A stretch of DNA of 64,000 nucleotides from Fibrobacterales bacterium (lineage in GTDB: Bacteria > Fibrobacterota > Fibrobacteria > Fibrobacterales > JAOPTW01): positions 32,001 to 96,000 of the forward strand of contig JAOPTX010000032.1 of the NCBI GenBank assembly GCA_051532055.1, given 5' to 3'. Every line of letters starts with the position of its first letter. Positions within the stretch are counted from its first letter, which is position 1. The notes under the pieces are model-generated. The model worked only from the letters and a program-made list of their open reading frames with translations, was not told where the DNA came from and ran no database searches. Position numbers and translations under genes: made by a program. This document shows, in pieces, positions 1-64,000 of the stretch.

Positions 1-1025
1 GTGCATTCAATAATTATATGCTCCTGTTCATTTACACGAAACTTGAGATCACTTACTTTCAGGCGAAGTGCACGGCGATCAGCCCGCATATCCTGTTTCA
101 ACAGTCCCTCCGTAAAGGGAGTATATGATGCAAGTACCTCCTGCTCATACTGGGCAACTGACTCATGTAGATTGCCACTTTCTTCACCAAAAAGTGGACC
201 TGTAGGGTGTATATCCCAGTTTTTGAGTCGATCATTAATCTCTTGATCAACAACTTCGGTGGTAAACACAGCATTCGATGTCTCGAAAGTACAGCGTTCT
301 CCCGGTATAATTGAATTCCAACTATTGTCAGCTATTCGTTTTGAAAGAACGGCATTAAAAAGAAGTGAACGCGCTGCTGACAAATAGAGCCCGCGCAACT
401 TTTTACTGTTACTCCGAAGACTCCCATCAAAGAGTTGCTGTGCCCGTATAATATTAATTCCGCCATTACCAAAGCGTTGTGGACCAAAATAGTTGGGAAC
501 TCCATCTTGTTCAATACGATTTATGCGCGAAATAAAGTCTTCTATAGCCCCCTGAAAGCCCGTTATTGTAATAGTAAAATGATTGGATGTATGAATTCCT
601 TTCTTCAGCTTTTTAGTATGGTGGGTAATTGACTCCACAACAACTGAACCCCCAAGAGCTTTTACTGCTTTATTTTCAGTAATAAATTTTTCGAGCTTAT
701 CTTTTGAAACATTTTTTGTGTATCGAGGCGCATACACACTCATCCACTGAGAAGTAATAGCCCGTTTATCCTTAAGCCCTGAGTAGCCCACATCCATAAT
801 TTTGACATCAAAATAAGCGGCAAGTGCCTGAGCGACATCTACAGTATTACACTCCCGTTTTGTTATATAGAGACAGTAATGTTCCCCAGTACCTTCAGGG
901 GAAAATCCTAAGTTTTCTGCTACCTTAAAGTCTTCAGGTCGTGTTCTAATTACTCCTGATGTTTTTGGTTTACTATCAGCGTAGTTCCACTCATCTGAAT
1001 AAATATAATACTGCTCTTCTGACAT
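1..1025 (-). CDS. truD: tRNA pseudouridine(13) synthase TruD, 3' end runs off the window
   Basis: Not in the ORF track. Hand translation from ATG 1025: MSEEQYYIYSDEWNY...RPEDFKVAE...GEHYCLYITKRECNT...VGYSGLKDKRAITSQW...GVPNYFGPQRFG...RRALRL, the TruD motifs; still open at position 1. Confidence 0.93.
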   Translation of the reverse strand, partial: MSEEQYYIYSDEWNYADSKPKTSGVIRTRPEDFKVAENLGFSPEGTGEHYCLYITKRECNTVDVAQALAAYFDVKIMDVGYSGLKDKRAITSQWMSVYAPRYTKNVSKDKLEKFITENKAVKALGGSVVVESITHHTKKLKKGIHTSNHFTITITGFQGAIEDFISRINRIEQDGVPNYFGPQRFGNGGINIIRAQQLFDGSLRSNSKKLRGLYLSAARSLLFNAVLSKRIADNSWNSIIPGERCTFETSNAVFTTEVVDQEINDRLKNWDIHPTGPLFGEESGNLHESVAQYEQEVLASYTPFTEGLLKQDMRADRRALRLKVSDLKFRVNEQEHIIIEC

Positions 1026-1162
1026 TGATCAAGCCACCCTTTTCGGTCGATAAGTGCATATTAGAAGAATAAAGCACGGTTTTTCTGACCAATCTTCTAT
1101 TCATATTCACTAAAAAGATAAAAAGTAGTATAATTCTCACAGTGGAACTACTTTGACAGAGA

Positions 1163-2587
1163 ATGAATACTACACGCTTAAAGATTCGATATATCATATC
1201 CCTCTTTCTTTTGGGTTTTGTTGTATTTGTACTGTATAACGAGATTACCCTAGAAAAATTTGCTCAAGATCAGCTCACAAAACATGGAACCATTGTTTCG
1301 AATGCTCTCTGGAATCTTGATAAAAAAAGCCCCCTTCGGTATCTCGAAGAAGCAGCAGTAAACCATAACTATAAAAAATTGATTCTCCGAGATGACCTCC
1401 AACAAGAGTTTATTAAAATTGATAGCGATTCGATCGCCCACAATATAAATTTTTTTAGTACGCTCCTCCCCACCAAACAGCTCATTTCGAATGTCTATTA
1501 TAATAATCGTAAAATTGGTTCTCTAGAGGTGTGGTGGCGCAATGACTCCCTCTTTTTGTATACAAATATACTCCTCATGTCCACCTTCATCATTCTCGCA
1601 CTCTCTCTCTATTTAAAGCTCCTTTATACGAATAGCAACTTAGAGCAGATGGTTGAAGAACGCACATTTGAACTCAAACAAGTAAATGACAACTTGGCAA
1701 ATCATAAAGAGCACCTTGAAGAAATTGTCATGGAGCGTACTAAAGAGCTACTCTCGACTCAACAAGCAGCTATTGACAATGCTCATAGAGCAGGCATGGC
1801 AGACATTGCAAATGGAGTACTCCACAATATTGGCAATATTCTTAACAGCGTTAATACCTCCGCTCATATTATCCATGAACTTTCACAAGATTCATTCCAT
1901 CAAAAATTTGCTGATGCGAACCAAATTTTATCTGAAAACATTGAAACACTTTATGATTTTATTATTCACGATTCCCGTGCAAAAGCGCTCTTCGAATACT
2001 ATTTAGAACTCGGTAAGGTACATGCCCACAATCAAGAAATGCTCCAGAGCCACGTCCTACGGCTTCAAGATAAAATTAAAGCAACTATTGATGTCATAGC
2101 CTCTCAACAAGCGTATGCAGGCAGCGCATCAATGAATGAGCTCATTGATGTCAAAGAGGTGATTCTCGATGGACTCAGTATGGAAAATCAATCATTGGAA
2201 AACAGTGGTGTTACTGTCATTGATAATATGGAGCACCACAAGACCTTAGCAGACAAAACCAAGCTGATACATATTGTTATTAACCTTATCAAAAACGCCG
2301 TTGACGCAATGCTTGACAACCCTGCAACCAACAAAAAACTTACCTTTACCACACTTTATGAAAATGAGACCTTTTATTTAAAGATCAGTGACACAGGGTG
2401 TGGTATCAGTCAAGAGAACCTCAATAATATATTTGCTCATGGGTTCACCACAAAAATAGGCGGGCACGGGTTTGGCCTACATTCATGTGCCAATTATATG
2501 ACTGAGATGAGTGGGAAACTATATGTCGAATCTGATGGTCTGAATCAGGGAGCAACGTTTACCCTCGCGTTTCATCAAAAAACGTAG
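1163..2587 (+). CDS. membrane sensor histidine kinase
   Basis: Two TM segments, coiled coil, H-box LHNIGNILNSV, N-box NLIKNA, DTGCGI, FTTK, GHGFGL. Confidence 0.9.
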   Translation: MNTTRLKIRYIISLFLLGFVVFVLYNEITLEKFAQDQLTKHGTIVSNALWNLDKKSPLRYLEEAAVNHNYKKLILRDDLQQEFIKIDSDSIAHNINFFSTLLPTKQLISNVYYNNRKIGSLEVWWRNDSLFLYTNILLMSTFIILALSLYLKLLYTNSNLEQMVEERTFELKQVNDNLANHKEHLEEIVMERTKELLSTQQAAIDNAHRAGMADIANGVLHNIGNILNSVNTSAHIIHELSQDSFHQKFADANQILSENIETLYDFIIHDSRAKALFEYYLELGKVHAHNQEMLQSHVLRLQDKIKATIDVIASQQAYAGSASMNELIDVKEVILDGLSMENQSLENSGVTVIDNMEHHKTLADKTKLIHIVINLIKNAVDAMLDNPATNKKLTFTTLYENETFYLKISDTGCGISQENLNNIFAHGFTTKIGGHGFGLHSCANYMTEMSGKLYVESDGLNQGATFTLAFHQKT

Positions 2588-2696
2588 TACATTCCACTTT
2601 ATTTGCTCACCAATTAAATACACATATCAGTATATTTTCCACTCATTTATACCTGAATTTCGGTATACTTAGAATGGACTTTATTTTACAGAACAA

Positions 2697-3224
2697 ATGA
2701 AAATTAGATTTGTACTTCTTCTCCTTATATTGATGGCCCCACTTACTGGCCAGTCAAAGGAGTATATTGTTAAGTCTATTTTTCTTGCAAAATTTTCGAA
2801 GTTCATAGAATGGCCTTCAGATAAAATGAAAAGCGATTCCTTTATCATTGGTATTTACGGTGACAACTCTTATACAGATATTATCGAAAAGGTGTATCAA
2901 TTTAAAAAAATTAAGAATAAAAATGTTGATATCCGATATATTAACGACCCGAGTCAAGTATCATCATGCCACATTCTTGTTCTCAATTCAGTTAAACCAG
3001 AAAGCCTTTCAAAAATTACCTCCATTGCAAATCGTCATAGCGTACTCACCATATTAAATGACACCAACAAATCGTATAACGGTATCATTATTCAGTTTTT
3101 TATTGCAGGCAATAATACTGTTGGGTTTTCAATGAACCGAGAAAGCATGAAAGAAAGCCCACTCGACATCAACTTTATGCTTGTAGAAATTGCAAACTCA
3201 TTAAACATGGAGGCACCAAAATGA
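2697..3224 (+). CDS. YfiR family (DUF4154) periplasmic protein
   Basis: Signal peptide; EYIVKSIFLAKFSKFIEWP, CHILVL, VGFSMN motifs; 4-bp overlap with the next kinase. Confidence 0.85.
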   Translation: MKIRFVLLLLILMAPLTGQSKEYIVKSIFLAKFSKFIEWPSDKMKSDSFIIGIYGDNSYTDIIEKVYQFKKIKNKNVDIRYINDPSQVSSCHILVLNSVKPESLSKITSIANRHSVLTILNDTNKSYNGIIIQFFIAGNNTVGFSMNRESMKESPLDINFMLVEIANSLNMEAPK

Positions 3225-4846
3225 AAATTTTCGCAAGCCTCTCAATAAAAAGTAAGATCGTACTGATTATAACCATTGTGAGTTTTATTGTAATCTCTAT
3301 TACAACATCAATTATAAGCTATGTCCACATCAGTGATTACAAAGAGAATCTACTCAATCAATCTCAGATCAAAGCAAAGCTTGTTGGCGACTACTCTATC
3401 ACCGCCCTGAGCTTCAACTATCCTAAACGTGCCGAAGAGATACTTGAAAAATTACAGAATGACCCTTCTATTGTACAAGCCGACATCTACAATGTCGACC
3501 TCACCCTTTTTGCATCTTACCCAAGATCTGAAAACAGCCGGCCCCATGAAATCCCCTATACTGAAAGCCACGATGAATTTAAAGGTGACATCCTCAACAC
3601 GTATCAACCAATAGCATTCAAAAATGAAGTCTATGGGTACATTCATTTACAATATGATACGAGTCTGAGCTCTAAGCTTCGTGACCAAGTTACTATGATA
3701 CTGTTACTCTTAGTGGGAGTTATGCTTCTTTCACTCTTTATTGCACGAACCCTACAAAGTATTATTTCAAACCCAATTATCTCTCTTTCAAATACAGCCC
3801 ACCTCATCTCTAACAATCACGACTATAGTATACGTGTCAAAAAAGTGAATAGTGATGAAATAGGAGATCTCTACGACAATTTTAATGCCCTCTTGAGTGA
3901 AACAGAGAACAAAGAGATAGAGCGCAATGATGCTATTGAAGCTCTACAAGAGCACAAAGAGACTCTTGAAGTTAAAGTAAAAGAACGTACCGACACATTG
4001 ATGAATACTCAGAAAGAACTAATTGACAATGCACATAAAGCAGGCATGGCAGATATTGCAAGTGGCGCACTCCACAATGTTGGCAACATTCTCAACAGCA
4101 TTAAGACCTCTGCATCTCTCATAATGGAGTTCCATTCAAACTCTGGGTTCTCCCGTTTTAAACAGGCGAACACACTGCTGAGAGACAATATGGATACCTT
4201 AGAAGATTTTATCATACACAATCCGAAGGGCAAAAAGTTACTCATGTACTATCTTGAACTAGAAAAAATGCAAGAGTCATCAGACGAACAGATTACCAGC
4301 CATATATACCGCCTCATCGACAAGGTCAACTCAAGTGTTGATGTCATTCATGCACAACAAAGTTACGCCAGCGCGACATCACTCACTGAAATGTATAGTG
4401 TGAGTGAAATTATTGAAGATGGTCTCGCTATGGAAAGTAGCTCAATTGATAAACATGGGATTTCTGTTAATAAAAACTACTCCGTTGTTCCCAATGTTCC
4501 TATCCAACGCACAAAACTCATTCACATAATTATTAATCTCATAAACAACGCTAAAGAAGCAATGGAAGAAACCCCTCGGTCAGAAAGATTTTTATCAATT
4601 GAAGTCGTTGATCAAGAAAGCGAAATTGCCATTCATGTTTCCGATTCAGGTCATGGTATATCTATTGAAAATATAAACAATATTTTTTCCCACGGCTTTA
4701 CCACCAAAAAAGAGGGCCATGGCTTTGGCCTTCACTCCTGTGCAAATTACATGACCGAAATGGGAGGACGCATGAGCGTCACTTCTGGCAAAGTTCTTTC
4801 TGGCGCCACCTTCACCCTCACCTTTGTCAAAGAGATCAACACTTAA
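3221..4846 (+). CDS. sensor histidine kinase with YfiN-like periplasmic domain and HAMP
   Basis: SIKSKIVLII TM1, ALSF periplasmic motif, HAMP (DEIGDLYDNFN), H-box LHNVGNILNS, DSGHG, GHGFGL. Confidence 0.9.
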   Translation: MKIFASLSIKSKIVLIITIVSFIVISITTSIISYVHISDYKENLLNQSQIKAKLVGDYSITALSFNYPKRAEEILEKLQNDPSIVQADIYNVDLTLFASYPRSENSRPHEIPYTESHDEFKGDILNTYQPIAFKNEVYGYIHLQYDTSLSSKLRDQVTMILLLLVGVMLLSLFIARTLQSIISNPIISLSNTAHLISNNHDYSIRVKKVNSDEIGDLYDNFNALLSETENKEIERNDAIEALQEHKETLEVKVKERTDTLMNTQKELIDNAHKAGMADIASGALHNVGNILNSIKTSASLIMEFHSNSGFSRFKQANTLLRDNMDTLEDFIIHNPKGKKLLMYYLELEKMQESSDEQITSHIYRLIDKVNSSVDVIHAQQSYASATSLTEMYSVSEIIEDGLAMESSSIDKHGISVNKNYSVVPNVPIQRTKLIHIIINLINNAKEAMEETPRSERFLSIEVVDQESEIAIHVSDSGHGISIENINNIFSHGFTTKKEGHGFGLHSCANYMTEMGGRMSVTSGKVLSGATFTLTFVKEINT

Positions 4847-4862
4847 TAAGTGCCATTTTTTC

Positions 4863-7331
4863 CTATCGCTCTTTCTTTCTATTTTCAAACACCGCTGTAC
4901 TCATCAATTGCCCTTCTGAAACACCATATTTTTCTAATACATCAATACGGCTCACTACTTCACTCGGCGCGAGAGCCCCTGTGAGCGCTTCATTATACGC
5001 GTTCACTTTATTTCTCAGTTCTTCTTTTGTCTCATACAATGCTTCGATTCTAAAACTTGAAACCCCCATCTCCTTAAAGCGATCAATAAGTCGACCCGAT
5101 GACTGAGGCACCCCATGATACATTGTATTTCGGCAAGCATAGTCTGGTTTCACCGGATGTACAACCCCTTTATGGTCCTTAAGAGAGGCCTTATGTTTGC
5201 GACATGGCTTACCACACGTTTTTACATCCGTACCTTTTGACATAAAGGCAGCATATGGGCAATGCTCCATATAAAAGGTTGGCATATAATGATGAAGTAT
5301 CAACTCTACCTTTTCACCTAGGGTATAAGTCATCATTTGTGTGAGCTGCTCCATATTAAGGTCATGGCCAGGAGTAAAACGCTCAACACCTTGATCAACA
5401 AACCACTCTGCACTCAATGAATTACAAATATTAAAACTGTAATCCGTTACCACAGGAAATGAATAATTTTTAAAATAATGAAGGGCTGCTAAGTTTCGCG
5501 CCAACACCACATCGGGCTTAAGCCCTGATATTATATCGAGATACTTTGTATCAAAAGGCTTAATTACTCGCAGGGTCGCAATCCCCACTTTAAACCCAAA
5601 AGAACGCACCATTGACATCGCATCTTCATACCGTCGACCATAATCAAAATCGAGATATACAATATCAATGGGTAATCCTTCTAAATATGCAATCTGTTCA
5701 GGGTCTCTAATGAGTACCGACAAAGTTATAGCTTCTGGCTTTTGTTGCGTACACAGCAAAGGGAGCGCTGTAATATTCTCCTCAATAGCAAGAGGTGTTC
5801 TCAATACTCGCACTTCATCGAGCTTTTCTACAATCTCTTTTCTAAGGCCACGCATTTGCTTTTGAGAAATATAGAGTGCACCATCAATGTTGGCCGAGAA
5901 AGAACCAACACGATAGCAGCTTTTTCCCAACTTGCTACTCTCTTCTTCTAAAAACGTTTCGGTTATTGAACGACTCTTAGCCAACTCCGGCACTACTGAG
6001 CTCGTGAAAGACAATGCATAGCCATCGCTTGATGAAACGGCTACAGCGATACCACTCTGTTTTTTAACGGTTAATGAAAGATCTAAAGAGAACGTTTTAA
6101 GCTGTTCTGTTTGGGTAAAGGTCTTCTGGAGCTCTTTCTCCAAATCTGGCGCATCATTTTGATAGACCTTCCAGCCCTTTGCAATTGCCGTTGGTTCGAA
6201 TTCATTATTAAAACTGAGCTGTACCTTTGAGTCACTTCCTTGCTCAACCCCATATATTCGAGCTCCATAACGGTCCCCTTGTTCAAAGTCTAAAAACGAG
6301 ATCCCATCACCAGCTTTTAATGGGAGCCTACAAGACACCTCTACTCTTTTACCAATGATACGAATCACTTCACCAACAAAGGAGCCTTGATGTGAACTAA
6401 TAAAACCGTTTACTAATTCTTGATGATTAACTCCATGGAGCCATCCAGAATAAAAACCCCGAGAAAAAAGCAGTTCCATCTCATGCTTCGCTTGCTCGGG
6501 CACAAGGTTATTGTCCATCACCGCTCTATAATTTGAAGTCGTAGATGCGACATAGGCGGGTGACTTAAGACGGCCTTCAATTTTTAAAGCAGTAATCCCC
6601 ATCTCTTGAAGCTGCGGTATTTCTGCGACCCCACATAGGTCTTGAGGAGATAAAAGATATTTTTTACCATCAAGGTCTCGTGTTTCACCATCAACAATGA
6701 GCTCAAAATCGAGTCGACAGGTTTGCGCACACTGCCCTCTATTAGCAGAACGGCCACCAAACACTTCAGATGTAAGGCACTGCCCTGAATACGCAACGCA
6801 AAGAGCGCCATGTACAAATACTTCGAGTTCAACATTAGTTTTTTTTGAGACGTCTTCTATCTCATCAAGGGTCATCTCTCGTGAAAGAGTAACCCTTTTA
6901 ACTGATAGATCATCGAGGGCATCAATAGCAAGAGCATTTGTAACCGTCATTTGAGTGGAGACATGAATATTCATTTCTGGTGCAATTGCTTTAATCAGTT
7001 TTATAAGACCAATATCTTGCACGATAAACGCATCAGGGCTCAATTGAATCATTGCACTAATAAACTCGGTCAACTCTCGAATTTCATCTTCAAAAACAAC
7101 AACATTAAATGCAAGATTCGCCTCAACACCATAGAGATGACAGAGGTCAATAAGCTCTTTCATATCATTCAGATCAAAATCAATAGTACGACCCCGTGCA
7201 TTAAAGCCAGGCACACCAAAATAGACCTCTGTTGCGCCATTATGTATAGCGGCTAAACACATTTCTCTATTGCCTACAGGGATTAAAAGATGAGATGACA
7301 CAAGTGACTCATAATTGAAGGTATGAGTCAA
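4863..7331 (-). CDS. rlhA: peptidase U32 family protein, long RlhA-type (probable 23S rRNA hydroxylase)
   Basis: HGALCVAYSGQC, NRGQCAQTCR, LKIEGR, second U32 half at the C-terminus; TTG start. Confidence 0.8.
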   Translation of the reverse strand: MTHTFNYESLVSSHLLIPVGNREMCLAAIHNGATEVYFGVPGFNARGRTIDFDLNDMKELIDLCHLYGVEANLAFNVVVFEDEIRELTEFISAMIQLSPDAFIVQDIGLIKLIKAIAPEMNIHVSTQMTVTNALAIDALDDLSVKRVTLSREMTLDEIEDVSKKTNVELEVFVHGALCVAYSGQCLTSEVFGGRSANRGQCAQTCRLDFELIVDGETRDLDGKKYLLSPQDLCGVAEIPQLQEMGITALKIEGRLKSPAYVASTTSNYRAVMDNNLVPEQAKHEMELLFSRGFYSGWLHGVNHQELVNGFISSHQGSFVGEVIRIIGKRVEVSCRLPLKAGDGISFLDFEQGDRYGARIYGVEQGSDSKVQLSFNNEFEPTAIAKGWKVYQNDAPDLEKELQKTFTQTEQLKTFSLDLSLTVKKQSGIAVAVSSSDGYALSFTSSVVPELAKSRSITETFLEEESSKLGKSCYRVGSFSANIDGALYISQKQMRGLRKEIVEKLDEVRVLRTPLAIEENITALPLLCTQQKPEAITLSVLIRDPEQIAYLEGLPIDIVYLDFDYGRRYEDAMSMVRSFGFKVGIATLRVIKPFDTKYLDIISGLKPDVVLARNLAALHYFKNYSFPVVTDYSFNICNSLSAEWFVDQGVERFTPGHDLNMEQLTQMMTYTLGEKVELILHHYMPTFYMEHCPYAAFMSKGTDVKTCGKPCRKHKASLKDHKGVVHPVKPDYACRNTMYHGVPQSSGRLIDRFKEMGVSSFRIEALYETKEELRNKVNAYNEALTGALAPSEVVSRIDVLEKYGVSEGQLMSTAVFENRKKER

Positions 7332-7383
7332 AAGTAACTTTTTAGTATGGGTGAGTCATCTTTTTGCCAGCATTGTAACAGGT

Positions 7384-7962
7384 TTATAGCGAGAAGTAAA
7401 GCTCCAAAGAAAGAGAGGTCACATCAAGAACCCCAATTGACTCATTCTCAAATGCATAGAGTAAGTAGGATTGGAGCGTCCCTGCGCTCACTGAAAACCC
7501 CAACTCATCCACGACGCCAACCCCCTCCATAAGGAGTACCGACAGCCCTGTATAGTAGCCAATACGAATACCCGATGGCCAATAATAGGATCTAAACCGG
7601 TCGTTTACAATAACATCATATTGGGGCGACACAATTGTATTCACCGCAACATGGGGTACAATACCGATGGAGCTTCCTAATACAGACCCAACATTAATGG
7701 TTACTGGTTCAAATCGCCCTTTTATTGCAACACTATGCACCGACACTCCCCCCAAAGCTTTGGGCGTGTACCCGTAAGAGATAGATCCATAGAGATGGTT
7801 CGTAAAATAGCCATAGCCAACACCTACCGACACCACCCCCTGATGCCCTGCATATTGTACTAAATAACGATCCGGCGCATACCATGTGTCGTTTGTACCA
7901 ACAGAACCCTCAGACGCCATTACGACACCAACGCATACAAAGACAAGTATGACCCACTTCAT
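7384..7962 (-). CDS. putative small outer-membrane beta-barrel protein
   Basis: Signal peptide, amphipathic strands (QYAGHQGVVSVGVGYGY), aromatic C-terminal strand; 1-bp overlap with the upstream gene. Confidence 0.55.
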   Translation of the reverse strand: MKWVILVFVCVGVVMASEGSVGTNDTWYAPDRYLVQYAGHQGVVSVGVGYGYFTNHLYGSISYGYTPKALGGVSVHSVAIKGRFEPVTINVGSVLGSSIGIVPHVAVNTIVSPQYDVIVNDRFRSYYWPSGIRIGYYTGLSVLLMEGVGVVDELGFSVSAGTLQSYLLYAFENESIGVLDVTSLSLELYFSL

Positions 7963-8780
7963 CAGAACCCCAGCTCTTGATAGGTGTAGGCACTATCGTT
8001 AAAATTAAGTAGAAGCACAGAATGGCCCGTTACATCGTCTGCTACAAGATATTGAGTCGAACTTTCTGGATAAAAAGCATGATTATTAAAGGAGTGTGTA
8101 TGCCCATGCACCGAGAGCATGACGTCTTTTTCATCTAAAAGTGCAACATACTTAATTTCATCATCGGAAGTAAACTGATCCTTCCACGGTGGCACATGCG
8201 AAAAGAGTACCTGTCCCTTACACTCAACCCCACAAAGGGTAGGATCAGAAAGAGACTGTTCAAGCCATGGAAAATTAGGCGCATCATCAAAATGCCACCC
8301 ATTGGTGTTAGCAAATACAAAGTGATAGCCCCCATAGGTAAAGGAGTAATCAAGTGCACCGAAAGAGTACTCATAGACCGCAATCCCCTCTGCAACACTT
8401 TCATGATTCCCAATAGTAGTGACATAAGGAACAGTAAGCTTATCTATTGCATCAAAAAAGAACTCATACTCTTTGAGGAGTCCAAACTTTGTAAAATCAC
8501 CCGGTACCACTACAAAGTCTACCCCCTGAAGCGAATTAACGAATGAGACCATCTTATGTAAATCATCAATGAATTGATGAGAATCTGTTATCACTGCAAC
8601 CGTGACTCCTTCCCCTTTAGGAGTCGTAGAAATTATTTTTCCTACTTCTCGCTGAGTGAGGTTGTGCATAGCTCTGTTCGAACTTTCAACCGTATAGGGA
8701 GTATATTCAAACATTTCACAATTCACAAGTAACAGTACAGCTAACCCAATAGTAAAGTACCTTTTGAATGTATTCATCAT
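7962..8780 (-). CDS. calcineurin-like metallophosphoesterase lipoprotein
   Basis: DSH, GD, GNHE, SH and GHTH motifs; lipobox-like LVNC. Confidence 0.9.
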   Translation of the reverse strand: MMNTFKRYFTIGLAVLLLVNCEMFEYTPYTVESSNRAMHNLTQREVGKIISTTPKGEGVTVAVITDSHQFIDDLHKMVSFVNSLQGVDFVVVPGDFTKFGLLKEYEFFFDAIDKLTVPYVTTIGNHESVAEGIAVYEYSFGALDYSFTYGGYHFVFANTNGWHFDDAPNFPWLEQSLSDPTLCGVECKGQVLFSHVPPWKDQFTSDDEIKYVALLDEKDVMLSVHGHTHSFNNHAFYPESSTQYLVADDVTGHSVLLLNFNDSAYTYQELGF

Positions 8781-8786
8781 CGACTC

Positions 8787-9362
8787 CTAAAAGGTATATC
8801 CCACATTAAATTCAGTCCATCTAAAGGTCTTATAATCATTAAGCAACAACCCATTACTTTCAAGACGAAGCTCTATGTTCTTATATTGTATCCCGGAACC
8901 AAGACGCATGTTCATGTGGAGATCTTGAGATGCATAGCGATCATCTCGGGTAAGACGTGTATGACTTACTACTGAAAGACCGGCACCTGCAATACCACTC
9001 ACTGCTAGAGATTGAGTCACCTGGTAGAAGGGCTTAACCTGAGGTGTCACTTTATATATATTTGCAATGGTTGTTGTACCCGAGCGTTCTTCCGATATCG
9101 TTGAAAATCCAACCTGCCCACCAACCGCAATACTTTTTGAGAATGAACGGTACCGATCAAAATTGACATTCTGACCCGTGGACACCCCTTTACTAAAGCC
9201 AAGTGGTGAACGCTCCCCCTCCATCATCGCATCCTCCCCCTTTAGGTCAAAAGGAACTACTCGTGTAATCCCAATAGAGATTGATGAACCGACAGGAGAT
9301 GCCGCCACAAATAATGGAAGTGCCACAAAAATTATTAGTGCTATTTTTATAAATCGTATCAT
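8787..9362 (-). CDS. putative outer-membrane beta-barrel protein
   Basis: Signal peptide from ATG 9362 (MIRFIKIALI), beta-strand pattern, C-terminal FNVGYTF. Confidence 0.6.
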   Translation of the reverse strand: MIRFIKIALIIFVALPLFVAASPVGSSISIGITRVVPFDLKGEDAMMEGERSPLGFSKGVSTGQNVNFDRYRSFSKSIAVGGQVGFSTISEERSGTTTIANIYKVTPQVKPFYQVTQSLAVSGIAGAGLSVVSHTRLTRDDRYASQDLHMNMRLGSGIQYKNIELRLESNGLLLNDYKTFRWTEFNVGYTF

Positions 9363-9585
9363 ACTTAGTTTCCCCAAAAGTTTTAGTCACCCCTATAACA
9401 CATGAGATGAAAAAATGTGTCACCCTTTTATCACAATGACTCTTTGAGTGTAACTTACGAAAAAGGCAACCATTAGACAATGCTAATATTGTATCATTGT
9501 GTAACAAAGTGTATCAGGGCACGATTATCAATTCACCTCTCAATAACTGAATGCGTGGCAAGTGGCAGTACCGTTGGGATACAAC

Positions 9586-9618
9586 AAAAAACGGTTCACC
9601 TCTTACAAAGATGAACCG
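9586..9618 (-). terminator. intrinsic terminator after lactate permease
   Basis: CGGTTCA...TGAACCG stem, U-tract on the minus strand. Confidence 0.65.
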
Positions 9619-9648
9619 CTTGTGTAAAACTATTTTTACAAAGGCTTT

Positions 9649-11244
9649 TTAGAGAAGGTAAGAGAGCCCGCCAGCAATCACACCATACACTACCATGGCT
9701 ATAGATGTTCTTTTTAGGATATACCCTTCACTATTTTGAAGTGCAAGTATTGAACATACTGCAACAATATTATTGATACAAACCATATTACCCATTGCAC
9801 CACCAGCTGATTGAAGCGCAAGTATTGTTGTACGATTGAGTCCAAGGTTACCCGAAATCGAATCTTGAATTCCTGCAAAGGTTAAGTTTGACACTGTATT
9901 TGAGCCTGAGAAAAATGACCCAAGCGCACCAAGATAGGCTGCAAAAAATTGCCAACTTTTACCGGTAACATCAGTAAAGAAATTCCCCATAAGTGCAACT
10001 GGCGAATTGTCACCGCCAGACATCATAAACTTCACAAAGATAAGCGCTGCAAAAAGAGCAAGAGCCGGATTTTTAAGTCGGGCAGTCGTTTCACCAAATA
10101 CCGCCTTCACATCGCTCTTACTACTTTTAAAAACCCAAAAGGTAATAAGTGAAATAAGCATAAAAGGCACGAGTGACGGCACATAGAGTAATTTATGACT
10201 CCAACTGTATTCGGTATAAAGGATGTCTTTAAGACCTACAACAAGAGCTGGACTTATGGTAAAGGTACCAAGACCACCGAGTGACAATGATGCATGAGGC
10301 TCCGTTAATGTGAGGAGACCTTTAAGGCCAAGACTTGAAATCCGGGTAACGATTAGTATTAGTAGCGTCCCCCAAAGCGGAAATGAGGCCTTAACTAATG
10401 CGCCCATTTTAACCGGTTCAGCTTTTTCAATACTCTGAGATGCGTGCGTATCACCAGAGTCTTTTAGTCCAATCCTCATTTTTGCAAAAATACCTGAGAA
10501 GATCAGCCCTGAAAAGCCACCAACTATAGAAGGAAACTCGTAGTTATATTTTGCAACAGCAACATACGGCACTACTGTAGCAAGAATACTGAGAAGTACG
10601 AATAACCAGTTAGCCTTAACTTCTTTTTTGGTTGCAACAAAAAGTAGCGCAATCCAAGGGATAACCAGCGCTGCAGATGCATTGATAATAGCCGACTTAA
10701 TACCAATTTCAGAAAGCTCTGCACTACTTAAAGTGAGTGCAGAAAAACCAAACCATGTTGGCGTACCGACTGCGCCAAATGAGACGGGCACTGAATTCAT
10801 AATTAAGGCAAGAATTGCAACGCGCATAGCAGGAAATCCAAGCCCAACAAGAAGCGGGGCAGCAATTGCTGCAGGTGTACCAAAGCCACTGGCACCTTCG
10901 ATTAAAAAGGGGAATGCCCATCCAACAATCATTAACTGTGCAATTCTATTATCAGTAATACCATTGAGCCATGCACGAATCGTATCCATTGCACCGGTCT
11001 GTTCCATAGTTTTAAAAAGAAGTATAGCACCCCAAATAATAAGAATAGGGGTCCATGAAGTTAAGAAGCCTTGAACCATTAGAGCCACAAGATCAATGAG
11101 ATTTCGATCAAACACAAAGACCATTACGAGAAACAGTGATACCGCCGCAATAGGTAATGCCTTATGCGACGGAACTGCATTCTTTTTTACCATCAACCAA
11201 ATAAGGAGGAGGAGGGGGATAAAAGACATTATAGTTTGAAGCAT
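9649..11244 (-). CDS. lldP: lactate permease (LctP/LldP family)
   Basis: Polytopic membrane protein; EGASGFGTPAAI, PVSFGAVGTP, FSGSNTVSNLTF, GGAMGNM. Confidence 0.92.
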   Translation of the reverse strand: MLQTIMSFIPLLLLIWLMVKKNAVPSHKALPIAAVSLFLVMVFVFDRNLIDLVALMVQGFLTSWTPILIIWGAILLFKTMEQTGAMDTIRAWLNGITDNRIAQLMIVGWAFPFLIEGASGFGTPAAIAAPLLVGLGFPAMRVAILALIMNSVPVSFGAVGTPTWFGFSALTLSSAELSEIGIKSAIINASAALVIPWIALLFVATKKEVKANWLFVLLSILATVVPYVAVAKYNYEFPSIVGGFSGLIFSGIFAKMRIGLKDSGDTHASQSIEKAEPVKMGALVKASFPLWGTLLILIVTRISSLGLKGLLTLTEPHASLSLGGLGTFTISPALVVGLKDILYTEYSWSHKLLYVPSLVPFMLISLITFWVFKSSKSDVKAVFGETTARLKNPALALFAALIFVKFMMSGGDNSPVALMGNFFTDVTGKSWQFFAAYLGALGSFFSGSNTVSNLTFAGIQDSISGNLGLNRTTILALQSAGGAMGNMVCINNIVAVCSILALQNSEGYILKRTSIAMVVYGVIAGGLSYLL

Positions 11245-12281
11245 CGTTTCTCCTTCTTTTCTTTATTTTTACAATCGTGTTCGCAACGGTAACAGATTTC
11301 ATTTTCCAACACCTCATTATTAAGATACTGGGTTATATTATGCAGTGTGGTCTCTGCAATTGCATGGAGTGCCTCTTTGGTGAAAAAAGCTTGGTGTGAC
11401 GTTATGAGTACATTAGGGAAACTCATGAGTCGTGCCAACACATCATCTTGAATGAGGTCAATTGAGTGGTCTTCGAAAAAATAATCGCCTTCCTCTTCAT
11501 ACACATCAAGACCAGCCGCGCCAATATTACCATGCTTTAAACCGTCAATAAGATCTTTTGTATTGATAAGACCACCACGGCCCGTATTTACAATAACCAC
11601 TCCCGGTTTCATCATACCAATAGAGAAGCGATTTATCATATGATAGGTATCTTTTGTAAGAGGACAGGTAAGGTTAATCACATCACTCTGTCTATAGAGG
11701 TCATCAAGTGATACATATTCTATACCTCTCTCTTGTGCATACTCTTCATCGGGGTATAGGTCATAGGCAAGGACACGCATACCAAACCCTTTTAAAATAT
11801 CGATCAGACAACGACCAATACGGCCTGTCCCAATAACACCCACTGACTTGCCATACATATCAAAGCCGAGAAGGCCATTAAGTGCAAAGTTACCTTCACG
11901 AGTACGCGTATACGCACGATAAATTTTTCTATTGAGTCCCATAAGAAGCGCAATGGTATGTTCTGCGACTGCATGAGGGCTATATGCAGGAACCCGTGCA
12001 ACATGCATTTTACCATAGGCCGCTTGCATATCGACATTGTTATACCCTGCACAACGCATCACAACAAGACGTGTTCCGTTGGCATACAGCTTTTCTATCA
12101 CCTCTTTACTTAAGGTGTCATTCACAAAAGCACACACAATTTCATGACCGTGCGCTAATTCTGCCGTCACTTCATTTAGCCGTGGTTCCATATAAGTGAT
12201 ATCAAGATCATGTGATCTATTGACATCTTTAAATGAAGTTTGGTCGTAGGGCTTCGCATCAAAAAGAGCAATTTTAGCCAT
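11229..12281 (-). CDS. ldhA: NAD-dependent D-lactate dehydrogenase (D-2-hydroxyacid dehydrogenase)
   Basis: RCAGYNNVD, RVPAYSPHAVAEH, GTGRIG, NTGRGGL, LDVYEEE, TSHQAFFT. Confidence 0.93.
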   Translation of the reverse strand: MAKIALFDAKPYDQTSFKDVNRSHDLDITYMEPRLNEVTAELAHGHEIVCAFVNDTLSKEVIEKLYANGTRLVVMRCAGYNNVDMQAAYGKMHVARVPAYSPHAVAEHTIALLMGLNRKIYRAYTRTREGNFALNGLLGFDMYGKSVGVIGTGRIGRCLIDILKGFGMRVLAYDLYPDEEYAQERGIEYVSLDDLYRQSDVINLTCPLTKDTYHMINRFSIGMMKPGVVIVNTGRGGLINTKDLIDGLKHGNIGAAGLDVYEEEGDYFFEDHSIDLIQDDVLARLMSFPNVLITSHQAFFTKEALHAIAETTLHNITQYLNNEVLENEICYRCEHDCKNKEKKEKRCFKL

Positions 12282-12339
12282 TATAGTTCCCTCAGTATCT
12301 CAATTTGGCCTAAAGATACCTTATCCACATTAATAGTCA

Positions 12340-12353
12340 TTGATACTGATCAA
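12340..12353 (-). promoter_or_regulatory. FNR/CRP-family binding box upstream of ldhA
   Basis: TTGAT-ACTG-ATCAA, exact match to TTGAT-N4-ATCAA, centred ~65 bp upstream of the ldhA ATG. Confidence 0.6.
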
Positions 12354-12517
12354 CAAAAGTTTGTATTCATTACAAGATTTCAAAGCTGTATTTATCTGTT
12401 AGAGTCTATGACTGTAACTACTGCAACACCAAAGATTTATACAAAGTCTTATTGCCAGTTTTTGAGTCTATTTTTAACATTTTCACTGTTACAAAATAAC
12501 AAGTTTTAATTGAGTAC

Positions 12518-12544
12518 AAAAAAAGGGAGCTTCGTAAAGCTCCC
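12518..12544 (-). terminator. intrinsic terminator
   Basis: GGGAGCTT-CGTA-AAGCTCCC stem with a 7-U tract on the minus strand. Confidence 0.75.
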
Positions 12545-12567
12545 CCATATTTCATTGAATTAGTCGA

Positions 12568-12780
12568 TTAAATAACCTCTACATCCACTTTTTTGATCCA
12601 AAACTGCTTTCGTCCGGTATCAATCTTTACTGCTGTAGGCTTAAGAGCCACGACCTTTGCAGCACCGGTATCATAGGGGCCCTCAAACATAACTCGATCA
12701 CCGATTTTAATATCTTGTTTTTTTCGGTTTTCTTCTTCATTTAAATCAATATCATTATCAAATTCATTTTCATCGCTCAT
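12568..12780 (-). CDS. small hypothetical protein, acidic N-terminus plus KOW/SH3-like strand pattern
   Basis: ATG 12780 after a GGGG RBS; IKIGDRVMF...GAAKVV pattern. Confidence 0.6.
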   Translation of the reverse strand: MSDENEFDNDIDLNEEENRKKQDIKIGDRVMFEGPYDTGAAKVVALKPTAVKIDTGRKQFWIKKVDVEVI

Positions 12781-12902
12781 TGTGCACCCCTTAAAAAAAC
12801 ACCTCTCTCCAGGCAAATGTAATAAAGAGTAGTAGAGAATTCCATTGTATGTAAGGTAAACTTTGGGTAACCAAACCATAGATTGAATGCATTAATCAGA
12901 CG

Positions 12903-13988
12903 TTACTGGGCAAATCTCAATGATACTGTTTCATGCCCCACTGAATCCCTCATTACATCTAAAACCTCAACCAAATACAGCCCCTTATCAGTTTGAGTAA
13001 CAAACTGCTGACCAACTGATTCTATTGTAATGTGATTCTTAGCTGGGACATGCTGAGCGTCACTCACTTTTTCAAAAAAGTTATTAAGTATCATAAAACG
13101 GCTTATATCACCTTTTTGTGTAATAGCCCTATCAACACCTAAAACATCGTAAAACTCTGTCTTCGAATAATTAAGTGAATCTTGAAGATATACATTTTCA
13201 ACTGACGCACTCAAATTCGTGCCCTCTTTCCCAGCATACTGCTTTAAAAAGTCTAGGGATGAAATCATAATGGTTGAATCGAAAGAAGTGATCATCATAT
13301 CAAGCTCACCTGATTTACTCTCAACCACTTGCCAATAAGGGTAGTTCGCATTGCTGTCAATATCAAACAGCGATTCAAATGCACCAGAGGCAAATGTAAC
13401 ATCAAAGTATTCTACTGCTTTTTGGTCTGTTGTGTCACAGTGGGTTTCTCCATCTATGTAAATTTGTTTAATAATTGATGCCCCATATGTTTCAACTCCA
13501 TATTTAATTGAATGGACTCTTGTATAAACACTTATTTTATAAATACCCGCACACAATTCCTTAGGCCTCAGTGTTACCGTTTGGGACAATACAGTTGAGT
13601 AACCTTCAACTATTGTATCTATAAAAAATAGAGAATCTATTTTTCCATATTCATCAAAATCATCATATTCGTACGTATAACCACTTGTACTTATCGGTAA
13701 TCTCTTATATGATGAATTCACACTCACTGCATGCTCATAATTGTTTTTGTGACCTTTATAAATGTCTGTTCTTGCCTCAACCACAATACTATCACCTGGA
13801 AACAAAACTGTTATTAGGGTATCTTCTTCATACTCTTTGTAATCTGTAGATTCGTCCCAACGAGTGGAATCAAATTTCATTGTTAAATAGTTACTCCAAT
13901 CCCTGTCAGGGCCATCAATCTCAGCATCAGCATTCTGAAGCTGACAACCTACCGCACACGCTGTAAGTAATAATATAATCCATTTCAT
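12903..13988 (-). CDS. hypothetical lipoprotein, last gene of the ECF/caspase operon
   Basis: Lipobox AVGC, AGGAG RBS, 10 bp downstream of the caspase gene. Confidence 0.7.
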   Translation of the reverse strand: MKWIILLLTACAVGCQLQNADAEIDGPDRDWSNYLTMKFDSTRWDESTDYKEYEEDTLITVLFPGDSIVVEARTDIYKGHKNNYEHAVSVNSSYKRLPISTSGYTYEYDDFDEYGKIDSLFFIDTIVEGYSTVLSQTVTLRPKELCAGIYKISVYTRVHSIKYGVETYGASIIKQIYIDGETHCDTTDQKAVEYFDVTFASGAFESLFDIDSNANYPYWQVVESKSGELDMMITSFDSTIMISSLDFLKQYAGKEGTNLSASVENVYLQDSLNYSKTEFYDVLGVDRAITQKGDISRFMILNNFFEKVSDAQHVPAKNHITIESVGQQFVTQTDKGLYLVEVLDVMRDSVGHETVSLRFAQ

Positions 13989-13998
13989 ATTTAACTCC

Positions 13999-15636
13999 TT
14001 AAAAGATATTAACGGTCAAACCAACCTGAGCACCCGGCCACATATACAACCCATCTGCAACATTATAAAACCTACCGTACGAACCACCCCATGGACGAGC
14101 TAAATATATGTGATCAAAATTTGCCAACAGATTTGCCGAAGCACCAAACCAAAAACTCACCCAATTCGTCACATCCACATCAACAATTCCAGACACGCGA
14201 GCAAGAAACTCATCATGGAATTCATTGTCCCATGGTTCCGCATACCAACTAGTAGACTCACCAGCCCCATCAAACCCCATATGGCCATTTGGCTCATAAT
14301 TACAATACAACCAATACCCCTGAAGCAACCCCTTTATTGAATACCAGCCTCTATCACTGCTATACCCCAATCCAACACCACCACTATAGTTCCCCCCAGC
14401 CTTATTATAGGGGTCATAGCCAAAACTTACCATACCAAACCATGGCCCTCTCTCCATACTCACATCTATATACCAAGTACCTAACTCCGAAAATGAACTC
14501 CCGACATTCAAACGATTCTTAATAGAATCACTTTTTGTCTGCAATAATTCTGCACTCACGCTGGTGCTATCAATAATATTTTCAGTAGATACGCCTCCCC
14601 CGCGCAACCGAGTATCTTCAACGGCACTCTCAGTAAAATCTTCCTCACTCAAAATCACTCGCACCACACCCTTTAGATCTGCCGTCGCCTTTTTCCATCT
14701 CGTATCATTCTCAAGGACAACAGTATACACTTCATTAGAAAGCCCCAACTCCACTATTCTTCCTGGAGCCTTATACATCTCGGTAACTAGCGTACCATCT
14801 TTTGACTTTACAAAGATTCTCCCTGCAACATTTTTACCAAAGACAATACCCTTATCATTATTTCTCAGATCAGACATTACAACGTCTCCAGATCCAGATA
14901 GTTTCATATCATAACTCGGGTGTTGCGCCCCACCAGATGTATTTTGTGTTCTATTCAACGTTTCGTTAAAGGCAAACTGATAGGCCTCCCCTAAGGTAAT
15001 TCTCCCATCACGACTCACATCAGCCGCCCCTCGCATACCCGACACAAGATAGTGAGTAAAGAATGAACCACCAATGGCCTCAGATTCTTGAGATGCCTCT
15101 GTATTAGAACTTGAAGTAATAAATGCATAGCCCGAAAGGTCATTTGAGGCATCAACCAAAAAGGCCTGTTTGCGATACCCACCCTTCATTTGTGTTATCG
15201 CCCCCGATGCGCACGCATCAAGAATCGTCACTTTCAGTTGCGCCGGAAGCTTATCAATATCTTTTCTGAGTACTCGATAATCGTAATTATCATTTCCAAA
15301 AAAAAGACCATTCTCATTTGCATGACCTGAAAAATAAAGGACAATCTCCCGCCGATTCTTTGTGGGCAGGCCATCCAAGCGAGCAGACAGATCGGTGAGT
15401 GCACTATTGAATTTTTCGGCACTGGGCTCAAGGAGCATTGTTTGGTTCTCTTTGGGGACACCCCCAATTTCTGTGAGTACCCGGCCAACATTTTGTGCAT
15501 CAGTGTGAGCATATTTTAAGAGGTCTCGTTTTGCACCGCCGTAGTTTACGCCAACTATGATTGCGTATCGCTCAATCTCTTGTAACGCGAAGAGGGATGA
15601 ACAAAGTATTAATATAAGACTTACACCTATTTTCAT
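13999..15636 (-). CDS. exported caspase-family (peptidase C14, metacaspase-like) protease with a C-terminal beta-rich domain
   Basis: Signal peptide; RYAIIVGVN, LKYAHTDA, catalytic YFSGHA and ILDACASG, GSFFTHYLVSGMRGAAD, QHPSY. Confidence 0.9.
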   Translation of the reverse strand: MKIGVSLILILCSSLFALQEIERYAIIVGVNYGGAKRDLLKYAHTDAQNVGRVLTEIGGVPKENQTMLLEPSAEKFNSALTDLSARLDGLPTKNRREIVLYFSGHANENGLFFGNDNYDYRVLRKDIDKLPAQLKVTILDACASGAITQMKGGYRKQAFLVDASNDLSGYAFITSSSNTEASQESEAIGGSFFTHYLVSGMRGAADVSRDGRITLGEAYQFAFNETLNRTQNTSGGAQHPSYDMKLSGSGDVVMSDLRNNDKGIVFGKNVAGRIFVKSKDGTLVTEMYKAPGRIVELGLSNEVYTVVLENDTRWKKATADLKGVVRVILSEEDFTESAVEDTRLRGGGVSTENIIDSTSVSAELLQTKSDSIKNRLNVGSSFSELGTWYIDVSMERGPWFGMVSFGYDPYNKAGGNYSGGVGLGYSSDRGWYSIKGLLQGYWLYCNYEPNGHMGFDGAGESTSWYAEPWDNEFHDEFLARVSGIVDVDVTNWVSFWFGASANLLANFDHIYLARPWGGSYGRFYNVADGLYMWPGAQVGLTVNIF

Positions 15637-15694
15637 ACTGTTCCCTTAGTAATAAAATCGTAATTAAGTTTTTTCTCTATTTTTTTGTGAGCGG

Positions 15695-16477
15695 TCATAA
15701 ATTACTTTTCACCTCACCCTTTACCAACACAATTTTCTCAACTTGAAATATCTCATCTTGAGTGATAGTGTTCAAAATGTTATTTTGATTTACATCCAAA
15801 TACGTGTCAACATCAAAGCTATCTGAACTCAAAACCATATAAAAGATCTCATGAGACGGCGCATCATCAAGTTGGTATGAAAAGGGAAGAAGTCGCTTGA
15901 GAGAACCCAGCTTCACCGAACTTCCATCTTCTTTTGCCAGATGATGAGTCACCACACCATTACCATCAACTGAAAATATCACGCCATGACACTTTTCCGT
16001 TACCACATACTCAAGCTGAAACTCGTCACCCGCACTCACAAGCATACTATCTCTCATAAGACTCGAACCCAACCGTGTCTTTTTGTACACATTAAGCTGA
16101 GCATCTAATCCTTTAATGCGCACAACCTCTGCTGTAGTACTCGTCATTCGACCCTCAAAAGGACTCATTGATTTATAAGTAACCGTCACCCCAAAGGCCA
16201 TAATAAGGGTTACCAATATCCCCTTAGCAAAAGTCACAAATGCAACACCCTTTCTTTTTTTATGGATACTCTTACGGTGAGCACGCTCTTGCCGAATCAC
16301 CCCCTCCATAGCCACATAGGGAAACCGCTCTCTCAGATCATGGTTATTCTGCTCCAACAATACCACACGACGCTGTAATTCTGCATCATTAGAAATTTTG
16401 CTCTTTAACTCCACAGACTCTGACTTCGAGAGATCTCCCAATAAATATTGTTCTAAAGTAAAATCATCATACTTCAT
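15695..16477 (-). CDS. putative membrane anti-sigma factor (ActD-like / DUF4384-like periplasmic domain)
   Basis: N-terminal LEQYLLGDL helical anti-sigma-like domain, one TM, then RIKG, AGDEFQLEY, IFSVDGNGVVTHH, SYQLDDAP; overlaps the sigma gene. Confidence 0.75.
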   Translation of the reverse strand: MKYDDFTLEQYLLGDLSKSESVELKSKISNDAELQRRVVLLEQNNHDLRERFPYVAMEGVIRQERAHRKSIHKKRKGVAFVTFAKGILVTLIMAFGVTVTYKSMSPFEGRMTSTTAEVVRIKGLDAQLNVYKKTRLGSSLMRDSMLVSAGDEFQLEYVVTEKCHGVIFSVDGNGVVTHHLAKEDGSSVKLGSLKRLLPFSYQLDDAPSHEIFYMVLSSDSFDVDTYLDVNQNNILNTITQDEIFQVEKIVLVKGEVKSNL

Positions 16478-16949
16478 AAGTAAATGCCTCCCTCGAAAAC
16501 TCCTGCAATTTCTTTAACCGTTTCCTTACAGCAGGAATTGACATTTTAAAAAACATTGCAACGTCTTCTACCTTCCAGCCATCCCGATAATGCATCACCG
16601 CCATTGCTGCACTTTTTTCATCATTTCGCGATAACACTTTATTCAGAAATGACCTTTCGTTCACAATGGTCAAGGTACACTGCGCATCTGCTATGAGCTC
16701 AAGAGCGGGCTCTTCACACTTTATTTTTGAATCCCTAATCATATTCAATGCTCTATTAGTCGCCATGGTATACAGAAGACTCGAAGGTTGAGTAACATCA
16801 AGAACCTCCCATTTAGTGTGCACTGTCAAGAACGTATCATGCATACAATCCGCCGCCATCTCTTCATTTTTTAACATCGAATAACAACGCCGATATACCA
16901 TCGGACTATACTGTGTATAGAGCTTTTCGAATGTTGTTTTGTTTTTCAT
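16467..16949 (-). CDS. ECF RNA polymerase sigma factor
   Basis: Region 2 (LYTQYSPMVYRRCYSML...AADCMHDTF...LYTMATNRALN) and region 4 HTH (DGWKVEDVA...AVRKRL). Confidence 0.9.
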   Translation of the reverse strand: MKNKTTFEKLYTQYSPMVYRRCYSMLKNEEMAADCMHDTFLTVHTKWEVLDVTQPSSLLYTMATNRALNMIRDSKIKCEEPALELIADAQCTLTIVNERSFLNKVLSRNDEKSAAMAVMHYRDGWKVEDVAMFFKMSIPAVRKRLKKLQEFSREAFTYEV

Positions 16950-17337
16950 CTATATCTTAAACACATGAATATGTAGAAAAGAAACCACTTCTCTATTTTT
17001 TTTGCGAAATGTAGTAAATCACCCTATTTCAGTTATTAAACCTATCATAAACGCCGCATTAATAGACCCACCCTAATAAAAAAGGAACATTATCCCATTT
17101 ATACTTAAACATCAAAACCCCAATAAAACACTACGAACACACCTTAAACACCTTTTTAAACATTTATAGGCCAAATTGTCTCCCTTTTCTATAAACACCC
17201 ATTATCAATAAACCAATAATGTTCTAAAGTTCTTTAAACAATAAATGACTTGAATCTGAATGGCCTGTCTTTGAAACATTTGACGCTTACACACCCTCAT
17301 TCAAGCCAGCATAAATGAACAACAAAAGGAACCAATC

Positions 17338-18855
17338 ATGAAAAAAGTATTACCACTTATAGCAACCGCATCATATGCAGCATTTATGATGTCATGTCAA
17401 ATCATAACACCTACCCCTACAGAAGATCTTTTAAGTAGCTCTGCTATAGCGACTGGGGACAGCACTATCGTTTCATCAGAAACAACACTATCGTCAGCGA
17501 CTGCACTCTCGTCTTCTCCATTTGACACCATTATCATCTCTTTCTCATCTGCCGAACTTTCATCGTCAAGCGAAACTGTAACACCAGAATCAAGCAGCAA
17601 TGTAGTCGTTGTACCTGACTCAACGTTCCTCAGCTCTTCAAGTACAGAACTCTCATCTTCTGAAGTCATCGCACCAAGCTCAACCATAAGTTCATCGATT
17701 GCACTTTCTTCTGCCGAAAGTTCTTCAGCGATTGAGTCTTCATCATCTGTGGTTGTTGTAAGCTCATCTTCCCTAGAAAGCTCTTCTTCTATAGAAAGTT
17801 CATCTTCTGTCAATCCACTTCCTCCCTTTATCAATGCAAACCTTGTTAATGCAATAGACACTGCGACCCCATTTACTAATGGCGCCTCTACTAACTCACT
17901 TTACAGTAGTCAATACGCGGCATGGAAAGCATTCGACAAAGCATCACCTTCTACCCAATGGATATCAGGCCATGTGTTTCGCCCTGGAACAGGCCCTGCA
18001 AACCTCATGTACACCTTTGGTGAAGAACATAAAATTGTTGAATATCGCATCGCAAGCCGCTTTGATTCTCTCAAAGATCGCGCACCAAAAAACTGGGTTT
18101 TACAAGGGTCAAATAGCAACACGGCAACAGCTGCTGATGCAATCGATGACACACAATGGGCTACTATTGACACTCAAAACGACATCAACTCTGGCGACGA
18201 ATGGGGATCAACTGACAACTGGAAAGACACCATCGCATTTACCGTACAAACTCCAGGTATATACACCAGCTACCGCCTTTGTGTAACCGCCGTTAACGGA
18301 TCTTCTGTTGTAGATATTATAGACATGTTCCTCATGGAAGAAGCACACGCCAACATCACCATTCCAACAACTGAAACCGACACCCGCACATCATCAAACG
18401 GTACTTATGGAAGTAGCTATCCAGCATGGCATCTCTTTGACGGCGCATCTACATGGACCCAATGGATGTCAGCAAGTCTCTTTCGCCCAGGAAATGGCCC
18501 TGCCAACATAAGCTACAGCTTCGATGACGAACAAATGGTAACTCACTACACCCTTACCGGTAGATATGACAGCCTTAAAGATCGCCTCCCTAAAAACTGG
18601 ATAGTTCAAGGCACCAATAGTGCCACTGCCACTATCAATGACGCTCTTGATGCCACAACATGGACAACTGTTGACACCCGCACTGACATCACTACTGATG
18701 ACGAATGGAACTCTGAAACAAGCGTTGCCGAACTCACCCTTATGGTTACCAATCCAGGCTCATACACTACCTATAGAATTTGTATTACTGCAGTAAACGG
18801 GTCATCGATTGCTGATCTTATTGAAATCTCATTTGCAGGAATACCTGCCATCTAA
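17338..18855 (+). CDS. lipoprotein with Ser-rich linker and two tandem discoidin/F5-8C-like domains
   Basis: MMSC lipobox; duplicated AW.[AL]FD...TQW.S...PKNW..QG.N...Y..YR.C.TAVNG; AGGA RBS. Confidence 0.75.
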   Translation: MKKVLPLIATASYAAFMMSCQIITPTPTEDLLSSSAIATGDSTIVSSETTLSSATALSSSPFDTIIISFSSAELSSSSETVTPESSSNVVVVPDSTFLSSSSTELSSSEVIAPSSTISSSIALSSAESSSAIESSSSVVVVSSSSLESSSSIESSSSVNPLPPFINANLVNAIDTATPFTNGASTNSLYSSQYAAWKAFDKASPSTQWISGHVFRPGTGPANLMYTFGEEHKIVEYRIASRFDSLKDRAPKNWVLQGSNSNTATAADAIDDTQWATIDTQNDINSGDEWGSTDNWKDTIAFTVQTPGIYTSYRLCVTAVNGSSVVDIIDMFLMEEAHANITIPTTETDTRTSSNGTYGSSYPAWHLFDGASTWTQWMSASLFRPGNGPANISYSFDDEQMVTHYTLTGRYDSLKDRLPKNWIVQGTNSATATINDALDATTWTTVDTRTDITTDDEWNSETSVAELTLMVTNPGSYTTYRICITAVNGSSIADLIEISFAGIPAI

Positions 18856-18878
18856 ACTTTAATAAAAAGCAGTATACA

Positions 18879-18916
18879 AAAAAGGAGCCTCTCAATTTAT
18901 TGAGAGGCTCCTTTTT
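18879..18916. terminator. bidirectional intrinsic terminator
   Basis: AAAAAGGAGCCTCTCAAT-TT-ATTGAGAGGCTCCTTTTT between convergent genes. Confidence 0.9.
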
Positions 18917-18917
18917 A

Positions 18918-19112
18918 TTACTCTGAACTTTGAACCAATGTCACTTGCTCTAATTCTTCAAAACTCATCTGTATCAATTCATCAATAGAAAAAGAATACC
19001 TCTGTGCATTGATAAAGCCATCTCTCTGCTGTGTATGCAGAGCGCTACACGCCGCAATGATCATCACCACCACAACACATATCATTACTCTATTCACACA
19101 ACACCTTTTCAT
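18918..19112 (-). CDS. small lipoprotein carrying a copy of the TBDR N-terminal motif
   Basis: AGGA RBS, IAAC lipobox, C-terminal SIDELIQMSFEELEQVTL; fills the gap between TBDR stop and terminator. Confidence 0.7.
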   Translation of the reverse strand: MKRCCVNRVMICVVVVMIIAACSALHTQQRDGFINAQRYSFSIDELIQMSFEELEQVTLVQSSE

Positions 19113-19129
19113 TGCATTCCTACATTCAT

Positions 19130-21160
19130 TTAAAAGTTATATCCAATTTTACCCGAAAATTCACGACTAGATCCAGGTAGAGGGGTATCATACCCATCAT
19201 AAGCTTCTGCCATTTCATAATTTTCATTCAAAATGTTATACGCTCCAACGGTAAGACTTACCCTATCAAAGAATACTGACTCCCAATTCAACACTAGATC
19301 AACCATATATACACGGTCAAGTTCTTTGTATTGAAAATCTGGAATCCAATTACCTAGTGCATCATATTCATACCCATAATCAGCCCAGATAGCCGTACGT
19401 TCACCTACGAACCGTAGTGAGGGCGTAATATTGAGCCTATTAAATGCACGATAACTCATGCTGAGTGTTGCTTTATGTTCTGCAATCCCAAGCTTCCTAT
19501 CGGTATTTAATGGGTCTCTAAAATTCTCAGCTACCGAACCCCAGTTTCTCGCAAATGAATAATTTGATATCACACTTATATCTTTCCATTTATAACGAAC
19601 CGACAGTTCTGCACCATAGGAGCCCATACTTTTTGAATTAAGGTATAGATTTTGTTCAGCACCAGCATCCCATGTATAGATAATTGCATCACGTATTTGC
19701 ATCCAAAAAATATTTCCCTGAATCCATAAATCACCCATAGGATGGTACCCGAGTTCCGCTTCAGTTATCCAGGTAAATTCCGGCTTTATGTCTGGATTTG
19801 TCGCTACATTTAATATCGCTGGATCCCGTTGAGCCCCACTGAGCAATAATTTTAAATCCAGGTCATTTGTCATAGATCCAGTATAAGCAAGCCGAGGTAC
19901 TATAGAATTTCCATAATTCTCATTATTATTTCCTCGAACTCCTGCGGTAAATGTACCAACACCCGTACGAGCAATCAGCTGCGCGTACAACGCTCCAGTA
20001 TAGCTATCAGTATAATTATCCCCATTATAGGTAGAACTCAAGTAATCCCTTCCTATTATAAAATCATATGTAATCCCCGACAACAATTTAACATCATCAT
20101 TAATATCAACATCTACAGGTATATCCAGTGAGTATTTTTCACTACGGTCATCAATCTGCCAATCAGCATACACTGACCCATCAGAATACAACACCTCATT
20201 CGCATTCCAAGGCTTCTGTTGCTTGTATTGTATGGCCGGGTTCAACCTCAATGACGGAGATATATCCAATAAATAACTGACCTTCGCAGCATAACTGATA
20301 AACTCTGTATGATAATCAGGTACATCATATGTTGGATAAGGAAACTGGATATAATAATTATCATAGAATGCATTGATTGTAAATCCTCCGTATTCTGCCT
20401 TAACTAAAGCATTTGAAACTTTAGTCGACCCATTATCATCGTCGCTCAGATCTATATTTGCACCATATATATCATGTAGCGTTCTATCCGAATAATTCCC
20501 TTGCTCCATGCTTATAAAGGCAGAAACATTCCCCTTCTCACTCTTTGTACCAAGAAAAACATTACCGCCAGTGCGTCCTGTCATTTTTTCTGTTCTAGAA
20601 TAATATCCATTTGCATTCACATTGAGTTCTTTTGATGGATTTTTAGTTATTACCGACACAACAGCCATCTCTGCAGCCCCACCATATTGCACAGACCCAG
20701 GGCCCCGGATAATTTCAACACGCTCTATCATATCTGCACTAAAATGTTGTCCAAATGCAATTGACGCATACATTTCATCATTTACATCTATACCATCAAT
20801 AAGGAGAAGAACCTTTCCTTCACTCGCCCAATTACCCCGTATTGCAACCGAACGAACCCCTTGTAAATCCAATAAGAATTCAAAGCCAGGCACAAATTGC
20901 AATATCTCTTTTAAATCACGCAAGCCTCTTCTTTTAATCTCTTCACTGGTAACAACCGTTACAATTCCCGGTGATTCTCGCTGCGTTAGTGCGAACCCTC
21001 CTGACGCTACATTAATTGACAAATTCATAAGAACATCTAAGTCCATCTCTATGAGGTCATCCAAAGAAACGTCCTCCACCCTAATATTATCTACTTCTTG
21101 CCCCATAAGTGAAGTGGCCACAAGTAAGGTAGCTGCAATAGCGTGCACCAATTTATTCAT
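19130..21160 (-). CDS. TonB-dependent outer-membrane receptor
   Basis: Plug motifs ESPGIVTVVT, LLLIDG, IERVEIIRGPGSVQYG; C-terminal NILNENY...PGSSREFSGKIGYNF; likely start ATG 21160 overlapping the kinase stop. Confidence 0.92.
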   Translation of the reverse strand: MNKLVHAIAATLLVATSLMGQEVDNIRVEDVSLDDLIEMDLDVLMNLSINVASGGFALTQRESPGIVTVVTSEEIKRRGLRDLKEILQFVPGFEFLLDLQGVRSVAIRGNWASEGKVLLLIDGIDVNDEMYASIAFGQHFSADMIERVEIIRGPGSVQYGGAAEMAVVSVITKNPSKELNVNANGYYSRTEKMTGRTGGNVFLGTKSEKGNVSAFISMEQGNYSDRTLHDIYGANIDLSDDDNGSTKVSNALVKAEYGGFTINAFYDNYYIQFPYPTYDVPDYHTEFISYAAKVSYLLDISPSLRLNPAIQYKQQKPWNANEVLYSDGSVYADWQIDDRSEKYSLDIPVDVDINDDVKLLSGITYDFIIGRDYLSSTYNGDNYTDSYTGALYAQLIARTGVGTFTAGVRGNNNENYGNSIVPRLAYTGSMTNDLDLKLLLSGAQRDPAILNVATNPDIKPEFTWITEAELGYHPMGDLWIQGNIFWMQIRDAIIYTWDAGAEQNLYLNSKSMGSYGAELSVRYKWKDISVISNYSFARNWGSVAENFRDPLNTDRKLGIAEHKATLSMSYRAFNRLNITPSLRFVGERTAIWADYGYEYDALGNWIPDFQYKELDRVYMVDLVLNWESVFFDRVSLTVGAYNILNENYEMAEAYDGYDTPLPGSSREFSGKIGYNF

Positions 21161-23954
21161 TAATTTCATTTTCATGATCATCCTCATTTTCTTCTGCTCT
21201 GTTACGCTTTTCCAATTTCTTAAGCTCTATAATCTTTAACCACTTCTCTAACGTTTTAATAACCGAAACTGAATTAATTGGTTTTGGTATGTAATCATCC
21301 ATGCCTGCATCGAGACACTTCTCTTTATCGCCTTCCATTGCGTTCGCTGTCATTGCTATAATGGGCAACTCCGGGTTTAAAATATCTACACCTTTTTGTC
21401 GAATAACCCGTGTTGCCTTATATCCATCCATTATAGGCATCTGGACATCCATAAAAATCAAATCGTATTCTTTCTCTTTGAGAAGCTGTAATGCCTCTTC
21501 GCCATTACCTGCAATATCAGGAACAATACCCGCTTTTTTCAATACACCTATAGCCACTTTTTGATTTATTTTATTATCCTCAACCAACAAGAGACGCACG
21601 CTGGACCGAATATTTTTACTGATACTGTACTGAGTAATAATCTCTTTCTTCTTAGTGTTCCCTGGATCGACTTCGAGACCCAATGCCTCTTCTAAGCATT
21701 CATGAAGTTCACGCGCAAGAACCGGTTTAGTTAAATAGGCCGCAAAACCCATTTCTGAAAGTCGACTTACATCACCACGCTTCCCCATCGAACTCATCAT
21801 AATCAGAATAGTATCTGCAATTTCTGGGTCATTTTTAATTGCCTCACCAACCATTTCCCCATCCATTCCCGGCATCTGCATATCCAGAATTGCCACAGTA
21901 TATGGACTCCCTTTCTGCTGCGCCTCCTTTAACATAGCAATTCCAGCGGGGCCACTTTCAGAAACATCGCAGGTTACATTCCAGGCACCCAACTGTTTTT
22001 CAACTACCTTTCTATTCGTGTGATTATCATCTATGAATAGAATTTTTTCACCTTCAATATCTTTTCGATGAGCAGGAGTATAGTGTTTATCCGATTTATT
22101 CAACTCGATAGTAAACCAAAAGAGTGACCCTGTTGAACCATTATGACGACACACTTCTGAACCATGCTCTACAGGGCTCTCTACCCCTATCTCGCCATTC
22201 ATTAAAGCCACAAGCTGTTTCGAAATGGCGAGACCAAGACCAGTACCCCCAAATTCTCGGGTCGTTGAACTATCTGCCTGAGTAAATTTTTCAAAGAGCA
22301 TCTCTTGTTTTTCTTTAGGAATACCAATCCCTGTATCCCGGACCCCAATTCTTAACCGAATCGCACTTCCAATATCTTCCTCAAATTGGATACAAACAAT
22401 GACTTCACCCTGTTCTGTAAACTTAATAGCATTACCCGTAAGGTTTGTAACCACTTGTCTCAGGCGTCCTGGATCACCTTTTACATAGACGGGTACTTCA
22501 TTATCGATGCTACAAATAAATTCAACACCTTTTTCATCTGTCCTAAAGGCCATAGTATTTGCAAAACTTCCCAGCATTGAATGGAGATCAAAATCTATCT
22601 CTTCGAGGTCCAACTTGCCCGCTTCAATTTTTGAGAAATCAAGGATATCATTAATGATGGATAGGAGTGACTCGGCACTACTATGTACCGACTCTGCATA
22701 CCCTCTCTGCTCATTATCCAATGATGTATCGAGAAGTAATTCATTCATACCTAGAACTCCATTCATTGGAGTTCTAATCTCATGACTCATTGTTGCAAGA
22801 AAATCACTCTTGGCTCTACTTGCAGCCTCTGCCGCTTCAGTCTGTTCAACAAGAAATTTATTGAGGTCACGAATACGTTTTTCTTCAGTGAGATCCATAA
22901 AGACAAACACAACCCCCGTCACCACTCCCTGATCGTTGCGTATGGGGGCCCCGCTATCACTCATAAACTTTACGTCACCACGAGGCGTTAGAATCACTGT
23001 TTGATTTGAAAGTTTTGTTATAACACCTGCCCTCAATACTATTCCTACTGGGTCAGCGATCCGCTCCCTCGTCGTTTGGTTTTCTAGGGTCAATACCTCA
23101 TCAAAAAAGAGACCTTTTGATTCATCTATTTTTAAACCCACAAGTTCTTCTGCTGCAGGATTCATTCGCTCTATTATGCCTTTAATATTTGTGGTAATAA
23201 CCGATTCACCGAGGGAATCAAGAGTCGTACGCAAGTCACGTTCTTGCTCCTCAAGTTCAACTTTTGCATCATGTATAGTGTCCATGAGTGCATTAAAGTT
23301 GTCATAGAGCACCCCTATCTCATCCGTACTCTCTTTTTCAATATGTCGTGACTCATGCTCTCCTCTAGATAACTGTTCCATAAACTGAACAAGTTTTATA
23401 ATTGGAGCCGTTACTGATCGCTGTAATATATAGGCAAGAAGAAGACTCCCACACACAAGTCCCAATAATAAGAGCAACAAGGTCATGATATTTGATCTGT
23501 TTTCGGCATCCATTTTATTCGTTGAAGCAACAATATAAACCAACCCTATCCGTTGCTCTTGCTCAAAAATTGGATAGAACATGTGGAGTTCATCTTCTTC
23601 AAACCGATGTCCCGCCTGTATGTTTTTCTTCCCCTTGGGAAATTCGACATCGCCTCGGATATATTCAGAAAATACCGTAGAGTCCGCCGTATAAACGAGT
23701 ACTCGCTCAATCACATCAATTGATTCCATCGAATTGAGGTAGCTTTGAGCCACTTCACTATCATCAAACATCAAGGGAACGGTCACATATCGGCTGACCA
23801 CTTTTGCTTGTTCCATTATTGAGTTAACAAAATTGTTTCTTAAATTGGTGGCACTACGAATACTCAGTACCGTAAAACCAAGAGAAAGAGTCACAAAACT
23901 GATCCCCACTATGATCAGTAATAACTTTTTCCGTATAGAGATATTACGAATCAT
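21153..23954 (-). CDS. hybrid sensor kinase (YfiN-like periplasmic-HAMP-PAS-HisKA-HATPase-REC-REC)
   Basis: [38 protein letters not shown], two receiver domains (LDMQMP, MDVQMP). Confidence 0.93.
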
Positions 23955-24506
23955 TTATCGAGCCCCCTGCATTTTTTTGAGATAACTCAAAAGGAAGGAA
24001 CTTGCCTTAAGCCCCGAAGCCGCCATAGCCCCGGTATTCATATTAAAACGAACTTTATTATTCTCCTTGTAAAGCAGTACGTGCGCCCCCTTGTCTAATA
24101 ACTCGGGGTTTTCAGTAACAATAAGTGCATGATACTGCTTGTTTTTCTCAAGAAGAAGGTCAAAATCACTCTCACTTTTGGGAGCAATATAAATGACATG
24201 TGCCGTAAAAATAGAATCAACCAAAGAAAGTTTTTGGACCGTTGTTACCCTTTTTTTGATGGTACGACCTTCCATAGCCTTTTCAATCCAAGAAGAAAGA
24301 GGGGAGTCTCCTAATATAAATACGCTAAATTTGTCAGTTTGATCACTCTCGCTCCAAGTAATTAAGGAAACAACCTTTATGAGATAAGCTGCTTTAAGCT
24401 TATTTTCACCTGAATTTTGGCCGAAACTTGTTGAAAATGCCAATAACACTACAATGAGTAGTATGACTCCTCGTGAGTGAGGTTTTTTCTTAAAGTATCC
24501 GTTCAA
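23955..24506 (-). CDS. YfiR family (DUF4154) periplasmic protein
   Basis: ENKLKAAYLIKVVSLITW, HVIYI, KVRFNMN, GLKASSFLL; probable TTG start at 24506 after AGGA giving a signal peptide; stop abuts the kinase ATG. Confidence 0.82.
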   Translation of the reverse strand: MNGYFKKKPHSRGVILLIVVLLAFSTSFGQNSGENKLKAAYLIKVVSLITWSESDQTDKFSVFILGDSPLSSWIEKAMEGRTIKKRVTTVQKLSLVDSIFTAHVIYIAPKSESDFDLLLEKNKQYHALIVTENPELLDKGAHVLLYKENNKVRFNMNTGAMAASGLKASSFLLSYLKKMQGAR

Positions 24507-24878
24507 ACAGTATCCTAATAGAGCGGGTAGAATTCTTGGATATTTTACCAAACATTTCTCAATAAATGCCAATTTTAGCCCATATTCTCTAAAATACCCC
24601 ACATTGCTTACCTTTAACAAGCATATAATAGGCTTTAAACATTTTTCCCTATCAGAAAGGACCCCTGTAACACTCTAGCATCTTTCTAGTATTTCCTTGA
24701 ATTTCAACGATTTATGCTCACCATACAGCGGTAACAAATTGTGAACGACCAATGCAATGTAAGCTAGATTTAACTATGCCCCCCTTCCTAATTATGCTAT
24801 TTTTGAATTACTATCTAATAACCGTGGATCTCAGTCCTATTTCTCACCCCTTAAGAGAGTCCACATTAAGGAGAATCT

Positions 24879-27800
24879 ATGCAGGCTACTGTGTTTGTTA
24901 TTCTATCTCTATGTATCTCTGGCCTCTTTGCCCAGACAACACTTTATTTTGAAGACTTCGAAAACATATCTTCTGCTTCCAGCGATTGGAGTATTTATAG
25001 TGGTTCCGATTGGGAAATTGGCGCACCAACGTATTCTAGTGGCCCAGAAGCGCTTTGGGGAGATAATGTCGCTGGTCTCGACCTAGAGTCGTATCCATCA
25101 GCCTATAGCTATAATTATTTCACTTCGAGTACCATAACATTGCCCCTATCAAGTGATCTCCAATTAGAATTTCACTACTGGTCCGACATATCAAACTACA
25201 ATGAATTACAGGTTGAAATATATACGGGAACCACATGGTATCCTATTATTACAAACCTCCTTTCCAACACCAGCAACCAGTGGAGAAGAGCCTCATATGA
25301 CCTCGCATCCTATGCTGGTCAGAATATCAAACTTCGCTTTATTGCAGCCCTTTCTTATAGTAGTTCCTATTATTCTGGAGCATATATTGATAATATCATT
25401 CTTACCGATTTTGAGGGACATACGCTTTACAACGGATCAACAGTATCTGGTACCATGCAACCTTCAACTACTCTAATCAATGTCACAACCACTTCTATTA
25501 ATGCAACTTCACCACAAGCGCACTCTTTTAGTCACTGGACATCAAAACAAAATGCCATATTTGGAGATGCCACTCAGGCCGCAACTACAGTAACCCTTAC
25601 TACAAACGACACCATAGCCCCTGTTTTTGTACTCGCCCCCATGAAGGCCCTTTCTGAAACACCAGACACACTCAACCTTGATACTAATGCACTTGATTCT
25701 AACTGGGTAAAAGGAGTCTGGACTTCATTTACTGCACCCAAAGCAGGTATATACCGGTTTGATTATAACTATCTGACAAATACCACACTCTACTCAGTCG
25801 CAATGCACCCAAACTCACCACTCTCGGTGCCCCGTTTTTCATATAGTAGTAGAACTTCAGGATCTAACTCTTTCACCGCTGACTCTGCTGGTCACACCTT
25901 CTATTTTCACACTACTGCATATAGTGCTTCGTATAACTTATACTCAATTGAATTATCCGTTAAACATGAAGTAACCCTCACCACTGCGGCAACAGGTTCG
26001 GGTACTCCCACGTATGCATATATTGATCTATCTGCTGGTGATAGCGCCACTGTAACTGCAACACCACATTTAGGCTGGACATTTGTTCATTGGTCAGTCG
26101 ACACCGCTAAAAAAGCAACGATCAGAACTCCTGATGAATCCTCTACCATTGTTATTGTAGATTCATCGACAACAATAACAGCAACATTTACGAGACGGCC
26201 CGTTGCAGGGACCCTCATCAGCTCAGATGAAACCTATAACTACTCTGATGACGGAACGCCACAAGAGGGTGTGTTCTTTCAGTACTCACCTCCCTCGACT
26301 AACACCTACGTTATAACCCGCAAAGTGAACAGTTCGATTCCTGACTCACTGATTGTCTATAGTGATTCACTCTACACTACACCAATTTCAAAAACATATT
26401 GTAGCTGCACCAACCTATTTTCTTCAGAACTCGCACTCGAAAAAGACTCTATCTACTATATCCGAATATACCCCAATACAGCTTCGTTACCTGATTACGA
26501 CTTCACTATATCTGCCGATACCAGCGTTACCGTAGCTATCGCCCCAACTACTCATGGCGAAGCGTATGTTTTTACTTCAGGGGGCCACACTTCCACTGCT
26601 AGCATTTCTGATGATGACGCAGTATCTATTGATGCAACACCACAACTTTCATACTTATTCAGCGCCTGGACTTCAAGCAAACCGACCGCAACAGACTTTG
26701 ATGACGCCACCCTCGCGTCAACAACATTCTCAACTACCGAAGATGTCATCATCACACCTCAATTTTCCTATGCGCCCCCACACCTTTTTAATACTCTCGA
26801 CTCAACCTTTTCACTAGAGGATGACTCTTTTCTACAGCTATCACAACTCGGAATACTCATCAAACATAGTACTGCTGACTCTGGATTCTTTATTCTCAGT
26901 GTTGAAGACATGACAACAGCAGCACTATTCTCATTTTCACAAACGACCGATTCAAGCTTCTCTACAGAGTTACTTAAAACAAGTGGCTCGCTAAAAAACA
27001 GCCTTCCATTATATAGCCACGGCCCTCAAGACTCAGCCTTCTACAAAGTGTATAACAGTGGCTCCACCACTACTGATAGCATTACTATTATAACAGAAAA
27101 AGCTGTCGGCATCAAAACCCTCGTCACCGGCTCCCCAGCTCACGGGACCATTGAGTACCCCACAACCCTTCTGAGCCTAACAGGCGCCCTGAGCGATACT
27201 ATTATTACTGCACCCGATACAGAGATTATTCTTACTGCAAACCCCAACCCAGGATACATCTTTTCTCAATGGAGTACCCTTGAGACATCACCAAGTACTT
27301 TTGACTCCGTTGGTAAAACCCTTACCCTGGCTGCTGATTCCACTCTCTCCATTACGGCGCATTTCCAGCGTACGCCCCCACACCTCATAGATGATACCCT
27401 CCGTAGTTACGAATACACATCCGATGCATCGGACCAAAATTGGCAAGATGGGAGCTACTTTGTCTATCGCGCACCAGCAATAGGCTCCTATAACATCGTA
27501 TTCAATAATTATGGGTTATCCTCTTACAAGATTCTGCATTCATATACTGACAGTACTTTTTCCACACCATTAACAGCCTCAACCACTGCAACAGACTATC
27601 CCCTAACTAAAACAATTACCGCTACCAGCGTCGGTCAAACATTCTACTATAAGGTACTCACTACCTCAGTCAATGCAACACGACGATTTTCTGCTCAAGC
27701 CTTTAAACAATTAACTGTAGAGCTTATCGCTGATTCAACGGGCACCACGAAAGCACTCTATGGAAACTATACTCAAGGCGATACCGTCACCTTAAAAGCC

Positions 27801-29924
27801 ATTCCTAAAAAAGGACACAGCTTTAAGAAGTGGATTATTGCTACAGGGAATCCCATTATAGCCGATTCCACCGATCCAAATACAGATATATATTTACGCG
27901 ATCAGCATGTACTCCTCAGAGCAACCTTTAAACTTGATTCAATAAATACTGCCCACGAGTCCCCCATAGAGTATGATTATTACACCGACTCACAAAACAA
28001 TCTCTATAGTCAAGAAGGTGTTTGGTTTAAATACCATGTGACAATTCCAGGGTCACAACTCATTTCTATCATCAGTGAAAATAACACCGATAATCGCTTA
28101 GTGTTCTATGGCCTCGACTCCACCTTCTCAGAGGCAGATAGTATTGAAGTTGAAAATACTGGAAGCTTCTATCACGCCTTTACCGGAATCAAAGGTGAAA
28201 CCCACTACTTTAGACTGACAACAGATGTATCGAGTCGCTTTGATTCATTCAGCCTTAAAGCGCATAAATCTGCTACCATTACGACCGCAACCATTGGTGC
28301 AGGCTCTCTCCAATTTAAATCAACCAGTGATTCTGACGGCGCTTACAAACCCGAAAATGTATTTTTCATAACAACTCCCATTGGATTTGTTGCAGCCCCA
28401 GAGACAGGGTATCAATTTAGTCATTGGGAAGTTACTGGCCTCGGCTCAGTGGGTAATATTTATGCTTCCGAAACCACTATTATTCCAATTACCGATATGA
28501 CCGTTACCGCTCATTTTAGAGAAACAGACAAATACACAATCACCACTACACCGCTCCTCTACAACTACACTAATCATGCTGCTGGTGGAGACCCTCGCAA
28601 TGGAGTTTGGTTCACCTTTACCGCCCCCAACACTGCAGAATACACGATAACAATTGATGATCCATCAGATGATATGGAGTCAGATAAAATCTTTTATCAA
28701 TACTCCGATTCAACGTTTACTACGTATCTCAACAAAGAGACCGGCCCTAACCATGAGTATCACACTATTAATGCTATAGCTGGTGAAACCTATTACTTCA
28801 TGGCTACCGTTAAGAAAGCAGAAGAGTATGATAAAGATTTTATCATTTTTGTTAAAGGGCGCTACACTGCATTTACCATTTATTCTACAAGCTTTGAAGT
28901 AGAATACTCTCCTATAGGAGCAAGCAAGCCACTTAACGCCACCGCAACTGGTTCATGGGAACGCGGCCCCGCATCCCTGACCGCAGGACCAGACGACACT
29001 TATAATGGGGCTCAGCTCATTGGAACAAATATCAATGGCTTCTATGGGAACAATGCTCAAGACTCTCTGAGAATTGATTCTATCATATTACCAGATTTTG
29101 ATGATATCGAACTCTCTTTTGCAAGCTGGTGTGAAAATGAAAAAGATCGCGATATAGGGACATTATTGGTAAAGGGAAGCCATGAAAGTGAGTGGAAAAA
29201 GCTTCTCTCTGCAAATAGCCCTAACCCAAAATGGAATCGACTCTCTAAAGGCTTAGACGATTACGCAGGCGACACTATTTCCCTCCTTTTTATCTTTGAA
29301 TCTGACGATATTTTAACATTTGACGGCTGGTATATTGACGACATCACTATTACCCTGATGATGGATGAAACTATTGGCCCAGGAAACGTGAGCTCTATAG
29401 ACCCTGCAACAATACCCATTATCCCTGGCGGCCCTAATGACACAACACTTACCTCTGGTGAACCCGGAACCGAGAATCCAGGAGAGGGCGAAACCTCCAC
29501 TGGTCCTATAACCATTCCTCCTCGAGATTCAGGAGGATACCTCCCTGACTCAATTTATGGTGGGGAATGGATCACTAATCCTGGTACGGGCGATACTATT
29601 GCCTATATCGATACAACACGTGGCGATACATTGACTCTGCAAGGTGATTTAGTTTCGCCTAAAGACATTCAAGATTCAGTATTTGTTCTTGATAGCATTG
29701 CCCCTATCCTTCCTTCGTCCTCAAGTCGCTTTTCTTCACTCTCAATCATTCCCCAAGGCACAACTCAAATAGGTGTTCCGATACATGCACGACTCATTAC
29801 GATATATTCAATAGATGGGTCAAAGGTATTTCAATCTACACTCAACGGAACTCAAGAGAGTATTTTTGAAATCCCTCAAAGCATTTGGACCGGTTCAATA
29901 CTTTTCATGGAAATCGAAGAATAA
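24879..29924 (+). CDS. large secreted surface protein with six tandem two-domain repeats between jelly-roll-like domains
   Basis: Signal peptide; InlB-B-like A.P..G..F..W repeats; terminal W..G.P..GP...G[AW]YID[ND]I domains; C-terminal ITIYSIDGSKV resembling a secretion CTD. Confidence 0.8.
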   Translation: MQATVFVILSLCISGLFAQTTLYFEDFENISSASSDWSIYSGSDWEIGAPTYSSGPEALWGDNVAGLDLESYPSAYSYNYFTSSTITLPLSSDLQLEFHYWSDISNYNELQVEIYTGTTWYPIITNLLSNTSNQWRRASYDLASYAGQNIKLRFIAALSYSSSYYSGAYIDNIILTDFEGHTLYNGSTVSGTMQPSTTLINVTTTSINATSPQAHSFSHWTSKQNAIFGDATQAATTVTLTTNDTIAPVFVLAPMKALSETPDTLNLDTNALDSNWVKGVWTSFTAPKAGIYRFDYNYLTNTTLYSVAMHPNSPLSVPRFSYSSRTSGSNSFTADSAGHTFYFHTTAYSASYNLYSIELSVKHEVTLTTAATGSGTPTYAYIDLSAGDSATVTATPHLGWTFVHWSVDTAKKATIRTPDESSTIVIVDSSTTITATFTRRPVAGTLISSDETYNYSDDGTPQEGVFFQYSPPSTNTYVITRKVNSSIPDSLIVYSDSLYTTPISKTYCSCTNLFSSELALEKDSIYYIRIYPNTASLPDYDFTISADTSVTVAIAPTTHGEAYVFTSGGHTSTASISDDDAVSIDATPQLSYLFSAWTSSKPTATDFDDATLASTTFSTTEDVIITPQFSYAPPHLFNTLDSTFSLEDDSFLQLSQLGILIKHSTADSGFFILSVEDMTTAALFSFSQTTDSSFSTELLKTSGSLKNSLPLYSHGPQDSAFYKVYNSGSTTTDSITIITEKAVGIKTLVTGSPAHGTIEYPTTLLSLTGALSDTIITAPDTEIILTANPNPGYIFSQWSTLETSPSTFDSVGKTLTLAADSTLSITAHFQRTPPHLIDDTLRSYEYTSDASDQNWQDGSYFVYRAPAIGSYNIVFNNYGLSSYKILHSYTDSTFSTPLTASTTATDYPLTKTITATSVGQTFYYKVLTTSVNATRRFSAQAFKQLTVELIADSTGTTKALYGNYTQGDTVTLKAIPKKGHSFKKWIIATGNPIIADSTDPNTDIYLRDQHVLLRATFKLDSINTAHESPIEYDYYTDSQNNLYSQEGVWFKYHVTIPGSQLISIISENNTDNRLVFYGLDSTFSEADSIEVENTGSFYHAFTGIKGETHYFRLTTDVSSRFDSFSLKAHKSATITTATIGAGSLQFKSTSDSDGAYKPENVFFITTPIGFVAAPETGYQFSHWEVTGLGSVGNIYASETTIIPITDMTVTAHFRETDKYTITTTPLLYNYTNHAAGGDPRNGVWFTFTAPNTAEYTITIDDPSDDMESDKIFYQYSDSTFTTYLNKETGPNHEYHTINAIAGETYYFMATVKKAEEYDKDFIIFVKGRYTAFTIYSTSFEVEYSPIGASKPLNATATGSWERGPASLTAGPDDTYNGAQLIGTNINGFYGNNAQDSLRIDSIILPDFDDIELSFASWCENEKDRDIGTLLVKGSHESEWKKLLSANSPNPKWNRLSKGLDDYAGDTISLLFIFESDDILTFDGWYIDDITITLMMDETIGPGNVSSIDPATIPIIPGGPNDTTLTSGEPGTENPGEGETSTGPITIPPRDSGGYLPDSIYGGEWITNPGTGDTIAYIDTTRGDTLTLQGDLVSPKDIQDSVFVLDSIAPILPSSSSRFSSLSIIPQGTTQIGVPIHARLITIYSIDGSKVFQSTLNGTQESIFEIPQSIWTGSILFMEIEE

Positions 29925-29929
29925 TTAAG

Positions 29930-29976
29930 AAAAAAAATCAACCACTACATAGAGACCGATCTCTGTAGTGGTTGAT
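29930..29976. terminator. intrinsic terminator between convergent genes
   Basis: ATCAACCACTACA...TGTAGTGGTTGAT stem, U-tract on the minus strand. Confidence 0.7.
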
Positions 29977-30011
29977 CATCTCTTCACTATAATCGGAAGA
30001 GAATAATTTTT

Positions 30012-30314
30012 TTAGTAGAAGCGTGGCGTATCATCGCCTGTAAGAATATAATACCCAAGAGTCACCGCTTTTGAAATTCGTGATTCTTTGTGCCCTTTCA
30101 ATACTGGCATCTCTTCTTGACATACGGGGAGTACAATACAGTCAGAATCATCACAATCTACAAGACCATCCAAATCAGTATCAATTCCATCCATACACAT
30201 AGTCGCTGAACTCTCATGGCGAAAGTCAACATCTGATTTTAACCCGGTGCCCAAGCTCATTAATACCGTTATAAGCAGACCGGCAATACCAATTACAACC
30301 GTATAGCGTTTCAT
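30012..30314 (-). CDS. small membrane-anchored protein with one Cys/Asp-rich motif
   Basis: N-terminal TM; CMDGIDTDLDGLVDCDDSDC. Confidence 0.7.
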   Translation of the reverse strand: MKRYTVVIGIAGLLITVLMSLGTGLKSDVDFRHESSATMCMDGIDTDLDGLVDCDDSDCIVLPVCQEEMPVLKGHKESRISKAVTLGYYILTGDDTPRFY

Positions 30315-30343
30315 GTTTTTTCTTTACTCGTGTTGCGAGAATG

Positions 30344-30359
30344 TGGGTGATATCACCCA
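30344..30359. promoter_or_regulatory. perfect 16-bp palindrome, candidate operator
   Basis: TGGGTGATATCACCCA, 30 bp upstream of ATG 30314. Confidence 0.45.
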
Positions 30360-30806
30360 TGATAATGAGACAAAAATACATTCCTCTCAGGGGTCAAACC
30401 AGTCGTAATTCTATAAAGCGTATGACTTTACATAAAGTTAACAGTGTAAAAACTTTGTTTTCTCAGAGTTCAATTTTATCACTTTACATAGCTTTTCCTA
30501 TCAATAGTAGGACTCTCTCTAGCACCCCATTAAAACTTAAGCACTGACATTTCAAAAAAAAACATATAAGCCTTTCTACAGTGGATACTCTTCTTTTGTA
30601 GCGTTATTTAACGGGAACATTTTTCCGAAAACTGAAGGTTAAACAGTAATCACATTTTAATCAAATGATACTTACCACTTTTTTACATTGTAAATTTTTA
30701 TTACATTGCGGTCAGGACATAGATACAGAGTATTCCTGTAAGTTTATGGATCACTCTAATACTATCCTACTATCGACTTCGATATTCAACCATAAGGCAG
30801 GACTCC

Positions 30807-31187
30807 ATGAATAGGTATCTCGGCATCAGTATAGTTTTTATCATTCTTTTTTTAGTCGTAAAAGCTCAATTTATGGACGACCCTCCAGTTCCTCATTTTA
30901 ATAACAAGCCAAATAAAACACACCTCTATATTACGAGCGATTCCTTAGCTGCACACCTTGGCACAAGCCCAAATAGCGGAACTATCGATCACTATCTTAG
31001 CTACCGCGATAGAATAAAAATTCATGAGCGCAACAATGGATGGGTTCGTTTTACCAATTACTTTGATGGTAAAAAACTTGGACTGACGGGTGATGCAGCA
31101 TTTTGGGTCAATGAAGCATTTCTGAGTAGGGTACAACCTCCTGCCAAAGAGAATACAGCGCTTGATAGCGTTGATCTCGTAGAGTAA
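30807..31187 (+). CDS. membrane-anchored protein with an SH3b-like domain
   Basis: AGGA RBS, TM, YITSDSL...PNSGTIDHYLSYRDRIKIHERNNGWVRF...FWVNEAFLS. Confidence 0.65.
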   Translation: MNRYLGISIVFIILFLVVKAQFMDDPPVPHFNNKPNKTHLYITSDSLAAHLGTSPNSGTIDHYLSYRDRIKIHERNNGWVRFTNYFDGKKLGLTGDAAFWVNEAFLSRVQPPAKENTALDSVDLVE

Positions 31188-31309
31188 TTGCAAGAGCCCC
31201 TTTTTTCAAATACAGATTTGAATCAAATACTCATTATGAGTCTTCATTATTAAAAAGGACCCATACTCCCTTCTACTATTTTTTACGTTATCCATAAAAA
31301 AGGTACACT

Positions 31310-31684
31310 ATGGATATTCGGTATGGGATAATAGCAGCAATCTTCGGAGCGCTTGGTGTCATAATAGGGGCGTTTGGTGCCCATGGACTTAAAAGCATTT
31401 TAAACCACCATCAAACTCTCGATACTTTTCAAACAGGTGTTCACTATCAATTTTATCATACACTTGCTCTCTGCATAATAGCACTCTGTATTAAATTCTA
31501 TCCCAACCCGATGCTTCACTGGGCTGCCCTCTCAATGATTACTGGTATCATACTTTTTTCAGGATCTCTTTATATTTTAAGTCTTACCGGAGTAAAAACA
31601 TGGGGTGCGGTTACACCATTTGGTGGTGTCCTTTTAATATCTGGCTGGGTACTTCTTGGCATGTCCCTCTACCAACACAGGTAA
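31310..31684 (+). CDS. DUF423 (YgdD/TMEM256) membrane protein
   Basis: GAFGAHGLK, YQFYH, LFSGSLY, GAVTPFGG. Confidence 0.92.
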   Translation: MDIRYGIIAAIFGALGVIIGAFGAHGLKSILNHHQTLDTFQTGVHYQFYHTLALCIIALCIKFYPNPMLHWAALSMITGIILFSGSLYILSLTGVKTWGAVTPFGGVLLISGWVLLGMSLYQHR

Positions 31685-31703
31685 CCTCTATCCAATGTAA
31701 AAG

Positions 31704-31739
31704 AAAAGCCATGTAAGGGACTCCCTACATGGCTTTTTT
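31704..31739. terminator. bidirectional intrinsic terminator
   Basis: AAAAGCCATGTA...TACATGGCTTTT between convergent genes. Confidence 0.8.
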
Positions 31740-31762
31740 AATCAATCGAGTGTGCTATACTA

Positions 31763-32800
31763 TTATGGACTTGTGGTACTGGACGAACTCAATGGTTCTG
31801 CAGTATCATACCATTCATCAGCCTCAATGAGCGCAGCTTCGACACTTTCTATAACTGAGTCTGCACATGCTGGTTTTAAAGTATCACGACATTTATTCGT
31901 TCCATCTTCTTGATACCGAACTCTCCACGGCTTATTTGAATAATCAAGGGTTCCATCAGTAACAGTTCCGACACCAAGAGAGTCTCTTTCATCTGTTCTA
32001 TAAAAAAGAATATACTGGCCGACATCAGTTACTTGATAACTTACTTGATACAGTTTTTTATCTGCGTTTATGAGATACAATTTTTGTTTGTAAGGAGTAT
32101 AAGGCGATTTTTTCATGTGACCTTGTATTTGAATCTCATAAGGAAACTCTCTTGGCAAATAGTAGCTCACAAAACCTAATGGTGGGCGTGTAGAGCTTGT
32201 CATTAAATTAAAACGCTTCTCATGACTCGCCGGTTCAATTTTAGTAACCTCTCCCGCTTTATTTTTTAACTCAGTTGGTGTGGTCACATTTTTATCCATT
32301 TGTATGCTTTTAACACCTTCAATGATTATACCATCAATATTAAGTACATTACGCACCTTATCAATTACCAACACAGAATCACCTAGATTATTAATAATAG
32401 CCTCTAGCAAACTACTACTTGATTCAAGCTCTTCACTACTCGATTCATTATCAGACGAAGAGGAAACGGATGATGAGATCTCTTCTGTGCTACTTGATTC
32501 CTGAACAGAACTTATTTCTTCTCCACTGCTTGACTCTATTTCTGATGATTCACCATCTATAGTTTCTTCAGAAGACTCTGTATTGATAGGGTCACCACCA
32601 ACCTCAGAGCTTTCATCTATAGAAATGTCAGAACTTTCAACAGCATCACTGCTTTGACCATCAAAGGCCTCGATACTTGATTGTTCATTTTCTGAGCTAC
32701 TCCCATTCTCCGAAACCTCTGGTGATGTTTGTCCATCATTTGAGCAATTACAGAGTACTACTACCGCAGCAACAAGCCACGCGTGTTTAAATAATTTCAT
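31763..32800 (-). CDS. hypothetical lipoprotein with Ser/Glu-rich linker
   Basis: Start ATG 32800 (MKLFKHAWLVAAVVVLCNC) after a GGGGG RBS; SSSE-rich tract. Confidence 0.7.
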   Translation of the reverse strand: MKLFKHAWLVAAVVVLCNCSNDGQTSPEVSENGSSSENEQSSIEAFDGQSSDAVESSDISIDESSEVGGDPINTESSEETIDGESSEIESSSGEEISSVQESSSTEEISSSVSSSSDNESSSEELESSSSLLEAIINNLGDSVLVIDKVRNVLNIDGIIIEGVKSIQMDKNVTTPTELKNKAGEVTKIEPASHEKRFNLMTSSTRPPLGFVSYYLPREFPYEIQIQGHMKKSPYTPYKQKLYLINADKKLYQVSYQVTDVGQYILFYRTDERDSLGVGTVTDGTLDYSNKPWRVRYQEDGTNKCRDTLKPACADSVIESVEAALIEADEWYDTAEPLSSSSTTSP

Positions 32801-32896
32801 AATTCCCCCCAGAATTATTAGAGAAGCTCTGCACCAGTAATTACCTTCACTAAAGAGAGCCCTCTGAATGTATATGTGCGTTTTAAATCTATTAAC

Positions 32897-32929
32897 GAAT
32901 AAGGGGATTCGCATGGAATCCCCTTATTC
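32897..32929 (-). terminator. hairpin downstream of the hydrolase gene (terminator or stabiliser)
   Basis: GAATAAGGGGATTC-GCATG-GAATCCCCTTATTC, 14-bp stem, weak U-tract. Confidence 0.55.
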
Positions 32930-32999
32930 AAATAGTTGTTTCAGTGATATCTGTTCATTAACTGTTCTTTTACCCCTGTTATTGGGGCAAATACACGTA

Positions 33000-33971
33000 T
33001 TATTGCACTTTTTGAAGCATCTCCGAAAATACACGTTCTTGTAATACGCTGTCTGCTGCAGTTGCACGGTTATCGAGATGGGTAAATACATGAGTGTCAC
33101 TATCAAGCAACTCTACATGAGAACGATTGAGGTCAGAACCATTAGCTTGCTGTAACCCACGATATATATAGAGTGCACTTACTGGATCTGCTGAACCATC
33201 AATTTTAGCTTTATACACCTTAATTGAGCTCCCCTCTGGTAATGAAAAGCCCTCTTCAAGTTTATCTCTCACGATACCGATTAAATCAACGAGCTGATTG
33301 AGGGCTTCTTCTGGACGAGTAGAATACCAACCCGCCTTTTTATCGTCCTTCATTGTTGCAACATCATTGCCCAGTACAGGGCCAGCAATATCAATTAAAG
33401 TCAATATTTTATTACCCGGTACAATGATAGGATCAATCAGAAAAAACTGATTGACACTATTAGCGGCAAAGCGACCCCGCTCTATTTCATTTAATAGAAT
33501 GGTACCCCCTGTAGATGAGCCAGCAAAGCTAATATTAGTATACCCGAGCGCTTGAAGTTTTTTAAATTCATCAATCACAGGCTTACTCCAGTCCTCCCAA
33601 GTCCCCCGCTCAAAGCTCTCATAATCACGCCCATGAGCCCCCATAAGAACCAATGAGATAAAGGCGTGATGTTGACTACTCGCAGAATCAGCAAAAGTTC
33701 TAAACTGGTGCCATTCATAGGTCGAAGCAGAAAAACCATGCACTGCTATAATTACCGGAACATTGAGCTCCTCTGCAGTCGGGCTTGGCTTCCAAGTAGA
33801 GAGTAGATACTCGCTTGAGTCTTTTAAATAGAGACTCGGCAACAGTTCTGGATTATTGGCCAGAGATGGATCAACAATAACAGCACCATCAAGTAGTGTG
33901 TCATCTGTCTTAGGATCAACTAAACATCCCACAAAAAGGGTTACGCACCAAATCATTACTAAGAGTTTCAT
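33000..33971 (-). CDS. alpha/beta hydrolase (esterase-like) lipoprotein
   Basis: FVGC lipobox, VHGFSA, nucleophile elbow GSSTGG. Confidence 0.85.
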   Translation of the reverse strand: MKLLVMIWCVTLFVGCLVDPKTDDTLLDGAVIVDPSLANNPELLPSLYLKDSSEYLLSTWKPSPTAEELNVPVIIAVHGFSASTYEWHQFRTFADSASSQHHAFISLVLMGAHGRDYESFERGTWEDWSKPVIDEFKKLQALGYTNISFAGSSTGGTILLNEIERGRFAANSVNQFFLIDPIIVPGNKILTLIDIAGPVLGNDVATMKDDKKAGWYSTRPEEALNQLVDLIGIVRDKLEEGFSLPEGSSIKVYKAKIDGSADPVSALYIYRGLQQANGSDLNRSHVELLDSDTHVFTHLDNRATAADSVLQERVFSEMLQKVQ

Positions 33972-34544
33972 CTATAGCCCCCATGCATAGGTTAAGCCAA
34001 TAGAATACGTAAGGGGAAATACCAGATTCGACTCCTGAATTACATGATATCCTGCACTTCCATAGATAGAAAAACAGTCATAAAAGTTAGATTGGACACC
34101 AAAAGTAGGCAGTACAATAAATGAGCTTGTTGTGAGGACATTACCAAAAATTTCTTCTTCATCACTGGTCAACTCATTAAAAAAGTATCCCCCTTTGAGC
34201 CCTATAAAAGGCGAGATATACCGTCCCTCTCGAAAGAAGTAGGTCACCCCACCAAGAAACAGATTTCCAACGATAACATTTGGGGCAAGTAATCCTGAAC
34301 CCAAACGGCTACTACTATACTCGGCAGAGAATTCCAGACTCTTGCTCAATATCGTTTCTGATTGTAAGCCAACCTTTAAACCCATAGACCAATTTAAATT
34401 ATGATTATTTCTATAATGCGGCGTTACATTTACACGCACTTCCCTTGCGAGCACCATTTGAGCCATGAGCAAAAGAAGGCAGAAAATTATTTTCGGTGCT
34501 CCAAAGAGCGAACCAAAGGTATGTTGCGTCATTTTATTTACCAT
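33972..34544 (-). CDS. putative outer-membrane beta-barrel protein
   Basis: Signal-like segment, strands ISPFIGLKGGYF and YSIGLTYAW; start uncertain (34532-34580); stop abuts the hydrolase ATG. Confidence 0.55.
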   Translation of the reverse strand: MVNKMTQHTFGSLFGAPKIIFCLLLLMAQMVLAREVRVNVTPHYRNNHNLNWSMGLKVGLQSETILSKSLEFSAEYSSSRLGSGLLAPNVIVGNLFLGGVTYFFREGRYISPFIGLKGGYFFNELTSDEEEIFGNVLTTSSFIVLPTFGVQSNFYDCFSIYGSAGYHVIQESNLVFPLTYSIGLTYAWGL

Positions 34545-34723
34545 AAAAATGTTATCCCAAATATAAATATATACCCCCATTAGACGAATAACACCCTCTT
34601 CTTGGGGTACGAATCCTACAAAAAAAGAATTGCTCCTCCCTTTTTTCCATTTATGGTTGCATCCTCCACTTTTGAATGATACACTGGTTACACAATTATA
34701 TTTTATATCTAATAAGGAATACT

Positions 34724-34987
34724 ATGAGTTTAATCGAGTACAATGAGTTTTGGAAACAAGTACACAACCTTCTTGAAACAATTAAATGCGAAAACACACC
34801 ACTTGATTACCAGCTCTATGCAGTTGAAGAAGATGATGACCTTAATGTTGTCGTTCTGTCTCATTACCAAGAAAAGCTCGGCCTTCTTAAAGGTGACATG
34901 GTCGACACCCTCCCAATCAACATAGCATACCATCGGCTTATGACCTTATCCCACTCAATTAAGTCCTTTTTTAAGGTCGCATGCTAA
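34724..34987 (+). CDS. hypothetical protein
   Basis: AAGGA RBS before ATG 34724 (MSLIEYNEFW). Confidence 0.55.
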   Translation: MSLIEYNEFWKQVHNLLETIKCENTPLDYQLYAVEEDDDLNVVVLSHYQEKLGLLKGDMVDTLPINIAYHRLMTLSHSIKSFFKVAC

Positions 34988-35135
34988 GAACATATCTGTC
35001 AGATACATAAGATTTATCTAATATCCACACTATTTTCAAGCAAGCTTAGCTACAACACATAAACTAGTTTGAATACCTAAAATTTCGAATATATTTATAG
35101 GGCCCCTATAATTTCCTGCTTACGATAAGGACCCT

Positions 35136-35267
35136 ATGTATACTCTACTTTTTTTATCTATTGTTGCACTTTTCTGCATCTGTTGCTCTGATTATGATGG
35201 ATCAGCTCTTTCAAACTCAGTGCCTCATTCTTCTCAAGAACAGACTATCCAGCCTCCCCAACAATAA
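35136..35267 (+). CDS. putative 43-aa small lipoprotein or secreted peptide, not in the ORF track
   Basis: AAGGA RBS; MYTLLFLSIVALFCICCSDYDGSALSNSVPHSSQEQTIQPPQQ. Confidence 0.45.
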   Translation: MYTLLFLSIVALFCICCSDYDGSALSNSVPHSSQEQTIQPPQQ

Positions 35268-35283
35268 CGGCTTTTGGCAACTA

Positions 35284-35691
35284 TTACTCAATAGTTGCCA
35301 AAAGCGCTTCAACTTCTTTCACAATGGGTACATCTGCATCAGCCCACTCAATACTCCAAAGATCAGAAACTGATAACCACCGAAGCTCTTCATGCTCATA
35401 TAACAAAATGCGATCAAGGAAGCCATCAAACACCTTACAAACAAAAGGGTACAGAGTAATGTGGGGACCTCCAACATAATGCCATTCAACTGGTGTCAGA
35501 GGATATTCAACACTTATTTCTATACCAAGCTCCTCCATTATCTCTCGCTGCAATGATGCAGTATGGCTTTCATCCGCTTCAACTTTCCCCCCAGGGAACT
35601 CCCAATAACCCGCCATTTTCATAGCATTCCCACGTTTTACCGTCAAAATTTTTCGATTATCAAATAGTACTGCACAGGTTACTGGAACCAT
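35284..35691 (-). CDS. mutT: NUDIX hydrolase, MutT/NudG type
   Basis: WEFPGGKVEADESHTASLQREIMEELG Nudix box; WADAD. Confidence 0.85.
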   Translation of the reverse strand: MVPVTCAVLFDNRKILTVKRGNAMKMAGYWEFPGGKVEADESHTASLQREIMEELGIEISVEYPLTPVEWHYVGGPHITLYPFVCKVFDGFLDRILLYEHEELRWLSVSDLWSIEWADADVPIVKEVEALLATIE

Positions 35692-35766
35692 TCTATCCTC
35701 GCAATAGCTTCAAGACCCTTCAGGGTCATTGCACTCATTAAAAAATAGTACTATAATAAATGAACT

Positions 35767-36936
35767 ATGACTATTAAAGAAGTTACCCTTGATGAGTTAG
35801 AAAAAACTCTCACCTGTAGTATTGAAGAAGATGGATATGTTGCATCAGTAACAGTCGTTCAAGAACTGACTCTCAGAGAAGTCACTCAAGACTCACTCAA
35901 AAAGTACCTCAATGAACACGACATATGTGTAGGAATATTACCCTTTGGCTTAAAGCGTATTATCAATGGCATAAAAAAGTCCACCATCGGTGTCCCTACA
36001 ATTATCGCCCGAGGAACCCCAAAAGAAGAGAGTATCGAAGGAATATACACCTCACCATTTGTTGATAGTGAAAAAAACAACGCCCCCCTTGAAGGCATTC
36101 GCAAAGTACGAGCAGGTCAGGTCGTTCTCACTTATAGACCGGCCGTACGCGGTAAACCAGGCATACGCATCTCTGGTGAAATGGACCCCGTAACACCTTA
36201 TCCCCTTTTTGAAAAACCCATACCCGGCACACATATTCAAGTAATAGAAGAGAACGATACTACAACATTTATCTCTATGCAACATGGACATGTAGCGATA
36301 GATCGAAATAGCTGGTCTGTTGAGACAACCTATACACATATAGGCCCCTTTACTTCAGACTCAGCCCCCATTAACTTTCCTGGGGATGTCGTTATCCGTG
36401 GTGATGTAGAAGGCGGAACCGATCTCAATGTTAAAGGAAATCTGACCATCGTTGGCTCAATCAATCGCGGTGCAACAGTACACACCGATGGAGTGCTCAC
36501 CGTACAAAAAGAGATAGGGTGTGGCGAGAAAGGACACTGTAGTGCGGGCGTAACGATTATTGCAAAAAGCTGTACTGGTAGTACTATTAGTTCAAAAGGT
36601 GATATTGTCATTCAAAGTATGGTAATGAATAGTACCATTCATTCTGGAGGTATCTTTGCAACTCCCAAAGGAGTCATTATGGATAGCACAATTCACACAC
36701 TTAAAGGCTGTACCATTCATAGTGTTGGCGTTCCCGAAAAAGAGACCCAAAACTGCATTACGGCTGGAGTATACACTGACCCTCTCGACCAAAATGAAAT
36801 ACAGGCCCCCGAGGCACTTATAACCATAACCAACGATATCTACGGTCAAACAACCCTCGTCAACGGAGCAAAACAAATTGTTATGAGTGAGCTTACTCAC
36901 GGACCGACACGCATCAAGTTTTTTGAAATTGATTAA
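35767..36936 (+). CDS. FapA/DUF342 family protein
   Basis: IARGTP, GKPGIRISGE, INFPGDVVIRGDVEGG beta-helical repeats. Confidence 0.8.
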   Translation: MTIKEVTLDELEKTLTCSIEEDGYVASVTVVQELTLREVTQDSLKKYLNEHDICVGILPFGLKRIINGIKKSTIGVPTIIARGTPKEESIEGIYTSPFVDSEKNNAPLEGIRKVRAGQVVLTYRPAVRGKPGIRISGEMDPVTPYPLFEKPIPGTHIQVIEENDTTTFISMQHGHVAIDRNSWSVETTYTHIGPFTSDSAPINFPGDVVIRGDVEGGTDLNVKGNLTIVGSINRGATVHTDGVLTVQKEIGCGEKGHCSAGVTIIAKSCTGSTISSKGDIVIQSMVMNSTIHSGGIFATPKGVIMDSTIHTLKGCTIHSVGVPEKETQNCITAGVYTDPLDQNEIQAPEALITITNDIYGQTTLVNGAKQIVMSELTHGPTRIKFFEID

Positions 36937-37026
36937 TAATCATCTCTCACCGACTCATGAATAAGCAACCACTCCCAAATGGTTCTTTACTATCTTTTCC
37001 CCGATATATTTCGTTTCTTGGATAGC

Positions 37027-39906
37027 ATGGCAGATTGGCAGATTGGACAACGTTGGTTAAGTGAAGCAGAGCCCGAACTCGGACTTGGTGCCGTTATTGA
37101 ATTAGCTGGTAAAACAGTTAAACTTGAGTTCCCCGCAGTGAATGAAATACGAATGTATGTTCAAGAAAACGCTCCACTCCGCCGCTATGCACTATCAGTC
37201 GGCGACACCATACAAAGTCTCAGTGGGCTCAGTGAAGTTGTCACTGAAATCAAAAAGCAGAATGGCCTCCGCTTCTTTTTTTGTGGTGATGAAATGATAC
37301 CTGAAACCGAAATCGCCTATTCAGCAACCATCCCTAAAGATGAACTTCTCGACAAAATTCTTCATCTTGAATTTGATTCTAATGATGCCTATGAGCTCCG
37401 AATTAAAGCACATGAAATAAACCGAGAGATTATCGGATCGCGCACTCGAGGACTTATCGGCCCTAAAGTAAGCCTGATTCCCCACCAATTTTATATCGCC
37501 GACTCTTCTGTGACTAAAAATCGCCTCCCTCGAAAGCTCCTTGCCGACGAAGTCGGTCTTGGAAAAACTATCGAAGCGGGCCTCATTTACCATCAGCTCA
37601 AACTTACAAGTCGGGTGACAAAAACGTTAATTCTTACCCCCCCTTCTCTTAAACACCAATGGATGGTTGAGCTCTATAGACGCTTTAATCAAATGTTTAC
37701 CATCATTGATGAAGAGGCTGTTGAAGCACTCTGTGGCCCCGATGAAGACACCAACCCCTTTGAAAGTGCACAAGAAATCTTATGTGACATTGACTACCTT
37801 ATTGAGACTCCCGACGTAATGGAAGACCTCCTCAATACTAAATTCGATCTCCTCATAGTCGATGAAGCACACCACTACGAACTCGATTCCCCCGAAACTG
37901 CAGCCCAGTATGCGCTTTTAAAAGCACTATGCGATCGCACACCAGGAGTCCTCCTCCTTACTGCAACTCCCGAGCAGCTCAATCCAGTCTCTCACTTTAA
38001 TCGATTACAACTCCTCGATCCGCTCAAATACAGCACCTTCGAAGAGTGGCAAGAGAATCGAACCCACTATTCAGAACTCGCGCACACCCTTGAAGCGCTC
38101 CTACAAAGTCATATTGATGGGCATACTATTACTTGGAAAGACCTCATTGAAGCATTCCCCAATGATAATCGTATACATGCCCTTGCAGAGAGTACCGAAC
38201 ACAATTTTAGACCTCAAGATGTCATTCGTCATCTTATTGATACTATGGGTACCGGTGAAGTTATGGTTCGTAATACTCGAGCAGCCATTGGTGGTTTTCC
38301 CGGCCGTGCGGTCCATGGATATGCTCTCGACCTTTCGACAGAGTATCGAGACGCAGTCACAAAGTATCAAGCTGTTGATACCTCACTCGGCTTTGCCATT
38401 AACAATTTTATGGCTCTCGATAGTGACGCATTTAAAAAAACCACCAATCCACTCCCTAAGAAAACAACCCTCAGTCAACTCTGGCTTAAAGACGAACGAG
38501 TCGTTTGGCTTGCCCAATTTCTTGAGGCCAATCACAATAAAAAAATCCTTTGTATTTGCGCCCACAAGCAAACCGTTCTTGCCCTCAAAGAGGCTATTGA
38601 TAGAATTTATAAAATCAATATCGCTCTCTTTTACGAAGAGATGTCACTGGTTGCTCGTGACCGCGCAGCTGCATGGTTTGCAGAAGATGAAGGGGCACGG
38701 CTTCTCATCGCTTCAGAAATAGGCAGTGAAGGGCGTAACTTCCAGTTCTCTCACGACCTTGTACTCTTTGACCTCATGCCTGAACCAGGTGTTATTGATC
38801 AACGTATTGGACGACTCGATAGAATCGGACAAACAGAAACCATCAACATCCATGTTCCCTATGTTGCCGGAACCGCTCTTGAAGCGCTCTTTACCTGGCA
38901 CCATAGCGGTCTCAACTCTCTGAACTTCCCTATTCTTGGGGGCGACACACTGTACCACACCTTTTTTGATCAACTCCATCACTTTTTGGCCAATGGGGTG
39001 GATGACTCCTTCTCATCATTTATTGAATCAGTACAAAAAGAAACTGCATCAGTCAGACAGACTCTTGAAGAAGGGCGTGATAAACTCCTCGAGCTTAACT
39101 CATTTGACAAAGAGTATACCGAGAAACTCCTGGACTCAATAAAAGAACAGGATGAGAGTGGTAATACACAAGAATTTGCCTTTGATGTACTTTCACATAT
39201 TGGGCTCGATATTGAAAAAGCACCCCACCCCTATTCATGGGTCTTTTTACCTAATGCACAAATGAAAATTGATTCGTTCCCTGGCATTCCGGAAGAAGGC
39301 CTTACGGTAACAACCAGCCGAGAGCAAGCACTCGTTCGTGATGACCTCGCCTACCTCAGTACCGACCACCCAGTAACTCTAGCTGCACTTGATATGACCT
39401 TAGGCACCACTGCTGGTCAAGCCGCTTTTGTTACCTGGAAAAAATCGCCCAAAAGTGGCCTCTACTTTGAGTTCTCTTTTACCTGGCATGTATCATCGAG
39501 TCCAGAATGGGGTGTACAACACCTTCTCGTTCCTCAAAACTATCACATGGTATTTGATGTAACAGGCAAAGAGTTTTCTACCCTTAATTTTGCAGAAGAG
39601 CTCATTGATGATGGACAACCAGCAATGCTTGAACCATATATTGAACTCATCGACTCCCTCGTGCCTAATTTGAAAAACCACGCATATACCTTATTACAAG
39701 AACGGGTAGAGATGGAAAAAGTCACCATGACTGAAGAAGTTGCCAAAAGTTTTAGTAGTGATCTAGAGCGGGTACAATTCTTTTGCGAAGGAAGCGATGT
39801 TAAAAAAGAGATTGCGCTTATTAAGAATAAAATTGCAACACTCAGCCAAGCAATCAGTTCGACCGACATCCAATTAGATGGTATCCGAATTGTTCTAGCA
39901 GAGTAA
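37027..39906 (+). CDS. rapA: RNA polymerase-associated SNF2 ATPase RapA (HepA)
   Basis: IGQRWLSEAEPELGLG, LLADEVGLGKTIEAG, DEAHH, LLTATPEQ, SEIGSEGRNFQF, QRIGRLDRIGQ; likely start ATG 37027. Confidence 0.95.
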   Translation: MADWQIGQRWLSEAEPELGLGAVIELAGKTVKLEFPAVNEIRMYVQENAPLRRYALSVGDTIQSLSGLSEVVTEIKKQNGLRFFFCGDEMIPETEIAYSATIPKDELLDKILHLEFDSNDAYELRIKAHEINREIIGSRTRGLIGPKVSLIPHQFYIADSSVTKNRLPRKLLADEVGLGKTIEAGLIYHQLKLTSRVTKTLILTPPSLKHQWMVELYRRFNQMFTIIDEEAVEALCGPDEDTNPFESAQEILCDIDYLIETPDVMEDLLNTKFDLLIVDEAHHYELDSPETAAQYALLKALCDRTPGVLLLTATPEQLNPVSHFNRLQLLDPLKYSTFEEWQENRTHYSELAHTLEALLQSHIDGHTITWKDLIEAFPNDNRIHALAESTEHNFRPQDVIRHLIDTMGTGEVMVRNTRAAIGGFPGRAVHGYALDLSTEYRDAVTKYQAVDTSLGFAINNFMALDSDAFKKTTNPLPKKTTLSQLWLKDERVVWLAQFLEANHNKKILCICAHKQTVLALKEAIDRIYKINIALFYEEMSLVARDRAAAWFAEDEGARLLIASEIGSEGRNFQFSHDLVLFDLMPEPGVIDQRIGRLDRIGQTETINIHVPYVAGTALEALFTWHHSGLNSLNFPILGGDTLYHTFFDQLHHFLANGVDDSFSSFIESVQKETASVRQTLEEGRDKLLELNSFDKEYTEKLLDSIKEQDESGNTQEFAFDVLSHIGLDIEKAPHPYSWVFLPNAQMKIDSFPGIPEEGLTVTTSREQALVRDDLAYLSTDHPVTLAALDMTLGTTAGQAAFVTWKKSPKSGLYFEFSFTWHVSSSPEWGVQHLLVPQNYHMVFDVTGKEFSTLNFAEELIDDGQPAMLEPYIELIDSLVPNLKNHAYTLLQERVEMEKVTMTEEVAKSFSSDLERVQFFCEGSDVKKEIALIKNKIATLSQAISSTDIQLDGIRIVLAE

Positions 39907-39920
39907 ATAGGTACTATTTT

Positions 39921-40460
39921 TTATATAGGAATTGCTATGCGAGGGCGATTTGAGAACCATTTCATTCGAGAAAAGAATGTCATATACTCAATGATCAGCA
40001 TGATATTGAGTGCAAGAGCCAGAAGCGACTGCAGGCCAAAGAGTTGTTTGGAAGTTGCAATATGCTCTTCTATCTCGTATGCATCAAGTACAAGATAAGG
40101 CGAATCAATATCAGTCACTAAATAGCGACCAAATATGGTTTTCTTAGCAAATACTCGTACTGCATCGTGTAAATTAAGCGCCAATTCGAACTCTTGTGCA
40201 TTCGATGGGTCCAGCATAAGGTCAAACTTAAGCTCATTACTAAACTTAAAAGAATACCGATTCGTTATTTGCTTAGAAATAGTAGTCAGATGACCATACA
40301 CCATAATTGTTGGAGACGTATCAGCTCTATCAATAATTAAGTAATTCAATGCTGAATAACTAAATAAAATAGTGACCAATAGCATTAATACCAAGCACCA
40401 AATACGATTTATTACTCTTCTAAAGGCTCTACGGAGAATGAATACGTCTGAATGTGCCAT
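39921..40460 (-). CDS. hypothetical two-TM membrane protein
   Basis: Two hydrophobic segments; 1-bp overlap with the GT2 gene. Confidence 0.6.
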   Translation of the reverse strand: MAHSDVFILRRAFRRVINRIWCLVLMLLVTILFSYSALNYLIIDRADTSPTIMVYGHLTTISKQITNRYSFKFSNELKFDLMLDPSNAQEFELALNLHDAVRVFAKKTIFGRYLVTDIDSPYLVLDAYEIEEHIATSKQLFGLQSLLALALNIMLIIEYMTFFSRMKWFSNRPRIAIPI

Positions 40461-41164
40461 TAAATATTATCGCGTCCGGTTATAAGCTTCTTGATATAAT
40501 ACCGTATAGGGTTACGATATTTCTCTTTTTTCCACGGTCGGCTACTGTGCGGGCGGTGGTATACTCTTTGGTTTAGTAGTATATAATTTTTATACCCAAA
40601 ACTCCGTGCTTTTTTTGATAATTCAACATCAAACCACGATTTTTTTGGATGGAGCTCCTCTATCGGAAATTGAGATAAAAAAGTATCCGTTATGAGCGTG
40701 CAACAAAAAGAGACCCTTTTATGCGTTTCAACAATCTCTCCTGTATGTTTACCCACATATTCATAAGGATAACAGACTGCATTATGCTCATCAACCGTCA
40801 CCGCCCCGACCATTCCTGGCTTATCTGCATTACGAGAAAATTCATAAAGTTCCTCTATTGTCGATTTTTCGATGCGTACATCCGACTCAATAAAAAGAAT
40901 CGCTCTTCCTTTACGCCTTTGGGCAAGCTCTTGTAAGAGATGCCATTGATTTGGTGAATCACCAGCCCCAATCTCTTTCGCGGTGATAAGAGAAAGAGAA
41001 TAAAAAGTAGCGGCATTTTTAAGCCATTCCCTGGTTTCATCTCCAGAGTGGTCATCAAAGAGTAAATACTCACTATCGCCTTTATAAGCAACCACTGTTT
41101 CAATGGTCTCACGTGCGGTATTGAGAGAATCTTTGACAGGTGTGACAATCAAAATTGGTAACAA
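40460..41164 (-). CDS. glycosyltransferase family 2
   Basis: IVTPVKD, FDDHSGD, FIESDV, SFCCTLI, WFDV. Confidence 0.8.
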   Translation of the reverse strand: MLPILIVTPVKDSLNTARETIETVVAYKGDSEYLLFDDHSGDETREWLKNAATFYSLSLITAKEIGAGDSPNQWHLLQELAQRRKGRAILFIESDVRIEKSTIEELYEFSRNADKPGMVGAVTVDEHNAVCYPYEYVGKHTGEIVETHKRVSFCCTLITDTFLSQFPIEELHPKKSWFDVELSKKARSFGYKNYILLNQRVYHRPHSSRPWKKEKYRNPIRYYIKKLITGRDNI

Positions 41165-41259
41165 TTGTACTCACTCATGCTCAAATTAAGCATATTAGAC
41201 AGGAATTCATACACCATTTATAGTATACTTTACACAGAGCGACAACTAAAAATGGGACC

Positions 41260-42279
41260 ATGTCAGAGTTTAGACAAAACGTTACAACGGGAGAATGGGT
41301 AATCATATCCAAAGAACGTGCTGCACGCCCGGAAGATTTTAAATGTTCACTTTCGGCCGAACGTGATTCCCTTTCAAATTATGATGTTGATTGCCCGTTC
41401 TGCAAAGGCAATGAGCACAAAGCAACGGAAAAGACTCACCAAATCGGCGAAGACCACAACTGGTCCATTCGAGTTTTTCCCAATAAATTTGCGGCCCTTA
41501 ATACTCAAGCCAATCCAAGAAGAGTGAGTAATGGAATGCACCTCACTGCTGGTGGCTATGGAATTTCAGAGGTAATTGTCGAATCCCCGTTACATAATGC
41601 AAATCCTGCACTTATGTCGGCCTGCCACATTGAAGATATTCTTACTGCCTATAAAGAGCGCTACACAGCCATTACCTCAGATTTAAATATATCAATGGTC
41701 AATATATTTAGAAATCATGGACCTACTGCAGGTGCCTCACTCAACCACCCCCATTCACAAATTATTGGGAGTATGGTTTCGACACCAGCAATTAACGAGC
41801 AAATAAATTATGCACGCCGTGCATCAAATACCTGGGGTACCTGTGTCTACTGTGACCTCATTACTTTTGAGCTCAAAGAAAAAGAGCGCATTATTGCCGA
41901 ATCTGAGCACTTTATTGCTCTTTCGCCATTCGCTTCACGCTCACCCTTTGAGACCCGCATCTACCCCAAAAGACATCAATCACACTATAACGAAATTTCA
42001 AGTGTAGAGATTATAGACTTAGCTACAGTCCTAAAATCGGCCCTGGGCAAGCTCTATGTTTGTCTTGACAATCCAGATTATAATTATATAATCAGATCTA
42101 TGACGACAAAAGATGGGGAAGTCCCCTACTATCATTGGTATGTAGTAATCATACCTAAGATATCAAAAGTCGCCGGATTTGAAATTGGCAGTGGTATTTA
42201 TATCAATACAGCTATACCGGAGATGTGCGCACAGGCCCTCCGTGAGGCGAATGAACCGGAGGTAACCTGTGGAGAATAG
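41260..42279 (+). CDS. galT: galactose-1-phosphate uridylyltransferase
   Basis: CPFC, PNKF, EVIVESP, NHGPTAGASLNHPHSQ, AGFEIGSG. Confidence 0.93.
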   Translation: MSEFRQNVTTGEWVIISKERAARPEDFKCSLSAERDSLSNYDVDCPFCKGNEHKATEKTHQIGEDHNWSIRVFPNKFAALNTQANPRRVSNGMHLTAGGYGISEVIVESPLHNANPALMSACHIEDILTAYKERYTAITSDLNISMVNIFRNHGPTAGASLNHPHSQIIGSMVSTPAINEQINYARRASNTWGTCVYCDLITFELKEKERIIAESEHFIALSPFASRSPFETRIYPKRHQSHYNEISSVEIIDLATVLKSALGKLYVCLDNPDYNYIIRSMTTKDGEVPYYHWYVVIIPKISKVAGFEIGSGIYINTAIPEMCAQALREANEPEVTCGE

Positions 42280-42622
42280 AAGACTCAAGCGGAAACATCT
42301 TATCTACTATTTACGAATATTTTTTGCACACAATCGCGAATTGGTAGGTCATCTAGTAGATATTACGACGGAAGGCATCATGGTCATCAGTGAAGAGCCT
42401 ATAGAAAACAACACTGTCTACGAATTTGCTATGGACCTCCCAGAAGAGATCGCAGGCAAAAAAGAGATGCATTTTAAGGCGAAATGTGTGTGGGCCACAA
42501 ATGCTTCAAATCCTGATTTCTACGACTCGGGCTTCACCTTAGTCGATGCAAGTGAAGAGAACCTTCTCATCATTAAAACACTTGTACAAATTTTTGGATT
42601 TGGTTCGGAAAAAGAGGGTTAA
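42269..42622 (+). CDS. PilZ domain protein
   Basis: RRLKR (RxxxR) and DITTEG (DxS/TxxG) motifs; GTG start overlapping galT. Confidence 0.82.
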   Translation: MENRRLKRKHLIYYLRIFFAHNRELVGHLVDITTEGIMVISEEPIENNTVYEFAMDLPEEIAGKKEMHFKAKCVWATNASNPDFYDSGFTLVDASEENLLIIKTLVQIFGFGSEKEG

Positions 42623-42704
42623 CAGCAAACCCTCTCTGTGTATCCTCAAGATATGATTGTATCTTAAGGCTTATCACATTCACAACATAAATGAGCGCAT
42701 ACCA

Positions 42705-43874
42705 ATGCCCTATCGCGTACTACCCATTTTAAAAATAGTCCCTCTGATATTTTTTCTCTTTACTGCCTGCTCAACTCCAAAAGAGGTTATCGTAGACCGC
42801 TATGCCAATGGGGTTAAAAAAAAAGTGACGGTACTCGAAGACACGATCATCACCACTATAAAAACATATCATTTTAACGCTCTTCGTGCAACTGAGTTAG
42901 AAGTCGTTAATGGGCGACCGCATGGACGCTTCCAATCCTGGAGATCTGACGGCACACTCAACCAAACAGGAGAATATATCTATGGCAAAAAAGAGGGACT
43001 CTGGTTGGAATGGTATGGAGCAGAACGTCCATTACAAGAACAATCTTATATAGATGGTATACAAGAAGGCCCCTTCAAAAAATTCTATCCATCAGGATCA
43101 CTTTGGGTCACGGGAACATACATAAACAACCTCCCTCGTAGAACCCACACCACTTACTATAGAAGTGGCTCTATAAAAAACATTAATGGCTGTTTTGAAC
43201 CTGCGAGTCAAACCTATACTGCATATTTTGAGAGTGGTGCCTTACAAGAAAACTACCTCTGCAATGACTCGCTCAAAACAGACCTCTACCGAGCTTACTA
43301 CAGTAATGGGCAAACCCGTATCTCTGGATTTTTTAAAAATGGAAAGCCCGAAGCAATCTGGTCATACTATACCATTTCAGGTACAATCACTTCACTAGAG
43401 AGTTATTACAACAACCAAAAACATGGCCTCTTTACCCGCTTTTCAGCAACAGGGGATACCCTTGCTCGGGCCTTTTTCCACAATGGGTCAGGTATCCTCA
43501 TCACCCAATGCCCCCACAACCTCCACCAAACCTGTAGCGACTCCACCTGGGTTAATGGACTACTCCACGGCATGATTTCATACTCCGATACCACACAACA
43601 GGTTCGACATATTGAACAGTGGAACCAGGGTGTTAAACTTCATGAGAAGAAATACCGTAATGGCACCCTTGTTTTAGAAGGAGGCTACTTAAATAATAGA
43701 CGAGAAGGCCCTTGGAATATTTACTATCAAAGTGGAGTTATTAAAGAGCGACTCAATTTTAAAGATGATGACTATATTGGACTACAACAGTTATATGACT
43801 CTACAGGTACCCTTACCATGAAGCGCCACCACTATGGTAAAGGGAAAAAAGTTGAAGTGGAAATTGTTAAATAA
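42705..43874 (+). CDS. MORN-variant repeat lipoprotein (YwqK-like repeats)
   Basis: FTAC lipobox; repeated G.W..YY.SG...G.Y..G motifs; start probably ATG 42705. Confidence 0.8.
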   Translation: MPYRVLPILKIVPLIFFLFTACSTPKEVIVDRYANGVKKKVTVLEDTIITTIKTYHFNALRATELEVVNGRPHGRFQSWRSDGTLNQTGEYIYGKKEGLWLEWYGAERPLQEQSYIDGIQEGPFKKFYPSGSLWVTGTYINNLPRRTHTTYYRSGSIKNINGCFEPASQTYTAYFESGALQENYLCNDSLKTDLYRAYYSNGQTRISGFFKNGKPEAIWSYYTISGTITSLESYYNNQKHGLFTRFSATGDTLARAFFHNGSGILITQCPHNLHQTCSDSTWVNGLLHGMISYSDTTQQVRHIEQWNQGVKLHEKKYRNGTLVLEGGYLNNRREGPWNIYYQSGVIKERLNFKDDDYIGLQQLYDSTGTLTMKRHHYGKGKKVEVEIVK

Positions 43875-43877
43875 TGA

Positions 43878-44630
43878 CTACTCTTCAACCCATGCTTTAT
43901 AGTCACTAAAAGCCTGTTTGACCAACGCATTGAGGTCTGCAAACTGTTTCGAAAATGGTGGGTACTTACCCCCTGGAATACCAAGCATATCATGAAGTAC
44001 CATCACCTGACCATCACATAATTTACCTGCACCGCATCCAATAGTAGGGATCGATATTTTATCACTAATAAGACCGCCCAGTGCATCAGGAATATGCTCA
44101 AGCACTATGGCAATTGCCCCGAGCTGTTGTAACTGAAGAGCATCATCAATCATCTGTTCAGCTTCACTATCACTCTTGCCCACTTGCTTAAGACTTGTAG
44201 CTGTTTGAGGGGTGAGTCCTAAATGACCCACTACATCAATACCTTTTTCAGTAAGGGCTTTAATCTGGTCAAACTTAGTGCCTTCTATTTTTACCGAATG
44301 AGCGCCTGCCGCAACAAGCTTCTGACCATTTTCAAGCGCCAGCTCTACTGAACTATCTGACTGATAGGGCATATCGCTGATTATATGTGTATTCCGAGCA
44401 CCACGAGCAACTGCAGCTGTAGAGAGAATCATCTCTTCCATACCGATATCACGAGTTGAGCCATGACCCCAGACCACATTTGCCGCAGAGTCACCCACTA
44501 AAATTGCATCAATTTGTACCTCTTCAAGCAACCGCGCAAAATTAACATCATACGCCGTCAACACAGAAATCTTCTGTCCACTCTTTTTCTGATGAATAAA
44601 ATCAATTGGCTTCAACATACACACCTCCAT
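43878..44630 (-). CDS. panB: 3-methyl-2-oxobutanoate hydroxymethyltransferase
   Basis: LTAYD, ILVGDS, DMPY, VKIEG, GHLGLTPQ, PTIGCGAG, DGQVMVLHDMLG. Confidence 0.95.
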   Translation of the reverse strand: MEVCMLKPIDFIHQKKSGQKISVLTAYDVNFARLLEEVQIDAILVGDSAANVVWGHGSTRDIGMEEMILSTAAVARGARNTHIISDMPYQSDSSVELALENGQKLVAAGAHSVKIEGTKFDQIKALTEKGIDVVGHLGLTPQTATSLKQVGKSDSEAEQMIDDALQLQQLGAIAIVLEHIPDALGGLISDKISIPTIGCGAGKLCDGQVMVLHDMLGIPGGKYPPFSKQFADLNALVKQAFSDYKAWVEE

Positions 44631-44670
44631 TTAACCCTCAAAAACATAGAAAATTCCCCATGAAAGCAAA

Positions 44671-44772
44671 CTCTACCAAAGGCAAACAAGCAGACAATAT
44701 CAAGTAATGTTTGCCAAAGGCAAACGAATAACTCTAACCCTAGCAACGTTCGCAAAGCGAACGAGCAGACAA
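44671..44772. repeat. three REP-like short hairpins at 38-bp period
   Basis: AAA loops at 44678, 44716, 44754: GTTTGCC-AAA-GGCAAAC, CGTTCGC-AAA-GCGAACG and a decayed CTCTACC-AAA-GGCAAAC; AGCAGACAA follows units 1 and 3. Confidence 0.5.
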
Positions 44773-44779
44773 AAAACGA

Positions 44780-44885
44780 TTAATGAGCGTATAAATACTC
44801 AGATATGAGGCATTTTTTGCGACTGCGTACGCGAGTACGTCGAGTGAAAAATAACGAAGTAGATGAGCGTTTATACGCTCATTAA
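44780..44885. mobile_element. palindromic MITE/RPE-like element
   Basis: Perfect 16-bp terminal inverted repeats TTAATGAGCGTATAAA / TTTATACGCTCATTAA; inner hairpin CGTAC-GCGA-GTACG. Confidence 0.6.
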
Positions 44886-45142
44886 ATTCCGAGAGAGTTT
44901 AGGGTGTCGACAATCGACGTGAGCGTCTTAGCTATTTTCGGATGGCTCTCCTCAAAGTTATGCACTGCCTGCTCAACACTCGCCCCAATCGAATCATTCT
45001 CTGCTTCAGCAGGGTCAAGATGCTTTTTAATATCACCAACGAGTACTTCAAGCTGTTCTTTTGAAAAAGAGTCAAGCTCAGATTGACTGTCTAATTCCGT
45101 GTTAAGGTCTTGGAGTAGTTCTTTCAAACGATCGGCAGGCAT
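44882..45142 (-). CDS. DUF4404-like small helical protein
   Basis: ATG 45142 after GAGGA; C-terminal FEESHPKIA...IVDTLNSLGI. Confidence 0.8.
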   Translation of the reverse strand: MPADRLKELLQDLNTELDSQSELDSFSKEQLEVLVGDIKKHLDPAEAENDSIGASVEQAVHNFEESHPKIAKTLTSIVDTLNSLGI

Positions 45143-45202
45143 AGAGTCCTCAAAGGTAAGTGATGTAGTTCTATTATACATCTTAAAGCACAGAGTGGCA
45201 AG

Positions 45203-45964
45203 TTAAAATGCACGCACCGTTTTAAGATATTCATAGGATTTCACAAGGTGCATACTCTCACTATGAAGGGATAAAAAAGTAAAAAGAAGTTCTTCGAGTC
45301 TCGGAAGATAGAGAATAAGCTCTTTTGGATATCCCCCTTGTCTCTTGCTTGACCCAACATGGCATATCGCTACCGCGAGCGCCCTAGACTTCTCAGTCGA
45401 ATGTTCAGCGCAGGCATTACAGATACACCCACCCCGCTCTATGGAAAAATGTACCGGGTCACGAAGAAGGTGCATGCACTCTATGCAATACTCAGTATTA
45501 ATTTCAAAGCCATAAATTCGAGAGACATGAACTAAATAGCGACACAATATTAAATAGGACCGTTCTACAGAGAGTTCGGGTTGCTCAGTCAAAAAATCAA
45601 GACCTCGACTCAGCAGTTCAAAAAGCTCTTCTGCTCCCAGTTTTCCGTGATTACATTGCAGTACAATTTCCATCATTACTTGAGCGACTGCCGATGAAAT
45701 CATTTTTTCTGAAAGGGCACTGCGCTGCGTAATAATTGCACTCTCTTTTAAGGTATGAAGCTCTCTCGAATCACTGTAATACACTTCTAGATTGAGTGTA
45801 TTACAAAATGAGAAGTGCACACCTGTGACACTTTTTTTACGTTTTGCCCCTTTTGCCACCACCGAAATAACCCCATATTCGGCAGTCAACACACGCGCAA
45901 TGATTGAAGTTTCCCGATAGGGAATCGTATGCAATACCAATGCACTTAATTTTTGAAGCGCCAT
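45203..45964 (-). CDS. recO: DNA repair protein RecO
   Basis: VLHTIPYRETS...LTAEYG...AKGAKR; CxxC...CxxC zinc finger (CIEC, CNAC). Confidence 0.9.
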   Translation of the reverse strand: MALQKLSALVLHTIPYRETSIIARVLTAEYGVISVVAKGAKRKKSVTGVHFSFCNTLNLEVYYSDSRELHTLKESAIITQRSALSEKMISSAVAQVMMEIVLQCNHGKLGAEELFELLSRGLDFLTEQPELSVERSYLILCRYLVHVSRIYGFEINTEYCIECMHLLRDPVHFSIERGGCICNACAEHSTEKSRALAVAICHVGSSKRQGGYPKELILYLPRLEELLFTFLSLHSESMHLVKSYEYLKTVRAF

Positions 45965-48900
45965 TATCCCTTAGGTCGCGGTGAAGTTTGATCCATCGCT
46001 TGCAAATAATTATAGGCACGAGAACCCAGGGCTCCAGATTTACCATCTCGATCCACAATTTTCTGATACATTTTACGAGCACGCTCTGGGTCACCACTTC
46101 GTTCATAGATTTGCCCAATATCAAAGAGTGCCGTCAGAGCCCACATACCACCACCTGCATACAGATAATTCACTTTGTAATACTCTTTTACTGCCTCGTC
46201 AACACTCCCCAGGCGATCAAGTGTTTTCGCATACCAGTAGTGAGATTCTGCGACACGTTCGGACTCTGGATCATCTAATGCTCTTTTAAAAAGGTTACGA
46301 GCTTTAACAAATTCTTGTGCATTAAACCAACAGAAACCGGCACTTACATAGAGTGCCGCATTGTCAGCCTGTTTTTTAAAGTCCTTCATAAGAAGGTCAT
46401 AGAGTTGGGCCGCCTGAGCCCATTGATTACTTTTCTCGTGAGCAATTGCTGCATTATAGGCTGCGCGATAACGGGTTGACTCTGAGACGCCACCACTTTT
46501 TAAAACCCTACGGTACAACTCTGAAGCCCTCAAAAAGTTTTTTTGCTGATAATAACATGTTGCCATTTTAAATACAACATCCGACTTACTCTGCCCCTCA
46601 GGGTAGTCAGCGACATACCCTTTGAATATATTCAGAGCCTTATTAAAGTTTCCTTTCTTAAAGGCAAGAATGCCAAGATAGTAGACCCCTTCTCCAGCCC
46701 AGGTAGTCTCATTAAACTTTTCTGAAAGGTACTCAAACCTCTTCTGCGCTTTTTTTGGTTCATGACGATCCATAAAGGCTCGTCCGGAATAATAGATAAT
46801 ACGAGCATGCCCTTCAGGGTCGGTATCAAATCGATCTTTGTACTCTTTATACGCATCATGGTATCGATCTTTTTTTCCAAGCATTGCAAGACAGGCAACC
46901 TGTCCGCCCATTGCTTGTGCACTATCACGACTATTCTGTGATGCCGATACCGCTTTTTCATAATACCCTTCTGCATCTTTAAAGCGATCCATCAATAAAG
47001 TCATTTCTGCAACATGATAGTAGAGATACCCTTTTGACCCTTTTGGCGATATCACAATTGCATTCAGTAATACTGCTACCGCCGCCTCTTTCTCACCTGC
47101 AAATTTAAGAAGTTTTCCCTGTGCCTCAAGAGCATCTGCTTTACGAGGATGTTTCGGTAGCTGAGTAACAAATTGCCCATACATATCAGCAGCCTTTTTC
47201 CATTGGTGCTCTTTTTGTGATATCGAAGCAAGAGATTGATATGCGTTATATATTGAATCACTATAGGTAAATCGCTCAATATATCCATTGTATGCTTTTT
47301 TTGCAGCAAGGAGATCACCTTGAGCTTCATAAGCACGAGCAATTTGAAGCTGTGCCTGTTCTGCAGATGTAGTTGAGAAAAACCGGTACTGCACCTGTTT
47401 AAATTGTCGAATTGCCTCACGGTGATTTTTCTTTTTTATATACACAAGGCCACTATAATAGAGCCCTGCTGACTCTATCTCTTTCGAAAGTGCCTTTTCT
47501 TTTAAAAGTAATCTCAAAGTCGGTTCTGCTTTTACAAAAGAATCGGTCAGATAGTATGCTTGTGACACCCCAAGAAGTGCTGCTACTCTGAGTGTACTAT
47601 CTCGATATTCATTTAAGATGCGCTGAAAATACTCGACAGCCTTTAGGCCAATCGAACCCCCAAAGGATTCCGCCTGTTTTAGATATGAATTACCCATAGC
47701 ATAGAGCACATTCGGAATAAAATTACTCTCAGGATACCGCTTTACAAATTCTTGATAGGCAGAGAGATTAAACACCTCCATCTCTAATAAATGATATGCA
47801 GCATCATCAGCATAACTACTCATAGGAAAATTCTTTTGAACCATCTCATACGCAATTCGCCCTTGATATACTAGTTCAGGCACTACACTTGTTCTGTTTT
47901 CATAGCGAGCACGCTCTATGAGGAGCTCATACATTTCTCCACTTTTTAACCAAGCGTAATCCCTTTGCTCACCAACGGGAAACTCAGTAATATAGCGCTG
48001 ATAACTCTTTAATGCGCGATGGTATTCTTTTAAATCTTCTTCGAGAATTCGTGCCACATGGAGTGGCTTCTCAGAATACTCTCCACGCTCAAGAACGAGC
48101 AAAATATGATTCAAGGCTTCGTCTCTATTTTTTAATTTAAATCGACTTAGATAGTTGTAGTGCTTTTGAGCCTCTTTCGATTCAATACTCGATGGATAAT
48201 CCTCCATTAATTTTCGATATTCATAGGAAGCCTCTTTTAACTTCTCTTCATGCAGATAGCAGCGGGCCACACCCAGAGCCGCTTGAGGCGCTTCGGATGC
48301 AGAAGGAAAGTTCTGAATAAATTCCTCAAACACACTAATAGCAACCTTATACCGAAAGAGCTTCACTTCATATATCTCTGCAATTTTCAGAAGCAACTCT
48401 TTTTTATCAATTTCAGATGCAATATCTACTGCACGATAGTATGATTGAATGGCATTTTGATACATTGCATCTTTTAAATACGCATCACCCGCCATGCGAT
48501 AAGCCTGTACATGACCTTCCGCTCCCAGAGCGGTAAGCAATGCAATGCCTTCACGAGGCTCACCCACTCCTATTAAAACTTTTGCACGGAGGTATCGAAG
48601 CCCCTTGATAAAATATGCATCAGTAAAAACCACTGTTTGAGCTACAGAATGTGCTATAGTAAAGTTTTTGGTTTCAACGAGTGCCGAAAGAAGGTGATAC
48701 CGAGTTCGTTCACTCAATTCAGCAAGTGACTTTGAGTCAAGAAATCCTATGAGTGTTCTGTATTGCTCTGACGCATACAAAAATCCAGAATATTCATTAA
48801 TTAATGAAAGACTATCTGTGGAATCTCCTACTGATAGCAGGTTTTTATAGAGGACCGTTGCACTATCATTCTGAGAGAGTTGTGACCAAGATCGAGCCAT

Positions 48901-49521
48901 GAGGAGCCATGCACGTTTTTTGTTCCGCTCCTTCATTCCCTGTTCAAGAGAACGTTTAAGCCATTGAATAGCATCAATCCACTCAGACTCTTTAAATGAG
49001 GTTCTTCCAAGAAGCGCCATACAAAGCTGACGCTCATCACCTTTGGGAAACTGTTCGAGATATTGCCGTGCATATCCTTTTGTCGATTCAAAGTCATTGG
49101 CTACAAAGGAGTAGTGCCCCGCTTTATATAATGCACGCTGACCCAGCACCTTTTTATTGCGCTGTGAAAATTTGTAAAACAAATCACTCGCCGCTCCTGG
49201 CTTATGTAATTTAGTCAAAACATCAGCTCGTTCATAGAGAACTGCACTTATTTCGGTATGTAAGGGATACGATAGGAGAAAATCTTGATAGACCTGGCTC
49301 GCTTTTTCGTATTCAAACAGCCGGGTCAAGCTCCGGGCAAGCCCAACCCGTGCCTCTGGCTCACTATCTTTTTCAGGGCTATCAGAAAGAAATGCTCTAT
49401 AGTGTTCGGCGGCAGCATTGTAGACTTCGTCTTTAAAATATTTGTGTGCGAGCACTAAATCTCGCGGTGTTGCAGACACCAATCCTACCCAGAGGAACAC
49501 AATAGTTACACTTACATTCAT
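45964..49521 (-). CDS. large periplasmic tetratricopeptide-repeat protein (CpoB/BamD-like repeats)
   Basis: Signal peptide; many A...Y..F...[FY]P.S TPR units; 1-bp overlap with recO. Confidence 0.85.
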   Translation of the reverse strand: MNVSVTIVFLWVGLVSATPRDLVLAHKYFKDEVYNAAAEHYRAFLSDSPEKDSEPEARVGLARSLTRLFEYEKASQVYQDFLLSYPLHTEISAVLYERADVLTKLHKPGAASDLFYKFSQRNKKVLGQRALYKAGHYSFVANDFESTKGYARQYLEQFPKGDERQLCMALLGRTSFKESEWIDAIQWLKRSLEQGMKERNKKRAWLLMARSWSQLSQNDSATVLYKNLLSVGDSTDSLSLINEYSGFLYASEQYRTLIGFLDSKSLAELSERTRYHLLSALVETKNFTIAHSVAQTVVFTDAYFIKGLRYLRAKVLIGVGEPREGIALLTALGAEGHVQAYRMAGDAYLKDAMYQNAIQSYYRAVDIASEIDKKELLLKIAEIYEVKLFRYKVAISVFEEFIQNFPSASEAPQAALGVARCYLHEEKLKEASYEYRKLMEDYPSSIESKEAQKHYNYLSRFKLKNRDEALNHILLVLERGEYSEKPLHVARILEEDLKEYHRALKSYQRYITEFPVGEQRDYAWLKSGEMYELLIERARYENRTSVVPELVYQGRIAYEMVQKNFPMSSYADDAAYHLLEMEVFNLSAYQEFVKRYPESNFIPNVLYAMGNSYLKQAESFGGSIGLKAVEYFQRILNEYRDSTLRVAALLGVSQAYYLTDSFVKAEPTLRLLLKEKALSKEIESAGLYYSGLVYIKKKNHREAIRQFKQVQYRFFSTTSAEQAQLQIARAYEAQGDLLAAKKAYNGYIERFTYSDSIYNAYQSLASISQKEHQWKKAADMYGQFVTQLPKHPRKADALEAQGKLLKFAGEKEAAVAVLLNAIVISPKGSKGYLYYHVAEMTLLMDRFKDAEGYYEKAVSASQNSRDSAQAMGGQVACLAMLGKKDRYHDAYKEYKDRFDTDPEGHARIIYYSGRAFMDRHEPKKAQKRFEYLSEKFNETTWAGEGVYYLGILAFKKGNFNKALNIFKGYVADYPEGQSKSDVVFKMATCYYQQKNFLRASELYRRVLKSGGVSESTRYRAAYNAAIAHEKSNQWAQAAQLYDLLMKDFKKQADNAALYVSAGFCWFNAQEFVKARNLFKRALDDPESERVAESHYWYAKTLDRLGSVDEAVKEYYKVNYLYAGGGMWALTALFDIGQIYERSGDPERARKMYQKIVDRDGKSGALGSRAYNYLQAMDQTSPRPKG

Positions 49522-49571
49522 ATTCTATCCTGTTATATCATCTCTTATGTAAAAAACTCTCAGTTAAGTCA

Positions 49572-49919
49572 TTACCCCATTGCGGTGCCCATTTTTCTGC
49601 CACCAAGTACATGAAGATGGAGGTGATTTACTACTTGACCACCATCACTTTTAGTATTCACAATCATGCGAAAACCATTTTCTTCAAGCCCCAGTTCTTC
49701 TGCAACTTTTTTTGCGACCAAAAAAAGGCGTCCAAGAAGTACACTATCACTCTCTTCAAATTCAAAGATTGTTTTTTTATGCACTTTGGGAATTACCAAA
49801 AAATGAACTGGTGCTTGAGGAGCAATATCTTTTATGGCAATGATTGATTCATCTTCATAATATTTTTCCGTTAACATATCGTCACCCGACAATTTGCAAA
49901 AGACACAATTATCTGCCAT
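49572..49919 (-). CDS. hinT: histidine triad nucleotide-binding protein
   Basis: CVFC, DIAPQAPVHFLVIPK, GGQVVNHLHLHVLGGR. Confidence 0.93.
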   Translation of the reverse strand: MADNCVFCKLSGDDMLTEKYYEDESIIAIKDIAPQAPVHFLVIPKVHKKTIFEFEESDSVLLGRLFLVAKKVAEELGLEENGFRMIVNTKSDGGQVVNHLHLHVLGGRKMGTAMG

Positions 49920-50080
49920 TTGAACCTCACTTAATATTTCTAATAGATTTAAAAGTAAAAAAATCCCTCTTATACGCCATAAATAGTGGAATATTGCCGA
50001 TTTCTTTTGGTATAATTAACTAACAGAGATACAGCGTTTTGTGGTCTGTCTACCACTGAGAGATTTATATAGGATTCACT

Positions 50081-51274
50081 ATGTCAAACAATATTGAAAC
50101 ACTCGAAACAGAAATAGAGGCCCTAAAGGATGAACTCCTTATAGCAAAACGTGAAGCCCAAAAAGCGCGAATTGCAAAAGAAAACTTCATCGCCAATCTC
50201 AGTTACGAAATTCGAACACCCATGAATAGTGTTCTTGGCTTTTCACACTTTCTTCTCGACACCGCTCTTGACCCTGAGCAACAAGAAAACATTGAAGACC
50301 TCTGTTCAGCTTCCAACAAGCTCATCGATACTATTAATAATATAGTTGATCTCTCGAAAATGGAAGCCGGGGAACTCAAAATAGAATCCACAGGCTTTAA
50401 TCTCAAAAATATTATTGACCGATCCTTTAAAGATATTGAACCGCTTCTTACCAAAACCAATATTAGCCTTCCCGAACTCGATCTCTATTGGGAAGACTTC
50501 GAGAAACTCGATGGCGACCCCAACAGAATCAAGCAGATACTCATAAATATTCTTACGACATCCGTCGAAAACACCAAATCGGCCGACATCAGTTTTGACA
50601 TTTCCATTGAAGAAGAAAATCAGCAAGAAGTAACTCTCCGTTTTGAAGTATTTGACAACAAAACTATGATCAGTGAAAAAACTATTGAAGCAATGTTCTT
50701 AAAATTTAGTGACGATGACATCACCGATCACTCGCTTCACACATGCTCTGGAATAGGTCTCTCAATTGCTGAACATTTGGTCCACCTCATGCATGGTGAT
50801 ATTGGTATCGAGACTGCTGAAGCAGGAACCTCTTATTGGTTCACTTTATGCTTCAAACGAGTTGATGTTGCTGAAGCTGAAACTATTGGTGCTGCAACTA
50901 TCAATAAGAATATCACTATTCTGATCGCTGAAGACAACTCTCTTAATCAAAAAATGATTACCCGCCTACTCAACAAAGAAAATTTTAAAAACCTTATAAT
51001 GGCAAATGATGGTAAAGAAGCATTAGACAAAGTTAAAGAAACGACTGTTGACCTTATATTAATGGATATGCAAATGCCCGTAATGAATGGTTTGGAATCA
51101 ACTGATGCTATTCGCTGCCTCGAAAGCGATAAAGCAGGCATTCCAATTATTGCCCTTACCGCAAATGCAATGGAGAATGATATTAAGAAATGCCTCAATG
51201 CAGGTATGAATGATCATATCGCTAAACCTATTAACAAAGAAGACCTTCTTCAAAAAATTAAAAAATGGGTGTAA
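50081..51274 (+). CDS. hybrid pseudo-histidine kinase with receiver domain (His replaced by Tyr)
   Basis: H-box FIANLSYEIRTPMN; degenerate N and G1 boxes; intact REC (AEDN, LMDMQMP, AKP). Confidence 0.85.
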   Translation: MSNNIETLETEIEALKDELLIAKREAQKARIAKENFIANLSYEIRTPMNSVLGFSHFLLDTALDPEQQENIEDLCSASNKLIDTINNIVDLSKMEAGELKIESTGFNLKNIIDRSFKDIEPLLTKTNISLPELDLYWEDFEKLDGDPNRIKQILINILTTSVENTKSADISFDISIEEENQQEVTLRFEVFDNKTMISEKTIEAMFLKFSDDDITDHSLHTCSGIGLSIAEHLVHLMHGDIGIETAEAGTSYWFTLCFKRVDVAEAETIGAATINKNITILIAEDNSLNQKMITRLLNKENFKNLIMANDGKEALDKVKETTVDLILMDMQMPVMNGLESTDAIRCLESDKAGIPIIALTANAMENDIKKCLNAGMNDHIAKPINKEDLLQKIKKWV

Positions 51275-51283
51275 CTCTTACCT

Positions 51284-53389
51284 ATGTATAAGTCTACTAA
51301 GTTCCGAGTCATTACTACTTCGTTAATATTTTTCAGTAGCATATTAGCTGTCTACATTGTTTCCTCTAATTTGCAACAAGAGTATTCATTTAAACAAATT
51401 CACTCATTAAAGAGTGAACTTCAGGTTCTCCAAAACAATATTAATTCTGAAACCCATCTAAAAAAAACTATTTATAAGTCGCTTATAAATGCTCTTTCTC
51501 ATACAAAAGAAATCACTCACCAAGAGTTTATTAATCACACTAATTTTCTATTACAAGACCAGTTCAATAGTGTTTCCTCTATTTCATATATTTCCAGTGA
51601 CTCAATTCTCTATTCAAATTACAACCCCCTTTCCCAAAAGGTTATTATACCTTCAACCTATTCTCAATTTTCAAATTTCCGCACTCTACAAGCGCAACAG
51701 TACGAAATACCTATATTCACTACTACCGAGGCTACGTACCTTTACTATAATTTACCCCTCTCCCAGGGAGGCTCCCTTCTCATAGTCACTAACTTGACTG
51801 ACATTGTATCTCGTATTACCCCATCAGCAATTACGAAACATGCCTTTGGAACTCTCTACATTTGTGATTCTCTTGCACAACCCCTTCTCCATATTAGTGG
51901 CGATACAACTCATGTGACTTCAAACGCCCTTTCATTTGTCATGAAAGGATACCAAAGTCACTGGCTCATTTTTGTCTCACCCAAATCAGGTTGGATCTAC
52001 AACAAATCACTCTTCTCTTTTCATCCCTATATTTGGCCTATTGGTATTGTGATCACCCTACTACTCACCCTTATTTCACACTACTACTTCTCACAATTAC
52101 AAGCCAATGAAGCACGCACTCAGAGTATTAAAGAATATCAAGAACTTGTTGAAGGGGCAAACTCTTTAATACTTCGACTCGATCCAGAAGGAACTATCAC
52201 CTACATCAACTCCTTCTGTCGACGGTTTCTTGGGTATAAAACATACGAATTACTTCATAAAAAAATATTCGATGTTCTTAATAGCAGTGGTAACTCAACA
52301 GGTTGGGACACCAAACAGTTCCTCGCACAGCTCGTTCGGCACCATATCAACAACTCTATGCTTGAGCTTGACAGTACTAAAAAAAGCGGCGAGCCTGTCT
52401 GTATTCTCTGGTCAATACGCGTCATCAGAACACCTGATGGATCAATATCTGAATTACTCTTTGTGGGTCAAGACCACACTGAACGGAAACAAGCAGAGAA
52501 TGAATTAGAGTCCTATAGAAACAACCTTGAAGAACTCGTTAAGCATAGGACCCAAGAGCTTGAATCGAGCAACCGAAAACTTAAAGGGGAAATACAAGAG
52601 CGAAGACATGCTGAAGCACGACTCATGAAAAGTGAAGAAGAACTGACTCTTGCCAAAGAGTACGCAGAAGTTGCCAATCTAGCAAAGAGTGAGTTTCTCG
52701 CAAACATGTCACATGAATTACGCACCCCTTTGAATGCTATAATTGGTTTTTCTGAGATGCTCAAAGATGGATTTTTAAACGGCCAAGAAGAAGAGCAACA
52801 GAATATTTACAAGCGGGTATTTGATAGTGGTACACACCTTCTCTCACTCATAAATAATATTCTAGATCTTTCAAAAATCGAGTCGGGCAAAATGCAACTC
52901 GAGGCAGAAGAGACTGAGATAAACGATGTACTTGAAGATAGTATTCAAATTATCAAAGACAAAGCGCTCAACCATAGAATTACCATTGGCTTTAATATAC
53001 AACCAAATATGGGAATCCTTATACTCGACAGAACAAAAGTCCGTCAAATCCTTTTCAACTTGCTCTCAAATGCTGTTAAATTTACCCCTGATAGAGGTGA
53101 GATTGAGGTTGGTGCTGCTATTGTTACTATTCCTGGTTCTGATATCACCGGAGATATTCTTAAATTATGGGTCAAAGACTCTGGTATTGGTATTCCAGAA
53201 AAGAGCATTAACGAGCTCTTTAAACCATTCGAACAACTCGATAGTTCACTAGCAAAGCAGCATGAGGGTACCGGTTTAGGACTTGTGATCACCAAACGAA
53301 TTGTTACGCTCCATGGTGGTGAAATAGAAGTAGAATCTGAGAGTGGTAAAGGCAGTACCTTCACTGTTCTGATTCCAGCTAAACGATAG
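51284..53389 (+). CDS. membrane PAS sensor histidine kinase
   Basis: Two TMs, PAS ([14 protein letters not shown]), [38 protein letters not shown]. Confidence 0.92.
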
Positions 53390-53433
53390 TATACCTCTAT
53401 TCAAGGTATTCACAATTTACAACAGATGGTTAC

Positions 53434-55035
53434 TTAGGATTGTTCATCAACACGTTTTAAGAATTTTGAAAGCACTTGTACAAAACGTGTTTTATTAATG
53501 GGCTTCACAATAAAGTCCGTAAAATCCATATTCTTCATCTCTTTTTCTTTAGCAGAGTAAGCCGAAACACCAACCACGGGCGTATCTTTTATCTCTTTTG
53601 TCTTTCGAATGATTCGTGTCGCTTCTAGACCATCCATTACCGGCATCTGAATATCCATCAATATTAAGTCAGGTTTCAATTTCTTTGCCTTCTCAACACC
53701 TATTTGACCATTCATAGCCACTTCTATTTCAAGTCCCATTTTTTTGAGCATCTTCTTAATGATCATAACATTTATAGGCTGGTCTTCACATAAGAGGATT
53801 TTATTTTCCGAAGAAAATTGAATATCAGTCCAATCAGCTTTTTTAGTTGGATCTACTGCAACTACATATGGTATAGAGAATAGCAGTGTGCATTCTTGTG
53901 GTGTTGCATTTTTAACAATCACATCACCCTTCATTAACTGAGCATACCGCTTTGCGAGAGGGAGTCCGATACCAAGACCTTTGAGTCCACTATTATCATA
54001 TGAAGTCATATCAATTTTAGTATCAAATAAGGTATTTATAGTTTCGGGACTGAGATTAACCCCTTTAAATGTCGCAGTAATTTCGAGTTTATCACGCTGA
54101 AGGTCCATACCCAACCCAATAGCACCTTTACTATGAATCTCACTATAGCCAAACTCCATTATGGCAAAAATCACTTGTTTAAACTTTATTTTATCTGTTA
54201 CAATATTTTCATTTAAAGCTTCGTTTTTATGATACGAAAATTCAAGTCCCTTCTCTGAGGCCTTCACCTTAAACAAAGAAACCATCGAGCTCATGATCCC
54301 TGCAACATCAAAGGATTCAATCTCTTCATTCAAGCTTCCATGCTCAATTTCCGAAAGAGTTATTATGTTATCAAGTATTTTTGCGAGGTTAGTACTACTC
54401 ACATTTACTGCTTCTAGAATTGATTCAAAATCTTCAAAATCTTTTTGCCGATACATCTCAAGAAGCATAGATGAAAAATTGATTATCACATTGAGGGGAT
54501 TCCGTACTTCATGTGAAATATCTGAAAGCAATTCACTCTTTATCTTATATGCTTTTTCGATAACCTCACGAGAATCAGATAAATTCTTGTGCTCTTTTAC
54601 CAGTTCATTAGTTCGTTCTTTTGAAAGTCGATCAATATGTTCTTGAAATGAGATCCTCTTTTTACGCTGCTGGAGCATAACGGCATTGCGAACAACTGAC
54701 ATCAAGTCATAGATATTAAGCGGTTTACGTATAATATCAAAAACCCCTCTCTGATAACACGTTTTGGACGTCTCCATGCTCGTATCTCCAGTCATAACGA
54801 CCACTGAGAAGGTGCTATCAAAATTGAGCTTAATATGATCTATAAATTCAAATCCACTCATTTTGGGCATATTTAAATCAAGAAGAATGCAGAGAGGAGT
54901 ATGCTTTTCAAAGAGCTCTAAACCCTCTTCTGGCTTTGTTGTTACATGAATGGTATAGTTTTCATCACTCAATGCTTCAACAACCAAGTCGAGACTTGAC
55001 TGATCATCATCAATAACGAGTATACTATTCTTCAT
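53434..55035 (-). CDS. REC-HisKA-(degenerate HATPase)-REC hybrid regulator
   Basis: N-terminal REC (VIDDD, LDLNMP, RKP), SHEVRNPLN, C-terminal REC (CED, MDIQMP, VKP); N and G1 boxes not recognisable. Confidence 0.85.
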   Translation of the reverse strand: MKNSILVIDDDQSSLDLVVEALSDENYTIHVTTKPEEGLELFEKHTPLCILLDLNMPKMSGFEFIDHIKLNFDSTFSVVVMTGDTSMETSKTCYQRGVFDIIRKPLNIYDLMSVVRNAVMLQQRKKRISFQEHIDRLSKERTNELVKEHKNLSDSREVIEKAYKIKSELLSDISHEVRNPLNVIINFSSMLLEMYRQKDFEDFESILEAVNVSSTNLAKILDNIITLSEIEHGSLNEEIESFDVAGIMSSMVSLFKVKASEKGLEFSYHKNEALNENIVTDKIKFKQVIFAIMEFGYSEIHSKGAIGLGMDLQRDKLEITATFKGVNLSPETINTLFDTKIDMTSYDNSGLKGLGIGLPLAKRYAQLMKGDVIVKNATPQECTLLFSIPYVVAVDPTKKADWTDIQFSSENKILLCEDQPINVMIIKKMLKKMGLEIEVAMNGQIGVEKAKKLKPDLILMDIQMPVMDGLEATRIIRKTKEIKDTPVVGVSAYSAKEKEMKNMDFTDFIVKPINKTRFVQVLSKFLKRVDEQS

Positions 55036-55101
55036 ATAAGTTGTAGGGCAAAACGATATTGATTTATTATACTACTTTTCTATCAATTTGCCACAAAAAA
55101 C

Positions 55102-55136
55102 AAAAAGGCAGCCTGAAATTAATCAGGCTGCCTTTT
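55102..55136 (-). terminator. intrinsic terminator after secDF
   Basis: AAAAGGCAGCCTGA-N6-TCAGGCTGCCTTTT. Confidence 0.85.
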
Positions 55137-55154
55137 CCAAAGTTATTTTAACAC

Positions 55155-57797
55155 TTATTTGATTTTAAGTGAATACCGTTTTGACCACCATACTACGAAT
55201 GGTGACGCTACAAATACTGATGAGTAAGTACCAACAATAACACCAATAATAAGTGCATAGGCAAATTGTTGTACCGCAGGACCGCCAACAAATGCCATTA
55301 CAACAACAACAAAGAGAGTTGTAATAGATGTTATAATGGTACGTGAAAGTGACTGATTAATAGAGAGGTTCACTCTGCTATCAAAAGAGTCTTTTCCGAG
55401 AAGTTGTGTATTCTCACGAACACGGTCAAATACAACAATCGTATCATTCAGAGAGTAACCAACAATTGTGAGTACCGCTGCAATAGTTGTTGCATCAACA
55501 CTAAAGTCCATGATAGCAAAGACACCTAAAGTAATAATCACATCGTGAGTAAGAGCTACTACAGATGCAAGACCAAACCCAAGACCATTTTTTCCAAAAC
55601 GCATCCAGATATAGAAGATAATAATCAGAAGAGAAAGACAAATGGCCCATAAAGCATCTTCTTTAAGTTCTTTACCAATTGCAGGCCCAACCATCTCTTC
55701 ATTAATAACTTCAGAGGTAAGGTTTGCCGCAGAAAGGCTTGATAGAATCAATGAATCAATGCGTATCCCTTTGCTCTCATTTTTAATTGAGATAAGATAA
55801 TGCGTTTTTCCACTCGGTGACTCAACAGGACGTACTATTGAACCTTTAAGAACATCCTCACTATTAAGAGCTGTTGAAACTTGATTAGCAGTAACGCCGT
55901 TTTGGTCAAGTTCTACAGTGATTACGTTACCACCAGTGAAGTCAATACCATAATTCAAACCGTGTATAGCAAGTATTGCGACTGATGCAATAATTACAAC
56001 ACCTGAGAGCACTGCTGATATATGACGTTTTGGAATAATCTGAAGGTTAAGGTTACGAATAAAAGAAAAGTCTTTACCGATACTCATTTTAGTTGAATCA
56101 TTTGATTTCATTGTGAGATCAAAAATATATCGAGTAACAAAGAGTGATGTAAAGAGTGATGCAAGAATACCGATCATCATGGTAAGACCGAAGCCTTTAA
56201 TAGGGCCAGCACCAATGTTATAGAGGATAAATGCAGTGAGGAATGTAGTAATGTTCGCATCCATAATAGTTGAAAATGCTTTTTCATAACCTGCAGAGAT
56301 TGCAGTACGTACTGTTTTACCCGCAGCAAGTTCTTCTCTAATCCTCTCAAGGATAATTACGTTTGCATCAACCGCCATACCAATAGTAAGAAGGACACCA
56401 GCAAGACCAGGAAGTGTAAGAGTCGCGTTAAACATCGACATTACACCACCAATAATAACAACATTAAACACTACTGCAATAATTGCATTGAGGCCTGCAC
56501 CTGCGTAGTAGAAGATCATGAAGAGTACCACAAGTGCCATGCCGTAAACAGCAGAGCTCAGACCACTTTCAATATTCTCTTGACCAAGTGTTGCGCCTAC
56601 AGAACGGAGCTCAATGATCTCCATTGGAGCAGGTAACGCACCAGCTTTAAGAACAATTGACAGTTGCTTTGCTTCGTTCATATCGTCAAGGCCAGTAATT
56701 TGTGCTCTACCGTTCGCAATTTTTGTTTGAATAACTGGAGCAGAAATGACTTGTCCATCAAGAACGATTGCCATTTTTCTACCAATGTTGTTACCGGTAA
56801 CTGTTGCAAACTTTTTAGGACCAAGGCCTTTAAATTGAAGATCTACCGATACTTCACCAACACTCATACCATCAGATACACGATTCGCTGTAGCATTGTC
56901 AATCTCACGACCATCCATTTCGTAACGTTTTTTAAGAAGATAAAGACGTTTAACTTTTTGTCCTTCAACTTCATCAGTTCCCATACCCCAAGCAAACTCA
57001 AGGTCAAAAGGAATTTTTGAAAGGACTGTTTTATCTTCAAGAATTGTTTTTACTTTAAAGAGATCTTGGTCTTTAACAACGATCACCCCTTGTGGGCTCG
57101 GCTGAAGAAGTCCAGTAAACCCGATTTTCTTGATTTCATCCCAAACGTTATCAGAAGTAACTTCTGTACCTTCAGCTGATGCTGAATCAGTAGCAGGAGC
57201 CTCATCTGTTTTACCAGCGGTACCACCAATATCAAGGTTACTGAGTACATCTTCTGCACTCTCTTCTTTTTTCACACTTGTTGTGTCAGTGCCAGTAGAG
57301 TCAAGATCATATGCCGTTCTACTTTTTACATACTCATCAATATCTTGATAGACTTTAATGAAACGCTCTTGCGCTGCAACAATTTTAAATTCAAGTTTCG
57401 CAGTACCACCAATAAGGGTGCGAGCACCATCAGCGTCTACACCAGCAAGGTCAGCAACAATTCTGTTTTTGCCCGAAGACATGATAACAGGTTCGCTCAC
57501 ACCAAACTTATCCACACGATTACGGATAATCTCTAAACTTCTATCAAGAACACCTTCGCGATCTTTAGCTTTCTTGATAGCCGCAGTGTCAATCTCTACA
57601 ACCACGTGAGTACCACCGGCGAGATCGAGTCCAAAGTTTACTGCTTTTTTTGCAGTGCGAGGAAATTTCTCAACAAATTGCTCTTTCTCTTCACCCTGAA
57701 GTGAATGTACCTGGAAGGTCGGCAGCAAACTCCAAACCGAAAGTCCCAGAATGAGTAAAATAAAGAAGGTTCTAAAACTATTATTGTTTTGTTTCAT
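55155..57797 (-). CDS. secDF: fused protein translocase subunit SecDF
   Basis: GLDLAGG, RVDKFGVSEP, LKAGALPAP, IGMAVDANV, GIDFTGG, GYSLNDTIVVFDRVRE. Confidence 0.96.
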   Translation of the reverse strand: MKQNNNSFRTFFILLILGLSVWSLLPTFQVHSLQGEEKEQFVEKFPRTAKKAVNFGLDLAGGTHVVVEIDTAAIKKAKDREGVLDRSLEIIRNRVDKFGVSEPVIMSSGKNRIVADLAGVDADGARTLIGGTAKLEFKIVAAQERFIKVYQDIDEYVKSRTAYDLDSTGTDTTSVKKEESAEDVLSNLDIGGTAGKTDEAPATDSASAEGTEVTSDNVWDEIKKIGFTGLLQPSPQGVIVVKDQDLFKVKTILEDKTVLSKIPFDLEFAWGMGTDEVEGQKVKRLYLLKKRYEMDGREIDNATANRVSDGMSVGEVSVDLQFKGLGPKKFATVTGNNIGRKMAIVLDGQVISAPVIQTKIANGRAQITGLDDMNEAKQLSIVLKAGALPAPMEIIELRSVGATLGQENIESGLSSAVYGMALVVLFMIFYYAGAGLNAIIAVVFNVVIIGGVMSMFNATLTLPGLAGVLLTIGMAVDANVIILERIREELAAGKTVRTAISAGYEKAFSTIMDANITTFLTAFILYNIGAGPIKGFGLTMMIGILASLFTSLFVTRYIFDLTMKSNDSTKMSIGKDFSFIRNLNLQIIPKRHISAVLSGVVIIASVAILAIHGLNYGIDFTGGNVITVELDQNGVTANQVSTALNSEDVLKGSIVRPVESPSGKTHYLISIKNESKGIRIDSLILSSLSAANLTSEVINEEMVGPAIGKELKEDALWAICLSLLIIIFYIWMRFGKNGLGFGLASVVALTHDVIITLGVFAIMDFSVDATTIAAVLTIVGYSLNDTIVVFDRVRENTQLLGKDSFDSRVNLSINQSLSRTIITSITTLFVVVVMAFVGGPAVQQFAYALIIGVIVGTYSSVFVASPFVVWWSKRYSLKIK

Positions 57798-57985
57798 GTG
57801 ATACTCTACTTTTTAAAATCCATAATACGGGGCAAAAAGCCCATTTTAATATCGAGTAAATGTACATAAATGTGGGGTATTTTCAATTATATTATGTAGT
57901 TAGAACGTTATGGCCATTACTCCATAGGTCATTTTATCCATTTAAATTCTATTTGTGAACTCTTTTGAGCGATTCAATAGGGGCC

Positions 57986-59314
57986 TCACCCCTCATTTAT
58001 CTCAATTCTTGAAGCATTGGTACTTATTTCAAGAGTAAGGCTTACCCGATTATCCCTTTCGGTACGAATAATGGTAAGAGTACTCCCCTCAGCCTCAACA
58101 TGACAGGCCCCATATTGCAAGGCGCGGTGGCGCTTTCTCAACACTATCAACTCTTTCACAAAGGAAAACAAAGGCGACTCACTTTCGGTAGAGTCCCATG
58201 GGTAACATCGGCGACACTCTGGATCCGCCCCACCAGAGAGCCCGATTTCATCTCCATAATAGATACAAGGCGCCCCTGGGAGAAAAAAGAGTAGAGCAAA
58301 TGCCTGTTTCACTCGTTTAAGACTCCCTTTTGCAATTGTCATAATACGGTGAGTATCGTGTGACCCCAGTAGATTCATTTGTGCATGAGGCTCACTCACT
58401 GTAAACGCCTTCTGTAATAATCTCAAAAAATGCTCTGTCGAGACTCTATTCCCCAATGATGACTGGTCGCTCTTTGGAACTTTACAGAGCACATTGAGAA
58501 TAGCCTGTCGGATACGGTAATTCATAACCGCATCAAATTGATCACCCGCGAGCCACCGTGAGGGGTCATCCCAAATTTCACCAACAATATAGGCTTCGGG
58601 ATTAATTTTTTTTACTCGACCTCGAAATTCCTGCCAAAACGAATCATCATCAATCTCATTAGGGACATCTAACCGCCAACCATCAATTCCAAGCTTCAAC
58701 CAGTATTCTGCAACCGAAAAGATAAAGTTTCGCACTTCGCGGCTATCAGTATTAAACTTTGGGAGTGCTTTATTGTTCCACCAGCACTCATATTCAACAG
58801 TTTTAGTTCGCGTATAGGGCTTAATAGGATAGTGATTGATATGAAACCAGTCCCGAAATGGAGACTCTTGCCCTTGTTCTAGCACAGAATTAAACTGATA
58901 AAACCCTCGTGAGCAATGATTAAAGACCCCATCTAATACAATTTTTATACCTCGTTCATGAGCTGTCGCTATCAGCTCTTTAAAATCATCAATTGTGCCC
59001 AAAATCGGGTCAATCTCAAAATAATCATGAGTATGGTAGCGGTGATTCGAGGCTGAAGTAAAAATAGGACAGAGATAGAGCGCCGTCACGCCAAGGTCAG
59101 TGAGATAATCGAGCTTTTCAATCACCCCTCTCAGATTACCACCCATAATATTAGCATAGGTAGGCTCAGTTCCCCAATCTTCATAGGCGCCTATGGGAGT
59201 CACTGATGAGGAACGCGCAAATCTATCAGGAAATATCTGATAGAATACTGCAGATTTTACCCATTCAGGGGCAAAGGAATGTGAGTTATTAAGTGGGATA
59301 TCCATGTAAGACAA
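57986..59314 (-). CDS. GH13 alpha-amylase family (neopullulanase/cyclomaltodextrinase-like)
   Basis: FYQIFPDRFA, NHRYHTHDY, DGVFNH, GWRLDVPNE, VGEIW, LGSHD, YYGDE. Confidence 0.92.
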   Translation of the reverse strand: MSYMDIPLNNSHSFAPEWVKSAVFYQIFPDRFARSSSVTPIGAYEDWGTEPTYANIMGGNLRGVIEKLDYLTDLGVTALYLCPIFTSASNHRYHTHDYFEIDPILGTIDDFKELIATAHERGIKIVLDGVFNHCSRGFYQFNSVLEQGQESPFRDWFHINHYPIKPYTRTKTVEYECWWNNKALPKFNTDSREVRNFIFSVAEYWLKLGIDGWRLDVPNEIDDDSFWQEFRGRVKKINPEAYIVGEIWDDPSRWLAGDQFDAVMNYRIRQAILNVLCKVPKSDQSSLGNRVSTEHFLRLLQKAFTVSEPHAQMNLLGSHDTHRIMTIAKGSLKRVKQAFALLFFLPGAPCIYYGDEIGLSGGADPECRRCYPWDSTESESPLFSFVKELIVLRKRHRALQYGACHVEAEGSTLTIIRTERDNRVSLTLEISTNASRIEINEG

Positions 59315-59346
59315 TATAGCTTATCTAATATGGGTGAATCAAAAAT

Positions 59347-60873
59347 TTACCAACCAGTGCGCCCTAACCTAAAACCAATGGTATCACCAAACGTTGTAAA
59401 ACCTGCAAAAGGTTGATTATCTATTTTTTCGGCCCAACCTTCAGACTCTGACCCAAAATGTCCCCCCTTTAGTACAACCCTATTCCCTAAAAAATGTTCT
59501 TCTTGGGGTTGTACCATTTCTGCAACATTTCCTGCCATATTGTAGAGATTTGCCATAGATGGATACACAGAATTAACAGCATCAGTACGGCTTCCCGATA
59601 TAACAAAAGATTCATAGGCTTTTGAATTGTCAATCAAGCTGTCAGCAACGGTCCAAAAAAAGTTCCCACTGTTCCTTTTGCTATATGCAACCTCCCATTC
59701 AAGTTCTGTGGGGAGTCTAAAGCCCCCACTCTCTGAGTCGACCTCAAAACCTACCGTATCACTATTCCAAAAGGCTCGAGCATCACCAACCCCTACTATA
59801 GAATCAAACTGATACGCTATTTTATAGTTTTGATCTTTTGAAAGCTCATTACAAAATTGTGCTACATCGAAAAAAGAGACATTTACAACAGGATACCGCT
59901 CCGTTCCCTCATCAAATTCATAATCAGGGTAGAAACGCTGCCACAGCTCATTAGTCACTTCAAAATTGCCAATAGAGAAGGAGTCTGATTCCGTGGTAAT
60001 TGTCATTTTTTCAAATGAAGTGTCACTCAAATCACCAACGGCATTGAAAAGTCTCGCGGCCTCAAAAAAGATCATGCTATCCTGAGTAAGGTACCCCTGA
60101 CTCTCGAGCTTTTCTGCAATACCATTATGCGCTACAAGCTCATAATCACCAGAATAAAAGCGATCACGTAATACCGTTTTCGAATCCTCATACCCCGTAC
60201 CCATAAAAGAAAATAGGTCACTTTCAAATTCCGCTTTATTATTTCGTTTTTGGAGAAAGAGGTCAATAATTTGGTTAATAAATGCCACCTTATTTACCGC
60301 AACTGAGTCTGCAAAATGTTTTGAATCTGTATAAATATCGAAATAGGCCGTTCGAAGTGAATCACTGCTTTTATTATCTGCAATGTACTCCACAAGCTTT
60401 GTTTCAAATTCACTATAAGTTACCGTAGCAATATCCAAAGAAAGTTCTTCTAAAATAAAGCTATTCTCTATATCCTTGTGTACTACAAAATCTTCCAATT
60501 CAGTATCATTTATACCAAACTCTCTATATACAGCAACAACAGCATAACCATTTATAAAACAGGTGTAATCAACCGTTATTCTTTCACCACTCTTAGCTGA
60601 GACTGCAAAGGTTATCTCATTATTACCCGTTTTTGAGTCATAATTAATGTTTCTACAATCGGCCTGATCTAAAACAGCGTCGCTACAAAAGCTGGTGGTA
60701 TCTTCTATACCATTAATTTCTTGTACCACAACAATACTATCATAAGACTGGCCATAGGGAGTACTATTGATTGAGATAGAATAATCACGATCAAGAGGTC
60801 CTGAGCTTTCTGTCACTACGCATGCGTACAATACTAACGAAACCATTGATAGTAAAATAAATCGTAAGAGCAT
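59347..60873 (-). CDS. lipoprotein with C-terminal FGE-sulfatase (SUMF1) domain
   Basis: LYAC lipobox; FEVTN, PVVNVSF, FRLPTELEWE, LYNMAGNVAE, IGFR. Confidence 0.85.
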   Translation of the reverse strand: MLLRFILLSMVSLVLYACVVTESSGPLDRDYSISINSTPYGQSYDSIVVVQEINGIEDTTSFCSDAVLDQADCRNINYDSKTGNNEITFAVSAKSGERITVDYTCFINGYAVVAVYREFGINDTELEDFVVHKDIENSFILEELSLDIATVTYSEFETKLVEYIADNKSSDSLRTAYFDIYTDSKHFADSVAVNKVAFINQIIDLFLQKRNNKAEFESDLFSFMGTGYEDSKTVLRDRFYSGDYELVAHNGIAEKLESQGYLTQDSMIFFEAARLFNAVGDLSDTSFEKMTITTESDSFSIGNFEVTNELWQRFYPDYEFDEGTERYPVVNVSFFDVAQFCNELSKDQNYKIAYQFDSIVGVGDARAFWNSDTVGFEVDSESGGFRLPTELEWEVAYSKRNSGNFFWTVADSLIDNSKAYESFVISGSRTDAVNSVYPSMANLYNMAGNVAEMVQPQEEHFLGNRVVLKGGHFGSESEGWAEKIDNQPFAGFTTFGDTIGFRLGRTGW

Positions 60874-60974
60874 TTTGTGAGCCGCCGTGTATTAATAGAT
60901 AGATTGCTTAAAATATAGTAATCTTTTACCACTGCACAATTCACGGCTACCCTAAGTTCCTTGTTTGAAATAAA

Positions 60975-62858
60975 TTAAGGCGCCTCAATGAGAAGGTACG
61001 TAATTGAATACCCATCCAATGCAATCGAAATTGTCCCTTCAGTATCCCCGCTCATTGCTGGGATAGAAGTAATACCATCAGGTCCACCTTTCTGTGCCCC
61101 CTGATTCGTTCTCCCATTAACAGTAACTTTCTCAGTCCACACCTCATCACCCGCTCCATCTACTGAATACCAATAATATTGAGCTCCTACATCTGCTCCA
61201 TCAATTTCAAGGGCAACCTTTTTCTCATTACTCGAAGTATTAATAAGTATAACACCATAGCCCCCATCTTCGAATCCAGAGGCGAGAGATACAACATCAT
61301 CTCCTTCACCCTCTGTGGCAAACTCCACATCACCCAGGACCTGATTGAGGTAATAAAAATGAAAAAAGGCTGGGTATGGATCTGAATCTCCATGGTTCGG
61401 GTCGTGATTTCCAAAGAGAGCAAAATCTCCGCTATCCCCTCGCCAGTAGTCCTTAATACCAAAATAATTTGATGCTATAAACTTAAACTTATGCATATTC
61501 ACGATGGCGTTCACCGCATGCATTGCCCCAATATGGCTCGTCTGATGAGGTTTTTTAATATTCCACTCCGAAAGTGCAATTGGTACCCGGGCAGTCCCGG
61601 CATCATCCAGTTTTTGGTTTAATAGATTATACATTCGCTCTATCTGCCCCCACGCAGTACCAAGTACCGCCTCAGGAGAACTTTCATCATGATCCAAAAA
61701 GTATGAATGAGTTGTGATAAAGTCAGCATAGTTCCCCCCATCAGGTTTTTTGAGCTGAGTGGCAAGCTGACTGTTCCAGTTCAGAGTAACCCCTTTTTCA
61801 CTGCCATCCCACACATTATCATCATCGGCAAACATCACACCAACCATAATTTCAACTCCAATAGACTGAGCAGCCGCTTTCATTGAGTCTATAAATACCC
61901 GTGCATGCTGACCATAAAGCTCACCACTGATATATTCCGGCTGGCCATCGCGGTTTTGGCTGGTATTTATACGAAAACCACCCTCCCAACACGCATAGGT
62001 CTCATTTCCAATCTCCCACAACTTTGTGCGGCCATTATCATACCGCACCCAATCAGCCGCATAACTCGCTGCTTTTTCTACAGGATTATCACCCAACCCA
62101 TAGCGTGCATAGGGGTAGTTGACCGTTATAAATCCTTCAGCCCCTACAGAATTGAGCAATTCATAAAACCGTGGGGTGTTCATTCTCCCGGGAGACTGAT
62201 CCATGCCAGCAGTAAAGTCTGTCCACGTACCATCAAACGTGAGTGCTTCTGAAGGGAGATCACCTGGCCTTTGGTCAAAAAAGTACATATTACTCATATC
62301 ACCACCAGGGAACCGAATGGTAGAAGGCTTCATATCTTTAAGCATCTCTATAAGGCGACCATCTTCATTATAATTACCTGTATAGGTTGTTGCATTTATA
62401 CCATGCATATTAGTACTGAGTTCTCCCTCATGTTGAGATGCATCAATGGTAATAGTGACATCAATTTGTGAGGGTTTTTCACCTGGTTCCGTTTCCGGAG
62501 GATGGGGGAACGTTCTTTTCCACTTAAGAGACTTATTCTCAGTTTTCGAAGATGATGATGAACTTTCGGTTGCTTCACTGGATATCAAATCACTACTGTC
62601 GGATGAATATTTATCAGACGACCCTTGTTCATCATCTTCTGAAGAAGATAACTCAATCTGGCTACTCGATATTGATTGTTGGGAAGAAAGCCCTTTTAAA
62701 GCACTGCTACTATTCTGTCGCGTACTACTTTGCTGTATGACACTTTCTTCAACTTCACTGTCTGAAGAAAGGCCTGTCGGCTCAAGGGGTTCTGTGGTAC
62801 AATTAACAATGGCTATAAGTGCAAACGCGCTCATAGCAGAAAAAACCGAAATGCTCAT
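60975..62858 (-). CDS. Ser-rich lipoprotein with clan GH-A glycoside hydrolase domain (GH51/GH44/GH79-like)
   Basis: Start ATG 62858 after AGGA; IVNC lipobox; IRFPGG, WEIGNE, LSEWN. Confidence 0.78.
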   Translation of the reverse strand: MSISVFSAMSAFALIAIVNCTTEPLEPTGLSSDSEVEESVIQQSSTRQNSSSALKGLSSQQSISSSQIELSSSEDDEQGSSDKYSSDSSDLISSEATESSSSSSKTENKSLKWKRTFPHPPETEPGEKPSQIDVTITIDASQHEGELSTNMHGINATTYTGNYNEDGRLIEMLKDMKPSTIRFPGGDMSNMYFFDQRPGDLPSEALTFDGTWTDFTAGMDQSPGRMNTPRFYELLNSVGAEGFITVNYPYARYGLGDNPVEKAASYAADWVRYDNGRTKLWEIGNETYACWEGGFRINTSQNRDGQPEYISGELYGQHARVFIDSMKAAAQSIGVEIMVGVMFADDDNVWDGSEKGVTLNWNSQLATQLKKPDGGNYADFITTHSYFLDHDESSPEAVLGTAWGQIERMYNLLNQKLDDAGTARVPIALSEWNIKKPHQTSHIGAMHAVNAIVNMHKFKFIASNYFGIKDYWRGDSGDFALFGNHDPNHGDSDPYPAFFHFYYLNQVLGDVEFATEGEGDDVVSLASGFEDGGYGVILINTSSNEKKVALEIDGADVGAQYYWYSVDGAGDEVWTEKVTVNGRTNQGAQKGGPDGITSIPAMSGDTEGTISIALDGYSITYLLIEAP

Positions 62859-63115
62859 CTGATTCCTACTCGTTTGTTCTCTCCCCCACAAGAGAGTGTG
62901 TGTATAGGCGATAATCTATATCGAATATGAGAAAAGTGTTATGAATACTTTATAATTTGTGCTTTTATGGCTCACATTTTTGGGCGGACTAACAAATTCT
63001 TAATAATTGCCCTATTCTTCTATACTGATCGATAAAAAGAAATCTATATTGAGACCCCTGGGGATTAGACAAAACAGCAGACTCTTTCTGCACTTAGATG
63101 AATATTGAGGCACCA

Positions 63116-64000
63116 ATGCAAAAGCTTATATTAGCGGTAAAATACGCACCTTCTCTTATTTCAGGCACACTCCTGAGTTCACTTATTCTCTTAAGCAGTT
63201 GCTCTCGAGATAACACCGTGGCCGCCGATGACAGCTCTCTATTGAGTAGCCAACACACAGGAACGCCTGATTCCACTCAAAGCTCTTCTCAAAATGCTCA
63301 AATGAGTTCTGGTATCTCACAAGGGTCATCTACTCAAACACCACTTTCGTCTGGTGCAAAAACATCTTCTGCAACCAATCCACAGTTCTCATTTTCACCC
63401 ATTTCAGGTGATGACAACACATCATCCAATAGTCAGAACCCAGACCAATCTTCTCCAGATCAAAACTCCTCAAATGGTAATACTAACTCATCAGCAGGAA
63501 CCTCTTCTCACTCAACCGACCCTAATGAAAGCTCTTCAGTTTCAAGTAGCGCTATAACACCGTCAAATTTTACTCTTGCACTCAATGATTCTGCCGACTA
63601 CCTCTTTAATCAAGATGTTGTACGTGAATACCATATTGTGCTCGACCCCGATTCCCTTGCCTTTATTGATAGTGACCCAGAAGCTGAAGACTATGTGGGT
63701 GGCTCTATAGTACTTGATGGCGACACCATTGGTCCTGTAGGCATTCGATACAATGGAGGTGACTGTGTAACCAACGGGCGACTCCCCAAAAATTGTCCCA
63801 AACTTTCAATGAAAATAAAACTTACCTGGAGCACCTCAAACCTTAGAATTTATGGGAAAAAGAGACTCATTTTTAAAGCGATGCTCAAAGATGACAGCCA
63901 AATGCATGAACGATTGGGCTTTTGGATCTATAATAAAATGGGAGTAAAAGCCCCCCGTGTTGTGCATGCGAAAGTATTTGTCAATGACACCTATGCCGGC
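63116..64000 (+). CDS. CotH kinase family lipoprotein with Ser-rich linker, runs off the window
   Basis: Not in the ORF track. From ATG 63116 after GAGG: MQKLILAV...LLSSC, Ser-rich, then YLFNQDVVREY...VGIRYNG...KLSMKIK...DDSQMHERLG...GVKAPRVVHAKVFVNDTYAG. Confidence 0.8.
   Translation, partial: MQKLILAVKYAPSLISGTLLSSLILLSSCSRDNTVAADDSSLLSSQHTGTPDSTQSSSQNAQMSSGISQGSSTQTPLSSGAKTSSATNPQFSFSPISGDDNTSSNSQNPDQSSPDQNSSNGNTNSSAGTSSHSTDPNESSSVSSSAITPSNFTLALNDSADYLFNQDVVREYHIVLDPDSLAFIDSDPEAEDYVGGSIVLDGDTIGPVGIRYNGGDCVTNGRLPKNCPKLSMKIKLTWSTSNLRIYGKKRLIFKAMLKDDSQMHERLGFWIYNKMGVKAPRVVHAKVFVNDTYAG

Follow-up and report, generated by a model that had tools for sequence, protein, structure and literature searches.

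A Conserved ECF Sigma Factor, Predicted Anti-Sigma Factor and Caspase-Fold Protease Module as a Candidate Trans-Envelope Switch in a Fibrobacterales Bacterium

Results

Gene Content and Conservation of the Locus

The window analyzed here is a 64,000-nucleotide stretch of a Fibrobacterales genome. Four co-oriented, tightly packed genes lie within it, all on the minus strand and placed as an earlier note on this DNA had described:

16467..16949, minus strand: ECF sigma factor gene, 160 aa
15695..16477, minus strand: predicted anti-sigma gene, 260 aa, 11-bp overlap with the sigma gene
13999..15636, minus strand: caspase gene, 545 aa, 58-bp gap from the anti-sigma gene
12903..13988, minus strand: lipoprotein gene (gene 4), 361 aa, 10-bp gap from the caspase gene

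A neighborhood survey, which the earlier note had put forward as a check on gene order, revealed strong conservation from both the caspase side and the anti-sigma side. The order sigma, anti-sigma, caspase was kept in 115 of the 123 caspase-picked loci with enough upstream DNA, and where loci were picked by the anti-sigma, the caspase gene followed directly in 89 of 90. Both counts are biased to this subfamily, since more than 1000 caspase matches were cut down to the 158 with the highest scores and neighbors of caspase genes were used to build the anti-sigma profile. The exceptions among the 123 were three loci with the caspase alone and five without a separate sigma gene. The source genome carries seven copies of the trio, and all seven paralogues are in order. 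Within the Fibrobacterota phylum, 109 of 151 genomes had a match to the anti-sigma profile, and trio loci were found in Myxococcus, Acidobacteriota, Latescibacterota, Gemmatimonadota and Fibrobacter records. The ECF sigma, the anti-sigma and the caspase thus form a conserved three-gene core; the four-gene operon proposed earlier holds for this trio but not for gene 4, which falls outside the conserved unit. Compared with the nearest relative, the trio is 88, 69 and 60% identical, versus 32% for the lipoprotein. In one metatranscriptome run, 0.22 of the words were present and seven short contigs of depth 2–7 lay over the four genes and a small ORF, the contigs being uninformative on transcription, strand and start.

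The ECF Sigma Factor and Its Predicted Promoter

The sigma protein matched PF04542 (E 3.6e-12, residues 10–74) and TIGR02937 (53.8 bits against a cut-off of 42.9, residues 7–150), and is short, with sigma-2 and sigma-4 regions only, as in ECF sigma factors. The earlier identification of an ECF sigma overlapping the next gene was thereby confirmed. At the start of the sigma-4 helix, IPA (138–140) replaces the VSG of the family. One feature was identified upstream:

16960..16986, minus strand: predicted autoregulatory ECF promoter GGTTTC-N16-GTGTT, 10 nt 5' of the sigma ATG, a variant of the family motif

Of 71 upstream regions left after dereplication, 69 carry the family motif, GTRACA-N16-GTGTT, as against 18 when the opposite strand is read, and the GGTTTC variant of the -35 element also occurs in the orthologue of the relative. 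Given GGTTTC at -35 together with the altered sigma-4 helix, this sigma switch is likely to be insulated from its paralogue.

GGTTTC-N16-GTGTT has four matches genome-wide, about chance level as estimated from base composition, and the relative holds one site of this type only (stricter pattern). A second site, 180 nt 5' of the sole gene-4 paralogue on genome contig C13, was considered as an independent regulon member and rejected. It belongs to a decayed duplicate of this operon that lacks the caspase and in which the first 25 sigma codons are 60% identical and the last 32 anti-sigma codons 38% identical, and the site is therefore inherited in common.

The Predicted Anti-Sigma Factor

The product of gene 2 carries LEQYLLGDL at residue 8 and a single hydrophobic segment starting at about residues 76–87, and the zinc motif HxxxCxxC was absent from all 69 relatives that have a TM segment (0/69), all in agreement with the earlier description of a single-TM protein with this N-terminus and no zinc ligands. 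Its predicted organization is as follows:

15695..16477, minus strand: predicted single-pass anti-sigma with an N-terminal helical domain, a TM helix, a disordered linker and a DUF4384-related Ig-like periplasmic domain

The N-terminus is helical in the predicted structure (pLDDT >89), and residues 1–64 gave a weak match to the anti-sigma RslA (3hug_B; Z 6.3, rmsd 3.8, 62 aligned). NF010501 was matched far below its cut-off (E 0.0015), and profile searches of the protein for FecR and CHAT domains gave no match. On these models, gene 2 is predicted to encode an anti-sigma. The DUF4384-like periplasmic domain suggested earlier was recovered in part of the family but not in this member: of the 81 aligned relatives, 18 matched PF14326 (DUF4384) with E values up to 0.01 and a best value of 5.9e-06, whereas the anti-sigma of this locus gave no match. 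Structure comparison of the periplasmic domain returned nothing more specific than generic Ig-like folds (best Z 9.1). Many invariant residues of this domain lie outside the RxKG motif described below.

The Caspase-Fold Protease and Its Barrel

Most caspase homologues in bacteria have yet to be assigned a substrate or a function. The product of gene 3 matched PF00656 (E 9.8e-14, 52 bits against a cut-off of 21.4) and carries SGHA at 103, DACA at 140 and a hydrophobic N-terminus, as anticipated by the earlier call of a signal-peptide C14 protease with intact His and Cys. Its predicted architecture comprises two features:

13999..15636, minus strand: signal peptide, C14 caspase-fold domain, beta-sandwich (about 270–340), linker and barrel
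14002..14517, minus strand: predicted 8-stranded outer-membrane barrel of OmpA/OprF/NspA type, residues 374–545, with a C-terminal Phe

Structure comparison of the predicted caspase domain gave Z scores of 16.8 with pro-caspase 2nn3, 15.8 with metacaspase 4 and 15.3 with MALT1. A sequence-profile search of solved structures gave no match at E 0.001, and when a single domain was used as query, metacaspase 4 was matched at E 0.0019. The catalytic dyad, H105 and C142, was kept in 74 of 75 homologues with one gap each, as were the acidic residues D46 (73/75), D140 (74/75) and E184 (75/75). In the alignment, D46 falls on the Asp of metacaspase GCxND, and D140 and E184 presumably have the pocket roles seen in metacaspase and MALT1 structures. 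The resulting acidic pocket resembles, on alignment, that of proteases cutting after Arg/Lys, a specificity described for non-animal C14 proteases (PMC5756287). The second Cys of GCxND, which marks a metacaspase proper, is replaced here by Ala43, as in 71 of 75 homologues; in AtMC9, loss of the second pocket Cys is reported to have lowered activity by about 90% (PMC5756287).

The barrel model consists of eight long antiparallel strands, joined by short turns at one end of the barrel and by long loops at the other, with an aromatic C-terminus, and it matched OprF (Z 15.9, rmsd 2.6, 129 aligned), NspA (Z 14.5) and also OmpA. PF13505 was detected in 26 of 75 caspase homologues. A barrel with an even number of strands places an N-terminal domain in the periplasm, and the caspase would therefore be held at the outer membrane with its protease domain facing the periplasm. 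The earlier note's exported protease is thus consistent with the hydrophobic N-terminus, although the predicted tethering had been overlooked. In 64 of 65 long caspase forms, a GxQ..N repeat block lies between the Arg-Gly site (below) and the barrel.

Three Lys/Arg-Gly Motifs

Three motifs in the anti-sigma and the caspase were identified:

16109..16120, minus strand: R-I-K-G (120–123) of the anti-sigma, site-1 cleavage site K122-G123 predicted from conservation, at the end of low-confidence linker 100–120
15181..15195, minus strand: T-Q-M-K-G (148–152) of the caspase, predicted self-maturation site K151-G152, just past the catalytic Cys, in low-confidence loop 144–171
14599..14613, minus strand: T-R-L-R-G (342–346) of the caspase, predicted release site R345-G346 between the periplasmic part and the barrel, in low-confidence linker 343–367

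In the models, all three sites fall within low-confidence linkers or on their borders, and the pattern of a basic residue followed by Gly was found at all three in 134 dereplicated anti-sigma/caspase pairs. At K151-G152, P1 was Lys in 133 pairs and Arg in one, with Gly (128) or Ser (6) at P1'; at R345-G346, P1 was Arg in 95 and Lys in 37, with Gly at P1' in 131. In anti-sigma relatives, K122 and G123 were each kept in 81 of 81 and R120 in 79 of 81, compared with at most 32 of 81 for linker positions 98–119. The K-G site of the anti-sigma lies a median of 17 residues past the TM segment (quartiles 13–25, n = 125). This spacing, as expected for a site-1 cut, and the match to the internal motifs of the caspase support its candidacy as a cleavage site. 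An RxKG count of 67/75 versus 1.34 in shuffles sets whole proteins against linkers and, being an unequal comparison, is not used here. With respect to P2, anti-sigma and caspase were both aromatic in 15 pairs, neither in 107 and discordant in 6 (n = 128); in a tree-based analysis, co-evolution of the P2 motif was not significant, with 1–2 independent contrasts (sign test p 1).

The K-G motif also adjoins the start of the Ig-like domain, where it may have a structural or docking role. K122-G123 would lie near the inner membrane, and reach from the outer membrane would need release or a long tether.

The Lipoprotein and the Downstream End

Gene 4 encodes a protein with an AVGC lipobox and, as the earlier note had it, belongs to no known family, searches of Pfam and NCBIfam giving no match. 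Among the sequences searched, no homologues were found beyond the copy of the nearest relative and the sole genomic paralogue on C13. A structure-atlas search returned Bacteroidota clusters without a name and, at 0.93, one named after DUF4249, which is a lead only. By a crude count, the gene after the caspase carries a lipobox in 12 of 66 loci. The lipoprotein is a fast-evolving, exchangeable cargo and likely a regulated output of the sigma. Further downstream lies a possible transcript end:

12523..12546, minus strand: intrinsic-terminator-like hairpin after a 70-aa ORF (12568–12780), a consensus match only, with 3 found versus 2.6 in shuffles

Discussion

ECF sigmas are commonly freed by regulated proteolysis of the anti-sigma, as with DegS/RseP or PrsW. 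No published mechanism for a sigma/anti-sigma/caspase module was found in the literature searched (subscription papers and bioRxiv supplements were outside its scope), and a search for the label "ActD-like" for the module returned no paper. The association of sigma and C14 genes is itself in print, as the earlier note had stated for gene trios in myxobacteria: sigma-70/metacaspase operons were catalogued in 2012 from Myxococcus xanthus DK1622, other Deltaproteobacteria, Ralstonia and Fibrobacter (PMC3501461). These very probably represent the same gene family, although the operon section of that paper gives no anti-sigma, barrel, motif, promoter or mechanism. ECF25, compared by description, has a single-pass anti-sigma at +1 with DUF4384 and includes Fibrobacteres, Deltaproteobacteria and Gemmatimonadetes (PMC7826278), but its main-text description mentions no caspase, and its s1/s2 promoter, GGAAC/GTC, is not matched by the GTRACA/GTGTT of the module.

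Several known systems share parts of this arrangement. The module resembles RseA-DegS-RseP in its predicted single-pass anti-sigma, predicted site-1 cut in the periplasmic linker and encoded RseP (TIGR00054, 296.6 bits against a cut-off of 147.55), whereas the site-1 enzyme here would be a dedicated C14 cysteine protease, encoded in the same operon and carried by an outer-membrane barrel, instead of an inner-membrane PDZ serine protease or PrsW. FecIRA/FoxIRA also combine a sigma, an anti-sigma and an outer-membrane protein whose N-terminal periplasmic domain is cleaved off (PMC11637429), cleavage being predicted here. There, the outer-membrane protein is a TonB-dependent transporter, whereas here it is a predicted 8-stranded barrel with a protease as its N-terminal domain, and a search of genes 2 and 3 for Plug and FecR Pfam domains gave no match. 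In DdvS-DdvA of M. xanthus, an ECF sigma and a transmembrane anti-sigma occur with a periplasmic caspase-fold domain and a proposed linker cut followed by RseP (PMC11506125). That TPR-CHAT domain lies inside a zinc-binding anti-sigma and has an incomplete site, unlike the separate, full-dyad C14 protease on a barrel encoded here; the 260-aa anti-sigma has no CHAT match and its relatives lack the zinc motif. In Csx29-Csx30-CASP-sigma of type III-E CRISPR, cutting of a sigma inhibitor by a caspase-fold protease, which turns transcription on, has been demonstrated, but that system is cytoplasmic, RNA-triggered, of the CHAT family and CRISPR-linked (PMC10028731). Action of caspase-fold proteases on anti-sigmas is therefore already known or proposed for CHAT proteins (Csx29-Csx30; DdvA).

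The gene order, domain architecture, catalytic residues, three motifs and promoter motif were obtained by computation. We consider it probable, with some reserve, that they make up a self-contained trans-envelope switch, in which the caspase, predicted to sit in the outer membrane, cuts the anti-sigma after self-maturation and RseP then frees the sigma. The earlier note's reading of the caspase-like enzyme as the dedicated site-1 protease or sensor is partly supported, and the non-defence role that it proposed is a possibility. A cue at the barrel or during barrel assembly would gather the protease domains, which is the weakest step. From motif and pocket, the caspase would then cut itself at K151-G152 and may release its periplasmic part at R345-G346, and cleavage of the anti-sigma at K122-G123 would remove the entire Ig-like domain and leave a short stub. 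By analogy, RseP would make the intramembrane cut and set the sigma free; in M. xanthus, an anti-sigma cut short in its linker is reported to be degraded by RseP (PMC11506125). Finally, the freed sigma may act at GGTTTC-N16-GTGTT to express the operon that encodes it, together with the lipoprotein. A more elaborate version is tentative: the barrel would sense an outside cue with its variable surface loops, and the proximity-activated caspase would be shed at the Arg-Gly site, cross the periplasm and cut the anti-sigma at a copy of its self-site, with paralogous switches in one cell kept apart by sigma-4 helices and -35 elements that have changed in step.

Invariant Ig-like residues outside the motif suggest a binding surface, and the cleaved N-terminal domain of FoxA binds and protects FoxR (PMC11637429). 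By this model the caspase domain would bind and shield the anti-sigma through RxKG, self-cleavage would only mature or detach the caspase, and a general periplasmic protease would make the site-1 cut. We regard this as unlikely, since the anti-sigma motif repeats the basic-P1/Gly-P1' pattern of both internal sites, the dyad is near-universal, and an intact copy of the substrate motif, once bound, would be expected to be cut. It is similarly doubtful that the caspase serves as output instead of trigger of the sigma, as an induced envelope protease with other substrates (in defence, predation, envelope remodelling or death) whose cutting of the anti-sigma is feedback only. The caspase gene does lie downstream of the predicted sigma-dependent promoter, and an anti-phage island is under the control of a related ECF pair that includes a CHAT domain (PMC11506125), but outputs are usually swapped, as gene 4 is, and the caspase stays with the anti-sigma in nearly all loci and in all seven diverged paralogues.

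Autotransporter-like display of the caspase domain outside the cell, where it would never meet the anti-sigma, is suggested by the GxQ..N repeat block before the barrel, which we presume to resemble autotransporter passengers. Barrels of OprF/NspA/OmpA type, which the eight-stranded model matches, have no open channel for a passenger, and display would leave the invariant motif on the periplasmic linker of the anti-sigma unexplained; we judge it very improbable. A caspase that is catalytically silent in vivo, with structural K/R-G motifs and a barrel protein signalling by conformation alone, is hardly credible, for despite the change to Ala43 (a caution raised by PMC5756287) the dyad and three acidic residues are kept in 73–75 of 75 homologues, while pseudo-orthocaspases lose the dyad (PMC6426788).

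If the caspase is indeed the site-1 protease of its own anti-sigma, an outer-membrane-anchored enzyme would join the known routes of ECF sigma activation. This role of a bacterial caspase is directly testable, since the module supplies a named candidate substrate, an exact bond (K122-G123), two predicted self-cleavage sites, a downstream protease and a reporter promoter. Paralogues that use different promoters would serve as naturally orthogonal switches. The module is common in the phylum and has loci in several others, and should the barrel also prove to be the receptor, it would constitute a new trans-envelope signalling route and give a signalling job to a large class of bacterial caspases.

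Composition and conservation of the gene cluster

The earlier note had described four co-oriented genes, and all four were found as minus-strand open reading frames in the window:

16467-16949, minus strand: ECF sigma gene
15695-16477, minus strand: predicted anti-sigma gene, one hydrophobic segment
13999-15636, minus strand: C14 caspase gene
12903-13988, minus strand: lipoprotein gene (gene 4)

Assignment of the first gene as an ECF sigma was borne out by TIGR02937 and PF04542, both of which it passed, and that of the third as a C14 protease with intact His and Cys motifs by SGHA, DACA and a Peptidase_C14 match. With respect to the DUF4384-like domain claimed for the transmembrane protein, the Pfam search matched DUF4384 in 18 of 81 anti-sigma relatives, but the window anti-sigma itself gave no Pfam match. 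The nearest named homologue came from a Fibrobacterales bacterium.

Loci were collected by caspase similarity as the best 158 of at least 572 and at least 481 confirmed matches, and counting was restricted to the 123 whose upstream sequence reached 1.9 kb or more, 35 short loci being set aside. The trio of sigma, anti-sigma and caspase was complete in 115 of the 123; a separate sigma gene was absent in 5 and the caspase stood alone in 3. The genome containing the window encodes seven caspase paralogues, each preceded by sigma then anti-sigma in constant order. An anti-sigma profile matched 109/151 genomes of the phylum. Of about 150 hits listed, the top 30 loci and 60 chosen outside that family were examined, and the next gene was a caspase in 89 of 90, with a caspase nearby in the remaining one; since the profile was built from caspase neighbours, the count leans towards this subfamily's own members. 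The neighbourhood survey called for in the earlier note thus found the gene order conserved, and the conserved unit is three genes: sigma, anti-sigma and caspase.

Membership of the lipoprotein in a four-gene unit was not upheld. Apart from one paralogue in the genome containing the window, gene 4 had a homologue in the nearest relative alone (identity 32%, versus 88, 69 and 60% for the trio), and a database search with gene 4 returned only itself. A co-oriented lipoprotein of some kind lies beside six of the seven trios (the window trio judged by sequence). At three paralogous trios (L004, L005, L006) lipoproteins of 765-812 aa, alike by eye, precede the trio, and the sigmas carry, also by eye, a hydrophobic C-terminal tail. 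Myxococcus-type loci L052, L068 and L075 have anti-sigma and caspase with no adjoining sigma gene.

Elsewhere in the window, a 70-aa ORF (12568-12780, minus), acidic at its N-terminus and basic and beta-rich-looking at its C-terminus, is followed by a strong predicted terminator hairpin; when started at an earlier ATG (103 aa), it gave no family match. A divergent 505-aa lipoprotein (17338-18855, plus) with a Ser-rich linker and, by eye, two repeated carbohydrate-binding-like domains likewise had no family match. One run at 19130-24620 (minus) holds a TonB-receptor plug-domain gene, a hybrid histidine kinase and a small exported protein.

Predicted architecture of the caspase and candidate cleavage sites

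Structure prediction placed the caspase domain at 21 to about 265. Residues 272-337 form a small beta-sandwich in the model, and after a linker of low confidence (343-367) come eight long strands (374-543). The N-terminal domain matched caspases, metacaspase 4 and MALT1 (Z 15-17), and the strands matched OprF (Z 15.9, rmsd 2.6, 129 aligned) as well as NspA and OmpA; PF13505 matched 26 of 75 caspase homologues. The caspase is therefore a predicted outer-membrane protein. An eight-stranded barrel has both of its ends on the periplasmic side, which would put the protease in the same compartment as the C-terminal part of the anti-sigma. Among 63 short forms, median pairwise identity was 0.38 for the barrel versus 0.66 for the protease. 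In 64 of 65 long forms (e.g., L001:1446-3806, minus) an inserted block of GxQ..N repeats separates the R|G site from the barrel, and could be a periplasmic spacer.

Apart from gaps, H105, C142, D46, D140 and E184 were invariant in 75 dereplicated homologues. Relative to the GCxND motif of metacaspases, D46 aligned with the Asp and Ala43 replaces the Cys, a loss which, a review warns, reduces activity; according to the same review, every C14 protease characterised outside animals cleaves after Arg or Lys (PMC5756287). Across 134 dereplicated anti-sigma/caspase pairs, the loop that follows the catalytic Cys carried Lys in 133 and Arg in 1, with Gly or Ser next; in the linker ahead of the barrel the residue was Arg in 95 and Lys in 37, with Gly next in 131. 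The anti-sigma site was Lys in 128 (5 gaps, 1 Gln) followed by Gly in 128. K122 and G123 were present in 81/81 rows of the anti-sigma alignment, while linker positions 98-119 reached at most 32. The site ends a disordered linker in the anti-sigma model, a median of 17 residues from the membrane segment. In one clade P2 is aromatic in anti-sigma and caspase alike, but P2 co-variation between them (1-2 independent events) was not significant.

Predicted promoter and candidate regulon

GTRACA-N16-GTGTT occurred with at most one mismatch upstream of sigma genes in 69 of 71 dereplicated regions (opposite strand, 18/71), and the top word pair in 38/70 regions versus at most 6 in shuffles. In the window and in its nearest relative the -10 element is retained but the -35 element is GGTTTC, and the sigmas of both have IPA at the sigma-4 helix start where 95-99% of the family has VSG. 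This helix contacts the -35 element in sigma-70 proteins; since both are altered, the window paralogue is likely insulated from the paralogue with the family promoter on the same contig (hereafter canonical), on the basis of one lineage. A second variant-promoter copy lies upstream of the gene 4 paralogue, and the window also holds a canonical site:

G000 (this genome) C13, about 17265-17475, minus strand: L007, a degenerate copy of the operon with promoter, sigma/anti-sigma remnant and lipoprotein
Window 9397-9423, minus strand: perfect canonical site GTGACA-N16-GTGTT, kept in the relative

In L007, 25 sigma codons are fused to the anti-sigma end, followed by an intact 492-aa lipoprotein; the caspase is absent. 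Retention of promoter and lipoprotein agrees with the lipoprotein being an output, though not as independent evidence. The 9397-9423 site is likely a target of the canonical sigma. After it, on the minus strand, lie genes for an exported protein (8787-9377) and another protein (7384-7962), both of unknown function, with a metallophosphoesterase (7962-8780) between. Further sites, which make up a candidate regulon for the canonical sigma, were seen on C7, C3 (two sites) and C32 of G000 and at L261-L267 in the relative; for 5 of these 7 relative sites the orthologous gene also has a site in G000, and among the products are an NAD-binding-type protein and two that are secreted.

Proposed mechanism and relation to known systems

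The reading we consider probable is that a signal received at the barrel would lead the caspase to process itself and then cut the anti-sigma at K122|G123, after which RseP, whose gene is present in the genome, would cut next, freeing the sigma for positive autoregulation; we infer all of the proteolysis. By analogy with FoxA-FoxR, the caspase might instead dock to and protect the anti-sigma, which seems rather unlikely, and it is equally doubtful that the caspase is output only. Display of the caspase on the cell surface is improbable, and a silent enzyme, for all that Ala43 departs from GCxND, is more improbable still.

The proposed proteolytic route would act like regulated intramembrane proteolysis in a layout resembling cell-surface signalling, and the trio falls outside both FecIRA and DdvA. 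In DdvA, self-cutting by a periplasmic CHAT domain before RseP has been proposed (PMC11506125), regulation by neighbouring CHAT proteases has been proposed for ECF54, Csx29 cleaves a sigma inhibitor in the cytoplasm (PMC10028731), and the cytoplasmic EACC2-caspase systems also adjoin ECF sigmas. The anti-sigmas of ECF25 are of the DUF4384 type, but its promoter differs, and the available text on it does not mention a caspase (PMC7826278). Our literature search found no description of a barrel-anchored C14 protease as a site-1 enzyme. Sigma-70/metacaspase operons were reported in M. xanthus, other Deltaproteobacteria, Ralstonia and Fibrobacter by Asplund-Samuelsson 2012, the accessible part of which gives no mechanism (PMC3501461). 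The module is real and widespread; its gene association is already catalogued, and the literature searched gave no description of a mechanism for it.

Follow-up and report, generated by a model that had tools for sequence, protein, structure and literature searches.

The last gene of a YfiR-like (DUF4154)/CHASE8 hybrid kinase/TonB-dependent receptor (TBDR) operon is a small open reading frame (ORF) that we confirm as a real, conserved gene. As judged from alignments, the C-terminal part of its product has a real but partial likeness to the adjacent receptor's N-terminal tail, and modelling predicts that the peptide binds the YfiR encoded in the same operon. Because the small gene combines a copy of the receptor motif with predicted YfiR binding, it likely tunes the signal of the operon. 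The reading that we prefer, at a probability of roughly 0.5, is that the peptide would serve as a membrane-tethered YfiR sink. The window, by which we mean the whole 64,000-nucleotide stretch of DNA that was analysed, comes from source DNA contained in marine sequencing runs. Features are collected in Table 1, where G001 is a genome of the same genus.

Table 1. Small gene, its parts, its operon neighbours and porin-like carriers of the motif (positions in the window unless a locus is named)
Feature	Position	Strand	Evidence or remark
Small ORF, predicted lipoprotein, 64 aa	18918..19112	-	Receptor-type N-terminal motif; orthologue in G001; third member P0133
AGGA, Shine-Dalgarno-like	19118..19121	-	5 nt before ATG; AGGT at equivalent site in G001
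Residues 1-22: basic start, hydrophobic stretch, IAAC lipobox-like site	19047..19112	-	Cys22 in 3/3 members
Residues 23-40: linker of variable sequence and fixed length	18993..19046	-	Lowest pLDDT in peptide model
Residues 41-64: two short helices (43-48, 51-55) and strand-like tail; predicted YfiR-binding part	18921..18992	-	G001 conservation, model
Hairpin, 17 bp, T runs on both strands	18879..18916	.	Begins at small-ORF stop
TonB-dependent receptor, 685 aa, Plug and barrel	19130..21187	-	PF07715; NF053590 below cut-off
Receptor residues 40-63: helices 42-46 and 50-54, then LSINVAS	20999..21070	-	AlphaFold model; LSINVAS is the likely TonB box
Hybrid sensor kinase, 933 aa, CHASE8-HAMP-PAS-HisKA-HATPase-REC-REC	21153..23954	-	Domain matches; NF053592 below cut-off
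YfiR-like periplasmic protein (DUF4154)	23955..24506	-	PF13689, E 1.4e-26
Plug-less porin-like proteins	L269:4329-5684; L268:5823-7280	-; + (split)	Pfam Porin_O_P only at E 0.093; no A2 match

The small ORF starts with an ATG 17 nt downstream of the TBDR stop codon. The AGGA ahead of this ATG bears out the original prediction of a separate ribosome-binding site; AGGA is found upstream of 393 of the 1763 long-ORF starts in this genome. The same prediction held that the ORF was small enough for annotation to miss, which proved wrong, as the gene caller finds it as the 59-aa P0001 starting at a GTG. A Pfam search of the 64-aa peptide gave no match at E 0.1. A six-codon mini-ORF [19109-19129 (-); L007 1477-1497 (-) in G001] begins right after the receptor stop in the two genomes, and its TGA overlaps the small-gene ATG in both, as might result from translational coupling or from chance. 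The lipobox-like site IAAC22 has Ala at -1, as do 42 of 328 lipoprotein-like starts in this genome. The canonical form occurs in the source genome only, and the other two family members have TTC, with Thr at -1 (2 of the 328 starts). The earlier claim of a lipobox holds for the Cys, present in every member, but only one of the three sites is canonical; from its sequence, the protein is likely lipidated and membrane-anchored.

The hairpin that follows the gene (-31.2 kcal/mol, z -7.95) was matched by none of 200 shuffles. It is likely a two-way terminator common to the operon of the small ORF and the convergent gene at 17338-18855; a consensus scan does not have it in its list. That the ORF ends at the operon terminator, as had been claimed, is thus supported in the window but not in G001, in which a 269-aa LRR lipoprotein-like gene [L007:288-1097 (-)], absent from the window, separates the small ORF from the next hairpin. 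RNA gave no evidence of expression: the small ORF contains one unstranded 151-nt contig (depth 2), but coverage is similar in 24 of the region's 30 bins. Run X3 was covered for only a small share.

The AlphaFold model of the receptor (pLDDT 91.6) has a BtuB/PirA-like fold. By alignment offset, its LSINVAS occupies the position of BtuB residues 6-12, which we take to be the BtuB TonB box. The profile of the YfiR-like protein matches P. aeruginosa YfiR chains (E 8e-13), and its gene likely starts at the TTG at 24506 after an AGGA, rather than at 24620 as in the ORF listing. Compared with G001, the receptor is 94% identical, the kinase overall 90%, YfiR 78%, and the CHASE8 region 75%, so that YfiR and the CHASE8 region diverge faster than the kinase overall or the receptor. 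Elsewhere in the window, an ECF-type sigma factor, a putative anti-sigma factor, and a caspase-domain (Peptidase_C14) protein form one run at 13999-16949 (-); a lipoprotein-like gene comes after this run, which is kept in G001. At another site of the source genome [G000:C13:32126-34852 (L005)], a 901-aa signalling protein has a YfiR-like domain fused to its N-terminus; its gene directly follows that of a motif-bearing receptor near a tonB gene, and the same arrangement is found in G001.

The gap-free match between the peptide (SIDELIQMSFEELEQVTL) and the receptor N-terminus (SLDDLIEMDLDVLMNLSI) that had been claimed can be read from the sequence. Taken alone, this pair is weak, in that the neighbouring receptor ranks 30th of 6209 frames in a search with a 3-member peptide profile, and the match is significant as a set. 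Five of the ten motif-bearing receptors of the genome fall within the top 62 of these frames, each of them in register (p 2e-8). Of 272 unique receptor N-termini, 23 reach a score of at least 25, compared to a mean of 0.26 (maximum 2) in 100 shuffles. In the AlphaFold models, the two helices of the receptor (pLDDT 70-80) and of the peptide (80-88) are likewise in register. The peptide also shows the hydrophobic/acidic helix pattern of the (L/M)S(L)EEL type that is used to recognize the N-terminus of trio-type TBDRs. It has no Plug domain or barrel, because a stop codon follows 24 residues after the motif start in 3/3 members; by its sequence, the small protein is not a receptor fragment.

The likeness has limits. 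The peptides keep six of eight conserved hydrophobic receptor columns and lose two together. One of these has an acid in the peptides compared to a hydrophobic residue in 103/115 receptors; the other, the box valine that ends V-A-S, is Gln, Gln, and Tyr in the three members compared to hydrophobic in 113/115 receptors (counts are for 115 of 120 rows, anchored on the TonB box). A shift of one residue off register would retain an L-V in the peptide tail. The loss of the two hydrophobic columns accounts for the low scores of two peptides (-0.8 and -23.7, compared to 32.7 for the receptor) against a receptor-built matrix that includes the box, and a search with only the G001 peptide hardly recovers any receptors. 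In the peptide, the motif begins at residue 41, compared to 40 in the receptor, and 39 of 72 bases match within the motif, compared to 41 of 117 upstream. The start offset and the matching motif bases fit an old duplication of the receptor 5' end, from which the small gene probably arose.

The motif is composed of 8-residue units, and some receptors (P0021, P0063, P0070, P0098, P0109, and P0119) have three or four tandem units before the box. At tandem-unit loci L208, L209, L212, L214, L136, and L134, a YfiR-like gene is directly upstream; at L041 and L060, no YfiR-like gene is present in the fetched flanks.

The original prediction named YfiR or TonB as the partner of the motif. We modelled mature YfiR (alignment of 73 rows) together with the mature peptide (3 rows), using a mark of 0.32 and three controls. 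The complex, whose modelling had been suggested as a check, passed at 0.72 (0.75, 0.72, and 0.71 in separate runs), compared to 0.31 for the best control. In a benchmark, 116 of 157 solved pairs and 2 of 215 mismatched pairs scored at or above the mark, which is a rough guide only for custom alignments such as these. The runs agreed in at least 89% of contacts, with a partner pLDDT of at least 59. On the peptide side, the predicted interface includes F41, I43, L46, I47, M49, F51, L54, E55, and V57-Q61, and so takes in five of the eight invariant motif residues (I43, L46, F51, L54, and V60). On the YfiR side, it is formed by helix 1 and strand 121-124, which aligns with residues 158-161 of P. 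aeruginosa YfiR. In the available text of the structural report, Ile160 of that protein is on strand beta7, on which YfiB stacks in the crystal (PMC4655355). The likeness to the solved YfiB-YfiR strand pairing, with a shared edge strand plus helix 1, implies that memory of that structure may be responsible for some of the score. Compared with G001, 15 of 17 YfiR interface residues are identical, against 120 of 154 overall, but across the alignment the predicted interface columns show no higher conservation than the others (15 versus 127 columns, p 0.22). From these models, the small peptide is predicted to bind the YfiR of its operon.

Binding of YfiR by the receptor's own tail, which a decoy would presuppose, is not mirrored in gene neighbourhoods. 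A YfiR-like gene is present in 73 of 158 related receptor loci, so the receptor/YfiR-like/sensor trio is common, and it is catalogued. Among loci with full flanks (4 kb on each side), receptors that have a YfiR close by do not differ in motif score from those that lack one (34 versus 32 loci, medians 22.3 and 16.9, p 0.56). All ten such receptors in the genome carry the motif and four adjoin a YfiR, the context of two of the other six being cut off. The five YfiR domains of the genome could act in trans on receptors that have no adjacent YfiR.

That all ten receptors carry the motif, most of them with no YfiR beside them, speaks for a rival reading in which the peptide is a TonB decoy, whose tail would act as a free TonB box and damp TonB-dependent uptake or signalling. 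The tail lies at the position of the receptor's TonB box, if the BtuB box is where we take it to be, and it keeps the L-V one position off register. Moreover, according to the accessible portion of one study, TonB-box activity depends more on secondary structure than on side chains (PMC11658791). The same portion reports, however, that V11D in the FhuA box abolishes energy-dependent functions (PMC11658791), and it is the box valine that is missing from all three members in the gap-free register, which makes TonB the less likely partner. A TonB decoy also leaves the conserved helices unexplained. Finally, plug-less porin-like proteins of about 450 aa begin with the same helix motif and have no V-A-S box, which implies that the motif helix can exist apart from TonB. 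We consider a TonB decoy unlikely. Thus, of the two partners first named, YfiR gains from the complex prediction and TonB loses ground.

A second alternative, to which we give no more credence than to the TonB decoy, is that the peptide attaches, on the periplasmic side, to its own receptor, either adding helical repeats in trans to the receptor tail or locking the plug, as the phage T5 lipoprotein Llp does with FhuA. Upstream tandem units of receptors are among the best matches to the peptide, the small gene directly follows the receptor gene, and Llp shows that a small lipoprotein is able to jam a TBDR (PMC9586334, in its available part). Against such binding, the peptide is 38% identical between the two genomes and the receptor 94%, YfiR and the CHASE8 region being proteins that also change faster. 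Pfam and solved-structure searches found no sequence or fold link of the peptide to Llp or Cor-type proteins, and no match of any kind for its model among solved structures, although a model of 42 residues searches poorly.

It is rather improbable that the acidic amphipathic helices belong to a small membrane peptide that acts on some unrelated target, for example the CHASE8 domain of the kinase, and resemble the receptor tail by chance. Chance likeness would account for the 29 frames that outrank the neighbour in the 3-member profile search, only two of which are receptors and 27 of which are not. It would also fit the score of the peptide with an unrelated protein, the control at 0.31 that came within 0.01 of the mark. 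By contrast, it does not explain the enrichment of receptor N-termini as a set and in register, the equal offset of the motif from the start codon, or the position of the gene in the operon.

Of 40 relatives searched, G001 alone has the receptor. The original prediction would have failed if there were no homologues at similar loci, and G001 provides an orthologue of exactly 64 aa at the equivalent position. It is one of two homologues in the small family, which are 38% (24/64 residues, G001) and 34% identical to the peptide. The third member, the 62-aa P0133 (E 2.5e-8), came from a search of 1.84 billion representatives with a 2-member HMMER profile, which gave five matches: the two members themselves, P0133, P0132, and P0134. 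P0132 and P0134 are long repeat proteins and were rejected as noise. All three members align without gaps, with the Cys, a 19-residue spacing from Cys to motif, and the stop 24 residues past the motif start, and the small gene is directly downstream of the trio in both genomes of known context.

The family is rare and tiny, with three members. It was found by the 2-member profile in 2 of 296 genomes of the phylum, leaving 294 with no copy; the 3-member profile gave 11 further matches (E 0.005-0.04) in phylum genomes, about the number expected by chance. A search for small motif ORFs near related receptors came up empty, with no stand-alone motif ORF in the 158 related receptor loci or in a set of 237 loci. 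The absence of the small gene from the 158 loci and the 294 genomes implies that the trio works without it. A metagenome scan with the receptor alone showed the small gene in none of 151 candidates, and a word-index search with the peptide alone returned only the self-match. ESM Atlas matches were all under 0.9 and are leads only. In 653 genomes of other groups, 74 matches were found, five in frames of <300 aa; all five were rejected as broken receptor or porin genes, or noise.

Divergence from G001 is uneven along the gene. The second codon position is unchanged in 24/24 motif codons, 19/21 signal codons, and 9/19 linker codons. The motif keeps 14 of 24 residues (dN 0.23, dS 0.60), compared to 2 of 19 in the linker counted from residue 22 to 40 (dN 1.35, dS 0.85). 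In simulations of random divergence of equal size, 14/24 motif identities were reached in 0.3% and the frame stayed open in 6%. These comparisons show selection on the small gene, apparently confined to its signal and motif. That the gene is a decaying leftover from duplication of a receptor 5' end, without any role today, as the near-equal motif starts, the matching motif bases, the much faster evolution of the peptide than of its neighbours, the 6% chance of an open frame, and the short frames that broken receptor genes leave elsewhere might suggest, is very unlikely, given that three members have no indel from Cys to stop, keep every second codon position of the motif, and share changes away from the receptor consensus as well as a Cys that is absent from the receptor.

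Proteins other than receptors also carry the motif. Among proteins of 11-112 aa, the motif profile matched 9 of 167 candidates, two of which are receptor fragments. Six others (P0122-P0127, 71-99 aa, from ENA, NCBI, and JGI) begin with a hydrophobic segment, carry two tandem motif copies, and end alike right after the second copy. These six form a second, separate small family of stand-alone tandem-motif proteins, and P0128 may represent a third kind. Neither P0122-P0128 nor P0133 had a match among plasmids.

In the YfiR-sink reading, the lipid anchor would tether the peptide in the periplasm, where its C-terminal two helices and strand would imitate the tail of the neighbouring receptor and hold part of the YfiR pool independently of ligand, as a constant sink. 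The receptor's own tail would bind YfiR at the same site, using its TonB-box strand; since the strand paired with YfiR is the receptor's TonB box, YfiR and TonB would compete. By extension from Pseudomonas, where YfiR represses YfiN, the YfiR-like protein would repress the CHASE8 kinase, and its removal would release the kinase by analogy with YfiBNR (PMC4655355, available text). By holding YfiR, the peptide would therefore raise the resting activity of the kinase or set the threshold for receptor signals. Of the decoy first proposed, a membrane-tethered protein that titrates the partner of the motif, the relation of the motif to the receptor tail and a predicted contact with YfiR are supported, and titration itself is a proposal.

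More tentatively, YfiR-like proteins may generally use the helical tail and the TonB-box strand of receptors as a docking site, with YfiR and TonB competing for one strand and ligand binding being passed to the kinase; the tail would then have been cut loose at least twice as a stand-alone tethered protein that sets the threshold, in the small lipoprotein family and in P0122-P0127. If true, this would be a new, sigma-factor-independent mode of signalling by TonB-dependent receptors. Literature searches, which mostly excluded subscription papers and supplements, found nothing on how the trio works or on a peptide of this kind. With a natural 24-residue version of the receptor tail that selection has preserved and that is predicted to bind YfiR, the step across the periplasm could be tested directly and cheaply.

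The three upstream genes of the operon match the NCBIfam models NF053590 (TBDR), NF053591 (YfiR-like), and NF053592 (kinase), but all three score below the curated cut-offs, and none of the related loci showed a fourth small gene. Phage T5 Llp is likewise a small periplasm-facing lipoprotein linked to a TonB-dependent transporter; Llp, however, is described in the accessible part of PMC9586334 as a phage exclusion protein, whereas the small gene is chromosomal and lies in the operon of the receptor. Like the TonB box of TBDRs and colicins, the peptide tail lies where the box would be and, in the prediction, pairs as a beta strand, but the last box valine is replaced in 3/3 members and no plug or cargo comes after the tail.

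The closest parallel is YfiB of the YfiBNR system of P. aeruginosa (HmsCDE in Yersinia). Here too, in both genomes with context, the gene of a predicted lipoprotein accompanies those of a YfiR/DUF4154 protein and an inner-membrane sensor of the CHASE8-HAMP type, and the peptide is predicted to pair with the YfiR edge strand that corresponds to beta7, as YfiB does in the crystal (PMC4655355, as far as available). In contrast to YfiB, of about 143 mature residues, the peptide has 42; it has no OmpA-like peptidoglycan-binding domain, only two short helices in its model, and is therefore not a YfiB family member. Its sequence relates to the receptor tail and not to YfiB, and the output of its operon is a hybrid kinase instead of a diguanylate cyclase. 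Its predicted contacts centre on YfiR helix 1, while YfiB, in the available text, contacts YfiR nowhere outside the C-terminal region, and the region of YfiB's N-terminal helix alpha1' (Leu35, Ser36, Ala37, Glu38, Ile40, and Leu43) blocks YfiR binding (PMC4655355). This helix has a similar L-S-x-E start, which is probably a generic helix cap. The early description of the peptide as a minimal functional analogue of YfiB accordingly keeps the support of its operon context and predicted YfiR contact but implies no family membership, and the small protein may at most work like YfiB. If the YfiR-sink reading is true, it would be such an analogue derived from the receptor itself.
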